Source of the DNA: Cyanobacteriota bacterium
GTDB lineage: Bacteria > Cyanobacteriota > Cyanobacteriia > Thermostichales > Thermostichaceae
NCBI GenBank assembly: GCA_033764955.1
Contig: JANRIL010000017.1
Span: 1 to 64,000, forward strand
Length of the DNA: 64,000 nt
Direction: 5' to 3'
The notes beneath the pieces are model-generated. The model was not told the origin of the DNA and did no database searches. It saw only the letters and a program-made list of their open reading frames with translations. Positions 1-64,000 of this stretch are shown in pieces. The stretch's first letter is position 1; each line of letters opens with the position of its first letter. Made by a program: the position numbers and the translations under genes.

Positions 1-304
1 CCTCTTCGTTATTCTTGACGAGGCTTGACTGTCTTTCTTTTTGGTTGCTGCTGTCTATTCGGTTCTCTAGGTTCAGTCGCGGTGATGGTCTTCCCTCTCG
101 ACCGCTTTACTAGGTTACTGCTACCCCCCCATCTGTGTCAAGCCTCTGAGACAACTGGAGGCAAGAATACTTGTCTATCTCAGGTCATGGGAGGAAATGA
201 CCATTAGCAGTGGGCTGTGCATGGGATCCTTTCGTAGGATTTGAGAGAAAGTTGAGTGCCAATTATGCCCCAACCAACCTGAAGTGATGTGAGGTAAAAC
301 ACTT

Positions 305-772
305 ATGCAATGGATCTCGTTTTCTTCTTTGTTGACCAGCTGTGCATTGGGGATAAGTTTGCTGCTTAGTAGCGCCCCCATAGCAGAGGCTCAGGTAGTG
401 GGACCACGGGGAACCACAGCTACGGGACGAAGGGCTGTTTTTACTAACCCAGAGGGAGGAACAACGGCTGTGGGAGGGGGGCAAGTGACGGGGGTAAAAG
501 ATTGTACGGTGCAGGGAATCGGTGGGGTTAAAACCTCTGGACAGGGAAGCGCTTCCTACGGAGGCGCAGCGTCTTCAAATGGTGACGATTGCACCAATGT
601 CGATGTTACGACCACAGGTACGGCTAGCTATCAAGATGGTCAATATTCTGGCAGCAACACCACGACGGTCAACGGCAAGACCTACTCCACTACAACTCAG
701 GATGGCAGCACAACGGTAACTAATCCTGAGGGAGAATCCGAAACCTACACACGTAATCGTCTTTTTCGTTGA
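305..772 (+). CDS. Secreted Gly/Thr-rich hypothetical protein
   Basis: 155 aa ORF with a signal-peptide-like N-terminus (..APIAEA|Q), G/T/S-rich body and two Cys in the mature part. Confidence 0.7.
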   Translation: MQWISFSSLLTSCALGISLLLSSAPIAEAQVVGPRGTTATGRRAVFTNPEGGTTAVGGGQVTGVKDCTVQGIGGVKTSGQGSASYGGAASSNGDDCTNVDVTTTGTASYQDGQYSGSNTTTVNGKTYSTTTQDGSTTVTNPEGESETYTRNRLFR

Positions 773-798
773 GCTTGTCTTGAGTGAGGAAGTTAGCT

Positions 799-2355
799 TT
801 AATTTCCTCCCAAGATGAGTAGCGCCACCAGGGATCCGGCATTCCAGCAACTGTGGAGCAACATGGGAGCCAGCAAGTTGCGGCTATGAGTGTAGATCAT
901 CCCTAAGACAAAGCCCAGAACGGTAAGTGGAATCAGATCGGCCAAGTTGAGGTGAGCGATGGCAAAGAGCAGAGCACTCAGACCTACGGCTCCCCAGGCA
1001 GGTAAATAACGGGTGAGGCTACTTAAAACGAAGCCTCGAAATAAGGTTTCTTCAAATAGGGGAGCCGAGATGGACACCACCGTAAAAAATATCAGGCGAG
1101 GAGCCCAACCTTGGCTTTGCAAAATTAGGGGCAAGATCGGGTTCCCCCCGCCTGCCTGGGGTAGCAACCACTCGGCAACAATTCCCCCAATCGACACCAA
1201 GGGGATAGCCACCCAATAGCCGGAGATCCCCCAAAGAGGCCAGTTACTGAACCAACGCACCTGTAAAACTTCTGGTGGCAGGGGTTGATAGCGGCGCACC
1301 ACTTGATAAATAACACCCAGTCCCCAGAGCGCCGCACAGTTGTAGGTTAGGAACAATTCAATGGCCTGCTGCCAATAGCTGAGTTGTCCGGGCTGGATCT
1401 GCAAGGAACTGAGATAGATCTGCGGAACCAGCCATCCCAAGATGAGGAATCCTAAAAACCACGTGGTCAAGACCCTTTGCAGCTCTCTGCCAGTCCATGG
1501 CACTGACCATGCTTCTCCAAAAACATCCTGTTTATGAAGAAGAACCCAGATGATCCAGCCCAAGCCTATGCCCAATCCCAGCAGGGATCCCAGCAATGGC
1601 AACCCACCCACCAGAGTCAGTCGCCCTAGAGCAGCCAGCGCCACTTTTTCTTGAGATTGGGTGAGGGCATTGAGCGCCTCTCCCCGTTGCTGCAAACTAA
1701 ATAGTCGTTGTAGCGTGGTTGCCTCAAACCAGCCATCCAAATGGCGCTGCACCAGTAATTCTGCATCGGGCAAGATACGTCTAGGGCTAGCCCACAAACC
1801 TAAAATAGCCGTGGCTGTTTCCGCCAATTCGGGGGTTTCAATCTGCTGCCAATAACGGGTTGCCTCGGCCAAATTCTCTTGATAGGCGAGCAAAATACCG
1901 CTTCGTAGGCTGAGAATATCCCGTTCCTGAGTGAGTTGTTGTTGCTTGGCTGAGGTCAGTTCGACGAGAGGCGGGGCGGATGGATTGGTGTTAGGGTCGG
2001 GTAAGGGATCCCCTGCCAGTGGGGGAGAGACAAGCGATTGGCTAAGGGATAAGCGTTGGCTCAAGCGATCGGTAGCCTGTTGATAGCGATTGCTAGCCAT
2101 TTGAATGACATCGCTGCCCAGCAACGCTCTGGCTAGATGTTGATAATTGGGATCATCCAGGGTACGGGAGGCTTGCAACGCCAGATTGGTTTGGAATAAG
2201 TCCAGTTGGGTTTGGGGGGACGGTTGCAGCCAGCTACTCCACAGGGACAAACAGGCGGCGAGAAGGGCTAACCCTGACAACAAGTGCCAGAGGAAACGAG
2301 ACACTGGATGATCACGAAACATGGATATGGCAGGTCGGAACATAAGGTTTCTCAA
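799..2355 (-). CDS. CPBP (CAAX/Abi) family intramembrane metalloprotease
   Basis: C-terminal motifs APLFEETLFRG, FAIAH, HSCWN; multiple TM segments; true start probably slightly downstream. Confidence 0.9.
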   Translation of the reverse strand: MRNLMFRPAISMFRDHPVSRFLWHLLSGLALLAACLSLWSSWLQPSPQTQLDLFQTNLALQASRTLDDPNYQHLARALLGSDVIQMASNRYQQATDRLSQRLSLSQSLVSPPLAGDPLPDPNTNPSAPPLVELTSAKQQQLTQERDILSLRSGILLAYQENLAEATRYWQQIETPELAETATAILGLWASPRRILPDAELLVQRHLDGWFEATTLQRLFSLQQRGEALNALTQSQEKVALAALGRLTLVGGLPLLGSLLGLGIGLGWIIWVLLHKQDVFGEAWSVPWTGRELQRVLTTWFLGFLILGWLVPQIYLSSLQIQPGQLSYWQQAIELFLTYNCAALWGLGVIYQVVRRYQPLPPEVLQVRWFSNWPLWGISGYWVAIPLVSIGGIVAEWLLPQAGGGNPILPLILQSQGWAPRLIFFTVVSISAPLFEETLFRGFVLSSLTRYLPAWGAVGLSALLFAIAHLNLADLIPLTVLGFVLGMIYTHSRNLLAPMLLHSCWNAGSLVALLILGGN

Positions 2356-2512
2356 TTGTCACCAATCTTGAGCCATCTCGCCGCTTTTATGGCTGGGATC
2401 CGGAATCTTCCCTTATCCAAACCAGATCGGCAAGCCACCAATCGCTCAGGAGATTCCTGAAAATCTGCCTGCTAGAGTGTAGGGAAGATATGGCTTTTCC
2501 TCGGCATTTTTT

Positions 2513-4162
2513 GTGTTTTTACGTTTTGCTCAAACCAGTGGCCGACAAGCGGAAATCCTGGAGGTTGTTTTTCGCAACGGCTGGGACTACATGCGTCGCC
2601 TTTTGGCAGGATCCAAACCGGACACGCCACAACTGCCTCCTCCGGCGGTTTTCCGCAACATATTGGTAGAGCTAGGGCCTGTTTATGTCAAATTGGGTCA
2701 ATTGCTCAGCACCCGCCCCGATCTGCTGCCACCCTCCTATATTCAGGCATTGACGGATCTACAAGCTAATGTCCCGGCGGTGGACTGGCGAGATATCGAG
2801 ATTGTGATTCGCCAGCAGTTACGGGATCCCTTGGAGGAAACCTTTCAAACCATTCAGACTATCCCTGTGGCCGCCGGATCGATTGCCCAAACCCATCGCG
2901 CCACCCTCAAAGATGGGCGGGAGGTGGCCTTAAAAGTTCAGCGCCCCGCCATTGAAAAAATTGTCGAACAGGATATGAGTCTGATCCGCGGGCTGGCGGA
3001 ATTGGTGGCTCAGACAGAATTTGGCCGTGTTTCGGATGTGGTGGGATTAGCAGATGAATTTGCCGCCGCCCTGCGAGCCGAGTTGAGCTTTACGCAGGAA
3101 GCCACCTATACCGATCAACTGCGCCAGAATATGTCCAATAGTCGGTGGTTTCAGCCCAATCGCTTGGTAATTCCTGAAATCTTCTGGTCACTCACCACCG
3201 ATCGCCTGCTGGTGATGGAGTGGCTGGAGGGGGAACCGTTGCTGAAGGGGGCTTTCGGATCGACTAGCTCCGATAGCCAAACGGAACGCGCTGGGATTGC
3301 TAGCCTACTGACTCGTGCTTTTTTTCAGCAGATTTGTATTGATGGATTTTTCCATGCGGATCCCCATCCCGGCAACTTATTCTATTTACAGGATGGGCGA
3401 GTGGCTCTGCTGGATTGTGGCATGATGGGGCGTTTAGATCCGCGCACTCAACAAATTTTGCTGGAGTTAATTCTCTCGATCGTCAGCTTAGATGCTCAAC
3501 GCTGTAGTGAATTGACCCTGCAACTGGCTCCCCCCACACAGCCGATTAACTTAGCTCGTCTGGAGGCAGATTATGAGCGGCTCTTGCGGCAATACTATAG
3601 TCTGAGCGTTTCCCAGCTCAACTTTAGCCTGCTCTTTTATGAAGTTTTGGAGGCGGCACGGCGCAATCAAATCCGCATCCCAGGCAACCTGGGACTATGT
3701 GCGAAATCTTTGGCAAATTTGGAAGGGGTGGCTCGCCAACTGGATCCCGAGTTTAATTTGCCCGATCAGATCCGCCCCCTCATGACGGATTTATTCCGCA
3801 AACAGCTCATCGGAGAAGCTCCTGTCCCTGCTATTTTGCGAGCCGCCCTCGATCTGAAAACCTTGTCTCTGCAATCCCCTCGCCAGCTAGAGGTGCTACT
3901 TAACCGCGTTACCTCAGAAACCCTGCGCTGGAATCTGCAAATTCAGGAATTGGATGCTGTACGCCAAAGTGTGGATAACTCCGCCAACCGTTTATCCTTC
4001 AGCATTGTTGTGGGATCCCTGATCATGGGAGCAGCCATGATTTCCTCCCAAGCCCAACGGCTGCAAGTCTACTGGGTGAGTGAAGTCTTGTTTGCCGCCG
4101 CTAGCCTGCTGGGATTGTGGCTGATCATTAGTATTTTGCGCTCCGGTCGTCTACGGGAATAA
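2513..4162 (+). CDS. ABC1/AarF/UbiB family atypical kinase
   Basis: ELGPVYVKLGQLLSTRPDL, AAGSIAQTH, VALKVQRP, FFHADPHPGN, LLDCGM motifs. Confidence 0.95.
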   Translation: MFLRFAQTSGRQAEILEVVFRNGWDYMRRLLAGSKPDTPQLPPPAVFRNILVELGPVYVKLGQLLSTRPDLLPPSYIQALTDLQANVPAVDWRDIEIVIRQQLRDPLEETFQTIQTIPVAAGSIAQTHRATLKDGREVALKVQRPAIEKIVEQDMSLIRGLAELVAQTEFGRVSDVVGLADEFAAALRAELSFTQEATYTDQLRQNMSNSRWFQPNRLVIPEIFWSLTTDRLLVMEWLEGEPLLKGAFGSTSSDSQTERAGIASLLTRAFFQQICIDGFFHADPHPGNLFYLQDGRVALLDCGMMGRLDPRTQQILLELILSIVSLDAQRCSELTLQLAPPTQPINLARLEADYERLLRQYYSLSVSQLNFSLLFYEVLEAARRNQIRIPGNLGLCAKSLANLEGVARQLDPEFNLPDQIRPLMTDLFRKQLIGEAPVPAILRAALDLKTLSLQSPRQLEVLLNRVTSETLRWNLQIQELDAVRQSVDNSANRLSFSIVVGSLIMGAAMISSQAQRLQVYWVSEVLFAAASLLGLWLIISILRSGRLRE

Positions 4163-4218
4163 GCGAGGGAAATTTTGCCTTGAGGGTTTATGAGGTTTTG
4201 CTGAAACGGACTCAACCC

Positions 4219-5364
4219 CTAATTTTGGGAGAGAAACTCCCGATCGATGGGCAACGGGGCAACGGGTTCTGTGAGGAGAAAGGATCCCGATGCAATCCAC
4301 TGTTTGAGCATACTGGCGACTTCTGCCGATCGTCGTAAGCTGGCGAGGGGGGCGACCCGCACCTTTTGCCCATTCAACATCAGGGATCCCGACTTGAGTT
4401 GGGCATAGCTAACCAGTCCGAAGGTAGGGCGAACCCGGCGGGGAATGGCAAAATCAATCACGGGAGCCACCAAATCCTCATCCTTGACCATAGCGTGGGC
4501 GATCACCTGGGGAGTTAAAACCGGCAAAGGGATCCCCACCCCCAACAGCAAGGAGGAGCCATACTGACGAAAGTAGCACCCCCTCACCCAGCGGGGATCC
4601 ATCCCTTTCGCATCCCCCACCAGGGCAAGCGTCGCCGCTGGACCAATCGGGGTTTGATTCTCCAGCCGTTTTTGCAAAGGAAAGTGCTGGGTTCCCTCCC
4701 AGGCAATGTAGCCCACCCCCCCACCCAAAAAGATGCGCGTGCCAATGCCAATCGCGGTGAGCCACGGATCATTGAGCAACGGGGAGAGGGATCCCGGATT
4801 GGAATAGATGGCATTGCCCAAATGGGGCTGCAACAAGCCCAAGTAGGTGTGGAGCGGTCGATCCCCGCCATTCACCCCCACAATAAAGTTTTGGTAGGCA
4901 TTGCGCGGGTTAAACAAATAAAACTGGTTAAGGCGATCCCGCGTGAGGGTGGTCTCCAGCTCCGCCCGTGGATAGCAGTCCGTCACCTGACCCAGCGCCC
5001 GCAACGACACCGCCTTGCCGGCGATCAGATCGGCAATCACCTGCCCTCCCCCGTAGAGTGCCTCCGCCTGCTCGCAAGGTTGCGTGGCTCCAATATAAAG
5101 ATCCACCGCCCCAAAGCCTGCATAGGCGGCCACCTGATTCAGCCACGCCTGTCGAATTTTGATGGGGGGATCCGGTTGCCCCAGATTGAGAATCGCCCCT
5201 GACGACTCCATCGGCTCAAACGTGCCGGTTGTGATCACCTCCACCTGCTCAAAAGCCGCTTCGATCCCCACCCGTGCTGCCAGAGCCTTCAACTGCATCA
5301 CCGTCAGCACCTTGGCTTGACCCGCTTGAATCTTTTGGTTGATCTCCTGAATAGTCCGTTCCAT
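4219..5364 (-). CDS. DUF39 family homocysteine biosynthesis protein
   Basis: RTIQEINQKI start, ITTGTFEPMESSG, LFNPRNAYQN, IGIGTRIFLGG, WEGTQH motifs. Confidence 0.85.
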   Translation of the reverse strand: MERTIQEINQKIQAGQAKVLTVMQLKALAARVGIEAAFEQVEVITTGTFEPMESSGAILNLGQPDPPIKIRQAWLNQVAAYAGFGAVDLYIGATQPCEQAEALYGGGQVIADLIAGKAVSLRALGQVTDCYPRAELETTLTRDRLNQFYLFNPRNAYQNFIVGVNGGDRPLHTYLGLLQPHLGNAIYSNPGSLSPLLNDPWLTAIGIGTRIFLGGGVGYIAWEGTQHFPLQKRLENQTPIGPAATLALVGDAKGMDPRWVRGCYFRQYGSSLLLGVGIPLPVLTPQVIAHAMVKDEDLVAPVIDFAIPRRVRPTFGLVSYAQLKSGSLMLNGQKVRVAPLASLRRSAEVASMLKQWIASGSFLLTEPVAPLPIDREFLSQN

Positions 5365-5436
5365 GAAAAAGTCCTATCGGTGATTTATGCCGCGATTTTC
5401 CGTATCATAGGGGAATAACTATTAAGAAATGTAACT

Positions 5437-6147
5437 ATGCGTGGCAAGGTGGTCTTGGTAACAGGCGCAACAGGCGGGATCGGCAGTGCGCTCGTCCCGT
5501 GGCTAGCTGAGCAGGGATGTCAGTTGGTCTTGGCCGCACGGCGAGCTGAACAACTCGCTGTTTTGGTCAATCAAACGGCTCAACAAACCTCCGTGATCGG
5601 GATCCCGACGGATGTCAGCCAATTTTCCCAAGCAGAAGCGCTGGTCTCCCAAGCCTACAACCAGTTTGGTCGGATTGATATCTTGATCAATGCCGCCGGG
5701 CAGGGGGTGCTCAAGCCCCTATCTCAACTCACCCCCACCGATCTAGAAAAGCTGCTGGATGTCAACCTGAAGGGTAGCTTTTACACCAGCCAACTGGTCA
5801 GCAATCTGATGCGCGAACAAAAGTCCGGCCATATTCTCAATTTTCCTGGCATTCTGGGGCGCTATCCGATGGCGATGGCGGCTGCCTATTGTGCTTCTAA
5901 GTTTGGGGTAGTGGGTTTTAGCAAATGTATGGCCGATGAACTGAAACGCTTTGGGGTGAAGGTGACCCTCTTTTACTTTGGCGGCATTGATTCTCCCTTT
6001 TGGGACAGTATCAGCATGAAGGTACAACGGGACAAAATGCTCAAACTGGATACCGCCCTGCAAGCCATTCAGTTTGCCTTGACGGTACCTGAGGAAGCCA
6101 TTCCCAGTGAGGTTGTCCTTCAGCCAGAAAGCCACCAATTTTTGTAA
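5437..6147 (+). CDS. SDR family oxidoreductase
   Basis: TGATGGIG NAD-binding motif, INAAG, YCASK catalytic YxxxK. Confidence 0.95.
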   Translation: MRGKVVLVTGATGGIGSALVPWLAEQGCQLVLAARRAEQLAVLVNQTAQQTSVIGIPTDVSQFSQAEALVSQAYNQFGRIDILINAAGQGVLKPLSQLTPTDLEKLLDVNLKGSFYTSQLVSNLMREQKSGHILNFPGILGRYPMAMAAAYCASKFGVVGFSKCMADELKRFGVKVTLFYFGGIDSPFWDSISMKVQRDKMLKLDTALQAIQFALTVPEEAIPSEVVLQPESHQFL

Positions 6148-6221
6148 GACCTAAGGGGAAATCCCACCCCCATCTTGGGTAAAAATAATGATAGGGAACA
6201 CACAAAGAAAGGGTAGGCTGC

Positions 6222-6332
6222 ATGGATAAGAACCACTATTCCTGGAAAGGCAGCCCCAATGCTGGGCGAGTCCTGTTAATTTTAGCCGCGCTGGGAGCCA
6301 TCCTCGTGTTGTGGGCAGGGTTCTCCTCCTAA
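6222..6332 (+). CDS. Putative 36 aa single-TM small protein
   Basis: Translated by hand: MDKNHYSWKGSPNAGRVLLILAALGAILVLWAGFSS; purine-rich GAAAGGGTAGG upstream; fills an intergenic gap. Confidence 0.5.
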   Translation: MDKNHYSWKGSPNAGRVLLILAALGAILVLWAGFSS

Positions 6333-6407
6333 TCAGCCATTGTCATCCAAACTGGGTTAGGGCATTTTGGCTTCTGTTTAGCTCATGTTCTCTCATGGAT
6401 CCCCCTC

Positions 6408-7079
6408 ATGTCTGACTTTATTGATGATGCGGCCACTCTGTTTAAGCGTTATGCAGCTGGGGATCGCCAGTTTAATGGCGTCATCCTGACAGGCGTTCTG
6501 TTGCGTGGGGTGGATTTGAGCGGCTCCAACTTTCGGGGTGCTAGTTTTTGGGAAGCCGATCTGAGTGAAGCTAACCTGAGCGGAGCCAACCTACGGGAAT
6601 CCAATTTAATTTCCGCCAACCTGCGTAACACCAACCTGCGCGGAGCCAATCTGAGTGGAGCCAATCTGACGGCAGTAGACCTGCGGGGAGCCGATCTCAC
6701 AGAAGCCAAGCTGTGGGGAACCAATTTTCGCCGTGCCCTGCTGACCGGAACGATTTTGCGGGAGGCTAACTTGCAAGGAGCCAATCTCTGGGCAGCCGAC
6801 TTGCAGGAAGCCGATTTAAGTGGAGCTAGTTTAGAAGGGGCAGAACTACCCGAAGCAAACCTAAACAAAGCCCAACTATGGGGAGCCGATCTGAGTGGGG
6901 CAGAGTTGAGCGGGGTCACAATGGAGGAGGCGGATCTGTGGGGAGCCGATCTCAGCCAAACCAACTTAACCCAAATTACTTTTCAGCACGCCAACTTCAA
7001 AGGTGCCCACTACGACCAATACACTCGTTTTCAAGAGGGCTTTGACCCCATCCAAGCCGGCATGCAGAAAGTCGAATAA
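6408..7079 (+). CDS. Pentapeptide repeat protein
   Basis: Long run of A(D/N)LxG/E pentapeptides; RYAAGDRQF N-terminus and YDQYTRFQEGFDP C-terminus. Confidence 0.95.
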   Translation: MSDFIDDAATLFKRYAAGDRQFNGVILTGVLLRGVDLSGSNFRGASFWEADLSEANLSGANLRESNLISANLRNTNLRGANLSGANLTAVDLRGADLTEAKLWGTNFRRALLTGTILREANLQGANLWAADLQEADLSGASLEGAELPEANLNKAQLWGADLSGAELSGVTMEEADLWGADLSQTNLTQITFQHANFKGAHYDQYTRFQEGFDPIQAGMQKVE

Positions 7080-7191
7080 GCGAAGGGATCCCTCCCCTAG
7101 CCGGCAAGGCCAGAAAAAAGAAATAGAGACCCTCCCAAGAAAGAAGATCTCCAATGTTTTATTGTAAAGACTCAAAACGGGGCAAATAGTC

Positions 7192-7290
7192 CTATTTTTT
7201 CTGCACCTTGGGGGTCTCGCGGAAGGCAATAGCGAAGAACAAAGTCCCCAGAATTAAAAACAAAATGAACGTATAGAGAATGGCTTCCAT
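7192..7290 (-). CDS. psbT: Photosystem II reaction centre protein T
   Basis: Translated by hand: [40 protein letters not shown]; directly downstream of psbB; missing from the ORF track. Confidence 0.95.
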
Positions 7291-7350
7291 GATCAGTTCT
7301 CCAAGTCAAGTTTTTTAGATAGGGATCCTCATTACCCATGATAACGAAAT

Positions 7351-7393
7351 GGCTCTGAAACCCACCCCATTTCTCAAGACAGGTTTCAGAACC
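7351..7393 (-). other. Stem-loop between psbB and psbT (mRNA stabilising or processing hairpin)
   Basis: Minus strand GGTTCTGAAACC...GGTTTCAGAGCC, a 12 bp stem with one G-U pair, 8 nt after the psbB stop. Confidence 0.55.
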
Positions 7394-7401
7394 GAACCCA
7401 A

Positions 7402-8937
7402 TTAGGCTTGGGCTTCTCGCCGTCGAGTTGTCCGGTCGCCCAGCTTTTGGAACATGCCAAACTCGACCATTTCTTCTTCCATGTTGGGGTCGATCCCGGC
7501 AAACACATCGCGGAACAGGGTTCGTGCCCCATGCCAAATGTGGCCGAAGAAGAAGAGCAAGGCAAAAACAGCATGTCCAAAGGTAAACCAACCGCGTGGA
7601 CTGGTGCGGAATACCCCGTCGGACTTGAGGGTTTCGCGGTCAAACTCAAAAAGCTGACCTAACTGGGCTTTGCGGGCATATTTCTTGACTGTGGCTGGAT
7701 CCGAGAACTTTTGCCCAGCCAATTTGCCCCCAAAAAACTCCACGGTTACTCCCACCTGTTCAAAGCTGTACTTCGATTCGGCCCGTCGGAAGGGAATGTC
7801 TGCCCGGATCACGCCATCCGCATCCCGCAGAATCACCGGATAGGTTTCAAAGAAGTTGGGTAACCGCTCTACGCTTAGTTCACGGCCTTCAGCATCCCGA
7901 AAGACAGCAGCCCCCAGCCATTCGGTAGCAACACCATCCCCTTTGTTCATTGGGCCGGCGCGGAACAAACCACCCTTGGCAGGGCTGTTGCCCACATAGT
8001 CATAGAAAAGCAGGGATCCCGGCAAGGCTTCCCAGGCTTCTTCACGGCTCAAGCCTGCTTCCATGCTTGTGGCAACGCGGCGGTTAATCTCCTGCTGATA
8101 GTAGCTAGCATCCCACTGATAGCGGGTCGGGCCAAATAGCTCCACCGGAGTCGTGGCACTGCCATACCACATCGTGCCCGCCACGACAAAAGCCGCGAAA
8201 AAGACGGCGGCAATCGAGCTGGAGAGAACGGTTTCAATGTTACCCATCCGCAGCGCTCGATAGAGTCGTTGGGGAGGCCGCACCGTCAAGTGGAATAGCC
8301 CGGCAATAATGCCTACGATTCCAGCGGCAATGTGATGGGCTACCACCCCACCAGCGTTGTAGGGATTAAATCCGGCAGGTCCCCACTCTGGGGCAACCGG
8401 TTGAACATGCCCCGTCAGGCCATAGGGATCCGAGACCCACGTCCCAGGCCCCCACACCCCCGTGAGATGGAAGGCTCCAAAACCAAAGCAGAGCAATCCC
8501 GACAATAAGAGATGAATGCCAAACATCTTCGGCAAATCGAGAGCCGGTTCACCCGTGCGAGGATCCCGGAACAGCTCCAAGTCCCAGTAGACCCAATGCC
8601 AGCAGGCTGCCAAAAACAGCAACCCCGATAAAACGATGTGAGCCGTTGCCACCCCTTCAAAAGTCCAGAAGCCAGCGTTAGCAACGCTTTCTCCATAAAT
8701 ATTCCAGCCACCCCAGGAATTTTCGACCCCTAAGCGAGCCATAAAGGGCATGACAAACATGCCTTGCCGCCACATCGGGTTCAAAACAGGGTCACTGGGA
8801 TCAAAAATTGCGGTTTCATACAAGGCCATCGACCCCGCCCAGCCAGCCACCAATGCGGTGTGCATGAGGTGAACGGAAATCAGGCGACCTGGGTCATTCA
8901 GTACGACCGTATGTACCCGGTACCACGGTAATCCCAT
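7402..8937 (-). CDS. psbB: Photosystem II CP47 chlorophyll-binding protein
   Basis: [37 protein letters not shown]; full length 511 aa. Confidence 0.99.
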
Positions 8938-9254
8938 AAAGTGCGATCCTCCACTTGCTCCAACAGATTTTGCTTTTTATAAAGCAGTATTGACTAACTG
9001 TGGCTCTGGCTGAGCAGGCCTAAGTTAAGCTCCAGGCTCGAGACGATTGGGCGCCTTAAGCTGGCGAGTGTTGCATCCTTAAGCCGCTTTTGAATGAACG
9101 CCTGGGACACAGGGTGCTATCGACAAGCGCGCCTTGATGAACTGGCCAGTTGTTTCGTTTCGTTGATTTCAGAATCTCAGCCCCTGACCAGCCCCAGCAA
9201 AAAATCCTAAAACTGATGACGAGAGGTTGCTGCTTTCTCAGAAACGTAACCACA

Positions 9255-9282
9255 AGCATAAAACAGTATAACGAAGTGCAAC
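9255..9282 (-). promoter_or_regulatory. Putative HLR1-like (RpaB) tandem repeat upstream of psbB
   Basis: Minus strand GTTGCACT-TC-GTTATACT-GT-TTTATGCT: three imperfect (G/T)TTACA(T/A)(T/A) units at a 10 bp period. Confidence 0.35.
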
Positions 9283-9475
9283 TACGCTTGGATGACTCCC
9301 CAGCTTGAGGCAAATAACTTCCCCCATGATCTCAGATCCTCGCCAGCGCCTTAATATAGCAACACAAAAATTCATAAAAGTCAGAAAAGTGGAACGGATC
9401 CCCGATATGGTTGAGTAGGGGAATATCCCCACAGACAAGAGCAAGCAAGCGAAACCCGCAAGGAGTATTTATTTT

Positions 9476-9772
9476 ATGGCAACCATTCAATTTGTTAACG
9501 AAGCCAAAGCGGTTTTTGCCATCGACGGATCGAACCTCCGCCTGAAGGCACTAGAGAACCAGGTGGATATCTACAAAATGGTGGCTAAACTGATGAACTG
9601 TGGTGGAAACGGACAGTGTGGAACCTGCGTGGTAGAGGTGGTGTCCGGATCCGAGCATCTGTCTCCCCGTACCGCCGCCGAAGAGCGCCACCTCAAAAAG
9701 AAGCCTGCTAACTACCGCTTGGCGTGCCAAACCAAAGTGTTAGGAGATGTTTCTATCCAGACTAAACCCTGA
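9476..9772 (+). CDS. 2Fe-2S ferredoxin-like protein
   Basis: [11 protein letters not shown]...RLACQT; conserved psbB/ferredoxin/psbM neighbourhood. Confidence 0.93.
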
Positions 9773-9845
9773 GTAGAGTTGCCAATGTCGAGGATGACCA
9801 GCAAATGATATGCTGATGGCGACATCTTTTGACAGGCAGAGGGTT

Positions 9846-9953
9846 ATGGAAACCAACTTTTTAGGGATCCTCGGATCCGTCCTTGTGGTTTTGGTTCCCG
9901 CCATCTTTTTGGTGATTTTGTATGTGCAAACTGCTAGCCGTGGTGAAGGCTAA
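9846..9953 (+). CDS. psbM: Photosystem II reaction centre protein M
   Basis: Translated by hand: METNFLGILGSVLVVLVPAIFLVILYVQTASRGEG; GAGGG RBS; follows the ferredoxin gene; missing from the ORF track. Confidence 0.93.
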   Translation: METNFLGILGSVLVVLVPAIFLVILYVQTASRGEG

Positions 9954-10898
9954 ATCTTGAGGAAAATTGGGTGGTGGATCGCTATCCCCTTGACCAAGGG
10001 GTTGCCTCACCAACTCATAAAGGGCACGGCGAAACCCCTCATCTATATAACGCTGCCGAATCGGATCCCAGTGGTGCAAAGCTTGTGACTGTCGTTGGTG
10101 AAGAATCGACTGGCAAGCGGGGGAAAGTCGGTAGCGTTTTTTCAGCAACATCTGTTGGAGAACTTGGCTATCATGCAGCAGGCCAAGATCTTCTTGCAAG
10201 CCCTTCATCTCTAACACCCAGGCATCAAAGGCTTGTCCATAAAAACTAGCCAAAAATTCCCCTTGATAGCGAGCCTGCTTACATTGCTTCCGCAGGTCAT
10301 GCAGCAAAGCGTTATGGCTCACCCCGATAGCTTGACCAGGGATCCACCAAGCCGGGTGAAGCAGTGTTTGGGCAATGGTCAAGGACAACAGATCCGGTAG
10401 CAGTAACATCAGGGGATGCTGCGCTTGCTGATGGTACTGGGGATGTTTCAGCCAAGCTTCCATGCTGGCTTTCCAGGATTGATAGCGGGGACTGTGCAAC
10501 AACCGTTCGGTTTTGTGAAAGCGCCGCTGTCGTTGCTTGGCTAAATCCAGTAGGACGGTCTCCAGGCTCTCTTGATCGGTGGGATCCAAAAAGGGTTGAA
10601 AGGCGGTTCTGAGGTCGGCAATCTGCACATCCAAGTCCCGCAGTTTGCCTAGCTTTTGACTGAAGGATCCCAAAAAGTTAGACCGCAGCACTAAGGGTAG
10701 GGAGAGAGCCGGCGCAAATAGAGCCAGTGCCACCCGCAATCGTCGAGTCGCCACCCGCATCTCATGCAGAGGCTCAGGATCCTCATCCCGCAAAACTTTT
10801 CGCTCCCGTTTGAGGATAGCTTGATAGTGCTCAGCCACAATACTGTGGGCATGTTCCCCAAAGGTCAGGGAACGAGCTGTGCTCAAATCGGCGTGCAT
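9861..10898 (-). CDS. CHAD domain (polyphosphate-binding) protein
   Basis: DPEPLHEMRVATRRLR, LGKLRDLDV, LHDLRKQCKQARY, LQEDLGLLHD; C-terminal tail overlaps psbM antisense. Confidence 0.9.
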   Translation of the reverse strand: MHADLSTARSLTFGEHAHSIVAEHYQAILKRERKVLRDEDPEPLHEMRVATRRLRVALALFAPALSLPLVLRSNFLGSFSQKLGKLRDLDVQIADLRTAFQPFLDPTDQESLETVLLDLAKQRQRRFHKTERLLHSPRYQSWKASMEAWLKHPQYHQQAQHPLMLLLPDLLSLTIAQTLLHPAWWIPGQAIGVSHNALLHDLRKQCKQARYQGEFLASFYGQAFDAWVLEMKGLQEDLGLLHDSQVLQQMLLKKRYRLSPACQSILHQRQSQALHHWDPIRQRYIDEGFRRALYELVRQPLGQGDSDPPPNFPQDLAFTTASSLHIQNHQKDGGNQNHKDGSEDP

Positions 10899-10984
10899 GG
10901 CCTGGGATCCTTAAGATGGCAACTGAAGTGTCCCTCTGCCAAGATTGTGGCTGGGTGTTTTATCCTAAGACCATCTATGTCTTT

Positions 10985-11014
10985 GATAATCTTTTTATAA
11001 CCTTTTCATAACGT
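10985..11014 (+). promoter_or_regulatory. Putative SphR/Pho-box-like triple direct repeat
   Basis: GATAATCT-TTT-TATAACCT-TTT-CATAACGT, 11 bp period, resembling PyTTAAPyPy(T/A); between the phytase and CHAD genes. Confidence 0.45.
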
Positions 11015-11139
11015 CTAAGGCCATACCTCAAACAGGAACGGGATCCGCTGGAGAAGCAGGTTGATCTGGATATAAAACTTACAAAAAAGTTGCCCAGGGA
11101 TGATACCTGCTCTCCGGAAGCGCTATGGGATCCTTGATC

Positions 11140-12420
11140 CTAAAATTCTTGACGCGGATCGTAGCTAGAGGGATCAATCTCTAGTGGGGGAGAAAAGCTA
11201 TTGGCAATGTCTTCCCATTTGACAATCTTGAAATTGGAGTTAGCGTTTTCCAATTCGCCATCATCATCCACCAAAAACTCCGGTTCATTACCGCCATCAT
11301 GAGCCACAAAAGCACCAAACGGAAACTCTGATCCTAGGGGAACATTGATCACATCAGAGCCATCTGACTCTTCTACGCTATCAATCGCTTCACTAGCTTC
11401 AATCTCAAAGCTACCCAGATAGGAATTGCCCCCCTCACGGGTATAAACCGCGTAGGTATTGTCCCCCTGACTAGAAACCAAGAGATAGCCCCGTCCAGCG
11501 GAGGTGTAATAGATCGATAAACCCTCCACATCCGCCTCTAAATTCCCCCCCCCTGCCGTATCAATTAAGGATCCCGTAGTTCCCGCCTCCGGTTCTGCCA
11601 AAAATTTCCATAGACCAAAATCTTCCTCTCCCACATACAAAAATCCCAATTCATCATCCGTAACCATCCCTTCACATTGGGTGGGCAGATTGAGTGTTCG
11701 CACCCGCGTGGCTCCGATGGTGCCATCGCCATTGTCAAACAATTCTAATTGGGCAATATCGCCGCGATCATTGCTGTTGACAAAGACAAAAAACTTACCG
11801 GAAATGGGGCTTTTATACATAGTTAAGCCGTAGCTTGCTCCCTCTTCGTTATCGATGAGAAAGTCGGGAAACAAATTCGGCTCTACAGAGTCGGCTGTGA
11901 TATCAATAATCTGGCGGGCATTGGCATCAATCCGAAAAATACGAATGGTGTTGTTATTCCGCTCGGTGGCTACCGCAATATCGACATTCTCTCCCCCCAA
12001 CGGGAAGTTATAGCGCAGATCAACGTTGTTAAATCGCCCACTGTTGGGTGCGCCATAATCGGGGTCAATAAATTGCAGTTCATTGCCAGCCAGATCGTAA
12101 ACCGCCATGCCCCCCTCTTTGAAAGTTGCCAAGAAAAAGCTGAGGGAGGGATCCCCTGGATGAATGTAGATAGCCGGATCATCGGCATCCCCCACTCGTC
12201 CCAATCCAGAGCCGTCGGCATCAATAATGTTGGGGGTTTCGGCTTGGGCAACAATGCCAGTGTCGGGATTAGGGGTTGCGGTAAAGGTGGGAGAAGGGGA
12301 GGGGTTGGAGGTGGTAGGACTGGAAGAACTATCGCTACAACTAGTGATCAACAGGGAAGTCACTAGAGAAGAGGCGCATAGCACCCCGCACCAACGAGTC
12401 AAAGACGAGAACGATATCAT
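11140..12420 (-). CDS. Beta-propeller phytase (3-phytase), lipoprotein
   Basis: DADDPAIYIHP, RFNNVDLRY, QCEGMVTDDE, YVGEEDFGLW, ADVEGLSIY, SSQGDNTY; lipobox LITSC followed by an S/P/T linker. Confidence 0.92.
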   Translation of the reverse strand: MISFSSLTRWCGVLCASSLVTSLLITSCSDSSSSPTTSNPSPSPTFTATPNPDTGIVAQAETPNIIDADGSGLGRVGDADDPAIYIHPGDPSLSFFLATFKEGGMAVYDLAGNELQFIDPDYGAPNSGRFNNVDLRYNFPLGGENVDIAVATERNNNTIRIFRIDANARQIIDITADSVEPNLFPDFLIDNEEGASYGLTMYKSPISGKFFVFVNSNDRGDIAQLELFDNGDGTIGATRVRTLNLPTQCEGMVTDDELGFLYVGEEDFGLWKFLAEPEAGTTGSLIDTAGGGNLEADVEGLSIYYTSAGRGYLLVSSQGDNTYAVYTREGGNSYLGSFEIEASEAIDSVEESDGSDVINVPLGSEFPFGAFVAHDGGNEPEFLVDDDGELENANSNFKIVKWEDIANSFSPPLEIDPSSYDPRQEF

Positions 12421-12555
12421 TCGAAATGCTCCTCACATGGAATAACAGGCCACATCACCCCAAACTGGCTACACCGACCAACATGGGGTAGTATGACGAG
12501 CTAACCCACGGATAGAGGACAGGATAAGCCATCCCATTCCCATACAGGGTTAAAT

Positions 12556-12978
12556 TTAGGTGATCCCGTTGGTGAGGTTTATTTCGGCAACAACGGCAGT
12601 AGAGATGGGATTGAGTTCCATTAATTTCATCGACTCAGGCATGATTGGTGAAAAGATCAACCCTGCTCCCATCAGCGCCATAATGGCGTTTTCGGTAAAG
12701 CTGACAATACCCAAGGGAGGCTTAGAATTGCCCCCGACACACGCACAATTGAGGGCTAATTTGTCGATATAAACGGCCTTAAAAACAGATGTTGCTCCGG
12801 CCAGTCCAACGATTAAAGATCCAATCCCTGTAACGAGTGAAGCTATGCCTGACAAAAACCCCAACCCCACCAACAATTCAATAAATGGGTAAGCTTTTCC
12901 ATAGGGCTTAAAGCGTTTGGTCACCAAATCATATTTCTCAAAGCTATTGGCAAATGCATTCACATCCATCAGCTTTAG
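12556..12978 (-). pseudogene. 5'-truncated MauE/DoxX-family (glutaredoxin-MauE type) membrane protein
   Basis: LKLMDVNAFANSFEKYDL...YPFIELLVG...LNCACVGGNSKPPLGIVSFTEN; homology stops at the IS605-type element and does not resume beyond it. Confidence 0.7.
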
Positions 12979-12983
12979 GTTAC

Positions 12984-13193
12984 TCGGCGGGAAGCCCCGC
13001 ACCCTAACCGATAGGGTCGGCGTCGGGATGATAGCCAGGGTCGGCGTACTCCGCACAATTTGGACTAGCCGACCAACTTTTGCTATGGTGTTTCCAAGTG
13101 GGGTTGGGCGTCGCCTCACTATAAAACGCGAAGTCCTGAAAAGGATGGAGAAGCCCACACCACATGTTTGCATCGGTGATGGGAGTACGTCAC
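12984..13193 (+). mobile_element. Non-autonomous IS200/IS605-family miniature element (no tnpA or tnpB)
   Basis: Preceded by TTAC (12980-12983); left end GGGAAGCCCCGCAC-hairpin-GTCGGGATG; right end GAGAAGCCCACAC...GGGAGTACGTCAC ending in TCAC; no terminal inverted repeats and no target duplication. Confidence 0.75.
13061..13089 (+). promoter_or_regulatory. Sigma70-type promoter inside the IS605-type element
   Basis: TGGACT-N17-TATGGT with extended TGn (TGC TATGGT), pointing into the right end. Confidence 0.55.
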
Positions 13194-13331
13194 GAAAACC
13201 CCTCGATAAATAAGCTCATCCTGACACTTGCTAAAAGGGATCCCAGGCATCAACCAGAGTCCGAAGGCTGTCCTTCAACACCCTTAAACATAAGTGGCTG
13301 TAAACCCATTTGATGGTCTACCAAATCTTGG

Positions 13332-14315
13332 CTATCGGATCCCTTTGGCAGAAGCAAACACCGCTTGAGCTGTTGGGGATCCGATATAGCGCCAATGCCA
13401 GGGTTCGTAGCTTACCCCCTGTGAATTGTCGGGGGGAAAGGAAAGCTCAAAGCCGTAGCGGGGGGCATGAGTGCTCAGCCAAGCGAAAGCAGAGGTGTCA
13501 GCAAAACGGTATTGCAAGTGGGTTTGGGGAGAGCGCCCGTCACCGATATCGAGGGCATAACCCGTGTGGTGTTCACTATAGCCGGGCGGAGCCGAAAGCC
13601 GCATAGCTGCTGCTTCGGATCCCCGCCGCTGGATCTGCCGCTGAAAAAGTCCGGCTTGGGTTTGCCAATTGCGAAACCCAGAAATCGGCACCAGACTGAT
13701 CCCTGCTGCCTTGGCGCTAGCTTGCATAGACAGAAAGGCCTGGGCTGCTTCCTGGTGTAGCCGCTCTACCCGTTGCCCATGCCCACCTTGGTTGAGGGGA
13801 GCCAGCCATGATTCCGCTAAGACCGCATAGGGAAAGTGGTAGGGGCGGGCAGGTTGAGGATCCCGTTTGGCTACGATGACCGGAGGCTGAGTCTGGCTGG
13901 ACTTTGGGGAGAGTTCCGTGAAACCAGGGGGATCCACAGGCTGAGGGATCCTGAAATCCACCGGAGGAATCGGTGGCGGAACCGAGCTGTCCATCCATCC
14001 GGGCAAGGGATCCCCAGTCGCTTTCACCAATACCGGTAGTCCTAACTGTTGCAGTTGCGCCTGACGGCGTTGGGCGTTGCTGGGCTGGGCAAAAGTTCCC
14101 GCCAAAATCCCCGTCTGATCTCCTTCCGTTCGCAACAAAGCATCAGGAACTTCCGCAAGCACTTGCTGTAAAACCTGCTCAGCCCGTCCCCGCTCTACTG
14201 AAACCCAAACCTGATAACGGGGATTAGCACTTGCCTGTATGGGTAGCCAATACAGTAGGAGCAGACAGAGAATCCCGATCAAACCTGCCGCTATTTGCCG
14301 TTGTAGTCTTGTCAT
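13332..14315 (-). CDS. D-alanyl-D-alanine carboxypeptidase (M15B/VanY) with N-terminal SPOR-like domain
   Basis: ISGFR, SAPPGYSEHHTGYALD, YEPWHWRY; signal peptide; AGTFAQPSNAQRR SPOR-like motif. Confidence 0.9.
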   Translation of the reverse strand: MTRLQRQIAAGLIGILCLLLLYWLPIQASANPRYQVWVSVERGRAEQVLQQVLAEVPDALLRTEGDQTGILAGTFAQPSNAQRRQAQLQQLGLPVLVKATGDPLPGWMDSSVPPPIPPVDFRIPQPVDPPGFTELSPKSSQTQPPVIVAKRDPQPARPYHFPYAVLAESWLAPLNQGGHGQRVERLHQEAAQAFLSMQASAKAAGISLVPISGFRNWQTQAGLFQRQIQRRGSEAAAMRLSAPPGYSEHHTGYALDIGDGRSPQTHLQYRFADTSAFAWLSTHAPRYGFELSFPPDNSQGVSYEPWHWRYIGSPTAQAVFASAKGIR

Positions 14316-14375
14316 CTCTTCACCCTCCTCATCACCACTTCCATCATCTCCATAGCTGGATATACCGCTAATTTT

Positions 14376-14930
14376 CTAGTCTGACAGGATCGCTAGCTGC
14401 ATTTTTAAGAAGTGACTGGCGGTTCCCCTCACTGCCGATGAACTTGCCCCTGAGGGATAGATCCAGCCCTCTACCTGTCTGGGATCCCGCCAAAGCTGGA
14501 GGTGATCCACAAACGGATCGGCGTAAAACTGAGCTTGTCCTTGCCCCCACCACCAACCATTTTGATGGGTAGCCAGATCGTGACTCAGGCGGCTGACTCG
14601 GCAGGGCAACCGAAGGGGTACACACCAGCCATCCCAAGCAATCACACCCAAGAGGTGAGGGTGCAGACTGGCTAACCCCAGTGCCCCCACTACTCCCGCA
14701 CTAAAAGCCACCACAATCCATCCCCCTGCAAACTCACCCGTTTGGGTTAACCATCGATGGATCGCCGCCCCATGCCAAGGGATCCCTTCATACCAAACAG
14801 CCGACCAAGCCGGATCGGCCCAGCTTGCCCAGAAAGACTGAAAGCCACGGTGAGCCTCTTGCTCCACAGGTGAGCATCGGGATCCCGGTAGAACCAAAAT
14901 GCGGGGTCGAGAGTCAGGAGTTATTCTCAT
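14376..14930 (-). CDS. Hypothetical alpha/beta-hydrolase-like protein
   Basis: AFSAGVVG nucleophile-elbow-like motif, DGWCVPL, RLSHD, VDHLQLW. Confidence 0.7.
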   Translation of the reverse strand: MRITPDSRPRILVLPGSRCSPVEQEAHRGFQSFWASWADPAWSAVWYEGIPWHGAAIHRWLTQTGEFAGGWIVVAFSAGVVGALGLASLHPHLLGVIAWDGWCVPLRLPCRVSRLSHDLATHQNGWWWGQGQAQFYADPFVDHLQLWRDPRQVEGWIYPSGASSSAVRGTASHFLKMQLAILSD

Positions 14931-15240
14931 TTTGCATGGAGGAGGAGTGTGTTTGGCTTCTCTGTCTAGGCTAACCAAATCTCCGATTCCTCGGTCAACC
15001 ATCCCTTGTCATTAGGGATTTCGCCATACCTGAGGATCTGCTCAGTGAAACCCAAGGCTTTTCAGGCTACGGTAGGTTAGGGCAAGATTCAATGAGAATC
15101 CTGCCTGACGCTTGGACAGGCCATCAACTTGGCCTTACTGCATAAGCAGACTGTCTCCCTTCCCCTAGGCTCCTCAGGGAAATGTTAACTTTCTCTAAAG
15201 AAAAGCTTACAATTTCGAGTATGAAAGGGATCGATCACCT

Positions 15241-15972
15241 ATGAACTCACTGCCCCTCATCAGTGTCAATCAACTTAGCCATTACTTTGGGGAGGGATCC
15301 CTGCGTAAGCAGGTGTTGTTTGACATCAATCTGGAGGTGCGGGGGGGTGAAATCATCATCATGACGGGGCCTTCGGGTTCTGGCAAAACCACCCTGCTCA
15401 CCCTGATCGGCGGCTTGCGCTCGGTGCAGGAGGGCAGTTTGTTATTGATGGGGCAAGAAATGGCCGGAGCCAAACCTGCTCAACAAATCGCCGCCCGCCG
15501 CCATATTGGCTATATTTTTCAGGGACATAATCTCCTTAAGTTTCTGACCGCACGACAAAATGTGCAGATGTCTGTGGAGCTACATTCCACCAATGGCAAG
15601 CAGTCTCACCGCCAAGCAGAGGAAGTCTTGCGAGCGGTTGGTTTGGGGGAGCGCATCAACTACTATCCCGATAAATTGTCAGGTGGACAAAAACAGCGGG
15701 TGGCAATTGCCCGTGCCTTGGTGAGTCGTCCCAAAATCGTCTTAGCGGATGAACCCACAGCCGCTCTCGACAGCAAATCCGGTCGGGAAGTAGTCAATCT
15801 GATGCAACAGCTTGCCCGTGAGCAAGAATGCGCCATTTTGATGGTGACCCACGATCATCGGATTCTGGATATTGCCGATCGCATCGTTCATATGGAGGAT
15901 GGGCATTTGAGTTCGGATACTCAGCTTGCTCAGACCGGTTCTGCTCCCCTCTTGGCACAGTTTTCTCGATAG
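15241..15972 (+). CDS. DevA-family ABC transporter ATP-binding protein
   Basis: GPSGSGKT Walker A, LSGGQKQRVAIARAL, LADEPT, VTHD. Confidence 0.93.
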   Translation: MNSLPLISVNQLSHYFGEGSLRKQVLFDINLEVRGGEIIIMTGPSGSGKTTLLTLIGGLRSVQEGSLLLMGQEMAGAKPAQQIAARRHIGYIFQGHNLLKFLTARQNVQMSVELHSTNGKQSHRQAEEVLRAVGLGERINYYPDKLSGGQKQRVAIARALVSRPKIVLADEPTAALDSKSGREVVNLMQQLAREQECAILMVTHDHRILDIADRIVHMEDGHLSSDTQLAQTGSAPLLAQFSR

Positions 15973-16072
15973 ACCATCTCGATGAGCAATAGTCCCTAGG
16001 CAAAACGGCAGGGGATTCTGGTGCCACCTCACCACAGGTCAGAAGCCCTGATCGCCCTATTTCAAGCACAAG

Positions 16073-16498
16073 CTAACTTCCCCCTTGGCAAACTTGCTCA
16101 ACTAATTCAGCATTAATCAACGGAAAGAGTTCGGCAAACTCTTCGGTAGACCAGTTGCCTGTGCAGACATTTTGCTGAATATGCCATTTGGCTAGCACTT
16201 CTTCTGGCAAGGGATCCCCCGTCGTGGAAACAGCGGTATCAGAGCCAGGGGGGCTAGCCCCACCCGGATTGCTGGTGAGATCCCGCAGAGATCCGCGTGC
16301 CGGAGCGGCGGTTCGCCCAGTGGATCCCTGTTCAAAATTGTTAAATTGGCGGGTCGAGTTTTCGTTGGTTTCCCGCAGACCCCGCGCTCGATCGACAGGG
16401 GCTTGGGCTTGGCTCGCCAGCGGAAAAATCAAGAGAGCCGCTAACCCGCTCAATGTGGCGAGGCAGGTGGATCGGTAAACAAAAGCGGAGAGAACCAT
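16073..16498 (-). CDS. Secreted hypothetical protein
   Basis: Signal-peptide-like N-terminus (ASQA|Q), disordered middle, C-terminal Cys pair. Confidence 0.65.
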   Translation of the reverse strand: MVLSAFVYRSTCLATLSGLAALLIFPLASQAQAPVDRARGLRETNENSTRQFNNFEQGSTGRTAAPARGSLRDLTSNPGGASPPGSDTAVSTTGDPLPEEVLAKWHIQQNVCTGNWSTEEFAELFPLINAELVEQVCQGGS

Positions 16499-16736
16499 GA
16501 TGCCCTAACCTCAAACCCCAATACTTGTGGTGATTCTTCAATTATTCCCCAACTTGCCAGAGTTGGCCGCTCTTATCGAAGAGCACCCCATCGCCTAGGG
16601 ATCCACAAACTAGGGATCATCAGGTAGTGCGGATAGGATTTCACTCTTCTTGACTGGATTAGTGAATCCCTGATCGCTTCCTAATGATCAACTGAAATTT
16701 ACTCAAATGGGATCCCTTTTTCTGAGATCGCCTTCC

Positions 16737-16838
16737 ATAGCAATTAGGAACGATATATGAGATTTCTTAGCTCCCCTCTCCCAGGGCGGGGGAGGGAGTC
16801 GGGGTGAGGGCTGCTTACAATTCACGACAGCTTGCTAT
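16737..16838. repeat. MITE-like / small dispersed repeat with CCCCTCTCCC..GGGGTGAGGG core
   Basis: Terminal ATAGCAA...TTGCTAT inverted ends; internal hairpin CTCCCCTCTCCC-AGGGC-GGGGGAGGGAG followed by GGGGTGAGGG. Confidence 0.55.
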
Positions 16839-16963
16839 ATTCATCAAAAACATATCAAGAAATATGGATAACTTCGTCACAAATTATTGAGAGAGCTAGA
16901 GCGGATTTCGTCAGGGATGGTAGGGTAATGGCCTTAGAAATGCTCTTTCTTTGAGTCTTAATA

Positions 16964-17137
16964 ATGTTTAACAAGTCTAAGCAGGATTGGGCCAGTCGAA
17001 CCTTTTGTGCGGGAGTTGGCGCGACATTAGCAGCTTCTATTTCTATTGCCCATGGGCAACCCCCTTTGGTCTCTCTCATGGTGATTAGTGGAGCCACGAT
17101 TTTTACGTTGCTCTTGGATGATTTAGGAATTATCTAA
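16964..17137 (+). CDS. Putative 57 aa two-TM small membrane protein
   Basis: Translated by hand: MFNKSKQDWASRTFCAGVGATLAASISIAHGQPPLVSLMVISGATIFTLLLDDLGII; its stop overlaps the stop of the convergent ATPase gene. Confidence 0.65.
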   Translation: MFNKSKQDWASRTFCAGVGATLAASISIAHGQPPLVSLMVISGATIFTLLLDDLGII

Positions 17138-18387
17138 GCTGAGCTATCTTGTGCCAATGAACTAAAAAAACTTTCATCCTCTTGCAAAGAAGCTTCTTGC
17201 AGCTCAACGGCATGGGGTTTTAGATCGGTATGGTAGAGATAGGCCATATCCAGGGCTTCTAGCGTAGCTCGCAGATGGGTGCGAATGGGTTGACTGCCAA
17301 CACTCTCGATCAGTGCCAGCACATCCACTTGAGGTTGCCAGTCATAGGCAATGCTGTGCAGATCAACAATTTTGTTGAGGAGAATCACTAAATCTTGGGA
17401 TCGTAAGGGTTGAATGGAAGGGCAGTGGCTACTAATCGCCTGATCAAAAAAACGGATTAAATCTTGGGCAACCGTTTCTCCCAGCCGCTCAGCCGCAAGG
17501 GCAGGGATGAGGGCACGGTCATGGCGAGCGGTGGGGGTGAGGTGACCGCTAAACCAAACATCATGGCGCAGGCTAGAAGCCGCCATCCCTACCGTGTAGA
17601 CAGGATAAGGATTAGCTTGTGATGACCAGCGCAATAGCCAGTTGAGATGACGGTAAGCTTGCAATCGTCCCAGTTTCCCCAAGCGCCCGATCAATTCCAC
17701 TTCATCGATTAAGATCACCCAACCCTTATACCCTGCCAACACTATCGCATCCGCCAAAACCCCAAAATAAGCACTGGCATGTTCACTAGCTTTGAAGCTG
17801 ACCGGAAAGCGCGGCAGGGATCCCCCTCGACAATCCCGGTGGATCCGCCGTAGCTCTGGGAGCGTCAGACGGGTTCCGGCCAGATCTCCAAACAGCAGTT
17901 CTTGATCGTCGCCGATGGCATAAAAGCTGTCCTCCAAAATGAGAGCGGGTAAGGGATGAGAGTAGCGATCTGCCTGGGCTAAGGGGCTTTGAGCCAGTTG
18001 GCTGGTGGTTTTGTGGCTGAGGGGATGGGCTAGCCCAAATCCTTGTTTGTCGGGCAAGCGCAGAATGCTGGCAACACGGCTATAAAAGTTGAGCAGATGG
18101 TGGCAGGAGACCTCGCGGCTAAGCGCCACCCGACTGACCGCAAACCCCATATCCAGAGCGAGGTGTTCGATGCTGGTCAGAGCATGGGTTTTGCCTTGAC
18201 CATAGGCTCCCCAAATCAATCGTCCGCAGGTCTGGGAGCCAAAGGTTTGTAAATCCTCCTGCATCTGTTGGGTCAACCCAGCCCGCAAGTCCGGCAACTC
18301 ACGGGTAGACAGGCGAGTCGGAATGCCAGAACGGAGGGATTCGATCAGGGTGATGGCACGTTTGCGGGGGGCAGGATATTGTTGCAT
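17134..18387 (-). CDS. BrxD/DUF2791-like P-loop ATPase
   Basis: IESLRSGIP N-terminus, Walker A GAYGQGKTH, GFAVSRVALS, Walker B WVILIDEVE, then RLQAY. Confidence 0.8.
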   Translation of the reverse strand: MQQYPAPRKRAITLIESLRSGIPTRLSTRELPDLRAGLTQQMQEDLQTFGSQTCGRLIWGAYGQGKTHALTSIEHLALDMGFAVSRVALSREVSCHHLLNFYSRVASILRLPDKQGFGLAHPLSHKTTSQLAQSPLAQADRYSHPLPALILEDSFYAIGDDQELLFGDLAGTRLTLPELRRIHRDCRGGSLPRFPVSFKASEHASAYFGVLADAIVLAGYKGWVILIDEVELIGRLGKLGRLQAYRHLNWLLRWSSQANPYPVYTVGMAASSLRHDVWFSGHLTPTARHDRALIPALAAERLGETVAQDLIRFFDQAISSHCPSIQPLRSQDLVILLNKIVDLHSIAYDWQPQVDVLALIESVGSQPIRTHLRATLEALDMAYLYHTDLKPHAVELQEASLQEDESFFSSLAQDSSA

Positions 18388-18475
18388 AACAGGCTCTCCT
18401 CACAAAACCTACCTAGATAGGCAGAAGGGAATTTAGATTGAATGGTAACTGTTTCTGCTCAAGGTTTCCCCTGCC

Positions 18476-18751
18476 ATGTCCCCTTCTGCCGCTGCGATCC
18501 GTCATGCCATTCGCCAACTGTATCAATCCATGTCTGTGGAGGAGGAGAAGCGTTGCTTGTGGCGGATTGCTGAACAGTCCAGCCTACTAAATTTACAAGA
18601 ACAGCAAGCGTTGCAAGGGGATCCCGGCCAACTCACCTCGGAGCAGCAATACCGGATTTGGGAGTGGGTGCATGACTGGGAATCTACCCACAAGCGGGAT
18701 TGGGAAATTGAACAATCTCAGCCAGATACGGAGAGCAAATATGATGACTGA
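18476..18751 (+). CDS. Hypothetical protein
   Basis: 91 aa ATG-start ORF filling the gap between the ATPase and aat; natural-looking helical composition. Confidence 0.6.
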   Translation: MSPSAAAIRHAIRQLYQSMSVEEEKRCLWRIAEQSSLLNLQEQQALQGDPGQLTSEQQYRIWEWVHDWESTHKRDWEIEQSQPDTESKYDD

Positions 18752-18767
18752 GCCGATGCCTTGACCC

Positions 18768-19364
18768 TTAATCAAACCGACAGGGATCCCCTATGGCTTT
18801 GGTCAATAGTTCCCGATAGCTGATTTGCGGGATCGTGATCGCCCCAAAACGGGCTAAGTGGGGGTTGGGCAATTGAGCATCAAACAGAGAAAAGCCCCGT
18901 CGCCGTAGGTGTTCCACCAATTTGACCATTGCCACCTTCGAGCCGTTGGGCAGGTGGTAAAACATCGATTCTCCAATAAACGCCCCACCGATCACGATAC
19001 CTAAGATGCCCCCCGCCAATTCGGATCCCTGCCAGGTTTCAAAGCTGTAAGCCCAACCCGCCTGATAAAGCTGCCCATAGATAGCTTTCAAATCTTCACT
19101 AATCCAGGTTTCGGAGCGACGGGCACATCCCTCCACCACCTCTACAAACGCCTGGTTAATCGTAGGGACAAACTGTTCCCTCCGCAGGAGCGGCTTAAGG
19201 GAACGGGGACAGTGAAAGCGATCATCAAGGGGAATCAGGGTGCGGCGGTGGGTTTCATACCAGTTGAGCCGCCCCGTGCCAGAATCAGCCATCAAAAAAT
19301 AGCCCTGGGCATAGCCCTGCACGATCTGATCTAGCGAGCCGAGGTGAGCAAACGGGTCAACCAT
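18768..19364 (-). CDS. aat: Leucyl/phenylalanyl-tRNA--protein transferase
   Basis: [55 protein letters not shown]. Confidence 0.95.
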
Positions 19365-19399
19365 CGGGATCCCTTATCCTCTCGGAAAAATTCTCCCGG

Positions 19400-21028
19400 C
19401 TACTCCCACTCAATCGTGCCGGGGGGTTTGGAGGTGATGTCATAGACAACACGATTGATGCCCGCCACCTCGTTGACAATTCGATTGGAAATCGTCGCCA
19501 GCAACTCGTAGGGAACATGCGCCCAGTCCGCCGTCATGCCATCCTCGCTGCTCACCAAGCGCAACACAATCGGGTAGGCATAGGTGCGTTTGTCCCCCAT
19601 TACCCCGACGGAGCGGACATCGGGTAACAACACGGCAAAGGCCTGCCACAACTGGCTATACCAACCAGACCGGTTGATTTCCTGCCGGACAATCATGTCA
19701 GCATCCCGCAACATCTCCAGCCGCTCAGCGGTCACCTCTCCAATGATGCGGATGGCTAAGCCTGGGCCAGGGAAGGGGTGGCGGTTAACAATTTCGGTGG
19801 GTAGACCTAACGAACGTCCTACTTGCCGTACTTCATCTTTGAATAATTTCCGTAATGGCTCCACCAACTTAAAGCGCAGGTTGGGCGGCAGTCCCCCCAC
19901 GTTATGGTGGCTCTTAATTTTGACCGCAATTCGCTCCCCCGTTTGCGGATCAATATTGGTGTTGGCCGACTCAATCACATCAGGATAGAGCGTGCCTTGG
20001 GCTAAATAATCAAACGGCCCCAACCGTTGGGATTCTTCCTCAAAAACTTGAATAAACTCCGCCCCGATCAACTTACGCTTTTGTTCGGGATCCGTCACCC
20101 CTTGTAGTTTGGCTAAAAAGCGCTCACGGGCATTCACATACTCCACCGGAATATGGAACTGTTCGCGGAAAATTTTCACCAGCCGCTCTGGTTCTTCCTT
20201 CCGCATGAAGCCTTGATCAATAAATACACAAACCAATTGATCACCAATCGCCTTGTAGAGCAAAAAAGCCAGGGTAGAACTATCCACACCACCGGAGAGA
20301 GCCAGCAATACTTTTTTGGATCCGACTTTGGCTCGCACCTCCCGCACGGTTTCTTCCACAAAGGTAGCGGTCGTCCAATCGGGATGGCACTGACAGATGT
20401 GATAGACGAAGTTGCGGATCAGCGCCTGTCCCCCCTGGGAATGCACCACTTCGGGATGAAACTGCACCCCATAAAACTGGCGCTGCGGATCGGCGATGGC
20501 GGCACAGGGAGTATTTTCTGTGGTGGCTAGCACCTCAAATCCATCGGGCAGTTGGGTAACAGAATCTCCGTGGCTCATCCACATAATGCTGTTGTTTTCT
20601 ACATTAGTCAGCAGATCGGTGGGATCCTGAATATGCAAAGCGGCTCGCCCATATTCCCCTTTATCGGCGGCTTCGACTTTGCCCCCCAACTGCTGCACCA
20701 TCAACTGCATCCCATAACAGACCCCCAAAATTGGGATCCCCAGTTGCCAAATGCCGGGATCGCAGACGGGCGCACCTGGGGCGTAAACCGAGTTGGGGCC
20801 ACCGGAGAGGAGGATCCCTTTCGGCTGGAGTTGGGCAAGCTGACTAGCGGAGGTTCGGTAGGAAAGCACCTCGGAATAAACCTGGGTCTCGCGGATGCGG
20901 CGAGCAATCAACTCCGAGTATTGGGATCCAAAATCAAGGATCACCAACATTTGGCGGTGGGGGGGGGTGAGGGAGAGCAGCGACTCATCATCTATCTGAG
21001 TCTGATCAGGAAAAGTTTGCAGGGTCAC
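19400..21028 (-). CDS. guaA: GMP synthase (glutamine-hydrolysing)
   Basis: [57 protein letters not shown]; start GTG 21028 or TTG 21061. Confidence 0.98.
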
Positions 21029-21175
21029 GGTTGGGGGGGGGCGAAAAAGCTTTGACCTCAAGGGTAACAGATGTTTGTCTGGAGCCTATCGGTAAATCAA
21101 CCAAGGCAAAACCGAAGTAGCGAGGGATCCCCTTCCACGCAGGGATCCCCTTTCCATAAGGCGGTGTAGGGATCT

Positions 21176-22363
21176 CTACTGCTCCGGCAGGGAGGCTGTT
21201 CTCACCGATACCGCCAGAGATTGCCCGTTGCGACGGATGCCAATGCGAACCGTGCCATTGATCGGGCTTTGTTCCACCAACTTTTGTACCTGGCTCGACT
21301 CGCTGACAGCTTGATCCCCCAGTTGTACGATCACATCTCCGGCACGTAGACCTGCTTGATCAGCCGGAGAATTGGGCATCACCCGTGCGATCAACACCCC
21401 TTGATCATCGCTGACACTGAGGCCACTGTTGGGATCCTCGTTGATTTGTTCCCGCACCGTGGGGGTGAGGGTGATCATCTGGATGCCCAGATAGGAGCGG
21501 TTGACCTTGCCGGTGGCGATCAACTGATTGGAGATCTGCTGAACCCGGTTGATGGGAATGGAGAAGCCCAGTCCTTGCGCTCCTTGAATGATGGCGGTAT
21601 TCATGCCAATCACTTCCCCTTGAGCATTGAGCAATGGCCCCCCTGAGTTGCCGGGGTTGATGGCCGCATCCGTTTGAATGAAATCCACCCGTTTGTCCCC
21701 TACCCCCACTTCACTGCTGGATCGTCCGGTGGCGCTGATGATGCCAGCCGTCACGGTGTTATCCAGTCCTAAGGGGTTGCCAATGGCGATCACCCATTCC
21801 CCAGGCCGCAGTTGGTCGGAATCCCCCAGCGGAATGGTGGGTAGGTTAGTAGCCTGAATCTGCACCACCGCCACGTCGGTTAAGGGATCCTCCCCCAGGA
21901 CTCGCCCTTCTAGGGTGCGGCCATCTTTGAGGGTGACCGACACGCGATCCGCCCCATCCACCACATGGGCATTGGTCAAAATTTTGCCATCACTGCTGAT
22001 AATAAACCCAGAGCCAGTCCCCCGTTCCTGCCGATCCGGCCTCATGGGAATCTGGGATCCAAAAAACTCGCGGAAAATCGGATCCCGAAATTGTTCGGGC
22101 ACACGGGCAGCAACCGTGCGGGAAGCGTTGATCCGAACCACAGCAGGTCCAACCTCTTCCACCACACGGGTAATGAAGGTCGGGTCACTTGCCCCCGGTA
22201 ATGGAGCCGCGATAGCAGGAGCCTGAGTCAGCCACTCAGCGGTAGAGACAGCCCCAGGGGTCAAACTGAAGGCCAGCAGGGTCAAGCCGGATCCGAAGGT
22301 GGCTCCCACGAGGGCGGGCATCCAGCCAGATCGGAGCAGGGCAGACAGGGGATTGGATTGCAT
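21176..22363 (-). CDS. HtrA/DegP/HhoA family serine protease with PDZ domain
   Basis: [32 protein letters not shown]-terminal PDZ; GGAGG 7 nt upstream of ATG 22363. Confidence 0.95.
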
Positions 22364-22544
22364 AGACATACCTCCGAAGGAAAGAGTGAAGCCAAAACGA
22401 AGGAAATCGAAAGATTCTCTCCACAACTTTCTTTACTATAAACAGTGGGTATGACGACCTGATGGCGGGGGTGTGGCAGCCGCGTGGATTTCCGGTTGGT
22501 TATGCTAGTCCCAGATGATTCCTGACTGTGCTTGTGTTTTGTCT

Positions 22545-24473
22545 ATGCGGATCCCGTCTGTGTTGCTGCTGCTGGCCATCAGCCTGACTTGCCTGTCTGG
22601 GGAAACGATCGCTCAAACGGATCCCCTCCCTAGTTTCCCCCAACTTTTAGCCACCCCCAGTCCCCTCAGCAGTCCCGAAGCGGAAATTACCCTGCCCTTA
22701 GCCAGTGCGGCGGATCGCATTGACCTGTGGATCAACCCTCTCAACCCTGAGGAGCGGCTGGTGGCTTTGGGGGAGTTGTCGGAACAATCGGTGCAATTGC
22801 TCGATCTGGCCACCGGACAACCCCGTTGGCAGCTATCGGTGGGTTTTGCCGCCAGTGTCGTGCGGATTGATCCCCTCAACCAGTGGGTGTATGCCTCCGG
22901 CCCTGATGCCCCCGGCTTGGTCGTGATTGACCTGTTGACGGGGGAATTGGTAAAAGCCTATGGACTGGCCTCCGGTGCGCTAGATATCGACTTTGATGCC
23001 GCCAGTCAACGGGTGTTTGCTACGATGCCTGCGGCCAGCAGTGTGGCTGTAATCCAGTTAGGAGAGACCCAGGCGCGGAATTTGCCCATGCCGGGATCCC
23101 CTCTTGCCCTAGCCTACGATGCCACCCGTCAAAATTTGTTGGTGTCCCTAGCGGGGGAGGATCCCCTCAGTTTGTTGGTGGTCAATCCCGAAAACGGAGA
23201 ACGGCTGGCCCGTTGGCGCAGTGGTACCACCCCCGAAGATATGGTGATCGATTCGACCGGACAACAACTGGTGGTGCTGAACTCCGGCAGCCAAGACTTG
23301 TCGGTGGTTGACCTGAACCGCAATGGAGAAATTGTGCAGCGAATTGGGTTGGAATGGCGTCCAACCCGCCTGACCCTATCGGCGGATGGTCAGCAGGTGT
23401 TGGTGACGGCGCGGGATAGTGACCGCCTGCAAGTGGTTAGCCTAGATACGCTCCGGCTAGAAGCTACCTACAATCTGGGCAAGCAGCCAACCGGAATTGC
23501 GTATTTACCGACCCCAATGGGATCCGGAGTGGTGGTGGTGGAGGCGGGCATCCCCCGCTTGCGTTGGTTACGGTTGCCCAATCTCGCGGTGGCGACCCTC
23601 AGACAAGCCAGCCCCGCCACAGGAGCCGTCTCCGGGCGCGTCCTGGATATTGCCGGAAATCCGGTACAAACGGGATCCCTACAACTGGTCAGCCGTGACC
23701 GCACCCAACAGGAACAGGCCATTGCCGCCGATGGCAGCTATCTGATTCGGGATCTCCAGCCGGGGGTCTATCTGATTGATGTGCAGGTGCCTGGGTTTCC
23801 CCCCACCAGCACCCAGATTCAGGTGCGAGCGGGGTTTGTCTCCAGCCAGGATATCCGCCTACCTCCGGCGGATCCCCTCACCGAAGCCACGGGGATTGGC
23901 CTTTTACCGGATGCGCCCCCTTTTTCCGATGAATTAGCCCGTCATCTTGCCCCCGCCCTAGCACAACTCCAGCCGGATCGGGAGGTGATTTTGTTGAATG
24001 GTCCGGTGGGGCCTGCCGATGCTTTTCAAAACCTACTTCCTTTGATCGAAAACTTGACTCTGTTGGATCGGGACGAACGCTATACCGATGACCTGGCTAA
24101 GTTGCAGGTGATTGGCAATACCCTGGGCTTGCGCTATATCGTCCTCACCCAGATGCAGATTTCCCAAGACTACAGTCGACAAGGGAGTTCTCTCCTCAAT
24201 ACGGCGCTCCGCTTCGTGGCTCCGATGGTGCCTGTTGAGATTCCTAACTTTACTCCCAATCAACTGCGTAGTCGCGGGCTGGTGGTGATCGTAGATCTGC
24301 AAAAGGAACGACCTGGGGATAAAGCCCGCTATTACGAAGCCTATGGACGGGACGACGTAGGGGGGGATCCCCTATTTGAGGATGCGGCGGCGGGTCTGTT
24401 CCGTCTGCAAGTACGCAACATGGTGCCCGTCTTTGTCCAACAATGGCAATCCAACCCGCCGTTTGCCGGATGA
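22545..24473 (+). CDS. Secreted YncE-like beta-propeller + carboxypeptidase-regulatory-like domain protein
   Basis: Signal peptide; repeated propeller blades (VYASG..LVVIDL, VLNSGSQDLSVVDL); GAVSGRVLDIAGNPV..ADGSYLIRDLQPGVY. Confidence 0.75.
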   Translation: MRIPSVLLLLAISLTCLSGETIAQTDPLPSFPQLLATPSPLSSPEAEITLPLASAADRIDLWINPLNPEERLVALGELSEQSVQLLDLATGQPRWQLSVGFAASVVRIDPLNQWVYASGPDAPGLVVIDLLTGELVKAYGLASGALDIDFDAASQRVFATMPAASSVAVIQLGETQARNLPMPGSPLALAYDATRQNLLVSLAGEDPLSLLVVNPENGERLARWRSGTTPEDMVIDSTGQQLVVLNSGSQDLSVVDLNRNGEIVQRIGLEWRPTRLTLSADGQQVLVTARDSDRLQVVSLDTLRLEATYNLGKQPTGIAYLPTPMGSGVVVVEAGIPRLRWLRLPNLAVATLRQASPATGAVSGRVLDIAGNPVQTGSLQLVSRDRTQQEQAIAADGSYLIRDLQPGVYLIDVQVPGFPPTSTQIQVRAGFVSSQDIRLPPADPLTEATGIGLLPDAPPFSDELARHLAPALAQLQPDREVILLNGPVGPADAFQNLLPLIENLTLLDRDERYTDDLAKLQVIGNTLGLRYIVLTQMQISQDYSRQGSSLLNTALRFVAPMVPVEIPNFTPNQLRSRGLVVIVDLQKERPGDKARYYEAYGRDDVGGDPLFEDAAAGLFRLQVRNMVPVFVQQWQSNPPFAG

Positions 24474-25681
24474 TAATCAGAGCTATGGTTTTACCCTTTT
24501 TTGCTGATGGCCGGAAGATAGGACGGCTGGCTGGCTGGCTGGTCGGGGGATCCCTTTGGGTATCTGTATCGGGTGGGTGGGTTGCCTTCGCTCAAACTCC
24601 CACCCCACCCCCTGACTTAACCGATCCCCAGCCGCTTCTGCCCCGCCTCAGTCCCACCCTTGCTCCCCTCTTCCCCACCCCTGCCACTCCACCCCCGCTT
24701 GCCACCCCCTACCCTTCGCCTCCAGTCTCGACTCTCGCCTCCCCCGCCCCCCCACCACCCCTCGCCAACGCTGGACGACTGGTGGGACAGGTGCTCAATC
24801 CCGTGGGACAGCCGATTGCCCAGGCACAAGTTCGCGTCAATCTGGAGGAAACCGGATCCCTCCCCCCCCCTGAGGCTGGGGATCCCCCCGCCCAAACCGA
24901 TGAACGGGGCGGGTTTGAGCTGACCAACATTCCCCCAGGCCGCTGGACGGTGACGGTTTGGCACCCCGACTATGAAACCCAGCAAACCGAAATTTGGATC
25001 CAGGCGGGCTTGACCACCCCTATCGATGTCATGTTGCAGGCTCCCCTGGTAGCTCAACCGCAAACCCGTTTGGGGGTATTGGGGGTAGGAGGATTAGAAA
25101 AAACTCAGCTTTTGGGACAGCGCTTAGCCATCGATTCCCTGCGTTTGGGCTTAATTCCCCAGACAGACACGGTGATCCCGTTGGATAACCGCAAGCTGCA
25201 ACCGATTTTGCAGGCGGTGGAGATGCCCCTTTATGACCTATTTGAGCGAGATCGCCTCAAACCAGAGGCCGTCAAACGTTTTTTTGAATATCTGGGTTTG
25301 CAAGCCATTGTGATTGGGCGGGTGGATGTTTTATCCCGTAGCCCCTCCGCCAGTGAGATTAGCCTCAACTCCCGCAGTCGCCTAGAATTGTGGACATTCG
25401 ATGCAGAGGGGAATCTCTCCGTCAGAACCCTAGCTGAGGCCAGCCGGTCTCAAACGGAAAAAAGCAACTTGAATAGTGCCGAAATCGCCCAACTCTATCA
25501 AATTCAGGTCACCCAAATGACGGAAGAGGTGGGCAATCGCTGGCAAGAGAATAATCCGCTAGCCAGTTACTTTGATCCGCAACAAACCCAGTTGGCTCCC
25601 CAGCCCTCCCGCCTGGATACCACCGTGGAATTACGGATCCCCGCCGCGCCCCCTACGCCTTCCCCTTCTCCCTCTCCTTAG
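24470..25681 (+). CDS. Secreted Pro-rich carboxypeptidase-regulatory-like domain protein
   Basis: ATGA overlap with the upstream stop; Pro-rich linker; GRLVGQVLNPVGQPIAQAQV..TDERGGFELTNIPPGRWTVTVWHPDY. Confidence 0.75.
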   Translation: MIIRAMVLPFFADGRKIGRLAGWLVGGSLWVSVSGGWVAFAQTPTPPPDLTDPQPLLPRLSPTLAPLFPTPATPPPLATPYPSPPVSTLASPAPPPPLANAGRLVGQVLNPVGQPIAQAQVRVNLEETGSLPPPEAGDPPAQTDERGGFELTNIPPGRWTVTVWHPDYETQQTEIWIQAGLTTPIDVMLQAPLVAQPQTRLGVLGVGGLEKTQLLGQRLAIDSLRLGLIPQTDTVIPLDNRKLQPILQAVEMPLYDLFERDRLKPEAVKRFFEYLGLQAIVIGRVDVLSRSPSASEISLNSRSRLELWTFDAEGNLSVRTLAEASRSQTEKSNLNSAEIAQLYQIQVTQMTEEVGNRWQENNPLASYFDPQQTQLAPQPSRLDTTVELRIPAAPPTPSPSPSP

Positions 25682-25707
25682 GAAGCATTAACCACTAGTG
25701 TTTGGCT

Positions 25708-27150
25708 ATGTCTAGTCGTCATCAATGGCAGGATGATTTGAACGTGCAGCAGGCTAAGCGCAGCTTGCGGCAGGTAATGGCTCATCTCGATCTAAGCGAG
25801 GCCGAAAAAGCTGGCTTCACTGCCGATCTGGCTCAACTAGAAACCCTCATGCACAAGCTGGAACAGGAGGTAATTCAGATCGCGGCCTTCGGCTTGGTCA
25901 GTCGGGGCAAGTCCTCCCTCTTGAATGCCTTATTGGGCTACCCCGCCTTTGTGACTGGTCCCACCCACGGTGTTACCCAGGCCAGCCAAAAAGCCCTCTG
26001 GTCGATGGATTGGCAAACCAAGTCCAAATCCCACCGTTCCGCCGTCGGTTTGGAGCCAACCCTGCCCCCGCCATCGATTCAGTCAGTCACCCTCTGCGGT
26101 TGGGGGGGATCCCGACTGGAGTTGATCGATACCCCAGGCTTGGACGAGGTAAGGGGAGAAACACGGGCACAACTGGCGCTGCAAGTGGCGCAGGAAGCGG
26201 ATCTGATCCTGTTTGTGGTGGCGGGAGACATGACCAGGGTGGAGTTTGATGCCCTCAGCCAACTGCGGGAAGCCCGTAAACCGATGCTGCTGGTGTTCAA
26301 CAAGATCGACCAATTCCCCGACCAGGATCGGCAGGCAGTCTACGACAAAATCTGCAACGAACGGGTGAAAGAACTGCTCTCCCCCTCTGAAGTGGTGATG
26401 GCGGCGGCGGCTCCCCGCGTGGCTAGGCCCTTTGTGGAGGCGGACGGATCCCTGTCGGCTCGTCTAGAAACCGGATCCCCGCAGGTGGATGATTTGCGGA
26501 TGAAAATTTTGCAGGTACTGCATCAAGAGGGACGATCCCTTTTGGCTCTCAACACGCTGTTGGTGGCGGATCGCATTCATCAAGAGGTGTTGCAGCGCAA
26601 ATTGGATCAGCGTTCTACCCTCGCTCAGGATCTGATTTGGCAGGCGGCTCGCACCAAAGCCATCGCCGTAGCCCTCAACCCCCTGACAATTGTGGATGCG
26701 TTGGGGGGAGTGGTGATTGATGTGGGCTTGATCCTCAAACTGTCGCAGCTTTATGGGTTGGCCATGACCACCCAAGGGGCAACCCAACTGCTCCAACACA
26801 TTATTCTCAGCATGCTCAGCCTAGGAGCCGGAGAACTGGTGGCCATGCTGGGCTTGGGATCCCTCAAAACGCTGGTGGGGGCTACGGCTCCCTTCACCTC
26901 AGGGTTTTCGCTAGGGGCTTATGCCTCAGTGGCTCTCACACAAGCGGCTCTGGCGGGGTTGTCCTCTTATACGGTGGGAGCCGCCGCTAAAACCTATCTG
27001 GAGCAAGGAGCCAAATGGGGGCCAGATGGCACAAAATCCACGATTGCTCAGATCCTCGACAATATGGATGAAGCCTCCATTACGGCTCGCCTGCGAAGTG
27101 AGCTGCAATCACAATTTTTAGGGGGATCCCCGACGGGGGCAAGCTCCTAA
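25708..27150 (+). CDS. Era-like GTP-binding protein with DUF697 (YcjF-like) domain
   Basis: GLVSRGKS, DTPG, NKID motifs; hydrophobic C-terminal domain VALNPLTIVD. Confidence 0.9.
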   Translation: MSSRHQWQDDLNVQQAKRSLRQVMAHLDLSEAEKAGFTADLAQLETLMHKLEQEVIQIAAFGLVSRGKSSLLNALLGYPAFVTGPTHGVTQASQKALWSMDWQTKSKSHRSAVGLEPTLPPPSIQSVTLCGWGGSRLELIDTPGLDEVRGETRAQLALQVAQEADLILFVVAGDMTRVEFDALSQLREARKPMLLVFNKIDQFPDQDRQAVYDKICNERVKELLSPSEVVMAAAAPRVARPFVEADGSLSARLETGSPQVDDLRMKILQVLHQEGRSLLALNTLLVADRIHQEVLQRKLDQRSTLAQDLIWQAARTKAIAVALNPLTIVDALGGVVIDVGLILKLSQLYGLAMTTQGATQLLQHIILSMLSLGAGELVAMLGLGSLKTLVGATAPFTSGFSLGAYASVALTQAALAGLSSYTVGAAAKTYLEQGAKWGPDGTKSTIAQILDNMDEASITARLRSELQSQFLGGSPTGASS

Positions 27151-27253
27151 TTCCTTTCTATCGTTTTCTTCTGCCACTTCATCCACCAGGAATCCCCAAT
27201 TTTCTTGGATTTTATTCAAAAAAACCTTGACTTCTGTTCTTTATTGGGAATTG

Positions 27254-28303
27254 TTATAGTTTTTTTTCAAAAACACTTGAGAATGCCTCTAATCGCTGCC
27301 GGGCTAGCTTGGCTGCCAGTTGAATCGCTGCCTTTAAGCTCTGGCAACGGGCAACCCCCTTTCCGGCAATATCAAAAGCAGTCCCGTGATCGGGGGAGGT
27401 GCGAATAAAGGGTAATCCCATGGTCATATTCACCGCCTGATCAAAAGCCAACATCTTCAATGGAATCAACCCCTGGTCGTGGTAGAGCGCCACATAAGCA
27501 TCCGCCACTGCCGGACGGGATCCCTGCCACGCCTGCGCCACCGGGATCCACATCGTATCGGGAGCTAACGGGCCGACAATCTGGGCATGGGAGTAGTGGC
27601 GTAAGGTGTCTGTCAGCCAATCCACCTCTTCCCGACCCAAATGACCCGCTTCACCCGCGTGAGGATTCAGTCCCGCCACCGCAATCACCGGGTGTTCTAG
27701 GCCAAAATCCTGACGCAAACAGGCCACCAATGCATCCAGCTTTTGTCGGATCAGATCGGCGGACAAAACCGTCGCCACCTGCCGCAGAGGAAGATGGGTG
27801 GTCGCCAACAACACCCGCAAGGGATCCCCCGTAAAGGGAGAAGTGGCCACAAACAACATGCCGTAGCGTTGGGTTTGGCTCAACTGAGCCAGCACCTCGG
27901 TTTGCCCTGGAAAGTTATGGCCTGCCTGCTGCCAACTAAATTTGGCGATGGGCGCTGTAACGATCCCAGCCAAGGATCCCGCCACGGCTTGCTGAACCGC
28001 CAGCTTCAGGTAACCAAAACTGGCCGCTCCGGTGAGAGCATTCCCTTCTCCCCAAACCCAGGATGAGGATAACCCCGAAGGACACTCCAAAACCTCAATT
28101 GTGGCGGGATCCACCAGTGGCTCGCGGCTCAGGCAGCGCAACTGCTCAAAAGTGGCTTGCAAAATCCGGCGTTCTCCCACCACCACCACATCCGCCAACT
28201 GCCTAATTTCAGGATCCGCCAACGCCTTGAGGATAATTTCCCCGCCGATCCCCGCCGGATCCCCTAGGGTGAGGGCTAATCGTAGGGGGTGGCGCGTCAG
28301 CAT
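27254..28303 (-). CDS. pdxA: 4-hydroxythreonine-4-phosphate dehydrogenase
   Basis: TLGDPAGIGGE, VTAPIAK, GLNPHAGE, YHDQGLIPLK, RTSPDHGTAFDIAG. Confidence 0.97.
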   Translation of the reverse strand: MLTRHPLRLALTLGDPAGIGGEIILKALADPEIRQLADVVVVGERRILQATFEQLRCLSREPLVDPATIEVLECPSGLSSSWVWGEGNALTGAASFGYLKLAVQQAVAGSLAGIVTAPIAKFSWQQAGHNFPGQTEVLAQLSQTQRYGMLFVATSPFTGDPLRVLLATTHLPLRQVATVLSADLIRQKLDALVACLRQDFGLEHPVIAVAGLNPHAGEAGHLGREEVDWLTDTLRHYSHAQIVGPLAPDTMWIPVAQAWQGSRPAVADAYVALYHDQGLIPLKMLAFDQAVNMTMGLPFIRTSPDHGTAFDIAGKGVARCQSLKAAIQLAAKLARQRLEAFSSVFEKKL

Positions 28304-28383
28304 GATCAAGGCGTTGGGGAGAAGAGACAGAAAATGGTTTAATAAAAGTCTATCGATCCAGCCCTTTATCCGCATAGCCCCCT

Positions 28384-29367
28384 ATGGCAGAGACTCTTTT
28401 CTTTAATGCCCTGCGTGAAGCCCTCGACGAAGAAATGTCCAGGGATCCCAATGTGTATGTTTTGGGAGAAGACGTAGGGCACTATGGCGGATCCTATAAA
28501 GTCACGAAAGATCTCTACAAAAAGTATGGGGAATGGCGGCTTTTAGATACCCCCATTTGCGAAAATAGCTTCACGGGATTAGCAATTGGCTCAGCCATGA
28601 CCGGGCTGCGACCCGTGATCGAAGGCATGAATATGGGCTTTTTGTTGCTGGCTTTTAATCAAATTGCCAACAACGCAGGCATGTTGCGCTATACCTCTGG
28701 GGGCAACTTCAAAATTCCGATTGTGATTCGTGGCCCCGGTGGAGTGGGCAAACAACTAGGAGCCGAACATTCCCAACGCCTAGAAGCCTATTTTCAGGCT
28801 GTGCCCGGTTTGAAAATTGTCGCTTGCTCCACTCCCTACAACGCCAAAGGATTGCTGAAATCAGCGATACGAGACGATAATCCAGTCCTCTTTTTTGAGC
28901 ATGTTTTGCTCTACAACCTCAAAGAAAACCTACCGGAAACAGAATATCTCTTACCCCTCGATCAGGCCGAAATCGTCCGTCCTGGCAACGATATAACCAT
29001 TTTGACCTACTCGCGGATGCGCTACCACGTTCTCAAGGCTGTGGAACCATTGGTGGCTTCTGAAATTGATCCCGAAGTCATTGACTTGATTTCTCTCAAG
29101 CCCCTCGATATGGAAACCATTGGAAATTCTATTCGTAAAACCCATCGTGTGGTGATTGTCGAAGAAGATATGAAATCCGGTGGAATTGGTGCAGAGATCA
29201 CGGCGCGCATCATGGAAGAACTGTTTGATGAACTGGATGCTCCGGTGCTGCGGCTAGCCTCCCAAGATATTCCCACCCCCTATAACGGAGTCATGGAAGC
29301 CGCCACCATTGTGCAACCGGCTGACATTGTGGCCGCTGTCGAACAGATGCTGGGGCTAGCAGTCTAA
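28384..29367 (+). CDS. pdhB: Pyruvate dehydrogenase E1 beta subunit
   Basis: [38 protein letters not shown]. Confidence 0.97.
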
Positions 29368-29415
29368 TCAAAAATTCGTTGCTAAGATTTGCATGAGCTA
29401 GCAGTAGCAAGCACC

Positions 29416-30816
29416 ATGCAGGGTATTTTTCTCATCCTCTACATTTTGGTGATAAGTGGCCTGATTGCCGTAGTGGGGGATCGGGTTGGCTACCGTATTG
29501 GCAAGAAGCGCCTCAGTTGGTTTAAGCTGCGCCCCCGTGACACTGCCGTATTGGTGGCAGTACTGACGGGAGTGATTATTTCAGGGTTGACCCTAGCCAG
29601 TTTGCTGCTGTTAAGCCAATCCTTACGACAGGCACTCTTTAACTATGAACAAACCTTAGCCAAATATGACCGCGATCTTTACTATGCTCGCCTCTATACG
29701 ACAACGACTCGTCAGCAACTTGCCTTGGTTCAACAGCAACTCCAGGCTTCTCAGGCTGAATTAGCGGCTCTAGAGTCCAATTTGAGCAGTGCCACCACCC
29801 AACGGGACGATGCTCAGGTGCGGCTAGATGACATCAAACGCCAATTGCAGGAACTGTTGGCGCAACGAGAGGCAACCTCCCGCAAGTTAGCCGAGGCGGA
29901 TCAGCAACTGTTGACCTCCCAGCAACAACTGGCGCAGGCCACTCAACAACTCAACACGATCAAGGCCGAAGCCAGCACAGCCCGTCAACAGGTCAAAGAT
30001 CTGCAACAGCAACAAAAAGCGCTAGCCGAGGCCAAGCAAGCGTTGCAACTGGATCGGGATCAACTGGAGCGATCGTTAGCCGCCTCTCAAACCGCCCTCT
30101 CCACCCTAGAAACCCAAAAGAACCAACTGGAATCAGAAATTAATCAACTCAATCAGGTGGCAACCCGACTGCGGCGAGGGGAACTGGCGATTGCGACCGG
30201 AGAAATCTTGGCGGTGGGGGTGATCGATGCGGATACCACCGATGCTGCCAACCTATCGGCACAACTGAACCAAATCTTGGCGCAGGCTGAACAGCGCGCC
30301 CGTCAATTGGGAGCCAAGCCCCTACCTCCCGCTCAAACCGCCATCCAGATTCCCAAAGCTACGGTGGCAGAGATCCTCAATCAAATAGCAACCTCCGGCA
30401 GTTGGGTAGTGCGGATTTTTTCCATCAGTAACCGCCTGGAGGGAGAGCTAGTTCCCGTAGGGGCAGACGTCAATGCCAATCGACTGATCTATGCTGAGGG
30501 ATCCGTGATCGCGGATACTCGGATTGAGGCTGGACAAGATGAAGTTGTTTTGCAGGGACAACTGTTGAGCCTCTTATCGACAGCCAACGTGCGCTCTCAG
30601 CAGGCGGGTTTGCTGGCTAATCCCTTGACTGGCACAGTGGGTGAATTTTCTCAGATCAAACTTTTGGAGGCTGTCCAGAAATTGCGAAATGTGCGGACGG
30701 CAGCCACAATGCAAGTGGTAGCCAATCGGGATATTTATACGGCGGGTCCCTTGGATGTCAGCTTGGTGATGGCGGCTGAGTCCAGTTTGGCAGAGCAGAC
30801 GTTACCAAAACCCTGA
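29416..30816 (+). CDS. DUF3084 coiled-coil membrane protein
   Basis: IAVVGDRVGYRIGKKRLSWFKLRPRDTA N-terminus; long coiled coil. Confidence 0.85.
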   Translation: MQGIFLILYILVISGLIAVVGDRVGYRIGKKRLSWFKLRPRDTAVLVAVLTGVIISGLTLASLLLLSQSLRQALFNYEQTLAKYDRDLYYARLYTTTTRQQLALVQQQLQASQAELAALESNLSSATTQRDDAQVRLDDIKRQLQELLAQREATSRKLAEADQQLLTSQQQLAQATQQLNTIKAEASTARQQVKDLQQQQKALAEAKQALQLDRDQLERSLAASQTALSTLETQKNQLESEINQLNQVATRLRRGELAIATGEILAVGVIDADTTDAANLSAQLNQILAQAEQRARQLGAKPLPPAQTAIQIPKATVAEILNQIATSGSWVVRIFSISNRLEGELVPVGADVNANRLIYAEGSVIADTRIEAGQDEVVLQGQLLSLLSTANVRSQQAGLLANPLTGTVGEFSQIKLLEAVQKLRNVRTAATMQVVANRDIYTAGPLDVSLVMAAESSLAEQTLPKP

Positions 30817-30918
30817 TTCTGCCTGCTAGGATGCCATAGGGGAATCTTTCTTCTGGTATCTCGACAAAGCCACTCCACGGCGCGGCTTCTGGGTATCCAC
30901 AACAAAAAATGTAGGGGA

Positions 30919-31350
30919 ATGCAGGCCACGTCACCCAATCCTGCCAGTCACGACTACCTGCTGGGCTTTGACCCCGGCAAGGATAAATGTGGCTTGGCGG
31001 TGGTGGATTATCAAGGGATCCCTCAACAACGGCAGGTGATCCCCTCTTCTCAAGCGCTAGAGCGGGTCAAGCGCCTCTATGATCAACAGGTGATTAACCG
31101 AGTCATTTTGGGGAATCAAACCACCTCACGGCAGTGGCAGCAGCAATTGCAGCAAACCCTGCCCGATTGCCCGATTGAGTTGGTGGATGAACGGCACAGC
31201 AGTCTAGAAGCCCAGCAACGCTACTGGGACTATTACCCAGCTAGGGGGTGGAATCGCTTCTTGCCCAAGGGATTGCGGGTTCCCCCTGATCCGTATGACG
31301 ATATTGTGGCACTCATTCTCGTGGAACGGTATTTACGCGCCCATGCCTAG
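30919..31350 (+). CDS. YqgF/RuvX-like RNase H-fold nuclease
   Basis: LGFDPGKDKCGLA, ILGNQTTS, VDERHSSLEA, DDIVA. Confidence 0.88.
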   Translation: MQATSPNPASHDYLLGFDPGKDKCGLAVVDYQGIPQQRQVIPSSQALERVKRLYDQQVINRVILGNQTTSRQWQQQLQQTLPDCPIELVDERHSSLEAQQRYWDYYPARGWNRFLPKGLRVPPDPYDDIVALILVERYLRAHA

Positions 31351-32494
31351 TCGTCGCCAGGTTTTGCAAGGGATCCTCTCCAGTCTGGGATGGCTATCGC
31401 TTGTGGGCGTAGGTGGGTGTGGGAGCAGGGACACCAATCCGCTGATTACCTGCTTACGCCAAGCCCTGCCCAGTAGTCTTTTGAAAGAATGGCGGCAACA
31501 GGAGATTTTCTCCTTCACGTTGCAACTGCTGGACAATCGCCTCCAGTTGTTTGAGCAATTGCAGGCTTCCGCTTCTCCTTCTCCGCAGCCGTGGTGGGAT
31601 CCCTTGGGTTGGTTTCAAACTCCTCCCACCCCCGCTATGGTCAGTTTGTTAGGGGCAGATTGGTTGGATCAAGCGATTGCTCAAGCGCTAATAGCCCCCC
31701 TCACCCCCGCCGATGTGGGGCAATTTTGGGCAAGCCTGCCCCCAATTTGGCAACAGGTTGTACAGCGATCCGCTTCCTCGCCAGAAAAGCAAGCCCCCCA
31801 AATCTGGGGCGTACCCTGGCGGTGGGGATCCACCGCTATTGTTTATCATCGGCAACGGCTGAAAACGCCGATTGTGGATTGGGCGGATCTATGGCGACCG
31901 GAATTGCGGGGCAAGCTGACGCTACCGGATCATCCCCGTGAAGTGATTGGTCTCACTCTCAAAAAAATGGGGCGTTCCTACCAGGATCCCATTTCTCTAG
32001 CCGATGGGGAGTTAAATCGGCAATTGGCGCAACTGCATCAGCAGGTTTTGACCTACACCTCCTCTGATTATCTGCCCATCCTCCGACTAGAAGACAGTTG
32101 GGTGGCGGTGGGCTGGACGGAAGATCTCTACCAAACCCAAAAGAATTATCCTGAGTTGGAGGTGGTGATCCCGGCTTCCGGATCCGCTATCTGGTGGGAT
32201 GTCTGGGTTCTACCACGGGTTTCCCAAAATGCCCCAACCCGTGCCGATTTAGCCCGTTGGTTTGACTGGGTGTTGGATCCAACCCACACGGCTCGCATGG
32301 TCAACCTCAGCCAGATCGCGAATGTGCAAGCGGTGGAAGCCAGCCAGCTATCACCATCTCTAGCTCAACGACCGGATCTCAGCCGAGGGATCCCGTCTGG
32401 TTCAGAAATTTGGCAGCCCCTCTCCCCCGAGCAAGCCGATGTTTATCTCACCCTCTGGCAACGGATGCGCTCAGGGGAATTACTGCCGCGATAG
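31343..32494 (+). CDS. PotD/PotF-like extracellular solute-binding lipoprotein
   Basis: Tat-like SRRQVL plus lipobox GGC; VPWRWGSTAIVY, DWADLWRPELRGK, IPASGSAIWWD. Confidence 0.85.
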   Translation: MPSRRQVLQGILSSLGWLSLVGVGGCGSRDTNPLITCLRQALPSSLLKEWRQQEIFSFTLQLLDNRLQLFEQLQASASPSPQPWWDPLGWFQTPPTPAMVSLLGADWLDQAIAQALIAPLTPADVGQFWASLPPIWQQVVQRSASSPEKQAPQIWGVPWRWGSTAIVYHRQRLKTPIVDWADLWRPELRGKLTLPDHPREVIGLTLKKMGRSYQDPISLADGELNRQLAQLHQQVLTYTSSDYLPILRLEDSWVAVGWTEDLYQTQKNYPELEVVIPASGSAIWWDVWVLPRVSQNAPTRADLARWFDWVLDPTHTARMVNLSQIANVQAVEASQLSPSLAQRPDLSRGIPSGSEIWQPLSPEQADVYLTLWQRMRSGELLPR

Positions 32495-32698
32495 GTTCCC
32501 CGCTACGGGCAAAGCTGCCCAAAGCCTCTTGTAGAGTTGGTTGAGTCTTGACCGCCCAGGCTGTAGCCCACCCGCAGATCCCACCGTTCATTGAGAGGCT
32601 TGCCATAGCCACTTGGCCAGAAGTACCCGCTTGATCCGATGGATCCCCTCAGCCCACCCGGCGACTCAGAGAAATGCTTCCACGCAAAATAACATTCC

Positions 32699-32712
32699 GT
32701 AGTTTAAGCTAC
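32699..32712. promoter_or_regulatory. NtcA binding site
   Basis: Perfect GTA-N8-TAC (GTAGTTTAAGCTAC), 51 bp upstream of the PirA-like ATG. Confidence 0.7.
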
Positions 32713-32763
32713 AGAAAATATCCTAGAGTTATAGATAAAGCCTCTATTCAGGGATCCGTAACC

Positions 32764-33141
32764 ATGCAAACCTCCCTACCTACCCATGCCATTTGGGCAA
32801 AACACCAAGAAAATATAGCTGCTTCCTTGGCTCATCGCCTGCAATCGGCTCAAGCCAGCCACAACACCCAGTTGATTAGCGCCCTCCAGCAGGAACAGGA
32901 GCAGTTGCGCCTCTCTCAACAAGCAGCACCTGCGATGCAGTGGTTAGCGGGTCTTCAGCAAATGTGGCAGCGCTTTTGTCGGGCACTTGCGCTTGACTCT
33001 GAGCTAGATGTGAGGATCGTCGTGGACAGCACAGGGGTGTCGTGGTGGTATGCCCGTCAGCCCAGAACCGGCGAAACTGTCTATGCCGATACTCAGTCCG
33101 AATTGCTGGCTTGGATCGAAGCCCACCACTGGAAAGACTAG
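32764..33141 (+). CDS. PirA(Ssr0692)-like N-terminal domain fused to a cyanobacterial C-terminal domain
   Basis: HQENIAASLAHRLQSAQASHNTQLISALQQE resembles the PirA core as I recall it; C-terminal WWYARQPRTGETVYADTQSELLAWIE. Confidence 0.6.
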   Translation: MQTSLPTHAIWAKHQENIAASLAHRLQSAQASHNTQLISALQQEQEQLRLSQQAAPAMQWLAGLQQMWQRFCRALALDSELDVRIVVDSTGVSWWYARQPRTGETVYADTQSELLAWIEAHHWKD

Positions 33142-33178
33142 GCATCCCCTGTGCCCCCTCAGCCTAAACCGAGCCGGC

Positions 33179-33817
33179 TTAATAGGTGCGATCCTCCACC
33201 CAAATGCTGACCAGAGCGGCGTTGCCTCCACCATCCACTTTCACCTCCATGCGGGTGGCTTGGGGGTAGTCGCGCATATCTTCCTCTAGCTGATCCCCAA
33301 CCGCTTCGGGAATGTAGTAGGCTCCCAAGCCAAAATCCACTCGCCAGCCGTAGGGATCCCCAACTCCTTTTAAGATCACTTGATCCGACGACACGACATC
33401 GGGATACTGGTCACTCACGGCAACGGCTTTCCAGGTGGGAGGGGTGAGGGAAGATTGGGGGTCGGCTTCGAGAGTAAGGTAAAGGGATCCCCCCTGCTCG
33501 TAGCGACTTTGCCAACCGGGTAAGGTTTTCAGTCTTTCCATTTCCCCCACCTCGTAGTTGAGGATGACGTAGCGACCTCGCAACAGATCGTAGGGATCCA
33601 CAGGCGCACTTTGCAAAAACACCGTGGTTCCAGTGGCGAGAATCAGGGCGTTTTGGGTAGGGATCCCCAGCACAATCAAAAGCTGGATCCCCAGAGGAAC
33701 CGCCAACCGCCACCAGGGGAGGGGGGAGCGCTGCTGAGGAGTTAGAGGGGGATGGACAACCGTAACCGCCGTTGCACGGTCTGAAGGAAGATTGGGAGAA
33801 TCAGCATCTGAGTGCAT
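33179..33817 (-). CDS. GDYXXLXY domain protein
   Basis: LQSAPVDPYDLLRGRYVILNY, YYIPE; usual partner of DUF2157. Confidence 0.88.
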   Translation of the reverse strand: MHSDADSPNLPSDRATAVTVVHPPLTPQQRSPLPWWRLAVPLGIQLLIVLGIPTQNALILATGTTVFLQSAPVDPYDLLRGRYVILNYEVGEMERLKTLPGWQSRYEQGGSLYLTLEADPQSSLTPPTWKAVAVSDQYPDVVSSDQVILKGVGDPYGWRVDFGLGAYYIPEAVGDQLEEDMRDYPQATRMEVKVDGGGNAALVSIWVEDRTY

Positions 33818-33887
33818 CGTGAGTACCTCCACAAAACATAAAACATTTGACAAAACCGCCAGAGAGCCAAATAAAGCGAACGGGAGG

Positions 33888-35378
33888 TTAGGATTTAGCC
33901 AACGCTTTTGTCGGCAAAGCCGCCAGCCGTCGCTCAAAGTTGATTCCGGCCACAATCACCCCCACCCCACAGGTCACAAAGGCCAACGACTTGAGGAGTA
34001 ATCCCGTATCGTATTCAAAAAAGCGGGTGATAATAGCCAGGGTGAGGGTGAGCAGTCCCAGCCAAAACCGCCAACGCTGTGCCAACTGAAGTCCCTGCCA
34101 CATCAGGGATACCCCCATCCCACACAAGGCGAAGTTGATAAAAATGACCGACAACCCATAAAGCCCCCCCCCCTGCAAGCAAACCAGCAAGGTTAGCAAC
34201 CCGACCCCCATCCAGACCTGAGACTGCATGAGGCGGCGTTGGGGGGGATCCGCCTGTTGATATTGCCGCAGCAGACAGCGAAGATTGCCGATCCAGAGAG
34301 CCAGCACTACTATCCCCAAGAGAAGCAGGCTGATCAACTCCGCCCCCATCGGAAAATTCACGGTGGGATCCCGCCAGTAGTCGATGAGAAAGCGGGCACT
34401 TGAGTAATAAGAGTCTCCCACAGCCCAGGCTTCCCAGAAGCTCCAGCCATAGAGCAAGATCAAGCCTCCCCAGAGGGCCATCCCCTGAGCAATGGGGGCA
34501 AAATCCAAACCCAGCTCGCCGTCACGGATCCCTTCCCCTTCTGCGGGAATCTGCCAACGCAGACGCATGTATAGCCAGGGTAGCCAGCGTTGATGATACA
34601 AACTCCAGGCCCACACCCCGCTCAGACCGATCAGGTGGGTCATGCTGAAAATATAGGCGGAATTTTGCCAAAGGTTCCAATAGGACTGATTGGAAAGACT
34701 AATGACCTGGGTTTGCAGGGCAAGCATGAGTAGGATAATCGACTGCACCCAGATCCAGCGGGAACGACACCAATAGGCTAGGGGCATCACCCCCCCGATC
34801 ACCAGCCACGGCACCAACCCTGGATGAAAGAGTACATTCTCACGCAGCCCGACTGAAAAATCGCTGATGTAAGCTGCTAGCAATAGCCAAACGGCCAAAC
34901 TGCCACTGGGGCTATGCCGCAAACTGACCGCCAGCAGCAGCACCCCCAATCCCCAGGCCAGAAACAGTCCTGATAACGCCCCACTCACCTGAAACCACTG
35001 CGCCATCAGGCCGATGCTGCCTCCCAAAGCCAGTTCCCCAATCAACAGCAGGGTAGTGCCCAAGCGAGGGGAAGTGCCACGCCAGAGATAAAACCCTGTC
35101 CCCTGCAATCCCACCACCAGCAGCAAGGCCACAATGGCTCGCACCGCCGGCGGAATGGCAGCCCAGTTAGCCGCCACAAAACTGATGATGCCCAAGCCCA
35201 CCAATAGGGATCCCAGGATCATCACCACTTGGATAAAGCGTCCTCCAGCCACCCGATTCAGGTGATCCAATTGGTAGTATTGGCGGAGTTTTTCGCGGTG
35301 GGCGGGGGCAATCAGATCCTCAGACACCCAGAGATCGAGCACCTGAGCCAGTTGTCGTCGGAATCTGTCATCGGCCAT
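33888..35378 (-). CDS. DUF2157 membrane protein
   Basis: WVSEDLI, GLGIISFVAANW, IGLMAQWFQ, RFFEYDTGLLLKSL; many TM segments. Confidence 0.88.
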   Translation of the reverse strand: MADDRFRRQLAQVLDLWVSEDLIAPAHREKLRQYYQLDHLNRVAGGRFIQVVMILGSLLVGLGIISFVAANWAAIPPAVRAIVALLLVVGLQGTGFYLWRGTSPRLGTTLLLIGELALGGSIGLMAQWFQVSGALSGLFLAWGLGVLLLAVSLRHSPSGSLAVWLLLAAYISDFSVGLRENVLFHPGLVPWLVIGGVMPLAYWCRSRWIWVQSIILLMLALQTQVISLSNQSYWNLWQNSAYIFSMTHLIGLSGVWAWSLYHQRWLPWLYMRLRWQIPAEGEGIRDGELGLDFAPIAQGMALWGGLILLYGWSFWEAWAVGDSYYSSARFLIDYWRDPTVNFPMGAELISLLLLGIVVLALWIGNLRCLLRQYQQADPPQRRLMQSQVWMGVGLLTLLVCLQGGGLYGLSVIFINFALCGMGVSLMWQGLQLAQRWRFWLGLLTLTLAIITRFFEYDTGLLLKSLAFVTCGVGVIVAGINFERRLAALPTKALAKS

Positions 35379-35627
35379 AGATTTACCTAACCCTTTTCAT
35401 CCGCTTTCATTCGTTAGTATGCCCCTCTGGTAGCCAGAGTCAGGGCTAGGCTGTGACAGTTTGCTAACCGCCCAGGGAGAGATGAGCCAACCAGTTGTCA
35501 ATACCCCCAGAGTGGTTCCGGTCAGTTATAGTAAAAAAGGAGTTGGATTTCTGCCTAGGCGCTTTGCTGAGCTTTCAGCCCTCGCCAGCATTTTCTAGCC
35601 TCCGGTCAATCTCCATCAGCCTAAGGA

Positions 35628-35650
35628 GAGTGGGATCCCCCACTTTTTTT
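35628..35650 (+). promoter_or_regulatory. rimP leader hairpin (terminator/attenuator-like)
   Basis: GAGTGGG-ATC-CCCACT-TTTTTT just upstream of rimP; matches the widespread rimP-leader motif. Confidence 0.65.
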
Positions 35651-35688
35651 GTGTTTTTGGGGAGGTGTTGCCCACAAGGGAGGTGACA

Positions 35689-36162
35689 ATGGTGCATCCT
35701 TTGGTTCCCCAGGTGCAATCCCTGGCTGAACCGATTGCTCAGCAACTGGGCTATCAACTGGTTCAGGTGATCTTTCATACCCACCAGTCTCCCCCTGTGC
35801 TGCGGTTGGATATTCGTCCTCAGGATCCCAATCAAGATACCAGTCATGCCGATTGTGAAGCTATGAGCCAAGCCCTAGCAGACTGTTTGGATCAAACGGA
35901 TCTGGTGCCAGGGCACTATGTCCTGGAGATTTCCAGTCCGGGGGTGGACGAGCTATTGACCTCCGACCGCGATTTCTCCGTGTTTCGGGGCTTCCCGGTG
36001 GAGGTAACAGTGGATCCCCCCCACAAGGGCAAACAACAATGGCTAGGGCATTTGTTGGGGCGGGATGCCGATTTTGTCTTCCTCTCCCAAAAAGGACGGC
36101 GGATTCAACTGCCACGGGCTAGCGTGCAACGGGTGTTGCTGCGGGAAGGGGAGGAAAGTTAA
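35689..36162 (+). CDS. rimP: Ribosome maturation factor RimP
   Basis: MVHPLVP, DCEAMS, YVLEISSPG, DFSVFRGFPVEV; GGAGG RBS. Confidence 0.95.
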   Translation: MVHPLVPQVQSLAEPIAQQLGYQLVQVIFHTHQSPPVLRLDIRPQDPNQDTSHADCEAMSQALADCLDQTDLVPGHYVLEISSPGVDELLTSDRDFSVFRGFPVEVTVDPPHKGKQQWLGHLLGRDADFVFLSQKGRRIQLPRASVQRVLLREGEES

Positions 36163-36252
36163 GTGGCTTTGGCTCGTCCAGGCTAAGGGATTTTGTCTGA
36201 GGGGTTTTGTCTACTGAGTTGTCTTGGTGTTGAGTTTTCAGGAGAACCATTC

Positions 36253-37623
36253 ATGTCTATGGTGCCTCTGCCGGGATTGGCAGAAATGGTGGAAGTGATC
36301 AGCCGCGAGCGCAATTTGCCACGGGTAGCTGTGACCGACGCCATCCAAGAAGCCCTTCTCAAGGGATACGAGCGCTATCGCAAAACCCTACAACGGGATA
36401 GCAGCGTCTTTGAGGAGGGATATTTCAATAACTTTGAGGTGGAGCTGGATGTAGAGGCGGGGGGCTTTCGCATCTTGGCCACCAAAGCAATTGTGGAAGA
36501 GGTGGAAGTGCCGGATCACCAAATCTCCCTCTACGATGTGCGGCAGGATTATCCTGAAGCGGAAGTGGGCTGGGAAGTGACCGATGATGTGACTCCTGAG
36601 CAGGCGGAATTTGGCCGGATGGCGGCGATCCAAACCAAGCAAGTCCTGGCGCAAAAGCTGCGGGATCAACAGCGTCGCTTGATCCAAGAAGAGTTTCGAG
36701 AATTGGAAAATACGGTGTTGCAGGCGCGGGTGCTGCGGATGGAGCGGCAAACCGTGATTATGGGGGTGACCAGTGGGTTTGGGCAGCCGGAGGTGGAGGC
36801 GGAGTTGCCCAAGCGGGAGCAACTGGCCAGTGACCGCTATACCCCCAATGCGGTGATGCGGGTCTATCTCAAAAAAGTGTATGAGGGATCCCGGCGGGGA
36901 CCCCAGTTGTTGGTGTCGCGGGCGGATGCGGGGTTGGTGGTGTATCTATTTGCCAACGAAGTGCCTGAGATTGAAGATGAGGTGGTGCGGATTGTGGCCG
37001 TAGCACGGGAAGCCAATCCCCCCTCCCGCAATGTTGGCCCGCGCACCAAGATCGCCGTCGATACCCTCGAGCGGGATGTGGATCCGGTGGGCGCTTGTAT
37101 CGGAGCTAGGGGATCCCGTATTCAGGCGGTGGTGGCGGAACTGCGGAACGAAAAAATCGATGTGATTCGCTGGTCGCCGGATCCCGCCACCTACATCGCC
37201 AATGCCCTCAGTCCGGCTCGGATTGTGGAGGTGCGCTTAGTGGATCCCGAAATTCAACAGGCTCATGTTTTAGTCCCAGGGGATCAACTGAGCTTGGCGA
37301 TTGGCAAAGAGGGGCAAAATGTCCGATTGGCTGCTCGTCTGACGGGGTGGAAAATCGACATCAAAGAAGTGGAAAGCTACCGCACGGCGGCGGCGGAAGC
37401 GGCGGCGGCGGGTTTGGCCTATCCGATCCTCAGTCAGCGGGCTACCCCCACTCCTCTGCGAGGACGCAGTGTTGCCGATCTTGTCCCCGACAATCGGGAT
37501 CCCTATGACGAGTATGAAGAAGAGGAGGATCTCTACGAGGACGATCTCACCGATGAGCTAGAAGACTGGGAGGATGAGGAGTTTGACTACGACGCCGAAT
37601 TTGATATCGCCTCTCCAGCCTAG
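36253..37623 (+). CDS. nusA: Transcription termination factor NusA
   Basis: FGRMAAIQTKQV, EVPEI, DPVGACIGARGSRIQ, LAIGKEGQNVRLAARLTGWKIDI; acidic tail. Confidence 0.98.
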   Translation: MSMVPLPGLAEMVEVISRERNLPRVAVTDAIQEALLKGYERYRKTLQRDSSVFEEGYFNNFEVELDVEAGGFRILATKAIVEEVEVPDHQISLYDVRQDYPEAEVGWEVTDDVTPEQAEFGRMAAIQTKQVLAQKLRDQQRRLIQEEFRELENTVLQARVLRMERQTVIMGVTSGFGQPEVEAELPKREQLASDRYTPNAVMRVYLKKVYEGSRRGPQLLVSRADAGLVVYLFANEVPEIEDEVVRIVAVAREANPPSRNVGPRTKIAVDTLERDVDPVGACIGARGSRIQAVVAELRNEKIDVIRWSPDPATYIANALSPARIVEVRLVDPEIQQAHVLVPGDQLSLAIGKEGQNVRLAARLTGWKIDIKEVESYRTAAAEAAAAGLAYPILSQRATPTPLRGRSVADLVPDNRDPYDEYEEEEDLYEDDLTDELEDWEDEEFDYDAEFDIASPA

Positions 37624-37695
37624 GACTAGTTAGGGGATCCCTCCTCAGCTTGCTGCGATTTCCTGATTGCCCTTTTTCTCTGGGTTTCTCCTGTT

Positions 37696-38502
37696 ATGAC
37701 GGTTACCCTCCCCCCCCACTTCACCCTTTCGGCTTCCTCCCTGAAACTTCTGGATCAATGTCCACGCCTGTTTCGCTTTGTCTATGGGGAGCACCTGATT
37801 TGGCCGGTTGCCGAGGCGATAACTCCTACCGACGATGCCGAACGGGGCAAGCTGTTTCATCGCTTGGTGGAACTGCACAGTCGCGGTCGCTCCATCGATC
37901 CCGCCTTGTTAGCGGCTCTCGATCCGGTGATGCGGGGATGGTGGCAGACCTTTCTGGCTAGCCCCCACGCCCACCCTAGGGGCACCGTTTACAGTGAGTT
38001 ACCCCTCTGGACACGGATCGGCGGGATGAACGTCATGGCGGTTTTGGATCGGCTGGTTTGGCAAGGGGAAACCGCCCAGATTGTGGATTGGAAAACCGAT
38101 CAGATTCGCCCACCCGACCGTCGATTGGCCGAAAGCTGGCAGGTGAGACTCTACCCTCTCTTGGTTTGTCGGGTTGGGATCCGCTCCCATCCACCTATCG
38201 ATCCTGACCGTCTGGAGATGACGATTTGGTATGTTAACGATCCCGATCGCCCCTATCATCGGCGCTACAGCCGTCGTCAATGGGAGCAGGATCAGCAGTA
38301 TCTACTCGACCGACTGGAGCGGATCCCGTTGCTGGCTCAGCAAAACTTTCCCCGTACCTCCCACACCCAGATCTGCTCCGGTTGTGGTTTTCGCCGCCGC
38401 TGTTATGGGTTGCCGCCGGAGGAGGAGGACTGGCAAGCGTGGGGGATCTTGGAGGAAGAAGGGTTGGGGATCCATCCCCCTTCGGTTGAGTTGGATTTCT
38501 GA
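37696..38502 (+). CDS. PD-(D/E)XK nuclease, Cas4/AddB-like with 4-Cys Fe-S motif
   Basis: LSASSL..QCPR, GKLFH, E..DRL..IVDWKT, QVRLY, CSGCGFRRRC. Confidence 0.85.
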   Translation: MTVTLPPHFTLSASSLKLLDQCPRLFRFVYGEHLIWPVAEAITPTDDAERGKLFHRLVELHSRGRSIDPALLAALDPVMRGWWQTFLASPHAHPRGTVYSELPLWTRIGGMNVMAVLDRLVWQGETAQIVDWKTDQIRPPDRRLAESWQVRLYPLLVCRVGIRSHPPIDPDRLEMTIWYVNDPDRPYHRRYSRRQWEQDQQYLLDRLERIPLLAQQNFPRTSHTQICSGCGFRRRCYGLPPEEEDWQAWGILEEEGLGIHPPSVELDF

Positions 38503-38645
38503 GTTGAATTTTTGGGCAGAGGCAATCGACTAGACTCTAGACAGAGCTACCTTTCCGCCCTCTAGCCCGTGGCCACCACCTCATCCCCTTTGCTGCGGGC
38601 ACCCGTTTCGCCTGACCGCCTACTTTCTTTACATTCCCTAGGTCT

Positions 38646-40280
38646 ATGTCCGTTTTCACTACCGCCACCCTGCGTCGCTTACAAAAACTACCCCAAATCC
38701 CCGCGGTCTGGGAGGGGGATCGTCGTCCCTTGCAGGAGGGCTTTCCGGCTCCTCTTTTGGGGGCATCGCCTCGTGGGGAGAGTGAGTGCATTCTCTGGGT
38801 GGATGGATCCCAAGGGGTGGTGCGCTCGATGGATGTGGTGCCGATGGATGCCGGCATGGAGGTGATGGTGCGCTCCCTGTTACAGGCGATGGAGCATCCC
38901 CACAGTGCCAAGCCCGCTCGTCCCCAAAAAATTGTGGTGCGGAATCGGGAGGTGCAGTTTTTTTTGCGGGGCATTTTGCAAGATCTCGATATCAAAATTG
39001 ACTGTCAGGCCGATCTGCCCCTAATTGATGAGATTTTTGAAAGTTTTGGAGCCTCCCTCGAACCCCTCGAACCCAACCTGCCTCCAGAATTGCAGACGCT
39101 GCTAGAAATCAAAGCGCGGCAAATTTGGCAAGATGCTCCCTGGGATTACCTGGAAGATCATCAGGTTTTAGAAATTCAACTGAAGCAGTGGGATCTCGAT
39201 ACCCTCTACGTATCTGTGATGGGGATGCTGGGCATGGAGCATGGGGTGTTGTTTTATCGATCCCTTGATTCGATGAAGCAGTTCCGGCATTGGGTGGCTA
39301 GCCAGCCCTCCCCCGATGTGATGGAGGAAGCCTTTCTCAGCCAAGATTGCCTGTTCCTCAACTACAGTGCTGCCGATCCGGAATTAGAAGCGGAGGACAT
39401 TGTTCTATCTGGTCTGCCTCCAGAGGAGATTGAACCTACCTTTGGCACTATTCATCCTCTAGAGGGCTTGCGACCTTTACTGCAAGCGGAGGAGGGGTTG
39501 GCCTTAGTTGTTATGCTGGAGGCTTTGCATCGCTTTTTCCAACAGACGGGCAGGGTGTTAGCCAACGACTTTGTTCCCGAAACTCGCCGCTTCCGCATTC
39601 CCCACCCACAACCGGCAGGAGATCGCCAAACGATTTCGGTGCAGGTCAGGACGCTCCCGGATCTGGCCACAGAATTGTTGGCTATGGGGGAAGCAGAGGA
39701 GGGAGGTCTTCCCACCGTCCTGTTGCGGGAGGATCTGCTGCCGGACAAAGCTCACCTAGCGATAGGGATGATTCCCTGGTCGGTGGTGGAGGCTCTGCGG
39801 CTGATGGGGTTGCTCTACCCCATTCCTGAGCAGGAGATTGTGACGGAGGGGGATGGCTTTCCGGTAGTGATTGTTCAAACCACCCGTCCCAAAGCCAAGG
39901 TCTTGATCGAACACCTGCGAGAAGCGGGATCCCCTCAGGCTCTCTGTTTTAATGATGGGGTGGATCCGTGGAGCGGGGAGCGCTACGACCTGGAAATTAT
40001 CCAGACGGGCAACGGAGAGCTGCATTTATTTGGAGAGTTTCTGCAAGAGGATCCCACCCATGTCATGGCTCGTCGGCGATGGGATCGCCGTTGTCAATTG
40101 ACAGGTAAAAATTGTGGGTTGTTGATTGCGATGGGATCCACCAGCGTCAAGCAAGACGGACTGCAACTACGGCACATGTTGGCACTCTTTCAGCTTCGCT
40201 CCTTGACCCCAACGGATTTGGGACTGGGCACGATTGTCCGTATGCCCCTTGGCTCAGACATCATGGGGGAAGCAGATTGA
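38646..40280 (+). CDS. Conserved cyanobacterial hypothetical protein (DUF6930-like)
   Basis: TLRRLQKLPQIPAVWEGDRR, CILWVDGSQGVVR, RPQKIVVRNRE. Confidence 0.75.
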   Translation: MSVFTTATLRRLQKLPQIPAVWEGDRRPLQEGFPAPLLGASPRGESECILWVDGSQGVVRSMDVVPMDAGMEVMVRSLLQAMEHPHSAKPARPQKIVVRNREVQFFLRGILQDLDIKIDCQADLPLIDEIFESFGASLEPLEPNLPPELQTLLEIKARQIWQDAPWDYLEDHQVLEIQLKQWDLDTLYVSVMGMLGMEHGVLFYRSLDSMKQFRHWVASQPSPDVMEEAFLSQDCLFLNYSAADPELEAEDIVLSGLPPEEIEPTFGTIHPLEGLRPLLQAEEGLALVVMLEALHRFFQQTGRVLANDFVPETRRFRIPHPQPAGDRQTISVQVRTLPDLATELLAMGEAEEGGLPTVLLREDLLPDKAHLAIGMIPWSVVEALRLMGLLYPIPEQEIVTEGDGFPVVIVQTTRPKAKVLIEHLREAGSPQALCFNDGVDPWSGERYDLEIIQTGNGELHLFGEFLQEDPTHVMARRRWDRRCQLTGKNCGLLIAMGSTSVKQDGLQLRHMLALFQLRSLTPTDLGLGTIVRMPLGSDIMGEAD

Positions 40281-40289
40281 GGATTCTGG

Positions 40290-41729
40290 TCAGGCGGCAG
40301 GATCCCGCCGGAGGGGTTGGGTCATCTGCCAGGTGAGTAATCCCGCTAGACCGACAATCCCCGACAATCCCCACAGCACCGGCGGGAGTCCGTAGTAGGT
40401 TTCGGCCACTCCCGCCAAGACGAGGGGCAAGCTGAGGGCAATGTTGGCTAAGTTATTTTGCAGACCAAACACTTTTCCCCGCAGATCGGCGGGGGTTTCC
40501 TCTTGGATCACCGTCTGCATGGGGATCACAACCCAGGATCCCGCCAGTCCTACCCCGGCAATCACGATCAGGGTGCTGGGTAGGGATAGGATGGCTTCTG
40601 GTAAGAGGGCTAACAATACGGCAATACCTAAGGATCCCCACAAACTCCAATGTCGCCGACTCATAGAGTGCCCGCTATGCCCCACCCAAAAGGCTCCCAT
40701 CCCCATCCCCACCCCCGCCGCCGCCAGTAAAAAGCCAAACTGCGTCGCTTTTAAGCCAGGGATTAACTCCGCCATCCGCACCGCTAACACTGCTACCGCC
40801 GCAAACACCGAATAGAGGGTAATGATTTGGATCATGGCGGAGCGAACTACTGGGGTAGCCTGTAAATAGGTTAATCCGGCTTGAATATCTTGCCAAAGGT
40901 GGAACTCCTGGGATCCCCGATCTGCCTCCTGAGTATGCAGACCTAACAAAATGGCGGCGGCGACGATATAGGCTCCCCCCACCACCAGCGTTGCCCCAAA
41001 ATCCGCCGTCGGCCAGAATCGCCGCAGCAGGTGATCGGCCAGAGCCAAAAGCGGATCTCCAATGGCGAACCCCAGGATGACCGATCCCATCATGGTGGTG
41101 GTATAGAGGGAATTGGCTGACAACAGTTGCGGTTTTGCCACAACCAGAGGAATCGCCGACTGTTCCGCCGGAGCAAAATATTGAGTGAGGGTAGAAACGG
41201 AGAAGGTGATCACCAACAGCTCCACAAACCCCATCGGGATCCCCCCCCAAATCTCTTGCCCCTGAGCCATCCACAGCAAAAGGGGGATCCCCAGCACCAA
41301 GCACCCTCGTAGCAGGTTAGAGATAACCATCACGCCTTTCTTAGACCAGCGATCCACATACACCCCCGCCAGAGTGCCAAAGAAAATCGCGGGCAATGTC
41401 GAGGCCACCATCACCGCTGCCACCCAGCGACTAATCGATTGCCCCGCCGCCTGAAAGTGGCTGGAAATTAAGCTAATCATCAACACCAGCAGCACCTTAT
41501 CGGCAAGCTGGGAAAAAACCTGGCCACTCCACAACAGCAAGAAATTGCGGTTGGCAAGAACGGCCCGATAGTGGCTGAACCCCGTCAAAGCAGGAACAGG
41601 ATCCGCTATGGGCTGCATATCGGGGGAAAGAGGATCATCGGCTCGATCGAGTAATTGCTCTGGCTCACGCTCCAATAAGGCGGGGCTGACCGCCGCCGGG
41701 GGGGCATCTTGTTTGCACTCTCGATCCAT
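40290..41729 (-). CDS. MFS transporter
   Basis: NFLLLWSGQVFSQLADK, GVYVDRWSKK motif A, RGKVFGL; about 12 TM segments. Confidence 0.92.
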   Translation of the reverse strand: MDRECKQDAPPAAVSPALLEREPEQLLDRADDPLSPDMQPIADPVPALTGFSHYRAVLANRNFLLLWSGQVFSQLADKVLLVLMISLISSHFQAAGQSISRWVAAVMVASTLPAIFFGTLAGVYVDRWSKKGVMVISNLLRGCLVLGIPLLLWMAQGQEIWGGIPMGFVELLVITFSVSTLTQYFAPAEQSAIPLVVAKPQLLSANSLYTTTMMGSVILGFAIGDPLLALADHLLRRFWPTADFGATLVVGGAYIVAAAILLGLHTQEADRGSQEFHLWQDIQAGLTYLQATPVVRSAMIQIITLYSVFAAVAVLAVRMAELIPGLKATQFGFLLAAAGVGMGMGAFWVGHSGHSMSRRHWSLWGSLGIAVLLALLPEAILSLPSTLIVIAGVGLAGSWVVIPMQTVIQEETPADLRGKVFGLQNNLANIALSLPLVLAGVAETYYGLPPVLWGLSGIVGLAGLLTWQMTQPLRRDPAA

Positions 41730-41946
41730 AGCGCTCCCGTCACATTAGCACCCCATTTTCACCTGTTTAGGACTAGCCCTTGAGGGTATCCGATGACCGG
41801 CCTCAATGTTGGCGAGCACTAGCAGTGAAATGAAAGACTGACCAGAGAGGGCAGAGAATCGGTTCTCCTCCATGCCTGTCCTCCGGCTTGCCTAATCTTA
41901 ACCTGGGATCCGAACGATTCTGGCAACAATCTCTGGGCTGAGAGAT

Positions 41947-42279
41947 CTAGGGATTAGCGACTTCAGAGGCCAAGGGATCCGCGATTTCGTTGCTGGGGGC
42001 AACAAACTCCCCCATTTCCACCAGGGTGAGGCGGATTTTTAACCAACGAATAAAATCCAGATCCGTAGAGACAACCGCCGCCCTCTCCTCCGGCAGACGA
42101 GCAGCTATAGGCTTGAGGGCAGGGGATCCCAAGAAAGCAGGCTGAATCACATAGTAAAAGTCAACAGCTTTTCCCTGCTCCTGATAGTGGCGAGTGCGTT
42201 CCTCCAACACCTCCTGCAAAGGCTCTGACTGGAGAAATTCCTGGCTAGCCGCTAAAAAATAATAGGTTTGACTGGTCAT
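41947..42279 (-). CDS. ycf54: Ycf54, MgPME cyclase auxiliary protein
   Basis: TYYFLAASQEFL..EPLQEVLEERTRHY..QPAFL..WLKIRL..GEF. Confidence 0.9.
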   Translation of the reverse strand: MTSQTYYFLAASQEFLQSEPLQEVLEERTRHYQEQGKAVDFYYVIQPAFLGSPALKPIAARLPEERAAVVSTDLDFIRWLKIRLTLVEMGEFVAPSNEIADPLASEVANP

Positions 42280-42339
42280 GGTTAAAGATACTCTGGGCAA
42301 AGCCCATAGACATTGCGGCAACTTCCGTTAGCCGTCGAG

Positions 42340-42759
42340 TTAGGCTGATTTGCAGAGAGCTAGTATCGAATCATGCAGAGGAACAGACTGGCAGTCATAG
42401 GCCTTGTGCTGGATGGGGGGAAGTTGGTGACTTTGATCCTGTTGCCAGGGGAGAGCCGACTTGGGTTGAGGGTGGGATAACACCGCCAAAGCTTGTGTAG
42501 CCCAGGTTTGCGCCCAAGATGGAGAACCAGCCGCCATTTCTTGACACAGAGCGGTGGCTCGCTCTAAATCACCACTCCGCTCATAAGCCGCTACCAGCGA
42601 AACCCCTGCCAGTAGACAGTCTTCCGAGGAAGCTTCTTCGGCATGATCCGGCAAATGGCAACAGTAACAAAAAGCTTCCAGTAAATTGATGGCCTCCAGG
42701 TAACGTTCCTGTTTGAGGGCTTCAATTCCAGATCGAAGGGATCCAGAGGGAATGTGCAT
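42340..42759 (-). CDS. TPR-like hypothetical protein
   Basis: GIEALKQERYLEAINLLE, LVAAYERSGDLERATALC, WATQAL. Confidence 0.7.
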   Translation of the reverse strand: MHIPSGSLRSGIEALKQERYLEAINLLEAFCYCCHLPDHAEEASSEDCLLAGVSLVAAYERSGDLERATALCQEMAAGSPSWAQTWATQALAVLSHPQPKSALPWQQDQSHQLPPIQHKAYDCQSVPLHDSILALCKSA

Positions 42760-43179
42760 AGATTGTTAAACCATCAACAAGTAAACCGCACAAAAAGGCT
42801 GGAGAAAAGACTATGGTCACCTAGGATAGAAATCTATTGGGTTTAGCCTGCCATACCATTTTTGTCGGGGTGGTTGGGTGAAACAGTGAGTATTTCTTAT
42901 GACCATACTACGCGAATTTTGCCATCTGGATCACCTCCGTCGATTTCCTCTCGATCCGGTTTTCCCCAGGGTTCGGGCTAGGAGCCAGTCGGGAGGGTGG
43001 TTTAGAACCGTCCGCCCTGCTAGGTTCCTACGAGCAAATCAGGCCATCCTTCAGGAGAGATGGTATCCTATGCTATTGATATCTTCCTTTGATTGATGCC
43101 AGATCGCCTTGACACTACAACAATTCGTCATGCCTTGGAGTGGGGTTCTCAGGAGTCTGGATCGAGATCCCTGCAACCT

Positions 43180-44028
43180 ATGACTAGCCTTCCATTCGTG
43201 CCAGTTGGGCAAGAACCTACGTCATCGGCTCGTGCTGATGTCATAGCGGTGGGTGGTGCGGAAGATAAAGAAAATGAAAAGCAGATCCTTTGGGATTTTT
43301 TTCGACGGGCGGGTGGAGAGCAGTCTCTCATCACCATTGTGCCTGCTGCCTCCGGGATCCCGGACGTTTTGGGGGAGCTTTATCACAAGATTTTTGTGGG
43401 GATGGGAGTAGACCGCGAACATGTGCAGGTGCTCGACATTCGCAATCCCATCGAAGCCCGCAATCCCAGTGCTGCCGAGTTGGTGTTACGCAGCACGGGA
43501 CTTTATTTCACGGGGGGAGATCAGGAGCGATTATCAGAGGTGTTGGCTCAAACCGAACTCATGGAAGTGATGCGGCAGCAGTCGTTGCTGGGCAAATTGG
43601 TGATTGCCGGAACCAGTGCGGGAGCCTCAGCTTTGGGACATCAAATGATTTCTAGGGGCTATAGCGGCGAATCGCCCACGCCCGCCATTGTCACCATGAA
43701 AATGGGTCTAGGAATCCTCCCCCACGTCATCGTGGATCAGCACTTTCATCAACGCAATCGCTTGGTTCGCCTGATTACGGCTGTTGCCTATCACCCCCAC
43801 TGTCTGGGCATCGGCATTGATGAAAATACGGCTGCCATTATTCGCGCTAATGACACCATCGAGGTGATCGGAGCGGGAACCGTCACCATCGTGGATGGGG
43901 GCGACCTGGTCTCAACGGTCGAGATGACTCCCCCCGATCAGCTCTACAGTCTACAGAATGCCAGAATTCACTTTTTGGCTCCTGGTGCTGTGTTCAACAT
44001 CAAAAGCAAAACCCTCCTCGCCCATTAG
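43180..44028 (+). CDS. cphB: Cyanophycinase (peptidase S51)
   Basis: GGAEDK, FTGGDQ, GTSAG catalytic Ser, DQHFHQRNRLVRL, GIDENT; start 43180 or further upstream. Confidence 0.9.
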   Translation: MTSLPFVPVGQEPTSSARADVIAVGGAEDKENEKQILWDFFRRAGGEQSLITIVPAASGIPDVLGELYHKIFVGMGVDREHVQVLDIRNPIEARNPSAAELVLRSTGLYFTGGDQERLSEVLAQTELMEVMRQQSLLGKLVIAGTSAGASALGHQMISRGYSGESPTPAIVTMKMGLGILPHVIVDQHFHQRNRLVRLITAVAYHPHCLGIGIDENTAAIIRANDTIEVIGAGTVTIVDGGDLVSTVEMTPPDQLYSLQNARIHFLAPGAVFNIKSKTLLAH

Positions 44029-44162
44029 GGATCCCTCTCACCTAGTGGTAGGCGAGTTCCTAAGAATACGCTAACGCTACGCCCCACCAGTGACAGGATG
44101 TGGAGGCAGGATCCAGAGTAGACGGATTTTGTCAACTTCAAAAACCACAGAGATGTGGAATT

Positions 44163-44195
44163 GGTGATAGTCATCACAACTTGATTCAAATCACA
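44163..44195. promoter_or_regulatory. Two tandem CRP-family (TGTGA-N6-TCACA)-like sites
   Basis: GGTGA-TAGTCA-TCACA (44163-44178) and CTTGA-TTCAAA-TCACA (44180-44195). Confidence 0.45.
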
Positions 44196-44309
44196 AACCG
44201 ATGCGTAATTGCCTTCGTATTCCCTATAGATGAACACCAAGAGAGCCAATTATTCACGGCAACTAATCTAGGATTCATCCTCACCCAATACAAATTGATG
44301 GAGTCGGTT

Positions 44310-44546
44310 ATGAATACGGTACAACGCATTGCTTCTGTTGGAATCAGCACACTCACTCTGGTTACCCTGGGCACATCAATGGCTATGGCTAGTTCCGGTG
44401 GAGATCGCTTTGAACCTTTGCCCCAATCCCCTCGCCAAGGGACTCTCATTGCGGCTTCGACCTCTGATATGGGCTGGATGGGCAAACTTTCTTCTAATAC
44501 GCTAGAGCAGTTGATTCAACAGGCTCAGGTGGGTAAAAAGAACTAG
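44310..44546 (+). CDS. Small secreted hypothetical protein (78 aa)
   Basis: GGAG RBS; signal peptide MNTVQRIASVGISTLTLVTLGTSMAMA. Confidence 0.65.
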   Translation: MNTVQRIASVGISTLTLVTLGTSMAMASSGGDRFEPLPQSPRQGTLIAASTSDMGWMGKLSSNTLEQLIQQAQVGKKN

Positions 44547-44793
44547 AGTCTACTTTTTCCTCAAAGGGAAAATAGTGGTTAAATAGCTTCAAATAACTCC
44601 AAACAAACAAAATACTCTGATAGTTTTTGGGTGGAATAACATCTCCCCAAAGATTGTCAGAGTTATTTCTTGTTCCCCTCAAACTTGGCATCTCCAAACT
44701 GCTTTCTGGGCAGGGTGATAACGATTTTTTCACAATTGTCCAGTAAGATTGAGGGATCCCTTTCCCCAATGATCAGGTAGGTCGGGTGATACG

Positions 44794-45246
44794 ATGCGCT
44801 ATTGGTTGATGAAATCGGAACCCACGGTCTACGGGATCCAACATCTGCGGCAACAGCAGCAGACCCTTTGGGATGGGGTGCGTAACTACCAAGCCCGCAA
44901 CTTCTTGTTGGAAATGCAGGAGGGGGATTTGGCCTTCTTCTATCATTCCAACAGTCAGCCCCCTGGCATTGCTGGGTTGATGCGGGTGATCGCCACTCAG
45001 ATAGTGGATCCCAGCCAGTTTGACCCCATCAGTCCCTATGCCGATAGTAAAGCCACCCCGACCCAGCCCCGTTGGTGGACGGTGAAGGTGGAGTTTGTTG
45101 AAGAAATTTCGCCCCTTATTGATCTCACCCAACTCAAGCAGAGATTTTCGGGAGATGATCTCTGGGTGGTGCGACGGGGCAACCGTTTGTCCGTTATGCC
45201 CGTCGAAACCTGGGTGGCCGAGAATATTTTATCCCTGCGCAGCTAG
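44794..45246 (+). CDS. EVE domain protein
   Basis: MRYWLMKSEP, WDGVRNYQARNF, GDLAFFYHSN, RLSVMPV. Confidence 0.95.
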   Translation: MRYWLMKSEPTVYGIQHLRQQQQTLWDGVRNYQARNFLLEMQEGDLAFFYHSNSQPPGIAGLMRVIATQIVDPSQFDPISPYADSKATPTQPRWWTVKVEFVEEISPLIDLTQLKQRFSGDDLWVVRRGNRLSVMPVETWVAENILSLRS

Positions 45247-45261
45247 AATCTGTCATCAATT

Positions 45262-45349
45262 CGATAACGACCACGTTGAGCTGCCCCAGCACTTTTTCGG
45301 ATTCAACGAAGAGACTTGATACGGTCGGTGTACAACAGGATTGTTATGC
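45262..45349 (-). repeat. attC site (88 bp, left arm degenerate)
   Basis: Minus strand GCATAAC-AATCCT-GTTGTACACCGACCG...GGGGCA-GCTCAAC-GTGGTC-GTTATCG. Confidence 0.7.
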
Positions 45350-45353
45350 TGAG

Positions 45354-46619
45354 CTATCTCATCAACACCCGCATTATAATCGCCAGTGCCCCTAACCCAA
45401 TCCCAACAAGCGCTGGCACCAAACGATCACCCAAAATTCGCAACTTTGCATTCATCGGTAGCTTCCCTGTTTCCCAGTAAACCCAGTCATCTCCTAACTG
45501 GCTTGCTAACTCTAAATTGCCTGAAATCAGGAGAACGATACCATTACCCGTAGCAGGATTGACCCGCACCGTATGCCCTAGCGCAGGCAAATTCCCCCCA
45601 TCATGACCTACCGCATACTCATCAATGCCATTAGCAACATACAAGGTATGCCCTAAACCCCAATCTTGATGTGCCCCTGGCTGAGGCTGAATCATTTGGT
45701 TTAGTGTTTCTTGTTTTAGAACTAAGTTCTTTCGGCTATAAGCTTGAACGAAGCGAGCCATATCTTGAGGGGTTGCATAAAGGGATGCCGCTGCTGTAGC
45801 TGTATATCGACGGTGAGGACTCGGTTGAAGTTCTTCATCGAAGCTAGTTGCTAGCTTATCTGCACGACCAGAAGCAGCGATCGCCTCCCAGTCAAAGCTT
45901 GATTTTTCCATGCCCAAAGGCTGCAAGATAGCCTTTTCCATATAGTCCGAAAAAGACCGTTGGGTAACTTCCTCAATTAATAATTGCAAGACTGTATAAC
46001 CCCCACCGGAATATAGCCAGTTTCGTCCAGGCTCTCTAGCAACTGTGACACCACGAGATTTTCCTGACGTAGAATCCTTAGTCAAAGTCAGCGATTCTTC
46101 AAGGGATTGAATCGACTCACCTGGCAGAAAACCAGCATAGCCAAAAAGATCGTCTAATCCCCCTGTATGACTTAACAGATGTCTAATAGTTACCTTATCG
46201 CTATATTGACTCACGGGAAATTTCCAGCGTTTTAGGTACTGGTTTACAGGTTTATCTAAAGCAATTGTTCCATCTTCTACGAGCTTCATAATTCCCCAGG
46301 CAGTGATCATCTTACTCACAGATGCCATCTGGTAGAGTGTCCGATCAATCTCGACGGGAGATTTTTTTTCGGCATTTGCAATTCCAAAAGGATGGGCTGC
46401 AACGACTTCACCCTTTTGAATCAGAATAAGAGCCGCACTACCCAGTTTCGGCTTACCTAGTTGGCTCAGTTTTTGGATCAAGTAGTTTTCGATGGTCACC
46501 AAATCCCCGCGCGGTGCCGCTGGACGGGCGATCCAAAACACTTCAACAATGACAATCCCAATGACAGTCACAGCCCAAAGTATTATCCAGCCTATCGTCG
46601 TGAAGATCTTGATACTCAT
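45354..46619 (-). CDS. Serine hydrolase, beta-lactamase/AmpC-like family, membrane anchored (gene cassette)
   Basis: SVSK (SxxK), LLSHTGG, YSGGGY, GHDG; N- and C-terminal TM segments; visibly more AT-rich than the host genes. Confidence 0.9.
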   Translation of the reverse strand: MSIKIFTTIGWIILWAVTVIGIVIVEVFWIARPAAPRGDLVTIENYLIQKLSQLGKPKLGSAALILIQKGEVVAAHPFGIANAEKKSPVEIDRTLYQMASVSKMITAWGIMKLVEDGTIALDKPVNQYLKRWKFPVSQYSDKVTIRHLLSHTGGLDDLFGYAGFLPGESIQSLEESLTLTKDSTSGKSRGVTVAREPGRNWLYSGGGYTVLQLLIEEVTQRSFSDYMEKAILQPLGMEKSSFDWEAIAASGRADKLATSFDEELQPSPHRRYTATAAASLYATPQDMARFVQAYSRKNLVLKQETLNQMIQPQPGAHQDWGLGHTLYVANGIDEYAVGHDGGNLPALGHTVRVNPATGNGIVLLISGNLELASQLGDDWVYWETGKLPMNAKLRILGDRLVPALVGIGLGALAIIMRVLMR

Positions 46620-46713
46620 GCTTTTGAAGAAAATCTGGTGAGGAAAAGAGTGAGAGCGTTCACTTCAAGCGCAGTACAAGGTTTAATATTTATCTCCCAT
46701 CCAAGGGTGAGCG

Positions 46714-46844
46714 GTATAACGCCCGGCATCACCGGCGCGGGAACGGGAACAGGCGAAAGCTTCCACGTGGAATCTAGTTCGGGATGCTGGCTGAGTCCCC
46801 CGCAAGGAGCCATGCCCCGCGTCCGGTGCATGCCGTTGTTAGGC
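46714..46844 (-). repeat. attC site (131 bp, intact)
   Basis: Minus strand R'' GCCTAAC-5nt-L'' CATGCACC-GGACGCGGG...CCCGCGCC-L' GGTGATG-6nt-R' GTTATAC, with the expected extrahelical bases (extra G in L'', extra A just inside it). Confidence 0.9.
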
Positions 46845-46855
46845 TGGCGCACTTT

Positions 46856-47413
46856 CTACGGATTGAACAATAATTCATCGAGTAGACAATTGAAGTCGCT
46901 AGCAAGACGCAACGCGGGGCTCAATCCATCGGAAACAAACCATACGCCGACGCGAGCTCCTTCTCCTTGCACGGCTCTCACGAGCGGTACATAATCTTCA
47001 TCACCTGCCACAAGTACGGCTACATCATAATGCTTCCGCATGCCGTGGACTAGCATGTCTGTTGCTAAGGTTATATCAACCCGCTTTGACCCCTTTCCTC
47101 TATGTTTCTTGAACACGCGCGGCGTTTCAATGCCCATATCCTTGAGCCGTTGCTCGACTTCGCTAAGCCTTGGTTGATCACCTTGCACTGCGGTGTAGTA
47201 ATACTTCCGCATGATAGCGGGCGTGTTAAGGCCTTCAAGGTTGAGTTCCGCAGTCCAAACAAAAATGCCAGGCACGTACTGAACCCGACCAACAGGAGCT
47301 GAATTGCGCTGCTTCAGCATGGCGCCGTAACGAATCGCCAGGTTTTCTCCATCCACAAATATCATTGCTCTTGCGAGATCAGCTGTATAAGGAAGTAAGA
47401 AGGGCATCAGCAT
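46856..47413 (-). CDS. NYN/LabA-DUF88 (PIN-like) domain protein (gene cassette)
   Basis: IFVDGEN, YYYT, SKRVDITLATDM, VLVAGDEDYVPLV..GARV: acidic catalytic residues present. Confidence 0.9.
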   Translation of the reverse strand: MLMPFLLPYTADLARAMIFVDGENLAIRYGAMLKQRNSAPVGRVQYVPGIFVWTAELNLEGLNTPAIMRKYYYTAVQGDQPRLSEVEQRLKDMGIETPRVFKKHRGKGSKRVDITLATDMLVHGMRKHYDVAVLVAGDEDYVPLVRAVQGEGARVGVWFVSDGLSPALRLASDFNCLLDELLFNP

Positions 47414-47461
47414 TACCTTGAATTGCGAGAACAAAGTCGAACAGAATCATTGCGTGCGACA

Positions 47462-47548
47462 GCCTAGCGACCACATTGAGCTGCCGCGGATAAGCTAATA
47501 ACTCCCACAAAAACCCTCTCGGCAGTCGGCTCCAACGACTGGTGATAC
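47462..47548 (-). repeat. attC site (87 bp, both core triplets mutated)
   Basis: Minus strand GTATCAC-CAGTC-GTTGGAGC-CGACTGC...GCGGCA-GCTCAAT-GTGGTC-GCTAGGC; right arm nearly identical to the 45262-45349 site. Confidence 0.75.
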
Positions 47549-47849
47549 CGCGGTGCTAATCTCCACTAATTTTCACTAGCTGGTCCCTATTCAAGTAATA
47601 GCTATGAACTACTAGGATATTCTACAAGGTTAGCTTATTGAGAATAGAGCGCCTCGAAAATATAGGGGTGCTTGTTGAGAATAGCCTGGTATAACGTGGT
47701 TAATTTTCGCAATATGGCAATTAATCGAGGTTCTCAATAGATAACCTAGACTGAGGGTTGTAGACTTCGTTCATCCTCAATAAATACCTTACTGAATTTG
47801 TCAGCGTTACCCATAACGCACTACCGATCAACTAGCAAAAACCTCTCTC

Positions 47850-48881
47850 CTAGGGGAGGTTAAGTTGGGTAGTGCTGCCCCCTCGCACCGCCACAGTATT
47901 AGCTTGCCAGTTGATAGTAGCGGAACTACCGCGCACGGAGAGGTTTTGGTTGGGTTGTTGGTAGGCAACATTCCCTTGCGCCTCTACCACTGTCGAGCCG
48001 ACCTGCCAGGTCATCTGCCCCGCTTCCACCCGCAGTTGACTTTTATCCGAGCGTCCAACCACATTGCCCGTTACCACAATCTGCTGAGGAGGCCAAGGAG
48101 AGGTCATCCGATCCCCCTGTAGGTTTAACTGCTGTTCAGGATCGACAATTTCAACAGATCCCTGCGCTTGCAGTGATTGCTGAGCTAGGTCAAACCCAAC
48201 GGTGGTGGCTGCTACTTGTAGGTTGGGCTGACTGACACTTCCCCGCACCGGCTCTCCGGAGGAGTTGGCTAAGGTGATTTGCTGGTCAGCAAAATTGACG
48301 GTTAAGCGATCAGATTGCAACTGCCATCTGCTAGCGGATCCCTCAGCCTGAAGATTTTGCTGCAAGATGACTTGACCGGTAGCGGTCAAGAGATTCTCTT
48401 CGGGCAACCATTCCACCCGATCCGCCTGCACCTCCACCTGATCGTGGGCGGAAAGCACACGGACGGATCCCGTCAGTTCCAGCCTTTTGTCGAGGGGATA
48501 GACGGATCCGCGATCCGCCAGCATGGTGATGGCACGGTTTTGGGGATCATAAAACTCCCCTGCCACAGTTTCTAAGCTAGCTGAAACTCCTTCGTTGTCG
48601 TAAGTAGCCTGTTGAGCGCTCACCTTCCACAAGATACGTCCATTGGGTTGAGATTCCGTCAGGGTAATGTTTTGGTAGGTGAGGTTGGGGCTAGCGGATC
48701 CGGCAACGCTCTCCGTTGTGGACGGGTTGGACTCCGGCAATGGGGGGGCACAAGCTGCCAGCATGGTCAGCAGCAGACCCAAGCTGCTCATTCGCCAAGA
48801 ATTGTCCATCTTGCTGATCATCCCTTCGTCCTGATGCCTCAAGCCTATACTGTTGGCGGAGATAACCGGATCCCTGCTCAT
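47850..48881 (-). CDS. LptC/OstA-like LPS export periplasmic lipoprotein
   Basis: Lipobox LAAC; LTYQNITLTES..GRILWKVSAQQATY; beta-jellyroll repeats (ATGQV, AQGSV, VTGNV, AQGNV); real start probably downstream of 48881. Confidence 0.8.
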   Translation of the reverse strand: MSRDPVISANSIGLRHQDEGMISKMDNSWRMSSLGLLLTMLAACAPPLPESNPSTTESVAGSASPNLTYQNITLTESQPNGRILWKVSAQQATYDNEGVSASLETVAGEFYDPQNRAITMLADRGSVYPLDKRLELTGSVRVLSAHDQVEVQADRVEWLPEENLLTATGQVILQQNLQAEGSASRWQLQSDRLTVNFADQQITLANSSGEPVRGSVSQPNLQVAATTVGFDLAQQSLQAQGSVEIVDPEQQLNLQGDRMTSPWPPQQIVVTGNVVGRSDKSQLRVEAGQMTWQVGSTVVEAQGNVAYQQPNQNLSVRGSSATINWQANTVAVRGGSTTQLNLP

Positions 48882-49061
48882 GTTTATATCTTGGATTGTT
48901 CCCTCACTCTAGCCAATCCTGACCAGGGATCCCTATCAGGTCTGGGTTTGTGGCTCTGTGATTAACGGACGGATTGCCAGGGCTGAGTCTGCCTGCTCTG
49001 ATGGCGAGTGTTAGGATAGGTTACGAAGCGTATTCATCCATCGGCAGAGGGTTTATCCGGC

Positions 49062-49877
49062 ATGTTTCTGACCACCAGCCCCTACTTTCTCATGGCCGCG
49101 TTGACTGCGTTAGCCAGTGGTGGCATTTTTGCAATCCGCTACATTAAGCCGGAGGCCGCCCGTGAGTATGACGTGATCTTTGCCACGATGGGTCTGATTT
49201 ATGCAGGCTGCCTCCTCCTGGAAGGACAACGCCTCATTCCTTTACTATTTTTTGCCCAAGTATTGTTGGCCGTGATGGCGGGTTGGTTTGCTCTAGAAAC
49301 CTTTCGCTTGCGCTTGCAGTTAATGGAAAAATCCAAGCAAGTTGTCGGCAAAGGAGGGCGACGAGAAGGGTTTAATCGCACCTATCGACCCAATGAGTAT
49401 GAATCCGGTCGCACCGTGAGTACCCGCCGTGGTGATGCCCGCATGCGCGATGGTGCCGGCAGTCGCACCATTGCCAGCCGTGATAACGGGGATCCCCGCC
49501 ATCCTCCCGCCCGTCGCCGTCCCCCGCAGTTGACCGCCGATACGACGGTTGCTCCACGCCGCTCCCCCAAACCTGCTCCGTTGGAAGACGACATCGATAC
49601 CTATGAGGGAGAGGAGTATGACCGTTGGGAGGACAGAGATAACAGTCCGCCTCCCCCTTCAGAGCGTCGCCCTGCTGGTAGCAGACCCCGTCCCCCTGCT
49701 GATGATAATTTTGGGGAAGAGGATGCTCCCCGTTCTGAGCGCTCCGATAGCCCTGCGGCAGGATCCCGTCGCCGTCCGCCCCGTCTTCCTGATCAAGGGG
49801 AACCCGAAAACCGTCCGCCCCGCCGCGTCATCCAGGTGGAGCCTGTGATTGAGGATAACGATGAGGATGATGTATAG
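49062..49877 (+). CDS. ycf66: Ycf66 family protein
   Basis: KPEAAREYDVIFA, GQRLIPLLFFAQVLL, ETFRLR; R/P/D-rich disordered tail. Confidence 0.85.
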   Translation: MFLTTSPYFLMAALTALASGGIFAIRYIKPEAAREYDVIFATMGLIYAGCLLLEGQRLIPLLFFAQVLLAVMAGWFALETFRLRLQLMEKSKQVVGKGGRREGFNRTYRPNEYESGRTVSTRRGDARMRDGAGSRTIASRDNGDPRHPPARRRPPQLTADTTVAPRRSPKPAPLEDDIDTYEGEEYDRWEDRDNSPPPPSERRPAGSRPRPPADDNFGEEDAPRSERSDSPAAGSRRRPPRLPDQGEPENRPPRRVIQVEPVIEDNDEDDV

Positions 49878-49903
49878 GTCATTTTTGCCAGACTAGCCCA
49901 CTG

Positions 49904-49935
49904 GGGATCCCTTGCATCTAGGGATCCCATTTTTC
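49904..49935 (+). terminator. Putative terminator hairpin made of two GGGATCCC octamers
   Basis: GGGATCCC-TTGCATCTA-GGGATCCC-ATTTTTC between convergent genes. Confidence 0.45.
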
Positions 49936-49947
49936 TTCAAGACACTT

Positions 49948-50901
49948 TCAAGACATGGGTAGCTCTCCTTGCACCTCAAGGCGGGTATAGCTGCCCAACT
50001 GAACAAATCGCTCCGAGAGAGATTCAGCCGCAGATGGAGAAATCCACCCCATTTGGCGTAACAGGTGAATCGCTAGGGCATATTTGGCGCGGGAGGCTCC
50101 ATCAGCCACCTTGATCGCCAGTCCTAGTCCCTCTCCCACCCGCCCAATACATTGGATCCCTTCCGCTCCCGACTTACTGACCAGATCTCCCTGGGTAAAT
50201 CTCATCAACTCCGTATCAAAATGTCCGGATCCCGCCACCATATCCGGGTGATGGGTCATCGAGCGGGTGAGTGACTCCAGTTCAGGACGATAGCCTGCGG
50301 TCAACTGAGCATAGAGACTGGCCATCTGCCCCAACTGCAATTGATAGGTGGGCACCCCACAATCATCACGGGCGGAGAGAAATTCGTCGGCGGGCATGTG
50401 CAAAAGATCCGCCAGTTGGGAGCGAATCAACACCTGCACGGGATGGTGGCGATTTGCATAATCGTGCAAACTCCAGTTTTGGGTACGGCAGGCCATCAAC
50501 ATGCCAGCGTGCTTACCGGAGCAGTTGTGACAAAGGGCACTGGGCTTGCCCACCGGAATCGGACAGGTGAGATGTTCGGGTTCCAGATCGGCTCGCCACA
50601 GCATCCCAAAGACCTGACGGGCATGGGTCATCGTTCCCTGATGGGATCCACACAAAATCGCCAGATCCCGCTCAGAAAGGTGATAGCGCTCTCGAATGCC
50701 CGCCGATAAGACCGCCATTGCCTGAAAGGGCTTGAGGCTGGATCGGGCAAATACCTCCGTAGTTGGACTCCCCGCCCCTGTCAATGGTCGCCCCCGCTCA
50801 TCCGCCACAATCGCCTGACAATAATGCACCGATTCAAGCAGCCCTTCTCGCAACAGATGAACCGAGAGCGGAGAGTTAAAAGATCGAGAGTCGAATGACA
50901 T
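49948..50901 (-). CDS. L-asparaginase II family protein
   Basis: REGLLESVH, RSSLKPFQA, GSHQG, HNCSGKHAGM, DDCGVP, SKSGAEG. Confidence 0.92.
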   Translation of the reverse strand: MSFDSRSFNSPLSVHLLREGLLESVHYCQAIVADERGRPLTGAGSPTTEVFARSSLKPFQAMAVLSAGIRERYHLSERDLAILCGSHQGTMTHARQVFGMLWRADLEPEHLTCPIPVGKPSALCHNCSGKHAGMLMACRTQNWSLHDYANRHHPVQVLIRSQLADLLHMPADEFLSARDDCGVPTYQLQLGQMASLYAQLTAGYRPELESLTRSMTHHPDMVAGSGHFDTELMRFTQGDLVSKSGAEGIQCIGRVGEGLGLAIKVADGASRAKYALAIHLLRQMGWISPSAAESLSERFVQLGSYTRLEVQGELPMS

Positions 50902-50945
50902 GGAGGGGAATTATAGATAGCTTATCCAGAGTAAAACCATTCTCA

Positions 50946-51599
50946 TCACTCTACAGCAGTTGCTTCCGTCCTGCCTGAGGGATCTCGGTGAGCCTGGTGT
51001 TGGGTGTAGTCACGGATTTGCTCAATGGTCAACAGACAGCGAAAGGGAAGACCCGCCGCTTGATAGCGTTCCTGTCCGCCCTCCTGCCGATCCACCAAGG
51101 CCAAAATTCCCCCCACCCGATAACCCGCCTCCGCCACCCGTTCTGCCGCTTGCAGGGCGGATCCCCCCGTAGTTACCACATCCTCCAAAATCCAGATTAA
51201 GGTTCCCACCTCTAGGGTCGGGCCTTCTAGCCAAGCCTGGGTGCCGTGGCCTTTTGGTTGCTTGCGGACAATCAGGGCGGGCAGATTGTGGAGATGACCT
51301 CTCTCATAAACGGAAGCCAAACTGACCGCCGACACCAAGGGATCCGCCCCCAGGGTCATGCCTGCTACTGCCTGGGTTTCGGGGGGCAAGAGAGCCAGCA
51401 ATAACTCCCCCACCAAGAACCCTCCCTGCGGATGCAACATGACGGGCTTGCAGTTGATGTAATAGTCACTCTGCCGACCGGAGGTGAGGGTAAAGGATCC
51501 CTGCCGATAGGACAACTGACTGATCAGCCACAACAACGACTGTCGTTGTTGGGCGGGCGAAAGCTGAAGGGGAGAATCGGGCAAAAGCAGTAGCGTCAT
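50946..51599 (-). CDS. pyrE: Orotate phosphoribosyltransferase
   Basis: FTLTSGRQSDYYINCK, VRKQPKGHG, LEDVVTTGGS, LVDRQEGG. Confidence 0.96.
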   Translation of the reverse strand: MTLLLLPDSPLQLSPAQQRQSLLWLISQLSYRQGSFTLTSGRQSDYYINCKPVMLHPQGGFLVGELLLALLPPETQAVAGMTLGADPLVSAVSLASVYERGHLHNLPALIVRKQPKGHGTQAWLEGPTLEVGTLIWILEDVVTTGGSALQAAERVAEAGYRVGGILALVDRQEGGQERYQAAGLPFRCLLTIEQIRDYTQHQAHRDPSGRTEATAVE

Positions 51600-51855
51600 G
51601 TGTCGATTTTACGATCCTTTCCGATAGCAGGGATCCCTCTCATCTCCACACCGCTGGCGGAGATTGAAGGGAGTATTCATCGAGTAATGTAAACCGGATA
51701 TGTCTAGATATTGCGGTCTGTGAAAAATCCCAATAATTCGCAACCTGCAAACTTATAGTGAGGGGAAGCGGTAATTTTCAAGCATTCTCGACCGTAGTCA
51801 TTTTATCTTGCCAACACCTTGCCAAAGGTGATCTAGGATTGTTGGAGAATTTTTT

Positions 51856-52698
51856 ATGTCGCGTTTTCAAAACATTATTGTAGCGGTGGATGGCTCAGGT
51901 TCTTCTGAGCAAATGACCCAAACATTGCTTAAATTGCCGTTATTTGGCGGTTCAAAAATCACTCTGCTACACGCCGTTCCCTCGCAAATCTCGGCAGAAC
52001 AGATGCGGAGTGCCTGGGAAAAGGGGCAAAAAGTGCTGGCGGCAGCCTTGGATGGGTTGGTGGTGCAGCCAGGAGTGCCGGTAACCACTCAGTTGATCGA
52101 AGGGGATCCCAAGGTGGTGGTTTGTGACGTGGCGCAGTCGTTACCGGATCCGTTAATTGTCATGGGATCCCGTGGGCAAAATCGGCTGGCCGCCATTCTA
52201 CAAAACTCCGTCAGTCAATATGTGTTTCAGTTGGCCTCTTGCCCGATGCTACTGGTCAAAGACGATATCTTTATCAAGCAGACCAACCGAGTTTTGGTGG
52301 CGCTGGATGGCTCGGCGGGTGCTCAACGAGCCTTTGAACTGGCGGTGATGTTGATCCGCGATGTGCCAGGAGGACAACTGTCGCTGGTGAAAGTTCAATT
52401 GGATACCAACAATGTTTCCGATGACCCCATCCTGACCAAGGCGATAGATACTCTAAAGCGGCAGCATATTGCCCATCGGGTTTTTACGGCGATTGGGGAT
52501 CCCGGTACGGAAATTATCCGCGTGGCGGGGGAAAGTGGAGCCGATTTGTTGGTCATGGGATCCCCGGATCGCCGCCCCAGCGTGGCTCGTAATCTGCCCG
52601 ATTTGGATCGCTTGTTGGGCAAATCCACTTCTGACTATGTGCGGGTTCATGCCGAGTGTCCGGTGTTGATGGTGCGCTCTAGCCAGGATAAAGATTAG
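51856..52698 (+). CDS. Universal stress protein (tandem Usp domains)
   Basis: IIVAVDGS, GDP, IVMGSRG, SVSQYV, and a second domain VLVALDGS..LVMGS..CPVLMVR. Confidence 0.92.
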   Translation: MSRFQNIIVAVDGSGSSEQMTQTLLKLPLFGGSKITLLHAVPSQISAEQMRSAWEKGQKVLAAALDGLVVQPGVPVTTQLIEGDPKVVVCDVAQSLPDPLIVMGSRGQNRLAAILQNSVSQYVFQLASCPMLLVKDDIFIKQTNRVLVALDGSAGAQRAFELAVMLIRDVPGGQLSLVKVQLDTNNVSDDPILTKAIDTLKRQHIAHRVFTAIGDPGTEIIRVAGESGADLLVMGSPDRRPSVARNLPDLDRLLGKSTSDYVRVHAECPVLMVRSSQDKD

Positions 52699-52708
52699 TT
52701 GGGTGGGT

Positions 52709-53464
52709 TCAGGTTAGGTTGGCCGGGTCGATTCCCAATTCCTGTAACTTAGCGGCTAAGGCATCGGCTCGTTGTCGCTCCTGCTCGGCACGCTGTCGCT
52801 CCTGAAGAGCCTGTTCAGAACTCCACAGCAAAAGATGGCCATTGGGATCCCACCAGCGTAGCCAATGGGTGACTTGCCCCAATCGCTCCCCGTGCCAGAT
52901 ACCTAACCATAGCTGGAGAGCCGGGATCCAGAAACGCCCCTCGGCATTCGGTCGCTGAGCCTGATAGCAACCGTCGATGAGTTGGCGTACCTCTAAACGG
53001 AAGCGGTAGGGATCATAGGTAACATAGGTGGCAACCTGGAGAATTTGCTCGTAGAAGTAAAGCTTGCCAAAGGGGGGAGTGGAGCGGATCGACAATTCTC
53101 CACCGTCGGTTTCGGAGAGAAACTCCATGACGATCTCAACGGTTGACCCCTCGGCGTGGGGAGCATAGCTACGGCGAATGGTTCCGGCGGCAACCGGATG
53201 GGCAGATGGAACGTAAAACCAGTCAGGAGCCTTGACCACCCATTTGTCGTCGATGGTTGCCACCAAAGCAAAGTTGGTTCCCATCAACATCTGAGGCTGA
53301 ATCCGGCCTGCGGATCCTAGAGCATCGGTTAAGGCGGCGGCAAGGGCAGGTTGTTGGAGGTTTTCCACCGGCTCATCTGGTAGCACAACATCATGGGGAA
53401 GCGCTTCCCACCGAATGCTGGGTTCGTTTTGCTGAGGAAGAACGGGAGCAAGGGGTGGAACCAT
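52709..53464 (-). CDS. Uma2 family endonuclease
   Basis: LPDEPVEN, KAPDWFYVP, IVMEFLSET, GKLYFYEQIL, WLRWWD, QERQRAE repeats. Confidence 0.92.
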   Translation of the reverse strand: MVPPLAPVLPQQNEPSIRWEALPHDVVLPDEPVENLQQPALAAALTDALGSAGRIQPQMLMGTNFALVATIDDKWVVKAPDWFYVPSAHPVAAGTIRRSYAPHAEGSTVEIVMEFLSETDGGELSIRSTPPFGKLYFYEQILQVATYVTYDPYRFRLEVRQLIDGCYQAQRPNAEGRFWIPALQLWLGIWHGERLGQVTHWLRWWDPNGHLLLWSSEQALQERQRAEQERQRADALAAKLQELGIDPANLT

Positions 53465-53530
53465 ACGGAAGGGATCCCGAATCAGGGCTTGTGGATCATC
53501 TTAGCCCCCGCTCTAGGCAGGAGGGGATCC

Positions 53531-55123
53531 CTAGCTCTCCGGTTTGAGGAGGGGAAAGGCAATCACGTCTCGAATGCTGGGGAGATCTAGTAACAACATT
53601 GCCAACCGATCAATGCCCATGCCCATGCCCCCGGTGGGAGGCAGACCATATTCCAGGGCGGTGATAAAGTCTTCATCCAAAAAGTGAGCTTCCTCGTGAC
53701 CGGCTGCTTTCAGGGCGGCTTGTCGCTCCAGACGTTGCCGTTGATCCACCGGATCGGTTAGCTCCGAATAACTATTGGCAAGTTCTCGACCCACCACATA
53801 CAGTTCAAAACGTTCCACCAATCCGGGTTTGTGGCGGTGGGGGCGGGTGAGGGGGGAAACTTCCACCGGATAGTCGAGGACAAAGGTGGGTTGACGCAGT
53901 TGTTCTTCACAGCGCTCTTCAAAAACCTTGACCAGCACTTCTCCCACCGAGGTGGCTTCAGCTAAGCCAGGGATCCCCGGATCCCATCCCTTATCCAGCA
54001 AGGCCTGCCGCAGTACCCCGACATCTTGAAATTGTGTGAAATCAAGACCCGTTGCTGCTGCCACCAACTCGTGCATGGTCACCCGTCGCCAAGGGGGGGT
54101 TAAGTCAATCGGCTCTCCTTGATAGGTGAGAAGTAGGGATCCCTTAACCGCCTGAGCCGCCTGGGTAATCAAAGCTTCGGTCAGATCCATCATTGTCTGG
54201 TAGTCGGCATAGGCTTGATAGACTTCCAGGGTGGTAAATTCGGGATTATGGCGGGTGGAGATACCTTCATTGCGAAAGATCCGGCCAATTTCATAGACCC
54301 GCTCGATCCCACCAACGACCAATTTTTTTAGATAAAGCTCCGTAGCAATCCGCAGATAAAGGTCTAAATCTAGGGTGTTGTGGTGGGTGATAAAGGGACG
54401 AGCTTCCGCCCCTCCCGGAATCGGCTGGAGAACGGGGGTTTCAATTTCGACAAAATCCTGCTGATCCAGGCTTTGACGAATCGAGCGGACAATCAGAGAA
54501 CGCTGGCGGAGGGTTTGCCTTACCTCAGGATTGACGATCAAATCTACATAGCGCTGTCGATATCGCTTTTCGATATCTTTGAGACCATGCCATTTGTCCG
54601 GTAGAGGCAGCAGCGATTTGCTGAGGAGTTGATATTCCTCCACCACTACCGATAGTTCCCCCTTGTCGGTGCGTTTCAGGGATCCCTTAGCGCCCATCCA
54701 ATCTCCGGCATCGGTGAGTTTTTCTAAAATTTTGAAAGCGCCATCCCCCATCTGGGCAGTAATCTGCTTTTTATCCAGATAAAGCTGGATCAGACCGGAG
54801 CGATCCTGAATCGTAAAAAATGCCAGCTTGCCCATCACCCGCCGTGTCATGATTCGTCCGGCCACTGACACCTTGACTTCAGGCAACTCAGCCCCCGCTG
54901 ACAAGTCTTGATACTGGGTTTGCAGGGTTTGGGCTAAATGCTGTGGGTCATAGCTATAGGCATAGGGCAACACCCCCTGAGCCCGTAGTTCCTCTACTTT
55001 TTGTAGCCGCGCCCGCTTGAGAGCATTCAGATCGACGGGTTCCACTTGCTGCTTGGGATCCATGGGTTTTGGATCCATCGGTTGAGAAGTGGTCACCGCT
55101 GGATCCGAATGGGGAGAAGCCAT
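53531..55123 (-). CDS. lysS: Lysine--tRNA ligase
   Basis: [44 protein letters not shown]. Confidence 0.98.
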
Positions 55124-55169
55124 AAAGCAAGTACCAGGAAAGAAGAGTCTGTAAAAACAGGTTGCTTTC

Positions 55170-55949
55170 CTAGTTTAGGGCAGGGGAGAAGTGGAGATCG
55201 GCAAAACCCTCAAAAGTCGGTCGGGCAAAATAATATCCCTGAAATAAGTGAATGCCTGCTTCCCGTAGCGTCATCAACTCCTCGTAGGTTTCGATACCTT
55301 CAGCAATCACTTCACAGTTGAGTTCCCGTGAGACACTCAAAATGCCCAAAACAATCGACCGCCGCACTTTATCTTGATTGATGTGACGGGTCAACGCCAT
55401 GTCTAGTTTAATAATGTCCGGTTGAAATTCAGCTAACAGATTGAGTCCGGCATAGCCCGCCCCAAAATCGTCAATCGCGGTTTTGAAGCCAAGCCGCTGA
55501 TATTCTCGAATGATGCCGATCAGGTGTTGGTGATTTTCAATCCTTTCCCCTTCCGTAAACTCAAACATGATCTGATTCTGCGGAAAGTGATAGGTTTTGG
55601 CGGCTTCTAGGGTAGCTCGAATACAGGTTTCGGGGCGATAAATGGCATTGGGCAAAAAGTTAATGGATAAATAAGCCGATCCAATGGGCAAATGAGCGGC
55701 TAGTTGGATAGCCTTGGCTCGACAGGCTTGATCAAAACGATAACGATTTTCGGGATTGATCTGAGACAAAATGTAACTAGCTGGCTCTTGATTGAGGCCA
55801 CGCACGAGCGCTTCTTGGGCAAAAACCTGGCTGGTTTCCAGATCAATAATCGGCTGAAAAGCCATCGTAAAGTCAAAGCCTAGTCCTGCTCCTCTGACAC
55901 ATTCTGCACAGGACAGCAATGGAGGGGGTTCAGCGGGGGGCATATTCAT
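55170..55949 (-). CDS. Stand-alone EAL-domain c-di-GMP phosphodiesterase
   Basis: [51 protein letters not shown]-terminal CxxC. Confidence 0.92.
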
Positions 55950-56172
55950 GGTCAACGGCGGGATCCCTGCTTGGGGGAAAAGTAGCGGACAATCGATTAG
56001 ATTGTTAGTTCTAATACATTTTACTACTGTATCATTTTTTGCCCACGCCAGCCTTGGATCCCGATAAGTTGAATCTATAAAAATTGGCTGCTCAAGCATG
56101 ATGCTCAAACAACCAATTTTATGGGGGGATGGGTGCTTGGAAAGGTTAAGTCGCTGAGGATCAATCAGCGGC

Positions 56173-58083
56173 TCAAGCCAGTTTAGGGATCCCGGCTTTT
56201 TCAGGAATAGGTACATACTCCGCCACAATCGCACGGAATTCATCCCCATCTAGGGTTTCCCGCTCGATCAATGTTTCGGCCAAGCGATCCAAGAGGGTGC
56301 GATTGGCTAGCAAGATAGCCAAAGCACGCTCATAGCAGAAATCAAGAATCTCCCGTACCTGCCGATCAATCTTGGCGGACACATCTTCCGAATATTCTGA
56401 GCGATTCATCCAACCACCGCCTAAAAACACTTCGCTGTTGGGGGAATCTAGCATGAGAGGACCTAGCTCCGACATACCGAACCGAGTCACCATCTGCCGA
56501 ACCAAATTGGTGTTTTGTTGCAGATCATTGCTGGCTCCGGTGGTGATTTCGGCATGGCCAAAAACAATCTCTTCGGCAGCCCGACCACCGTATCCCACGA
56601 CCACGCGATCTAAGAGCCAAGCACGGCTGTAGAGACCACTGTCAATTTGCTCCTCATTAGGAAGCTGCTGGGCAAAGCCTCCGGCTCCACTGGAACGGGG
56701 AATAATCGTCACCTTGTTAAGAGGATCCGCATGTTCGAGGAGGGTCATCAAAAGGGCATGGCCCGATTCGTGATAGGCAATCAGCCGCTTACTTTTGCCA
56801 TCCAGTAGGGGAGGCTTGGTTAAGCCAATCGTGATCCGATCAATCGCATCATCAATGTCCTGGTTGCTAACCGCTTTTTTCTGACGACGGGCAGCCAGAA
56901 TAGCCGCTTCATTCAGGAGGTTAGCCAGATCCGCGCCCGCAAAGCCAGGAGTGCGGCGAGCAATCGCTTCTAGATTTACCTCTTCCGCCAGTTTTTTATC
57001 ACGGGCATGGACGCGCAAAATCTCATAACGCCCCTTAAAGCTGGGTCGATCCACGGTCACCTGCCGATCAAAACGCCCCGGACGAAGCAGAGCCGCATCC
57101 AAAACATCGGGGCGATTAGTGGCCGCGATGATGATGATACCTGTGTTTCCCTCAAATCCGTCCATTTCGGTGAGCAGTTGGTTGAGGGTTTGTTCCCGCT
57201 CGTCGTTCCCTCCACCGATACCCGCTCCCCGTTGCCGACCGACCGCATCGATTTCATCAATAAAAATGATGCAGGGGGCGTTTTCTTTGGCTTTCTTGAA
57301 GAGATCCCGTACCCGTGAAGCTCCTACCCCCACAAACATCTCGACAAATTCCGAGCCGGAGATAGAAAAGAAGGGAACTCCCGCTTCACCGGCAATCGCC
57401 TTGGCTAGTAACGTTTTGCCGGTTCCGGGTGGCCCCACCAGCAACACACCCTTGGGAATCTTCGCTCCCACTGCCGTAAACCGTTCCGGTTTTTTCAGGA
57501 AAGTCACCACCTCTTGCAGTTCTTCTTTGGCCTCTTCGATACCCGCCACATCATCAAACTTGATGCCCGTTTTAGCCTCCATCTGGAAGCGGGCACGGGA
57601 CTTGCCAAAGTTCATCGCTTGTCCGGGACCACTGGCTCCCCCCCCCGCCCGGCGCAGGAAAAAGAAGAGAACACCCAGCAAGAGCAGGGGAAAGACTAGA
57701 TTACCCAAAATCGCTAGAAAGGCTCCGTTGTCGCGGGAGGGCAGAAAACTCACCTCAATCCCTTCTTCCGTTAGGCGATTGGCAAGCTGCGGCACCGTGC
57801 TAGGGATCAACGTGACCCGAAAGCGCTCAATCTTTTCGGTTTCGGAGTCTTTGGCAGTGACCTCCGCGATGGTGTTGTTCTCGGTGATGCGGACATCCGT
57901 GACCCGCCCTTCTTCCACATATTTGAGAAAGCGGCCATAGGTCATGCCTGCTGTCGTAACCGCTAGGGCTGGGGAGGATTGCAGTTGCCAACCGGATCCC
58001 TGCCAAAGGCAAAGTCCCAATAGCAAGGCAAAGGCAAAGCGCATCCATCGGGAGGAGCGGAATCGTGCGTGAGGGTTATCCAT
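56173..58083 (-). CDS. ftsH: ATP-dependent zinc metalloprotease FtsH
   Basis: [26 protein letters not shown] zinc motif; two TM segments. Confidence 0.97.
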
Positions 58084-58298
58084 GTCGGGGATGAAAACTG
58101 AGGTTTATGAAGATACTTTAATAAACTTAACCTGTGCTAGGGGATCCCAACAAGTCTCAACAGGTCTGGGTTGCTATAGAAAGCCGACTCCCCCGACTAA
58201 CCCCCTTGCCCACAAGCCCTAGAATGGGGGTTCGCATCCCTAGCTTTCCTGGCTACTCACTAACCGTTCTCATAGGGGATCCCTTTGTCAATTCATGG

Positions 58299-58511
58299 TT
58301 AAGTGGGGCTGCCCACCATCCATTCAACCGAAAACCGATCGGGGCCTGCCACCACTTGCCGACTCGACAAGGCATTGATCAAGTTTTCTAAGGCTAGTAA
58401 ATCGGCTTCCGTACATACCCCCTGTTGCAGGAGGGCATCAAGATGTCGCTCTTGGCTGGTGGTCAACACTTGCAAGGCCAACACCTGATCGACAACGGTT
58501 TGAATAGACAT
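58299..58511 (-). CDS. Small cyanobacterial hypothetical protein (70 aa)
   Basis: GGAGGGAGAG RBS; IQTVVDQVLALQVLTTSQERHL..DLLALENLINAL pattern. Confidence 0.7.
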   Translation of the reverse strand: MSIQTVVDQVLALQVLTTSQERHLDALLQQGVCTEADLLALENLINALSSRQVVAGPDRFSVEWMVGSPT

Positions 58512-58793
58512 TCTCTCCCTCCTACACACCCTCCACCACTACCCCAAGAGTAGCTATCTGTGATTAACCCACATCCCTAGAGATCCAACCACAGTGAAAC
58601 CGCGATCTTGCCCGATCATTTGTGGCACTTACCCACCTTGTTGAGGAGTAATCCAGGATACCGGGGTGCTACCCTCCGTCAATAGGATTGAATGGCTCCA
58701 CGGTCAGCCTATGGGGGATCCCAATCCTTCAGCCGGGAGGAATCCAGCTATACTGCTTAATGTTGCAAACCTTGAACCTGGGAGGCGGCGCTC

Positions 58794-59978
58794 ATGCCGA
58801 TGATCGAAACCCGAGCTGACCGGATGGTGCTCAACTTTGGGCCCCATCATCCTTCCATGCATGGCGTACTAAGACTGTTGGTAACCCTAGACGGCGAAAA
58901 TGTCATGGATTGTGAGCCGGTGCTGGGCTATCTGCATCGTGGCATGGAAAAAATCGCTGAGAACCGTACCGTGGTGCAGTATCTTCCCTACGTCTCCCGC
59001 TGGGATTATGGGGCAGGCATGTTTAACGAAGCCATCACCGTCAACGCCACTGAAAAATTAGCCGATGTGACGGTGCCCCGCCGAGCCAGCTATCTACGGG
59101 TGATCATGCTGGAATTGACCCGCGTCATTAATCACCTCCTCTGGTTTGGCCCTTTTTTGGCGGATTTGGGAGCGCAGACTCCCTTTTTCTATGCGATGCG
59201 CGAACGGGAAATGGTGCTGGATTTGTTTGAGGCGGTCACAGGCATGCGCCTGATTAACAACAATTACTTTCGCGTCGGGGGAGTGGCGGTTGATTTGCCC
59301 TATGGCTGGGTAGATAAATGCCAAGAATTTTGTGAATACTTTCTGCCCAAAGTGGATGAATATGAGCGACTGGTGACTAACAACCCCATCTTTCGCCGCC
59401 GCCTGGAAGGCGTGGGCACGATCAGTCGGCAGGATGCTATCAACTGGGGTTTGTCGGGTCCAATGCTGCGGGCTTCGGGGGTAAAGTGGGATCTGCGAAA
59501 AGTGGATCACTACGAGTGTTATGACGACTTTGATTTTGAGGTGGCCTGGGATCCGGCTGGTGACACGATTGCCCGCTATCGAGTCCGCATGAAAGAAATG
59601 CGCGAATCCTGCAAGATTGTTATGCAAGCACTCAAGGGGTTACCGGGGGGATCCTTTGAGAATCTGGAGGCTAAGCGGATGTTTGAAGGCCCTAAATCCG
59701 AATGGAACGGCTCTGATTATCAATTCATTAGCAAAAAGACCTCCCCCAACTTCAAGATCCCTAAGGGAGAGAATTATGTGCGGGTGGAAAGTGCCAAAGG
59801 GGAGTTGGGAATTTATTTGGTCGGAGAAGACAACACCGTGCCCTGGCGTTGGAAGATTCGGCCACCAGGTTTTATTAACCTCCAGGTGTTGCCACAGTTG
59901 GTGAGGGGGATGAAGGTAGCGGACATGATCGCCATTCTAGGGAGTATCGATATCATCATGGGGGAAGTTGACCGTTGA
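58794..59978 (+). CDS. ndhH: NAD(P)H-quinone oxidoreductase subunit H
   Basis: [36 protein letters not shown]. Confidence 0.98.
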
Positions 59979-60006
59979 TACCGCGATAACGAGGCGAGGA
60001 GGAACG

Positions 60007-60222
60007 ATGGAAATCCTCTGGGGAACCATCCTGATGATGGCAATGATTGGGGCGGGGGTGATGATTTTGCTGCGGGTACGGCGATCGATGGGTTTGGATC
60101 CGACCGCCAGCCGTGAGGAAGAAGTCCGGGAAGCCCAATTCCGCGCCATTCTAGAAACAGAAAAAGCGCGGATGCGAAAGCCACAAACCAATGGGAGTCA
60201 GCAGGGTGAAAAAAACATTTGA
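60007..60222 (+). CDS. 71 aa single-TM protein between ndhH and ndhA
   Basis: GAGGAGG RBS; MEILWGTILMMAMIGAGVMILLRVRR followed by a charged helix. Confidence 0.7.
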   Translation: MEILWGTILMMAMIGAGVMILLRVRRSMGLDPTASREEEVREAQFRAILETEKARMRKPQTNGSQQGEKNI

Positions 60223-60299
60223 CCATTTGATTTGATGGATGGCCAGGGATCCAGAACAGGGATCCCAACAAACTGACCTGACAGGAGTTGAGAATCCAC

Positions 60300-61418
60300 A
60301 TGATTTCTGGAATTGACCTGCAAAAAAGCTTTGTCGAAGGACTGACCGGCTTGGGAGTTGCCCCTGAAATAGCCCATGCCCTCTGGCTGCCCCTGCCCAT
60401 GCTCCTGTTGATCATTGCCGCTACGGTTGGTGTGATGGTGCTGACCTGGTTGGAGCGCAAAATCTCGGCGGCGGCACAACAGCGGATTGGCCCGACGATG
60501 GCGGGTCCACAGGGATTATTGTTGCCCTTGGCCGACGGACTGAAGTTGCTCACCAAGGAAGATATTTTTCCGATTGCTTCGGATCCGGTTTTGTTTACAC
60601 TGGGGCCTATTCTGGTTTTTTTGCCTGTTTTTCTCTCCTATTTAGTCGTGCCGTTTGGTCAAAATTTGTTGATTTCCAACTTGGCGATTGGGGTATTTTT
60701 TCTGATTGCCACTTCTAGCATTCAACCGATTGGACTGTTAATGGCAGGGTATGGATCCAACAACAAATATTCCCTACTGGGAGGTCTGCGGGCGGCGGCA
60801 CAGTCAATTAGCTATGAGTTGCCCCTAGCGTTGTCGGTGTTGGCGATTGTCCTGATGAGCAACGGCTTGGATACCGTGGGGATTGTTGAGCAGCAGAGTG
60901 GTTTGGGCATCCTCTCCTGGAATGTCTGGCGGCAACCGATTGGCTTTGTCATCTTTTTGATCTCTGCTTTAGCGGAAACGGAGCGGATCCCCTTTGATTT
61001 GCCGGAAGCAGAAGAAGAATTGGTGGCTGGCTATCAAACGGAATATTCGGGAATGAAGTTTGCCCTGTTTTATTTGGGATCCTATGCCAATTTGTTGTTG
61101 GGATCCCTGTTGGCAGCGGTGCTTTATTTGGGGGGGTGGTCATTTATCGTGCCTGTGGAAATGGTGGCAGATGGCTTGGGGATTTCCCTTCAGGATCCCC
61201 TTCTGCAAGTTTTGATGGCAACCCTGGGCATTGTCATGACCTTGATCAAAGCATTTATTTTTGTATTTTTAGCCATCATTATTCGTTGGACATTACCACG
61301 AGTTCGCATTGATCAACTCTTGGATCTGGGTTGGAAATTTTTGTTGCCCATATCCTTTGTGAATTTGTTGCTAACCGCCGCATTAAAACTGGCTTTTCCT
61401 GCCTTTTTCGGGGGATAA
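60300..61418 (+). CDS. ndhA: NAD(P)H-quinone oxidoreductase subunit 1
   Basis: [54 protein letters not shown]. Confidence 0.98.
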
Positions 61419-61502
61419 CGGGATCCCTAATCTATGGGGAACCATGAATGTCTGTGCTGAGTGAGCAGATCAGGGTAAAAAACTGACAAGAGGAGATAAA
61501 CG

Positions 61503-62129
61503 ATGAGTTTCTTGCAAAAAGTCGGTGACTATATCAAAGACGCACGAGATGCCGCCAAATATATTGGTCAAGGCTTGGGTGTTGTCTTTGATCACATGGG
61601 TCGTCGTCCGGTGACGGTGCAATATCCCTTTGAAAAGATGATTCCCTCCGAGCGTTTTCGAGGGCGGATTCACTTTGAATTTGATAAGTGTATTGCCTGT
61701 GAAGTGTGTGTACGAGTTTGCCCGATTGATTTACCCGTTGTGGATTGGGCTTATAACCCTGACCTCAAGAAGAAAGAACTCTATAGCTACAGCATTGATT
61801 TCGGGGTTTGCATTTTTTGTGCCAATTGTGTGGAGTTTTGTCCCACCAATTGCTTGTCGGTAACGGAAGATTATGAGTTAGCCGCCTATGACCGCCATGA
61901 GTTGAATTATCACCAAGCCGCCCTGGGGCGGCTTCCCTCCAAGGTCTCCGACGATCCGATGGTCACTCCGATGCGCGGGTTTGCCTATCTGCCCACAGGT
62001 GTAGTAGATCCCCACGATTTGCCCGCGGGATCCCAGCGGGTTGGCAAGCGTCCTGAAGAAATTCTGGAAGCCATGCGGGCAGCCAAAGCAGCCAAAGAGA
62101 AGGGCACCGCACCGGTGACGGCTGAATAG
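61503..62129 (+). CDS. ndhI: NAD(P)H-quinone oxidoreductase subunit I
   Basis: [30 protein letters not shown]. Confidence 0.98.
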
Positions 62130-62141
62130 CTAGCGGCGGTC

Positions 62142-62732
62142 ATGAACACCCCCACTCATCTGGTGATCAATGCTGCCCTCAACAAGCGGTTTGCGAACTG
62201 GACAATCATCAAATCGGCTTGGCTGCTGGGATCCGTAGCTCCCGATATCCCCCTCTACCTCTTAAGCTTGGGAGGCTGGGTCTACTATCACCAGATGTTG
62301 GGGTGGTCGGGGCGCGAGACCTTCCGCCATATGTTCGATCATCTTTTTTTTCAAGATCCCTTCTGGATAGCTAGCCATAACCTGCTGCATTCCCCCACCC
62401 TACTCATCCTGGCATTGTTGATAATCAGAGTTAGGCAGGGGATCGAGAAAAGCCTCAACGATTGGGGGTGGTGGTTTTTCTGGGGATGTTTGGTGCATAC
62501 GGCGGTGGATATCCCCGTCCATGTCAACGATGGCCCGCTTCTATTTTTTCCGTTTAACTGGACAATTCGGTTTTATGCCCCCGTTAGCTATTGGGATGAG
62601 GATCATTTTGGCCGGGAAGTCAGCCTGGTTGAGTTGATCCTCGATCTCGCCCTATTGGTCTATTGCTGGCTGCCTTTCCTGCAGCGGGGCTGGTTCCGAT
62701 GGCGGGGCAACAATCGGGATCCCTCAGCCTAG
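62142..62732 (+). CDS. Membrane-bound metal-dependent hydrolase (YdjM-like)
   Basis: MNTPTH, GSVAPD, LHSP, HTAVDIPVHVNDG, PVSYWD. Confidence 0.8.
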   Translation: MNTPTHLVINAALNKRFANWTIIKSAWLLGSVAPDIPLYLLSLGGWVYYHQMLGWSGRETFRHMFDHLFFQDPFWIASHNLLHSPTLLILALLIIRVRQGIEKSLNDWGWWFFWGCLVHTAVDIPVHVNDGPLLFFPFNWTIRFYAPVSYWDEDHFGREVSLVELILDLALLVYCWLPFLQRGWFRWRGNNRDPSA

Positions 62733-62910
62733 ATTGCGATAGCTTCTGACTGGATTTGGGATTGATCCAGTGAGTGGGTTCAAACCAATCGGGGATCGGC
62801 AAGACTTCTGAATGAGAAATAATCCCACAAAAGGCATTACATTGAAATGGAGTTAAGTGAGCGCCCTTTAGGGAATTTGTGACCATTTGCCAACAGGGAG
62901 GAAGGATCCG

Positions 62911-63513
62911 GTGACTTTATCAGAAATTGTGCAACTGCTGTGTTTTGGAGTTCTCAGCCTGACAGCCATTGGCTTTGCGCTGGGGGTTGTCTTAGCTCCC
63001 AGCATTGTTTATTCGGGTTTTTTGCTGGGGGGAGTCTTTTTGAGCATGGCCGGACTCTATCTCTTGCTCAACGCCGATTTTGTGGCAGCCGCTCAGGTGC
63101 TGATCTATGTCGGGGCAGTCAATGTTTTGATTCTGTTTGCCATCATGTTAGTGAATCGCCGTTATAATTTTGCCCCGATCAAATTGGGCTGGTTACGGAA
63201 TGGAGTGACCGCCGCTGTTTGTTTGGGACTATTGGCTTTATTGGCGGTGATGATTGCTGAAACCCCTTGGCCTCTGCAACCCATTCAAGCAGTGAATAGT
63301 ATTTTGTTGATGGGCGGGCACTTCTTTAGCGACTATTTGCTGCCCTTTGAGGTGGCTTCTGTCTTACTGTTGATGGCTCTGATTGGGGCGATTGTGCTGG
63401 CTCGCCGCGAGTTTGTGGCAGATCCGTTGCCAGAAGAGGGGACGGGAGATTTGAGTTTGCTGGAACGTTCTCGTCCGCAAATTCCGGTGGGTGTTGGTTC
63501 GTCAGATAAGTGA
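62911..63513 (+). CDS. ndhG: NAD(P)H-quinone oxidoreductase subunit 6
   Basis: SIVYSGFLL, ADFVAAAQVLIYVGAVNVLILFAIML, LPFEVASVLLL. Confidence 0.97.
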   Translation: MTLSEIVQLLCFGVLSLTAIGFALGVVLAPSIVYSGFLLGGVFLSMAGLYLLLNADFVAAAQVLIYVGAVNVLILFAIMLVNRRYNFAPIKLGWLRNGVTAAVCLGLLALLAVMIAETPWPLQPIQAVNSILLMGGHFFSDYLLPFEVASVLLLMALIGAIVLARREFVADPLPEEGTGDLSLLERSRPQIPVGVGSSDK

Positions 63514-63568
63514 CCCTGATCTAGTGCCCCACTAGGGATCCCATTTATATTTTCAGGAGCCAGTTTTT

Positions 63569-63877
63569 ATGATTCAACTGTCATTTTTTCTTTGGGTTGC
63601 CGCCATCTTGTTTTGCATTGGAATTTATGGCTTGATTGTCAGTCGTAACGCGATTCGGGTTTTGATGTCGATTGAGTTAATGCTGAATGCCGTCAACCTC
63701 AACTTCATGGCCTTCTCTAACTTTCTTGACTCCGGTTTGATTCGCGGACAGGTCTTTTCCGTCTTTGTGATTACCGTAGCGGCGGCGGAAGCGGCGGTCG
63801 GCTTGGCGATTGTTTTGGGGATTTATCGCAACCGCTCCACCATTGATATGGAAAGCTTTAACCTGCTCAAGTGGTAG
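63569..63877 (+). CDS. ndhE: NAD(P)H-quinone oxidoreductase subunit 4L
   Basis: [37 protein letters not shown]. Confidence 0.98.
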
Positions 63878-64000
63878 TGGGTGAAGCGGCATGAAGGGAG
63901 GGAGGGGATCGGTGAGGAGCAATGCCGATTCAGACTCGCAGCTTGCCATAACTCCGTGGCAAAATGGGGGAGTCTTTAGGATAGGCTCCCTGATTAGCTG

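Follow-up and report, generated by a model that had tools for sequence, protein, structure and literature searches.

The region at 45262–47700 of the window, by which we mean the whole 64,000-nucleotide stretch of DNA analysed here, can be identified with high confidence as a CALIN (attC cluster lacking an integron integrase), in which an NYN-domain gene and a PF00144 hydrolase gene are carried as cassettes, with three attC sites, in chromosomal housekeeping DNA, as a product of integrase-driven capture. The CALIN is real and partly decayed. The type is already published, cyanobacteria included, and the locus is an ordinary example of it. Its three attC sites lie on the minus strand with at most 4 kb between neighbours, where two such sites on one strand suffice for the definition, and the 89-kb contig that holds the window (C23) is without a TIGR02249 or PF00589 match, fragments included, in a profile search at E ≤ 0.01. 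Neither the window nor the contig has the intI gene and attI site adjoining an array that make up a complete integron. The CALIN label, and the absence of a tyrosine recombinase from the window, had both been put forward in a preliminary description of this DNA; both stand, and the absence extends to the entire contig.

Structure of the three attC sites

The preliminary description placed attC sites on the minus strand at 47462–47548 (site 1, the leading site, 87 nt), 46714–46844 (the middle site, 131 nt) and 45262–45349 (site 3, the terminal site, 88 nt), and at exactly these coordinates the covariance model R2 has its top three matches in the 64 kb. R2 was built from 22 attC sites of the same genome, none of them from the window, and scores the middle site at 39.9 bits (E 3.6e-8), site 1 at 35.9 bits and site 3 at 26.7 bits (E 1.3e-4); the next match reaches 15.9 bits (E 0.11). 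Model R1, likewise trained solely on attC sites outside the window, gives 36.9 bits to site 1 (E 7.6e-8) and 32.5 bits to site 3 (E 1.4e-6), with the next match at 15.7 bits. The 131-nt middle site is too long for R1, which gave a local match of 5.5 bits only there, hence R2. All three sites pass E ≤ 0.01 in a whole-genome search, and an nhmmer profile of five non-window sites detects site 1 at E 3.5e-7. The initial reading had been staked on scoring by an attC covariance model, and the sites do score, with models built here standing in for that of IntegronFinder and with E-values that are rough. The family-profile seeds came from BLAST with window sites 1 and 3, and R2 includes six divergent sites chosen by a geometry fixed after the middle site had been seen. 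The attC family is absent from Rfam, and a scan of 44000–49000 against that database at E ≤ 10 returned three chance matches only.

The family used for training, which is fairly homogeneous in this genome (84–91 nt for the main group), is a true attC family. Across 40 sites, 85.6% of cells pair, compared with 73.7% in shuffles and 27–51% in slid controls, and compensatory changes occur in 14 of 18 pairs. The structure for this comparison was supplied by hand; RNAalifold predicted none from the MAFFT alignment of the 40 sites because MAFFT staggers the attC arms.

Published attC sites, in the passages of PMC5027507 that define them, feature AAC/GTT triplets, a 6-bp stem between bulged bases, spacers of 5–6 nt and a length of 57–141 nt. 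The lengths of all three window sites fall within this range, and the spacers are 5 and 6 nt. The middle site, first described as textbook and as having extrahelical bases, lives up to that description: its boxes are R'' = GCCTAAC and R' = G|TTATAC, all 18 pairs modelled by R2 are standard, bulged bases at 46829 and 46822 enclose a 6-bp stem, and the variable loop is 78 nt. It satisfies all 13 pairs of a strict geometry test (AAC...GTT anchors, 3-bp stem, bulge, 6-bp stem, bulge, 4-bp stem), as do only two other sites in the genome and none in the reversed-genome control. Its DNA fold of −36.7 kcal/mol (z −2.49 on the plus strand) beats shuffles. The site belongs to a GC-rich subtype apart from the main attC family of the genome. 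The same source describes the bottom-strand bulged bases as usually G for the first and a conserved T for the far one; the middle site shares the T, whereas its first bulged base is C.

The AAC and GTT triplets, present in the middle site and in site 3, are both gone from site 1 (R'' = GTATCAC, R' = GCTAGGC). There, L' is short by 3 nt, leaving a 4-nt bulge, one L-helix pair is broken, and the covariance model alignment contains five non-standard pairs, four of them in the R box. Site 3 has intact R boxes (GCATAAC ... G|TTATCG) and a stem disrupted by non-standard pairs at four of 13 L-helix positions. When all three sites were put to the free-energy z test, sites 1 and 3 folded no better than shuffles. 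Comparison with orthologous attCs identifies the left half of site 3 as the hydrolase cassette's own attC, and over its final 21 nt it agrees with site 1 at 19 positions. A hybrid nature for site 3 was considered; over 37 nt, site 1 (23/37) is no closer to it than the orthologous attCs are (20–28/37), and a hybrid can at most be suggested. Judged by these features, only the middle site looks recombination-competent.

The two cassettes and their chromosomal setting

The hydrolase cassette (45268–46719, minus strand, 1452 bp) runs from the TT of the middle attC R' box to the G of the site 3 R' box. It encodes a 421-aa serine hydrolase of the beta-lactamase/transpeptidase fold (45354–46619, minus strand; PF00144, E 9.6e-58). 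Class C beta-lactamases and AmpH/PBP4B-type penicillin-binding proteins have PF00144 in common with it, but the cassette protein scores 47–63 bits against their curated cut-offs of 266–415 and falls below every NCBIfam cut-off, the best match being AmpH (63 bits, cut-off 266); bla_class_C reaches 47.3 bits against 415. There is no basis for naming it a resistance gene.

Homologues with 89–93% protein identity occur at seven loci, in Chamaesiphon, Pseudanabaenaceae, Nodosilinea, Leptolyngbyaceae and other cyanobacterial MAGs, and an attC lies beside the gene at six of these seven (at 7 of 20 when all loci are counted). Across genomes, homology begins exactly at the TT of the G|TT crossover, with 81–89 of 100 nt matching to its right versus 42–47 of 80 to its left. 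Contigs from four metagenomes of four studies match 45333–46721 only, ending at 46721. An ORF with its own attC, in different contexts and with G|TT boundaries, is what characterizes a gene cassette, and the hydrolase cassette belongs to a family circulating among distant cyanobacteria. Host LptC, in contrast, is 34–48% identical within its own family.

The NYN cassette (46720–47467, minus strand, 748 bp), with boundaries taken from the attC alignments, would extend from the base after the G of the site 1 R' box to the G of the middle attC R' box. Its NYN-domain ORF (46856–47434, minus strand; PF01936, E 9.4e-20) is 192 aa long from a TTG start, although translation may really begin at an internal ATG. 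Weak PADLOC matches were obtained to HEC-09 (1.8e-8) and NYN (1e-6). As first described, the two ORFs stop just ahead of an R'' box, by 11 nt (NYN) and 4 nt (hydrolase). A search of 300 other class genomes at E ≤ 1e-40 did not turn up the cassette, and a single 72% homologue, from a metagenome contig, comes without an attC at E ≤ 0.01. The NYN cassette has the layout of a gene cassette, and these searches found no second genetic context for it.

The flanking genes are those named in the preliminary description. An EVE-domain host gene (44794–45246, plus strand; PF01878, E 7.9e-49) is convergent with the array, and an LptC-like host gene (47850–48881, minus strand; PF06835 and TIGR04409, above cut-off) lies upstream of the cassettes on the same strand. 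All 23 family genomes examined have the LptC-like gene; EVE and ycf66 are far apart in the family's other genera. The family genomes and metagenome contigs covered offered no close relative in which an empty or differently occupied EVE–lptC junction could be shown; LptC homologues sought on the metagenome contigs for this comparison were not found. Sequencing runs share at most 8% of the words, and no RNA run is among those listed. Upstream of site 1, as far as the lptC-like stop, extends a non-coding leader (47549–47849, minus strand), a mosaic of dispersed short repeats in which a ~150-nt element is split by a ~90-nt element. BLAST against the genome places copies on at least 13 contigs at 74–93% identity, and MITE-like repeats occur in the neighbourhood. 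A promoter and terminator scan gave results at chance level.

The preliminary description also pointed to the lack of the host octamer. The absence is real (44753–48926), but the octamer is GGGATCCC and not the canonical GCGATCGC, P is about 0.05 for the 2.3-kb array, and the genome has 32 gaps this long or longer versus 22 expected. The gap is weak evidence of foreign origin. Separately, the single window copy of the canonical GCGATCGC sits in the hydrolase cassette; at 109 copies per genome, this is not significant.

Resident integrons and the origin of the array

A search for intI, as had been proposed, returned two intact, full-length integron integrase genes at 19–960 of contig C9 and 63588–64529 of contig C38, scoring 463 and 451 bits, above the curated cut-off of TIGR02249. 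None of 14 control genomes has a match above that cut-off; across the class, 94 of 301 sampled genomes encode an integron integrase. Each intI is divergent from an adjoining array of the same attC family as in the window, and the similarity of the two integrons ends at GTTAG after a common palindrome, which is the attI position; intI, attI and array are all present on both contigs. The adjoining arrays are short (seven and four detected sites), and four further intI fragments or pseudogenes occur in the genome. Both intI contigs carry the host octamer at host density. The assembly of this 3.8-Mb genome is 89% complete and comprises 48 contigs; therefore, the tie of the integrase contigs to C23 relies on shared composition and attC family. 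The genome has 76 attC sites in total, with 14 integrase-less clusters and 29 single sites spread over 26 of the 48 contigs.

We propose that both cassettes arrived through integron-integrase recombination, with crossover at the G|TT of attC R' boxes and an integrase presumably provided in trans by one or other of the two complete integrons. An IntI in trans, through which capture "operates or operated", was part of the preliminary description. The integrases are present in the genome, and "operated" suits the locus better than "operates", given a single competent-looking site. The array would now be partly fossilised, with the triplets of site 1 lost and the stem of site 3 disrupted around a fully featured middle site. 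By published attC requirements, the decay of sites 1 and 3 probably locks the NYN cassette in place and leaves the hydrolase cassette at best poorly excisable. As the cassettes lack a recognisable promoter and are co-oriented downstream of the lptC-like gene, any expression would be by read-through from that gene.

A sub-case of integrase-driven capture, to which we give a little better than an even chance, is that no platform ever existed here: a cassette would have inserted at a secondary chromosomal site (attG), followed by attC × attC insertions. In bioRxiv 10.1101/2022.09.11.507474, cassette insertion at genomic GWT sites is demonstrated and proposed as the source of small CALINs and single attC sites; likewise, the present genome combines integrases, off-platform cassettes in 14 clusters and 29 singles, and a host-DNA junction at G|TT. 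This route is weakened by the target-site left half, which was not found upstream of the leading attCs, and by the geneless leading attC, which needs the extra assumption of a decayed first cassette. In addition, the attG sites described there share the GWT consensus only, whereas eight array ends in this genome share 21 nt.

This 21-nt terminal motif (45248–45268, minus strand) starts at the G|TT of the site 3 R' box and ends 1 nt from the EVE stop. The genome holds eight copies, every one directly after an attC or attC-like site, and in 300 other genomes of the class the motif occurs at about chance level. What precedes the G is different at each locus, and so is what follows the motif. The genome has no unoccupied copy, one of the copies sits 250 nt behind an intact intI, and the eight motif-bearing arrays have no common upstream boundary, a dispersed repeat being present at two of the eight only. 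The motif could form the right arm of a secondary docking site, specific to this lineage, at which resident integrases seed cassettes around the chromosome, a proposal that we regard as tentative and rather unlikely. Seeding at motif copies would explain 14 integrase-less arrays and 29 single sites in 3.8 Mb.

Alternatively, the array could be the in-situ remnant of a complete integron whose intI and attI, between lptC and site 1, were deleted; the passages of PMC4889954 on the origin of CALINs propose such loss. The four intI fragments or pseudogenes elsewhere in the genome would fit, and dispersed repeats in the non-coding leader could mediate a deletion. We nonetheless consider a remnant improbable: the 89-kb contig retains no intI or PF00589 fragment at E ≤ 0.01, BLAST of the 300-nt leader against the attI regions of both intact integrons found no attI-like sequence (longest match 14 nt), and an array end common to seven others points to a common seeding mode rather than to eight decayed integrons. 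Finally, that native genes are flanked by ordinary intergenic palindromes (REP- or MITE-like elements, terminators) mimicking attC by chance is scarcely credible, for although sites 1 and 3 lack a free-energy signal and MITE-like repeats lie nearby, the same attC family adjoins two integron integrases, covariation backs the attC fold, the hydrolase gene recurs together with its attC in other genera, bounded at G|TT, and the reversed genome yields no perfect-geometry site.

Relation to known systems and significance

Read as a CALIN, the locus differs in nothing essential from those described in the relevant passages of Cury et al. 2016 (PMC4889954), which likewise have same-strand attC sites within 4 kb, single-ORF cassettes and no intI nearby, and about half of which occur, as here, in genomes also encoding complete integrons. 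What sets the present example apart from those accounts is that two of its three sites are degenerate and that its 21-nt end is common to seven other array ends. Sedentary chromosomal integrons likewise have a homogeneous attC family in arrays beside a chromosomal intI (here two), but in this genome the intI arrays are short and most sites are scattered as small clusters or singles.

The recurring 21-nt array end, which calls for an explanation, is perhaps the most useful lead here. How integrase-less arrays originate has been an open point since 2016, and a docking site, should the motif prove to be one, would make the question testable within a single organism. For annotation, the NYN and hydrolase genes are acquired accessory genes and not members of an LPS-transport neighbourhood. 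Overall, the locus shows distantly related cyanobacterial genera exchanging integron cassettes, with one cassette ~90% identical across families whose housekeeping proteins are ~40% identical, and shows such cassettes settling in housekeeping DNA at a distance from any integrase.

Three attC sites between lptC and EVE

Read along the minus strand, the lptC-like gene (48881-47850) forms the upstream flank and is followed by a 300-nt non-coding leader, attC site 1 (47548-47462), an NYN-domain ORF (47434-46856; PF01936, E 9.4e-20), the 131-nt middle attC (46844-46714), a gene for a 421-aa serine hydrolase (46619-45354; PF00144, E 9.6e-58), and attC site 3 (45349-45262). The EVE gene (44794-45246) is convergent with the array. 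As the preliminary description stated, the ORFs stop just before the R'' boxes, by 11 nt (NYN) and 4 nt (hydrolase).

Because Rfam has no attC family, models were built from the source genome itself. BLAST with the three window sites yielded attC-like repeats on other contigs as seeds, and a profile of five such repeats (none from the window) found about 60 genomic copies, including arrays directly adjoining two full-length integron integrase genes. Forty attC sites, all outside the window, were aligned and the attC structure was drawn by hand; pairing reached 85.6% of cells versus 73.7% in shuffles (0/500 reach the observed value), compensatory changes occur at 14 of 18 pairs, and sliding the partners by 1-3 columns left only 27-51% pairing. 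Applied unfiltered to the entire window, the model from this alignment (R1) gave site 1 36.9 bits and site 3 32.5 bits, with the next match at 15.7 bits; it was unable to span the middle site and returned a local match only, yet 13 of 13 helix pairs therein are standard. A second model (R2), trained on 22 non-window sites, six of them divergent, scored the middle site at 39.9 bits (18/18 pairs standard), site 1 at 35.9 and site 3 at 26.7, with the next match at 15.9; covariance-model E-values are rough, and the model seeds were reached starting from sites 1 and 3. In a fixed-geometry scan, whose geometry was set only after the middle site had been seen, that site showed 13/13 pairs, a perfect result reached by only two other sites in the genome and by none in the reversed genome. 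The preliminary description had placed three minus-strand attC sites at exactly these coordinates and named attC covariance scoring as a check; models built from this genome score all three, and R2 ranks them above the rest of the window. We conclude that the three sites are genuine. Two weak matches by both models, at 39625-39683 and 49224-49271 (both minus; 15-16 bits, E about 0.1), have good R boxes and short loops; the latter falls within ycf66, and both probably reflect chance.

Among the attC requirements described in PMC5027507 are AAC/GTT triplets, the only letters to be conserved, a conserved T (bottom strand) as the far bulged base, 5-6-nt spacers, and lengths between 57 and 141 nt. 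All of these are seen in the middle site; its one departure is a C as the first bulged base (bottom strand), a position at which the same account gives G as usual. Site 1 has lost both triplets, since its boxes read GTATCAC...GCTAGGC, and also carries a 4-nt bulge; site 3 keeps the triplets but has 4 of 13 stem pairs broken. Free-energy folding agrees with an intact middle site and two degraded outer ones: the middle site alone folds better than shuffles (z -2.49), unlike sites 1 and 3. The outer sites are probably inactive now. Separately, a metagenome contig (run X1) matches both middle-attC arms, with 35 other letters replacing the 78-nt loop (46739-46818); this attC subtype thus exists elsewhere with another variable loop. 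The window's NYN gene was not found beside an attC elsewhere, and the putative NYN cassette is recognized by its layout.

A hydrolase cassette transferred between genera

Homologues of the hydrolase protein at 89-93% identity occur at seven loci (Chamaesiphon, Pseudanabaenaceae, Nodosilinea, Leptolyngbyaceae, and other cyanobacterial MAGs), whereas the host LptC is only 34-48% identical to LptC of its own family. R2 finds attC beside the gene in six of these seven loci and in 7/20 of all loci returned. In five, attC lies directly past the hydrolase stop; in three, attC ends 96 nt before the start, a spacing identical to that in the window. Against three hydrolase loci, identity is 42-47/80 nt on the left side of the G|TT in the upstream R' box and 81-89/100 nt on its right side. 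At the 3' end, also against three loci, the last 100 nt of the gene match at 86-90/100 and the left half of the cassette's attC at 31-34/44, and past the G of that attC the match is at background (22-25/40). In four metagenomes, each from a different study, contigs match the array only at 45333-46721; past 46721, a single base away from the crossover, their sequence differs from that of the window. The G+C content of the cassette is 46.1%, versus 53.3% for the window. The cassette (45268-46719, minus) has its boundaries at G|TT and has been transferred between genera. The hydrolase scores far under every curated beta-lactamase or PBP cut-off, and it is not designated a resistance gene here.

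The highly iterated octamer of this host is GGGATCCC (4915 copies, 1 per 773 bp) rather than the canonical GCGATCGC (109 copies). The only GCGATCGC of the window (45877-45884) sits within the hydrolase cassette; copies of the cassette in other genomes have a second in the 5' leader, and the window's counterpart at that position is mutated.

Integrases and attC sites elsewhere in the genome

The reported absence of a tyrosine recombinase from the window extends to the whole contig, all 11 PF00589 matches lying elsewhere in the genome. The IntI that had been postulated to act in trans is available: full-length intI genes lie at C9:19-960 (minus; 463 bits, TIGR02249) and C38:63588-64529 (plus; 451 bits), both above the 265-bit cut-off, versus 0/14 control genomes. 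In both cases transcription of the array runs away from intI, and similarity between the two integrons stops at GTTAG after a shared palindrome, the expected place of attI. These complete chromosomal integrons (C9:1-8500 and C38:53000-64800), with intI divergent from the array, have a common attI region in which the 22-nt palindrome immediately precedes the GTTAG crossover. On the integrase contigs, GGGATCCC is as dense as in the genome at large (about 1 per 800 bp). The genome also contains four intI fragments or pseudogenes (C36:180-860, C4:4-123, C30:655-831, C38:182627-182934).

With R2 at E <= 0.01 the genome has 76 attC sites, grouped into 45 clusters that occupy 26 of its 48 contigs: two clusters beside intI (7 and 4 sites), 14 integrase-less clusters of at least two sites, the window's among them, and 29 single sites. 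Several cassettes begin, immediately past the R' box, with some 25 nt of conserved leader (C9:5769, C11:2005, C11:36523, C11:180491); cassettes with conserved 5' ends are thus present in this genome. Across the class, integron integrases scoring above the cut-off occur in 94 of 301 sampled genomes. Although its training sites all come from this genome, R2 also detects 7 attC sites at a locus of one other cyanobacterial genome (G013:C66) and 3 in another (G030:C1:294000-306000), at up to 75 bits, which indicates that the attC family extends across genera.

Origin of the integrase-less cluster

A 21-nt motif (45248-45268, minus) starts at the G|TT of site 3, and the EVE stop codon lies one nucleotide past it. 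Seven other copies (C4:15557, C7:103493, C11:33788, C11:52280, C27:18905, C27:112546, C38:64780) follow the last attC of arrays, or attC-like sites, giving eight array ends in all; one lies 250 nt behind the C38 intI. Flanks differ between loci on both sides, and the genome has no unoccupied copy. The motif's frequency across 300 other class genomes is close to chance (24 matches, with 2-3 mismatches, versus about 17 in the reversed control). One possibility is that it forms the right arm of a shared docking site; another is that it marks the start of a truncated cassette family, and other conserved cassette leaders are present in the genome.

The leader before site 1 (47562-47828) is a mosaic of dispersed short repeats: an element of about 150 nt, copied on at least 13 contigs, is interrupted by one of about 90 nt known from C13, C14, and C22. 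Some copies elsewhere adjoin attC sites (C27:18561-18706, C45:57661-57727). Promoter or terminator signals at the array do not exceed chance, so any cassette expression would be read-through from lptC.

Loss of an integrase in situ is the less likely origin, because the contig has no relic of intI and the leader none of attI. More probably, the resident integrases carried out insertion here, at a secondary site or a pre-existing attC. A preprint (bioRxiv 10.1101/2022.09.11.507474) demonstrates cassette insertion at genomic GWT sites and proposes it as the origin of small CALINs and single attC sites. CALINs, attC clusters that have no integron integrase, were defined by Cury et al. 2016 (PMC4889954), where cyanobacteria are stated to encode integrons. 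Covariance models and the contig-wide recombinase search confirm the attC array without an integrase, and the CALIN interpretation in the preliminary description is supported: the element is a further instance of an already known kind.
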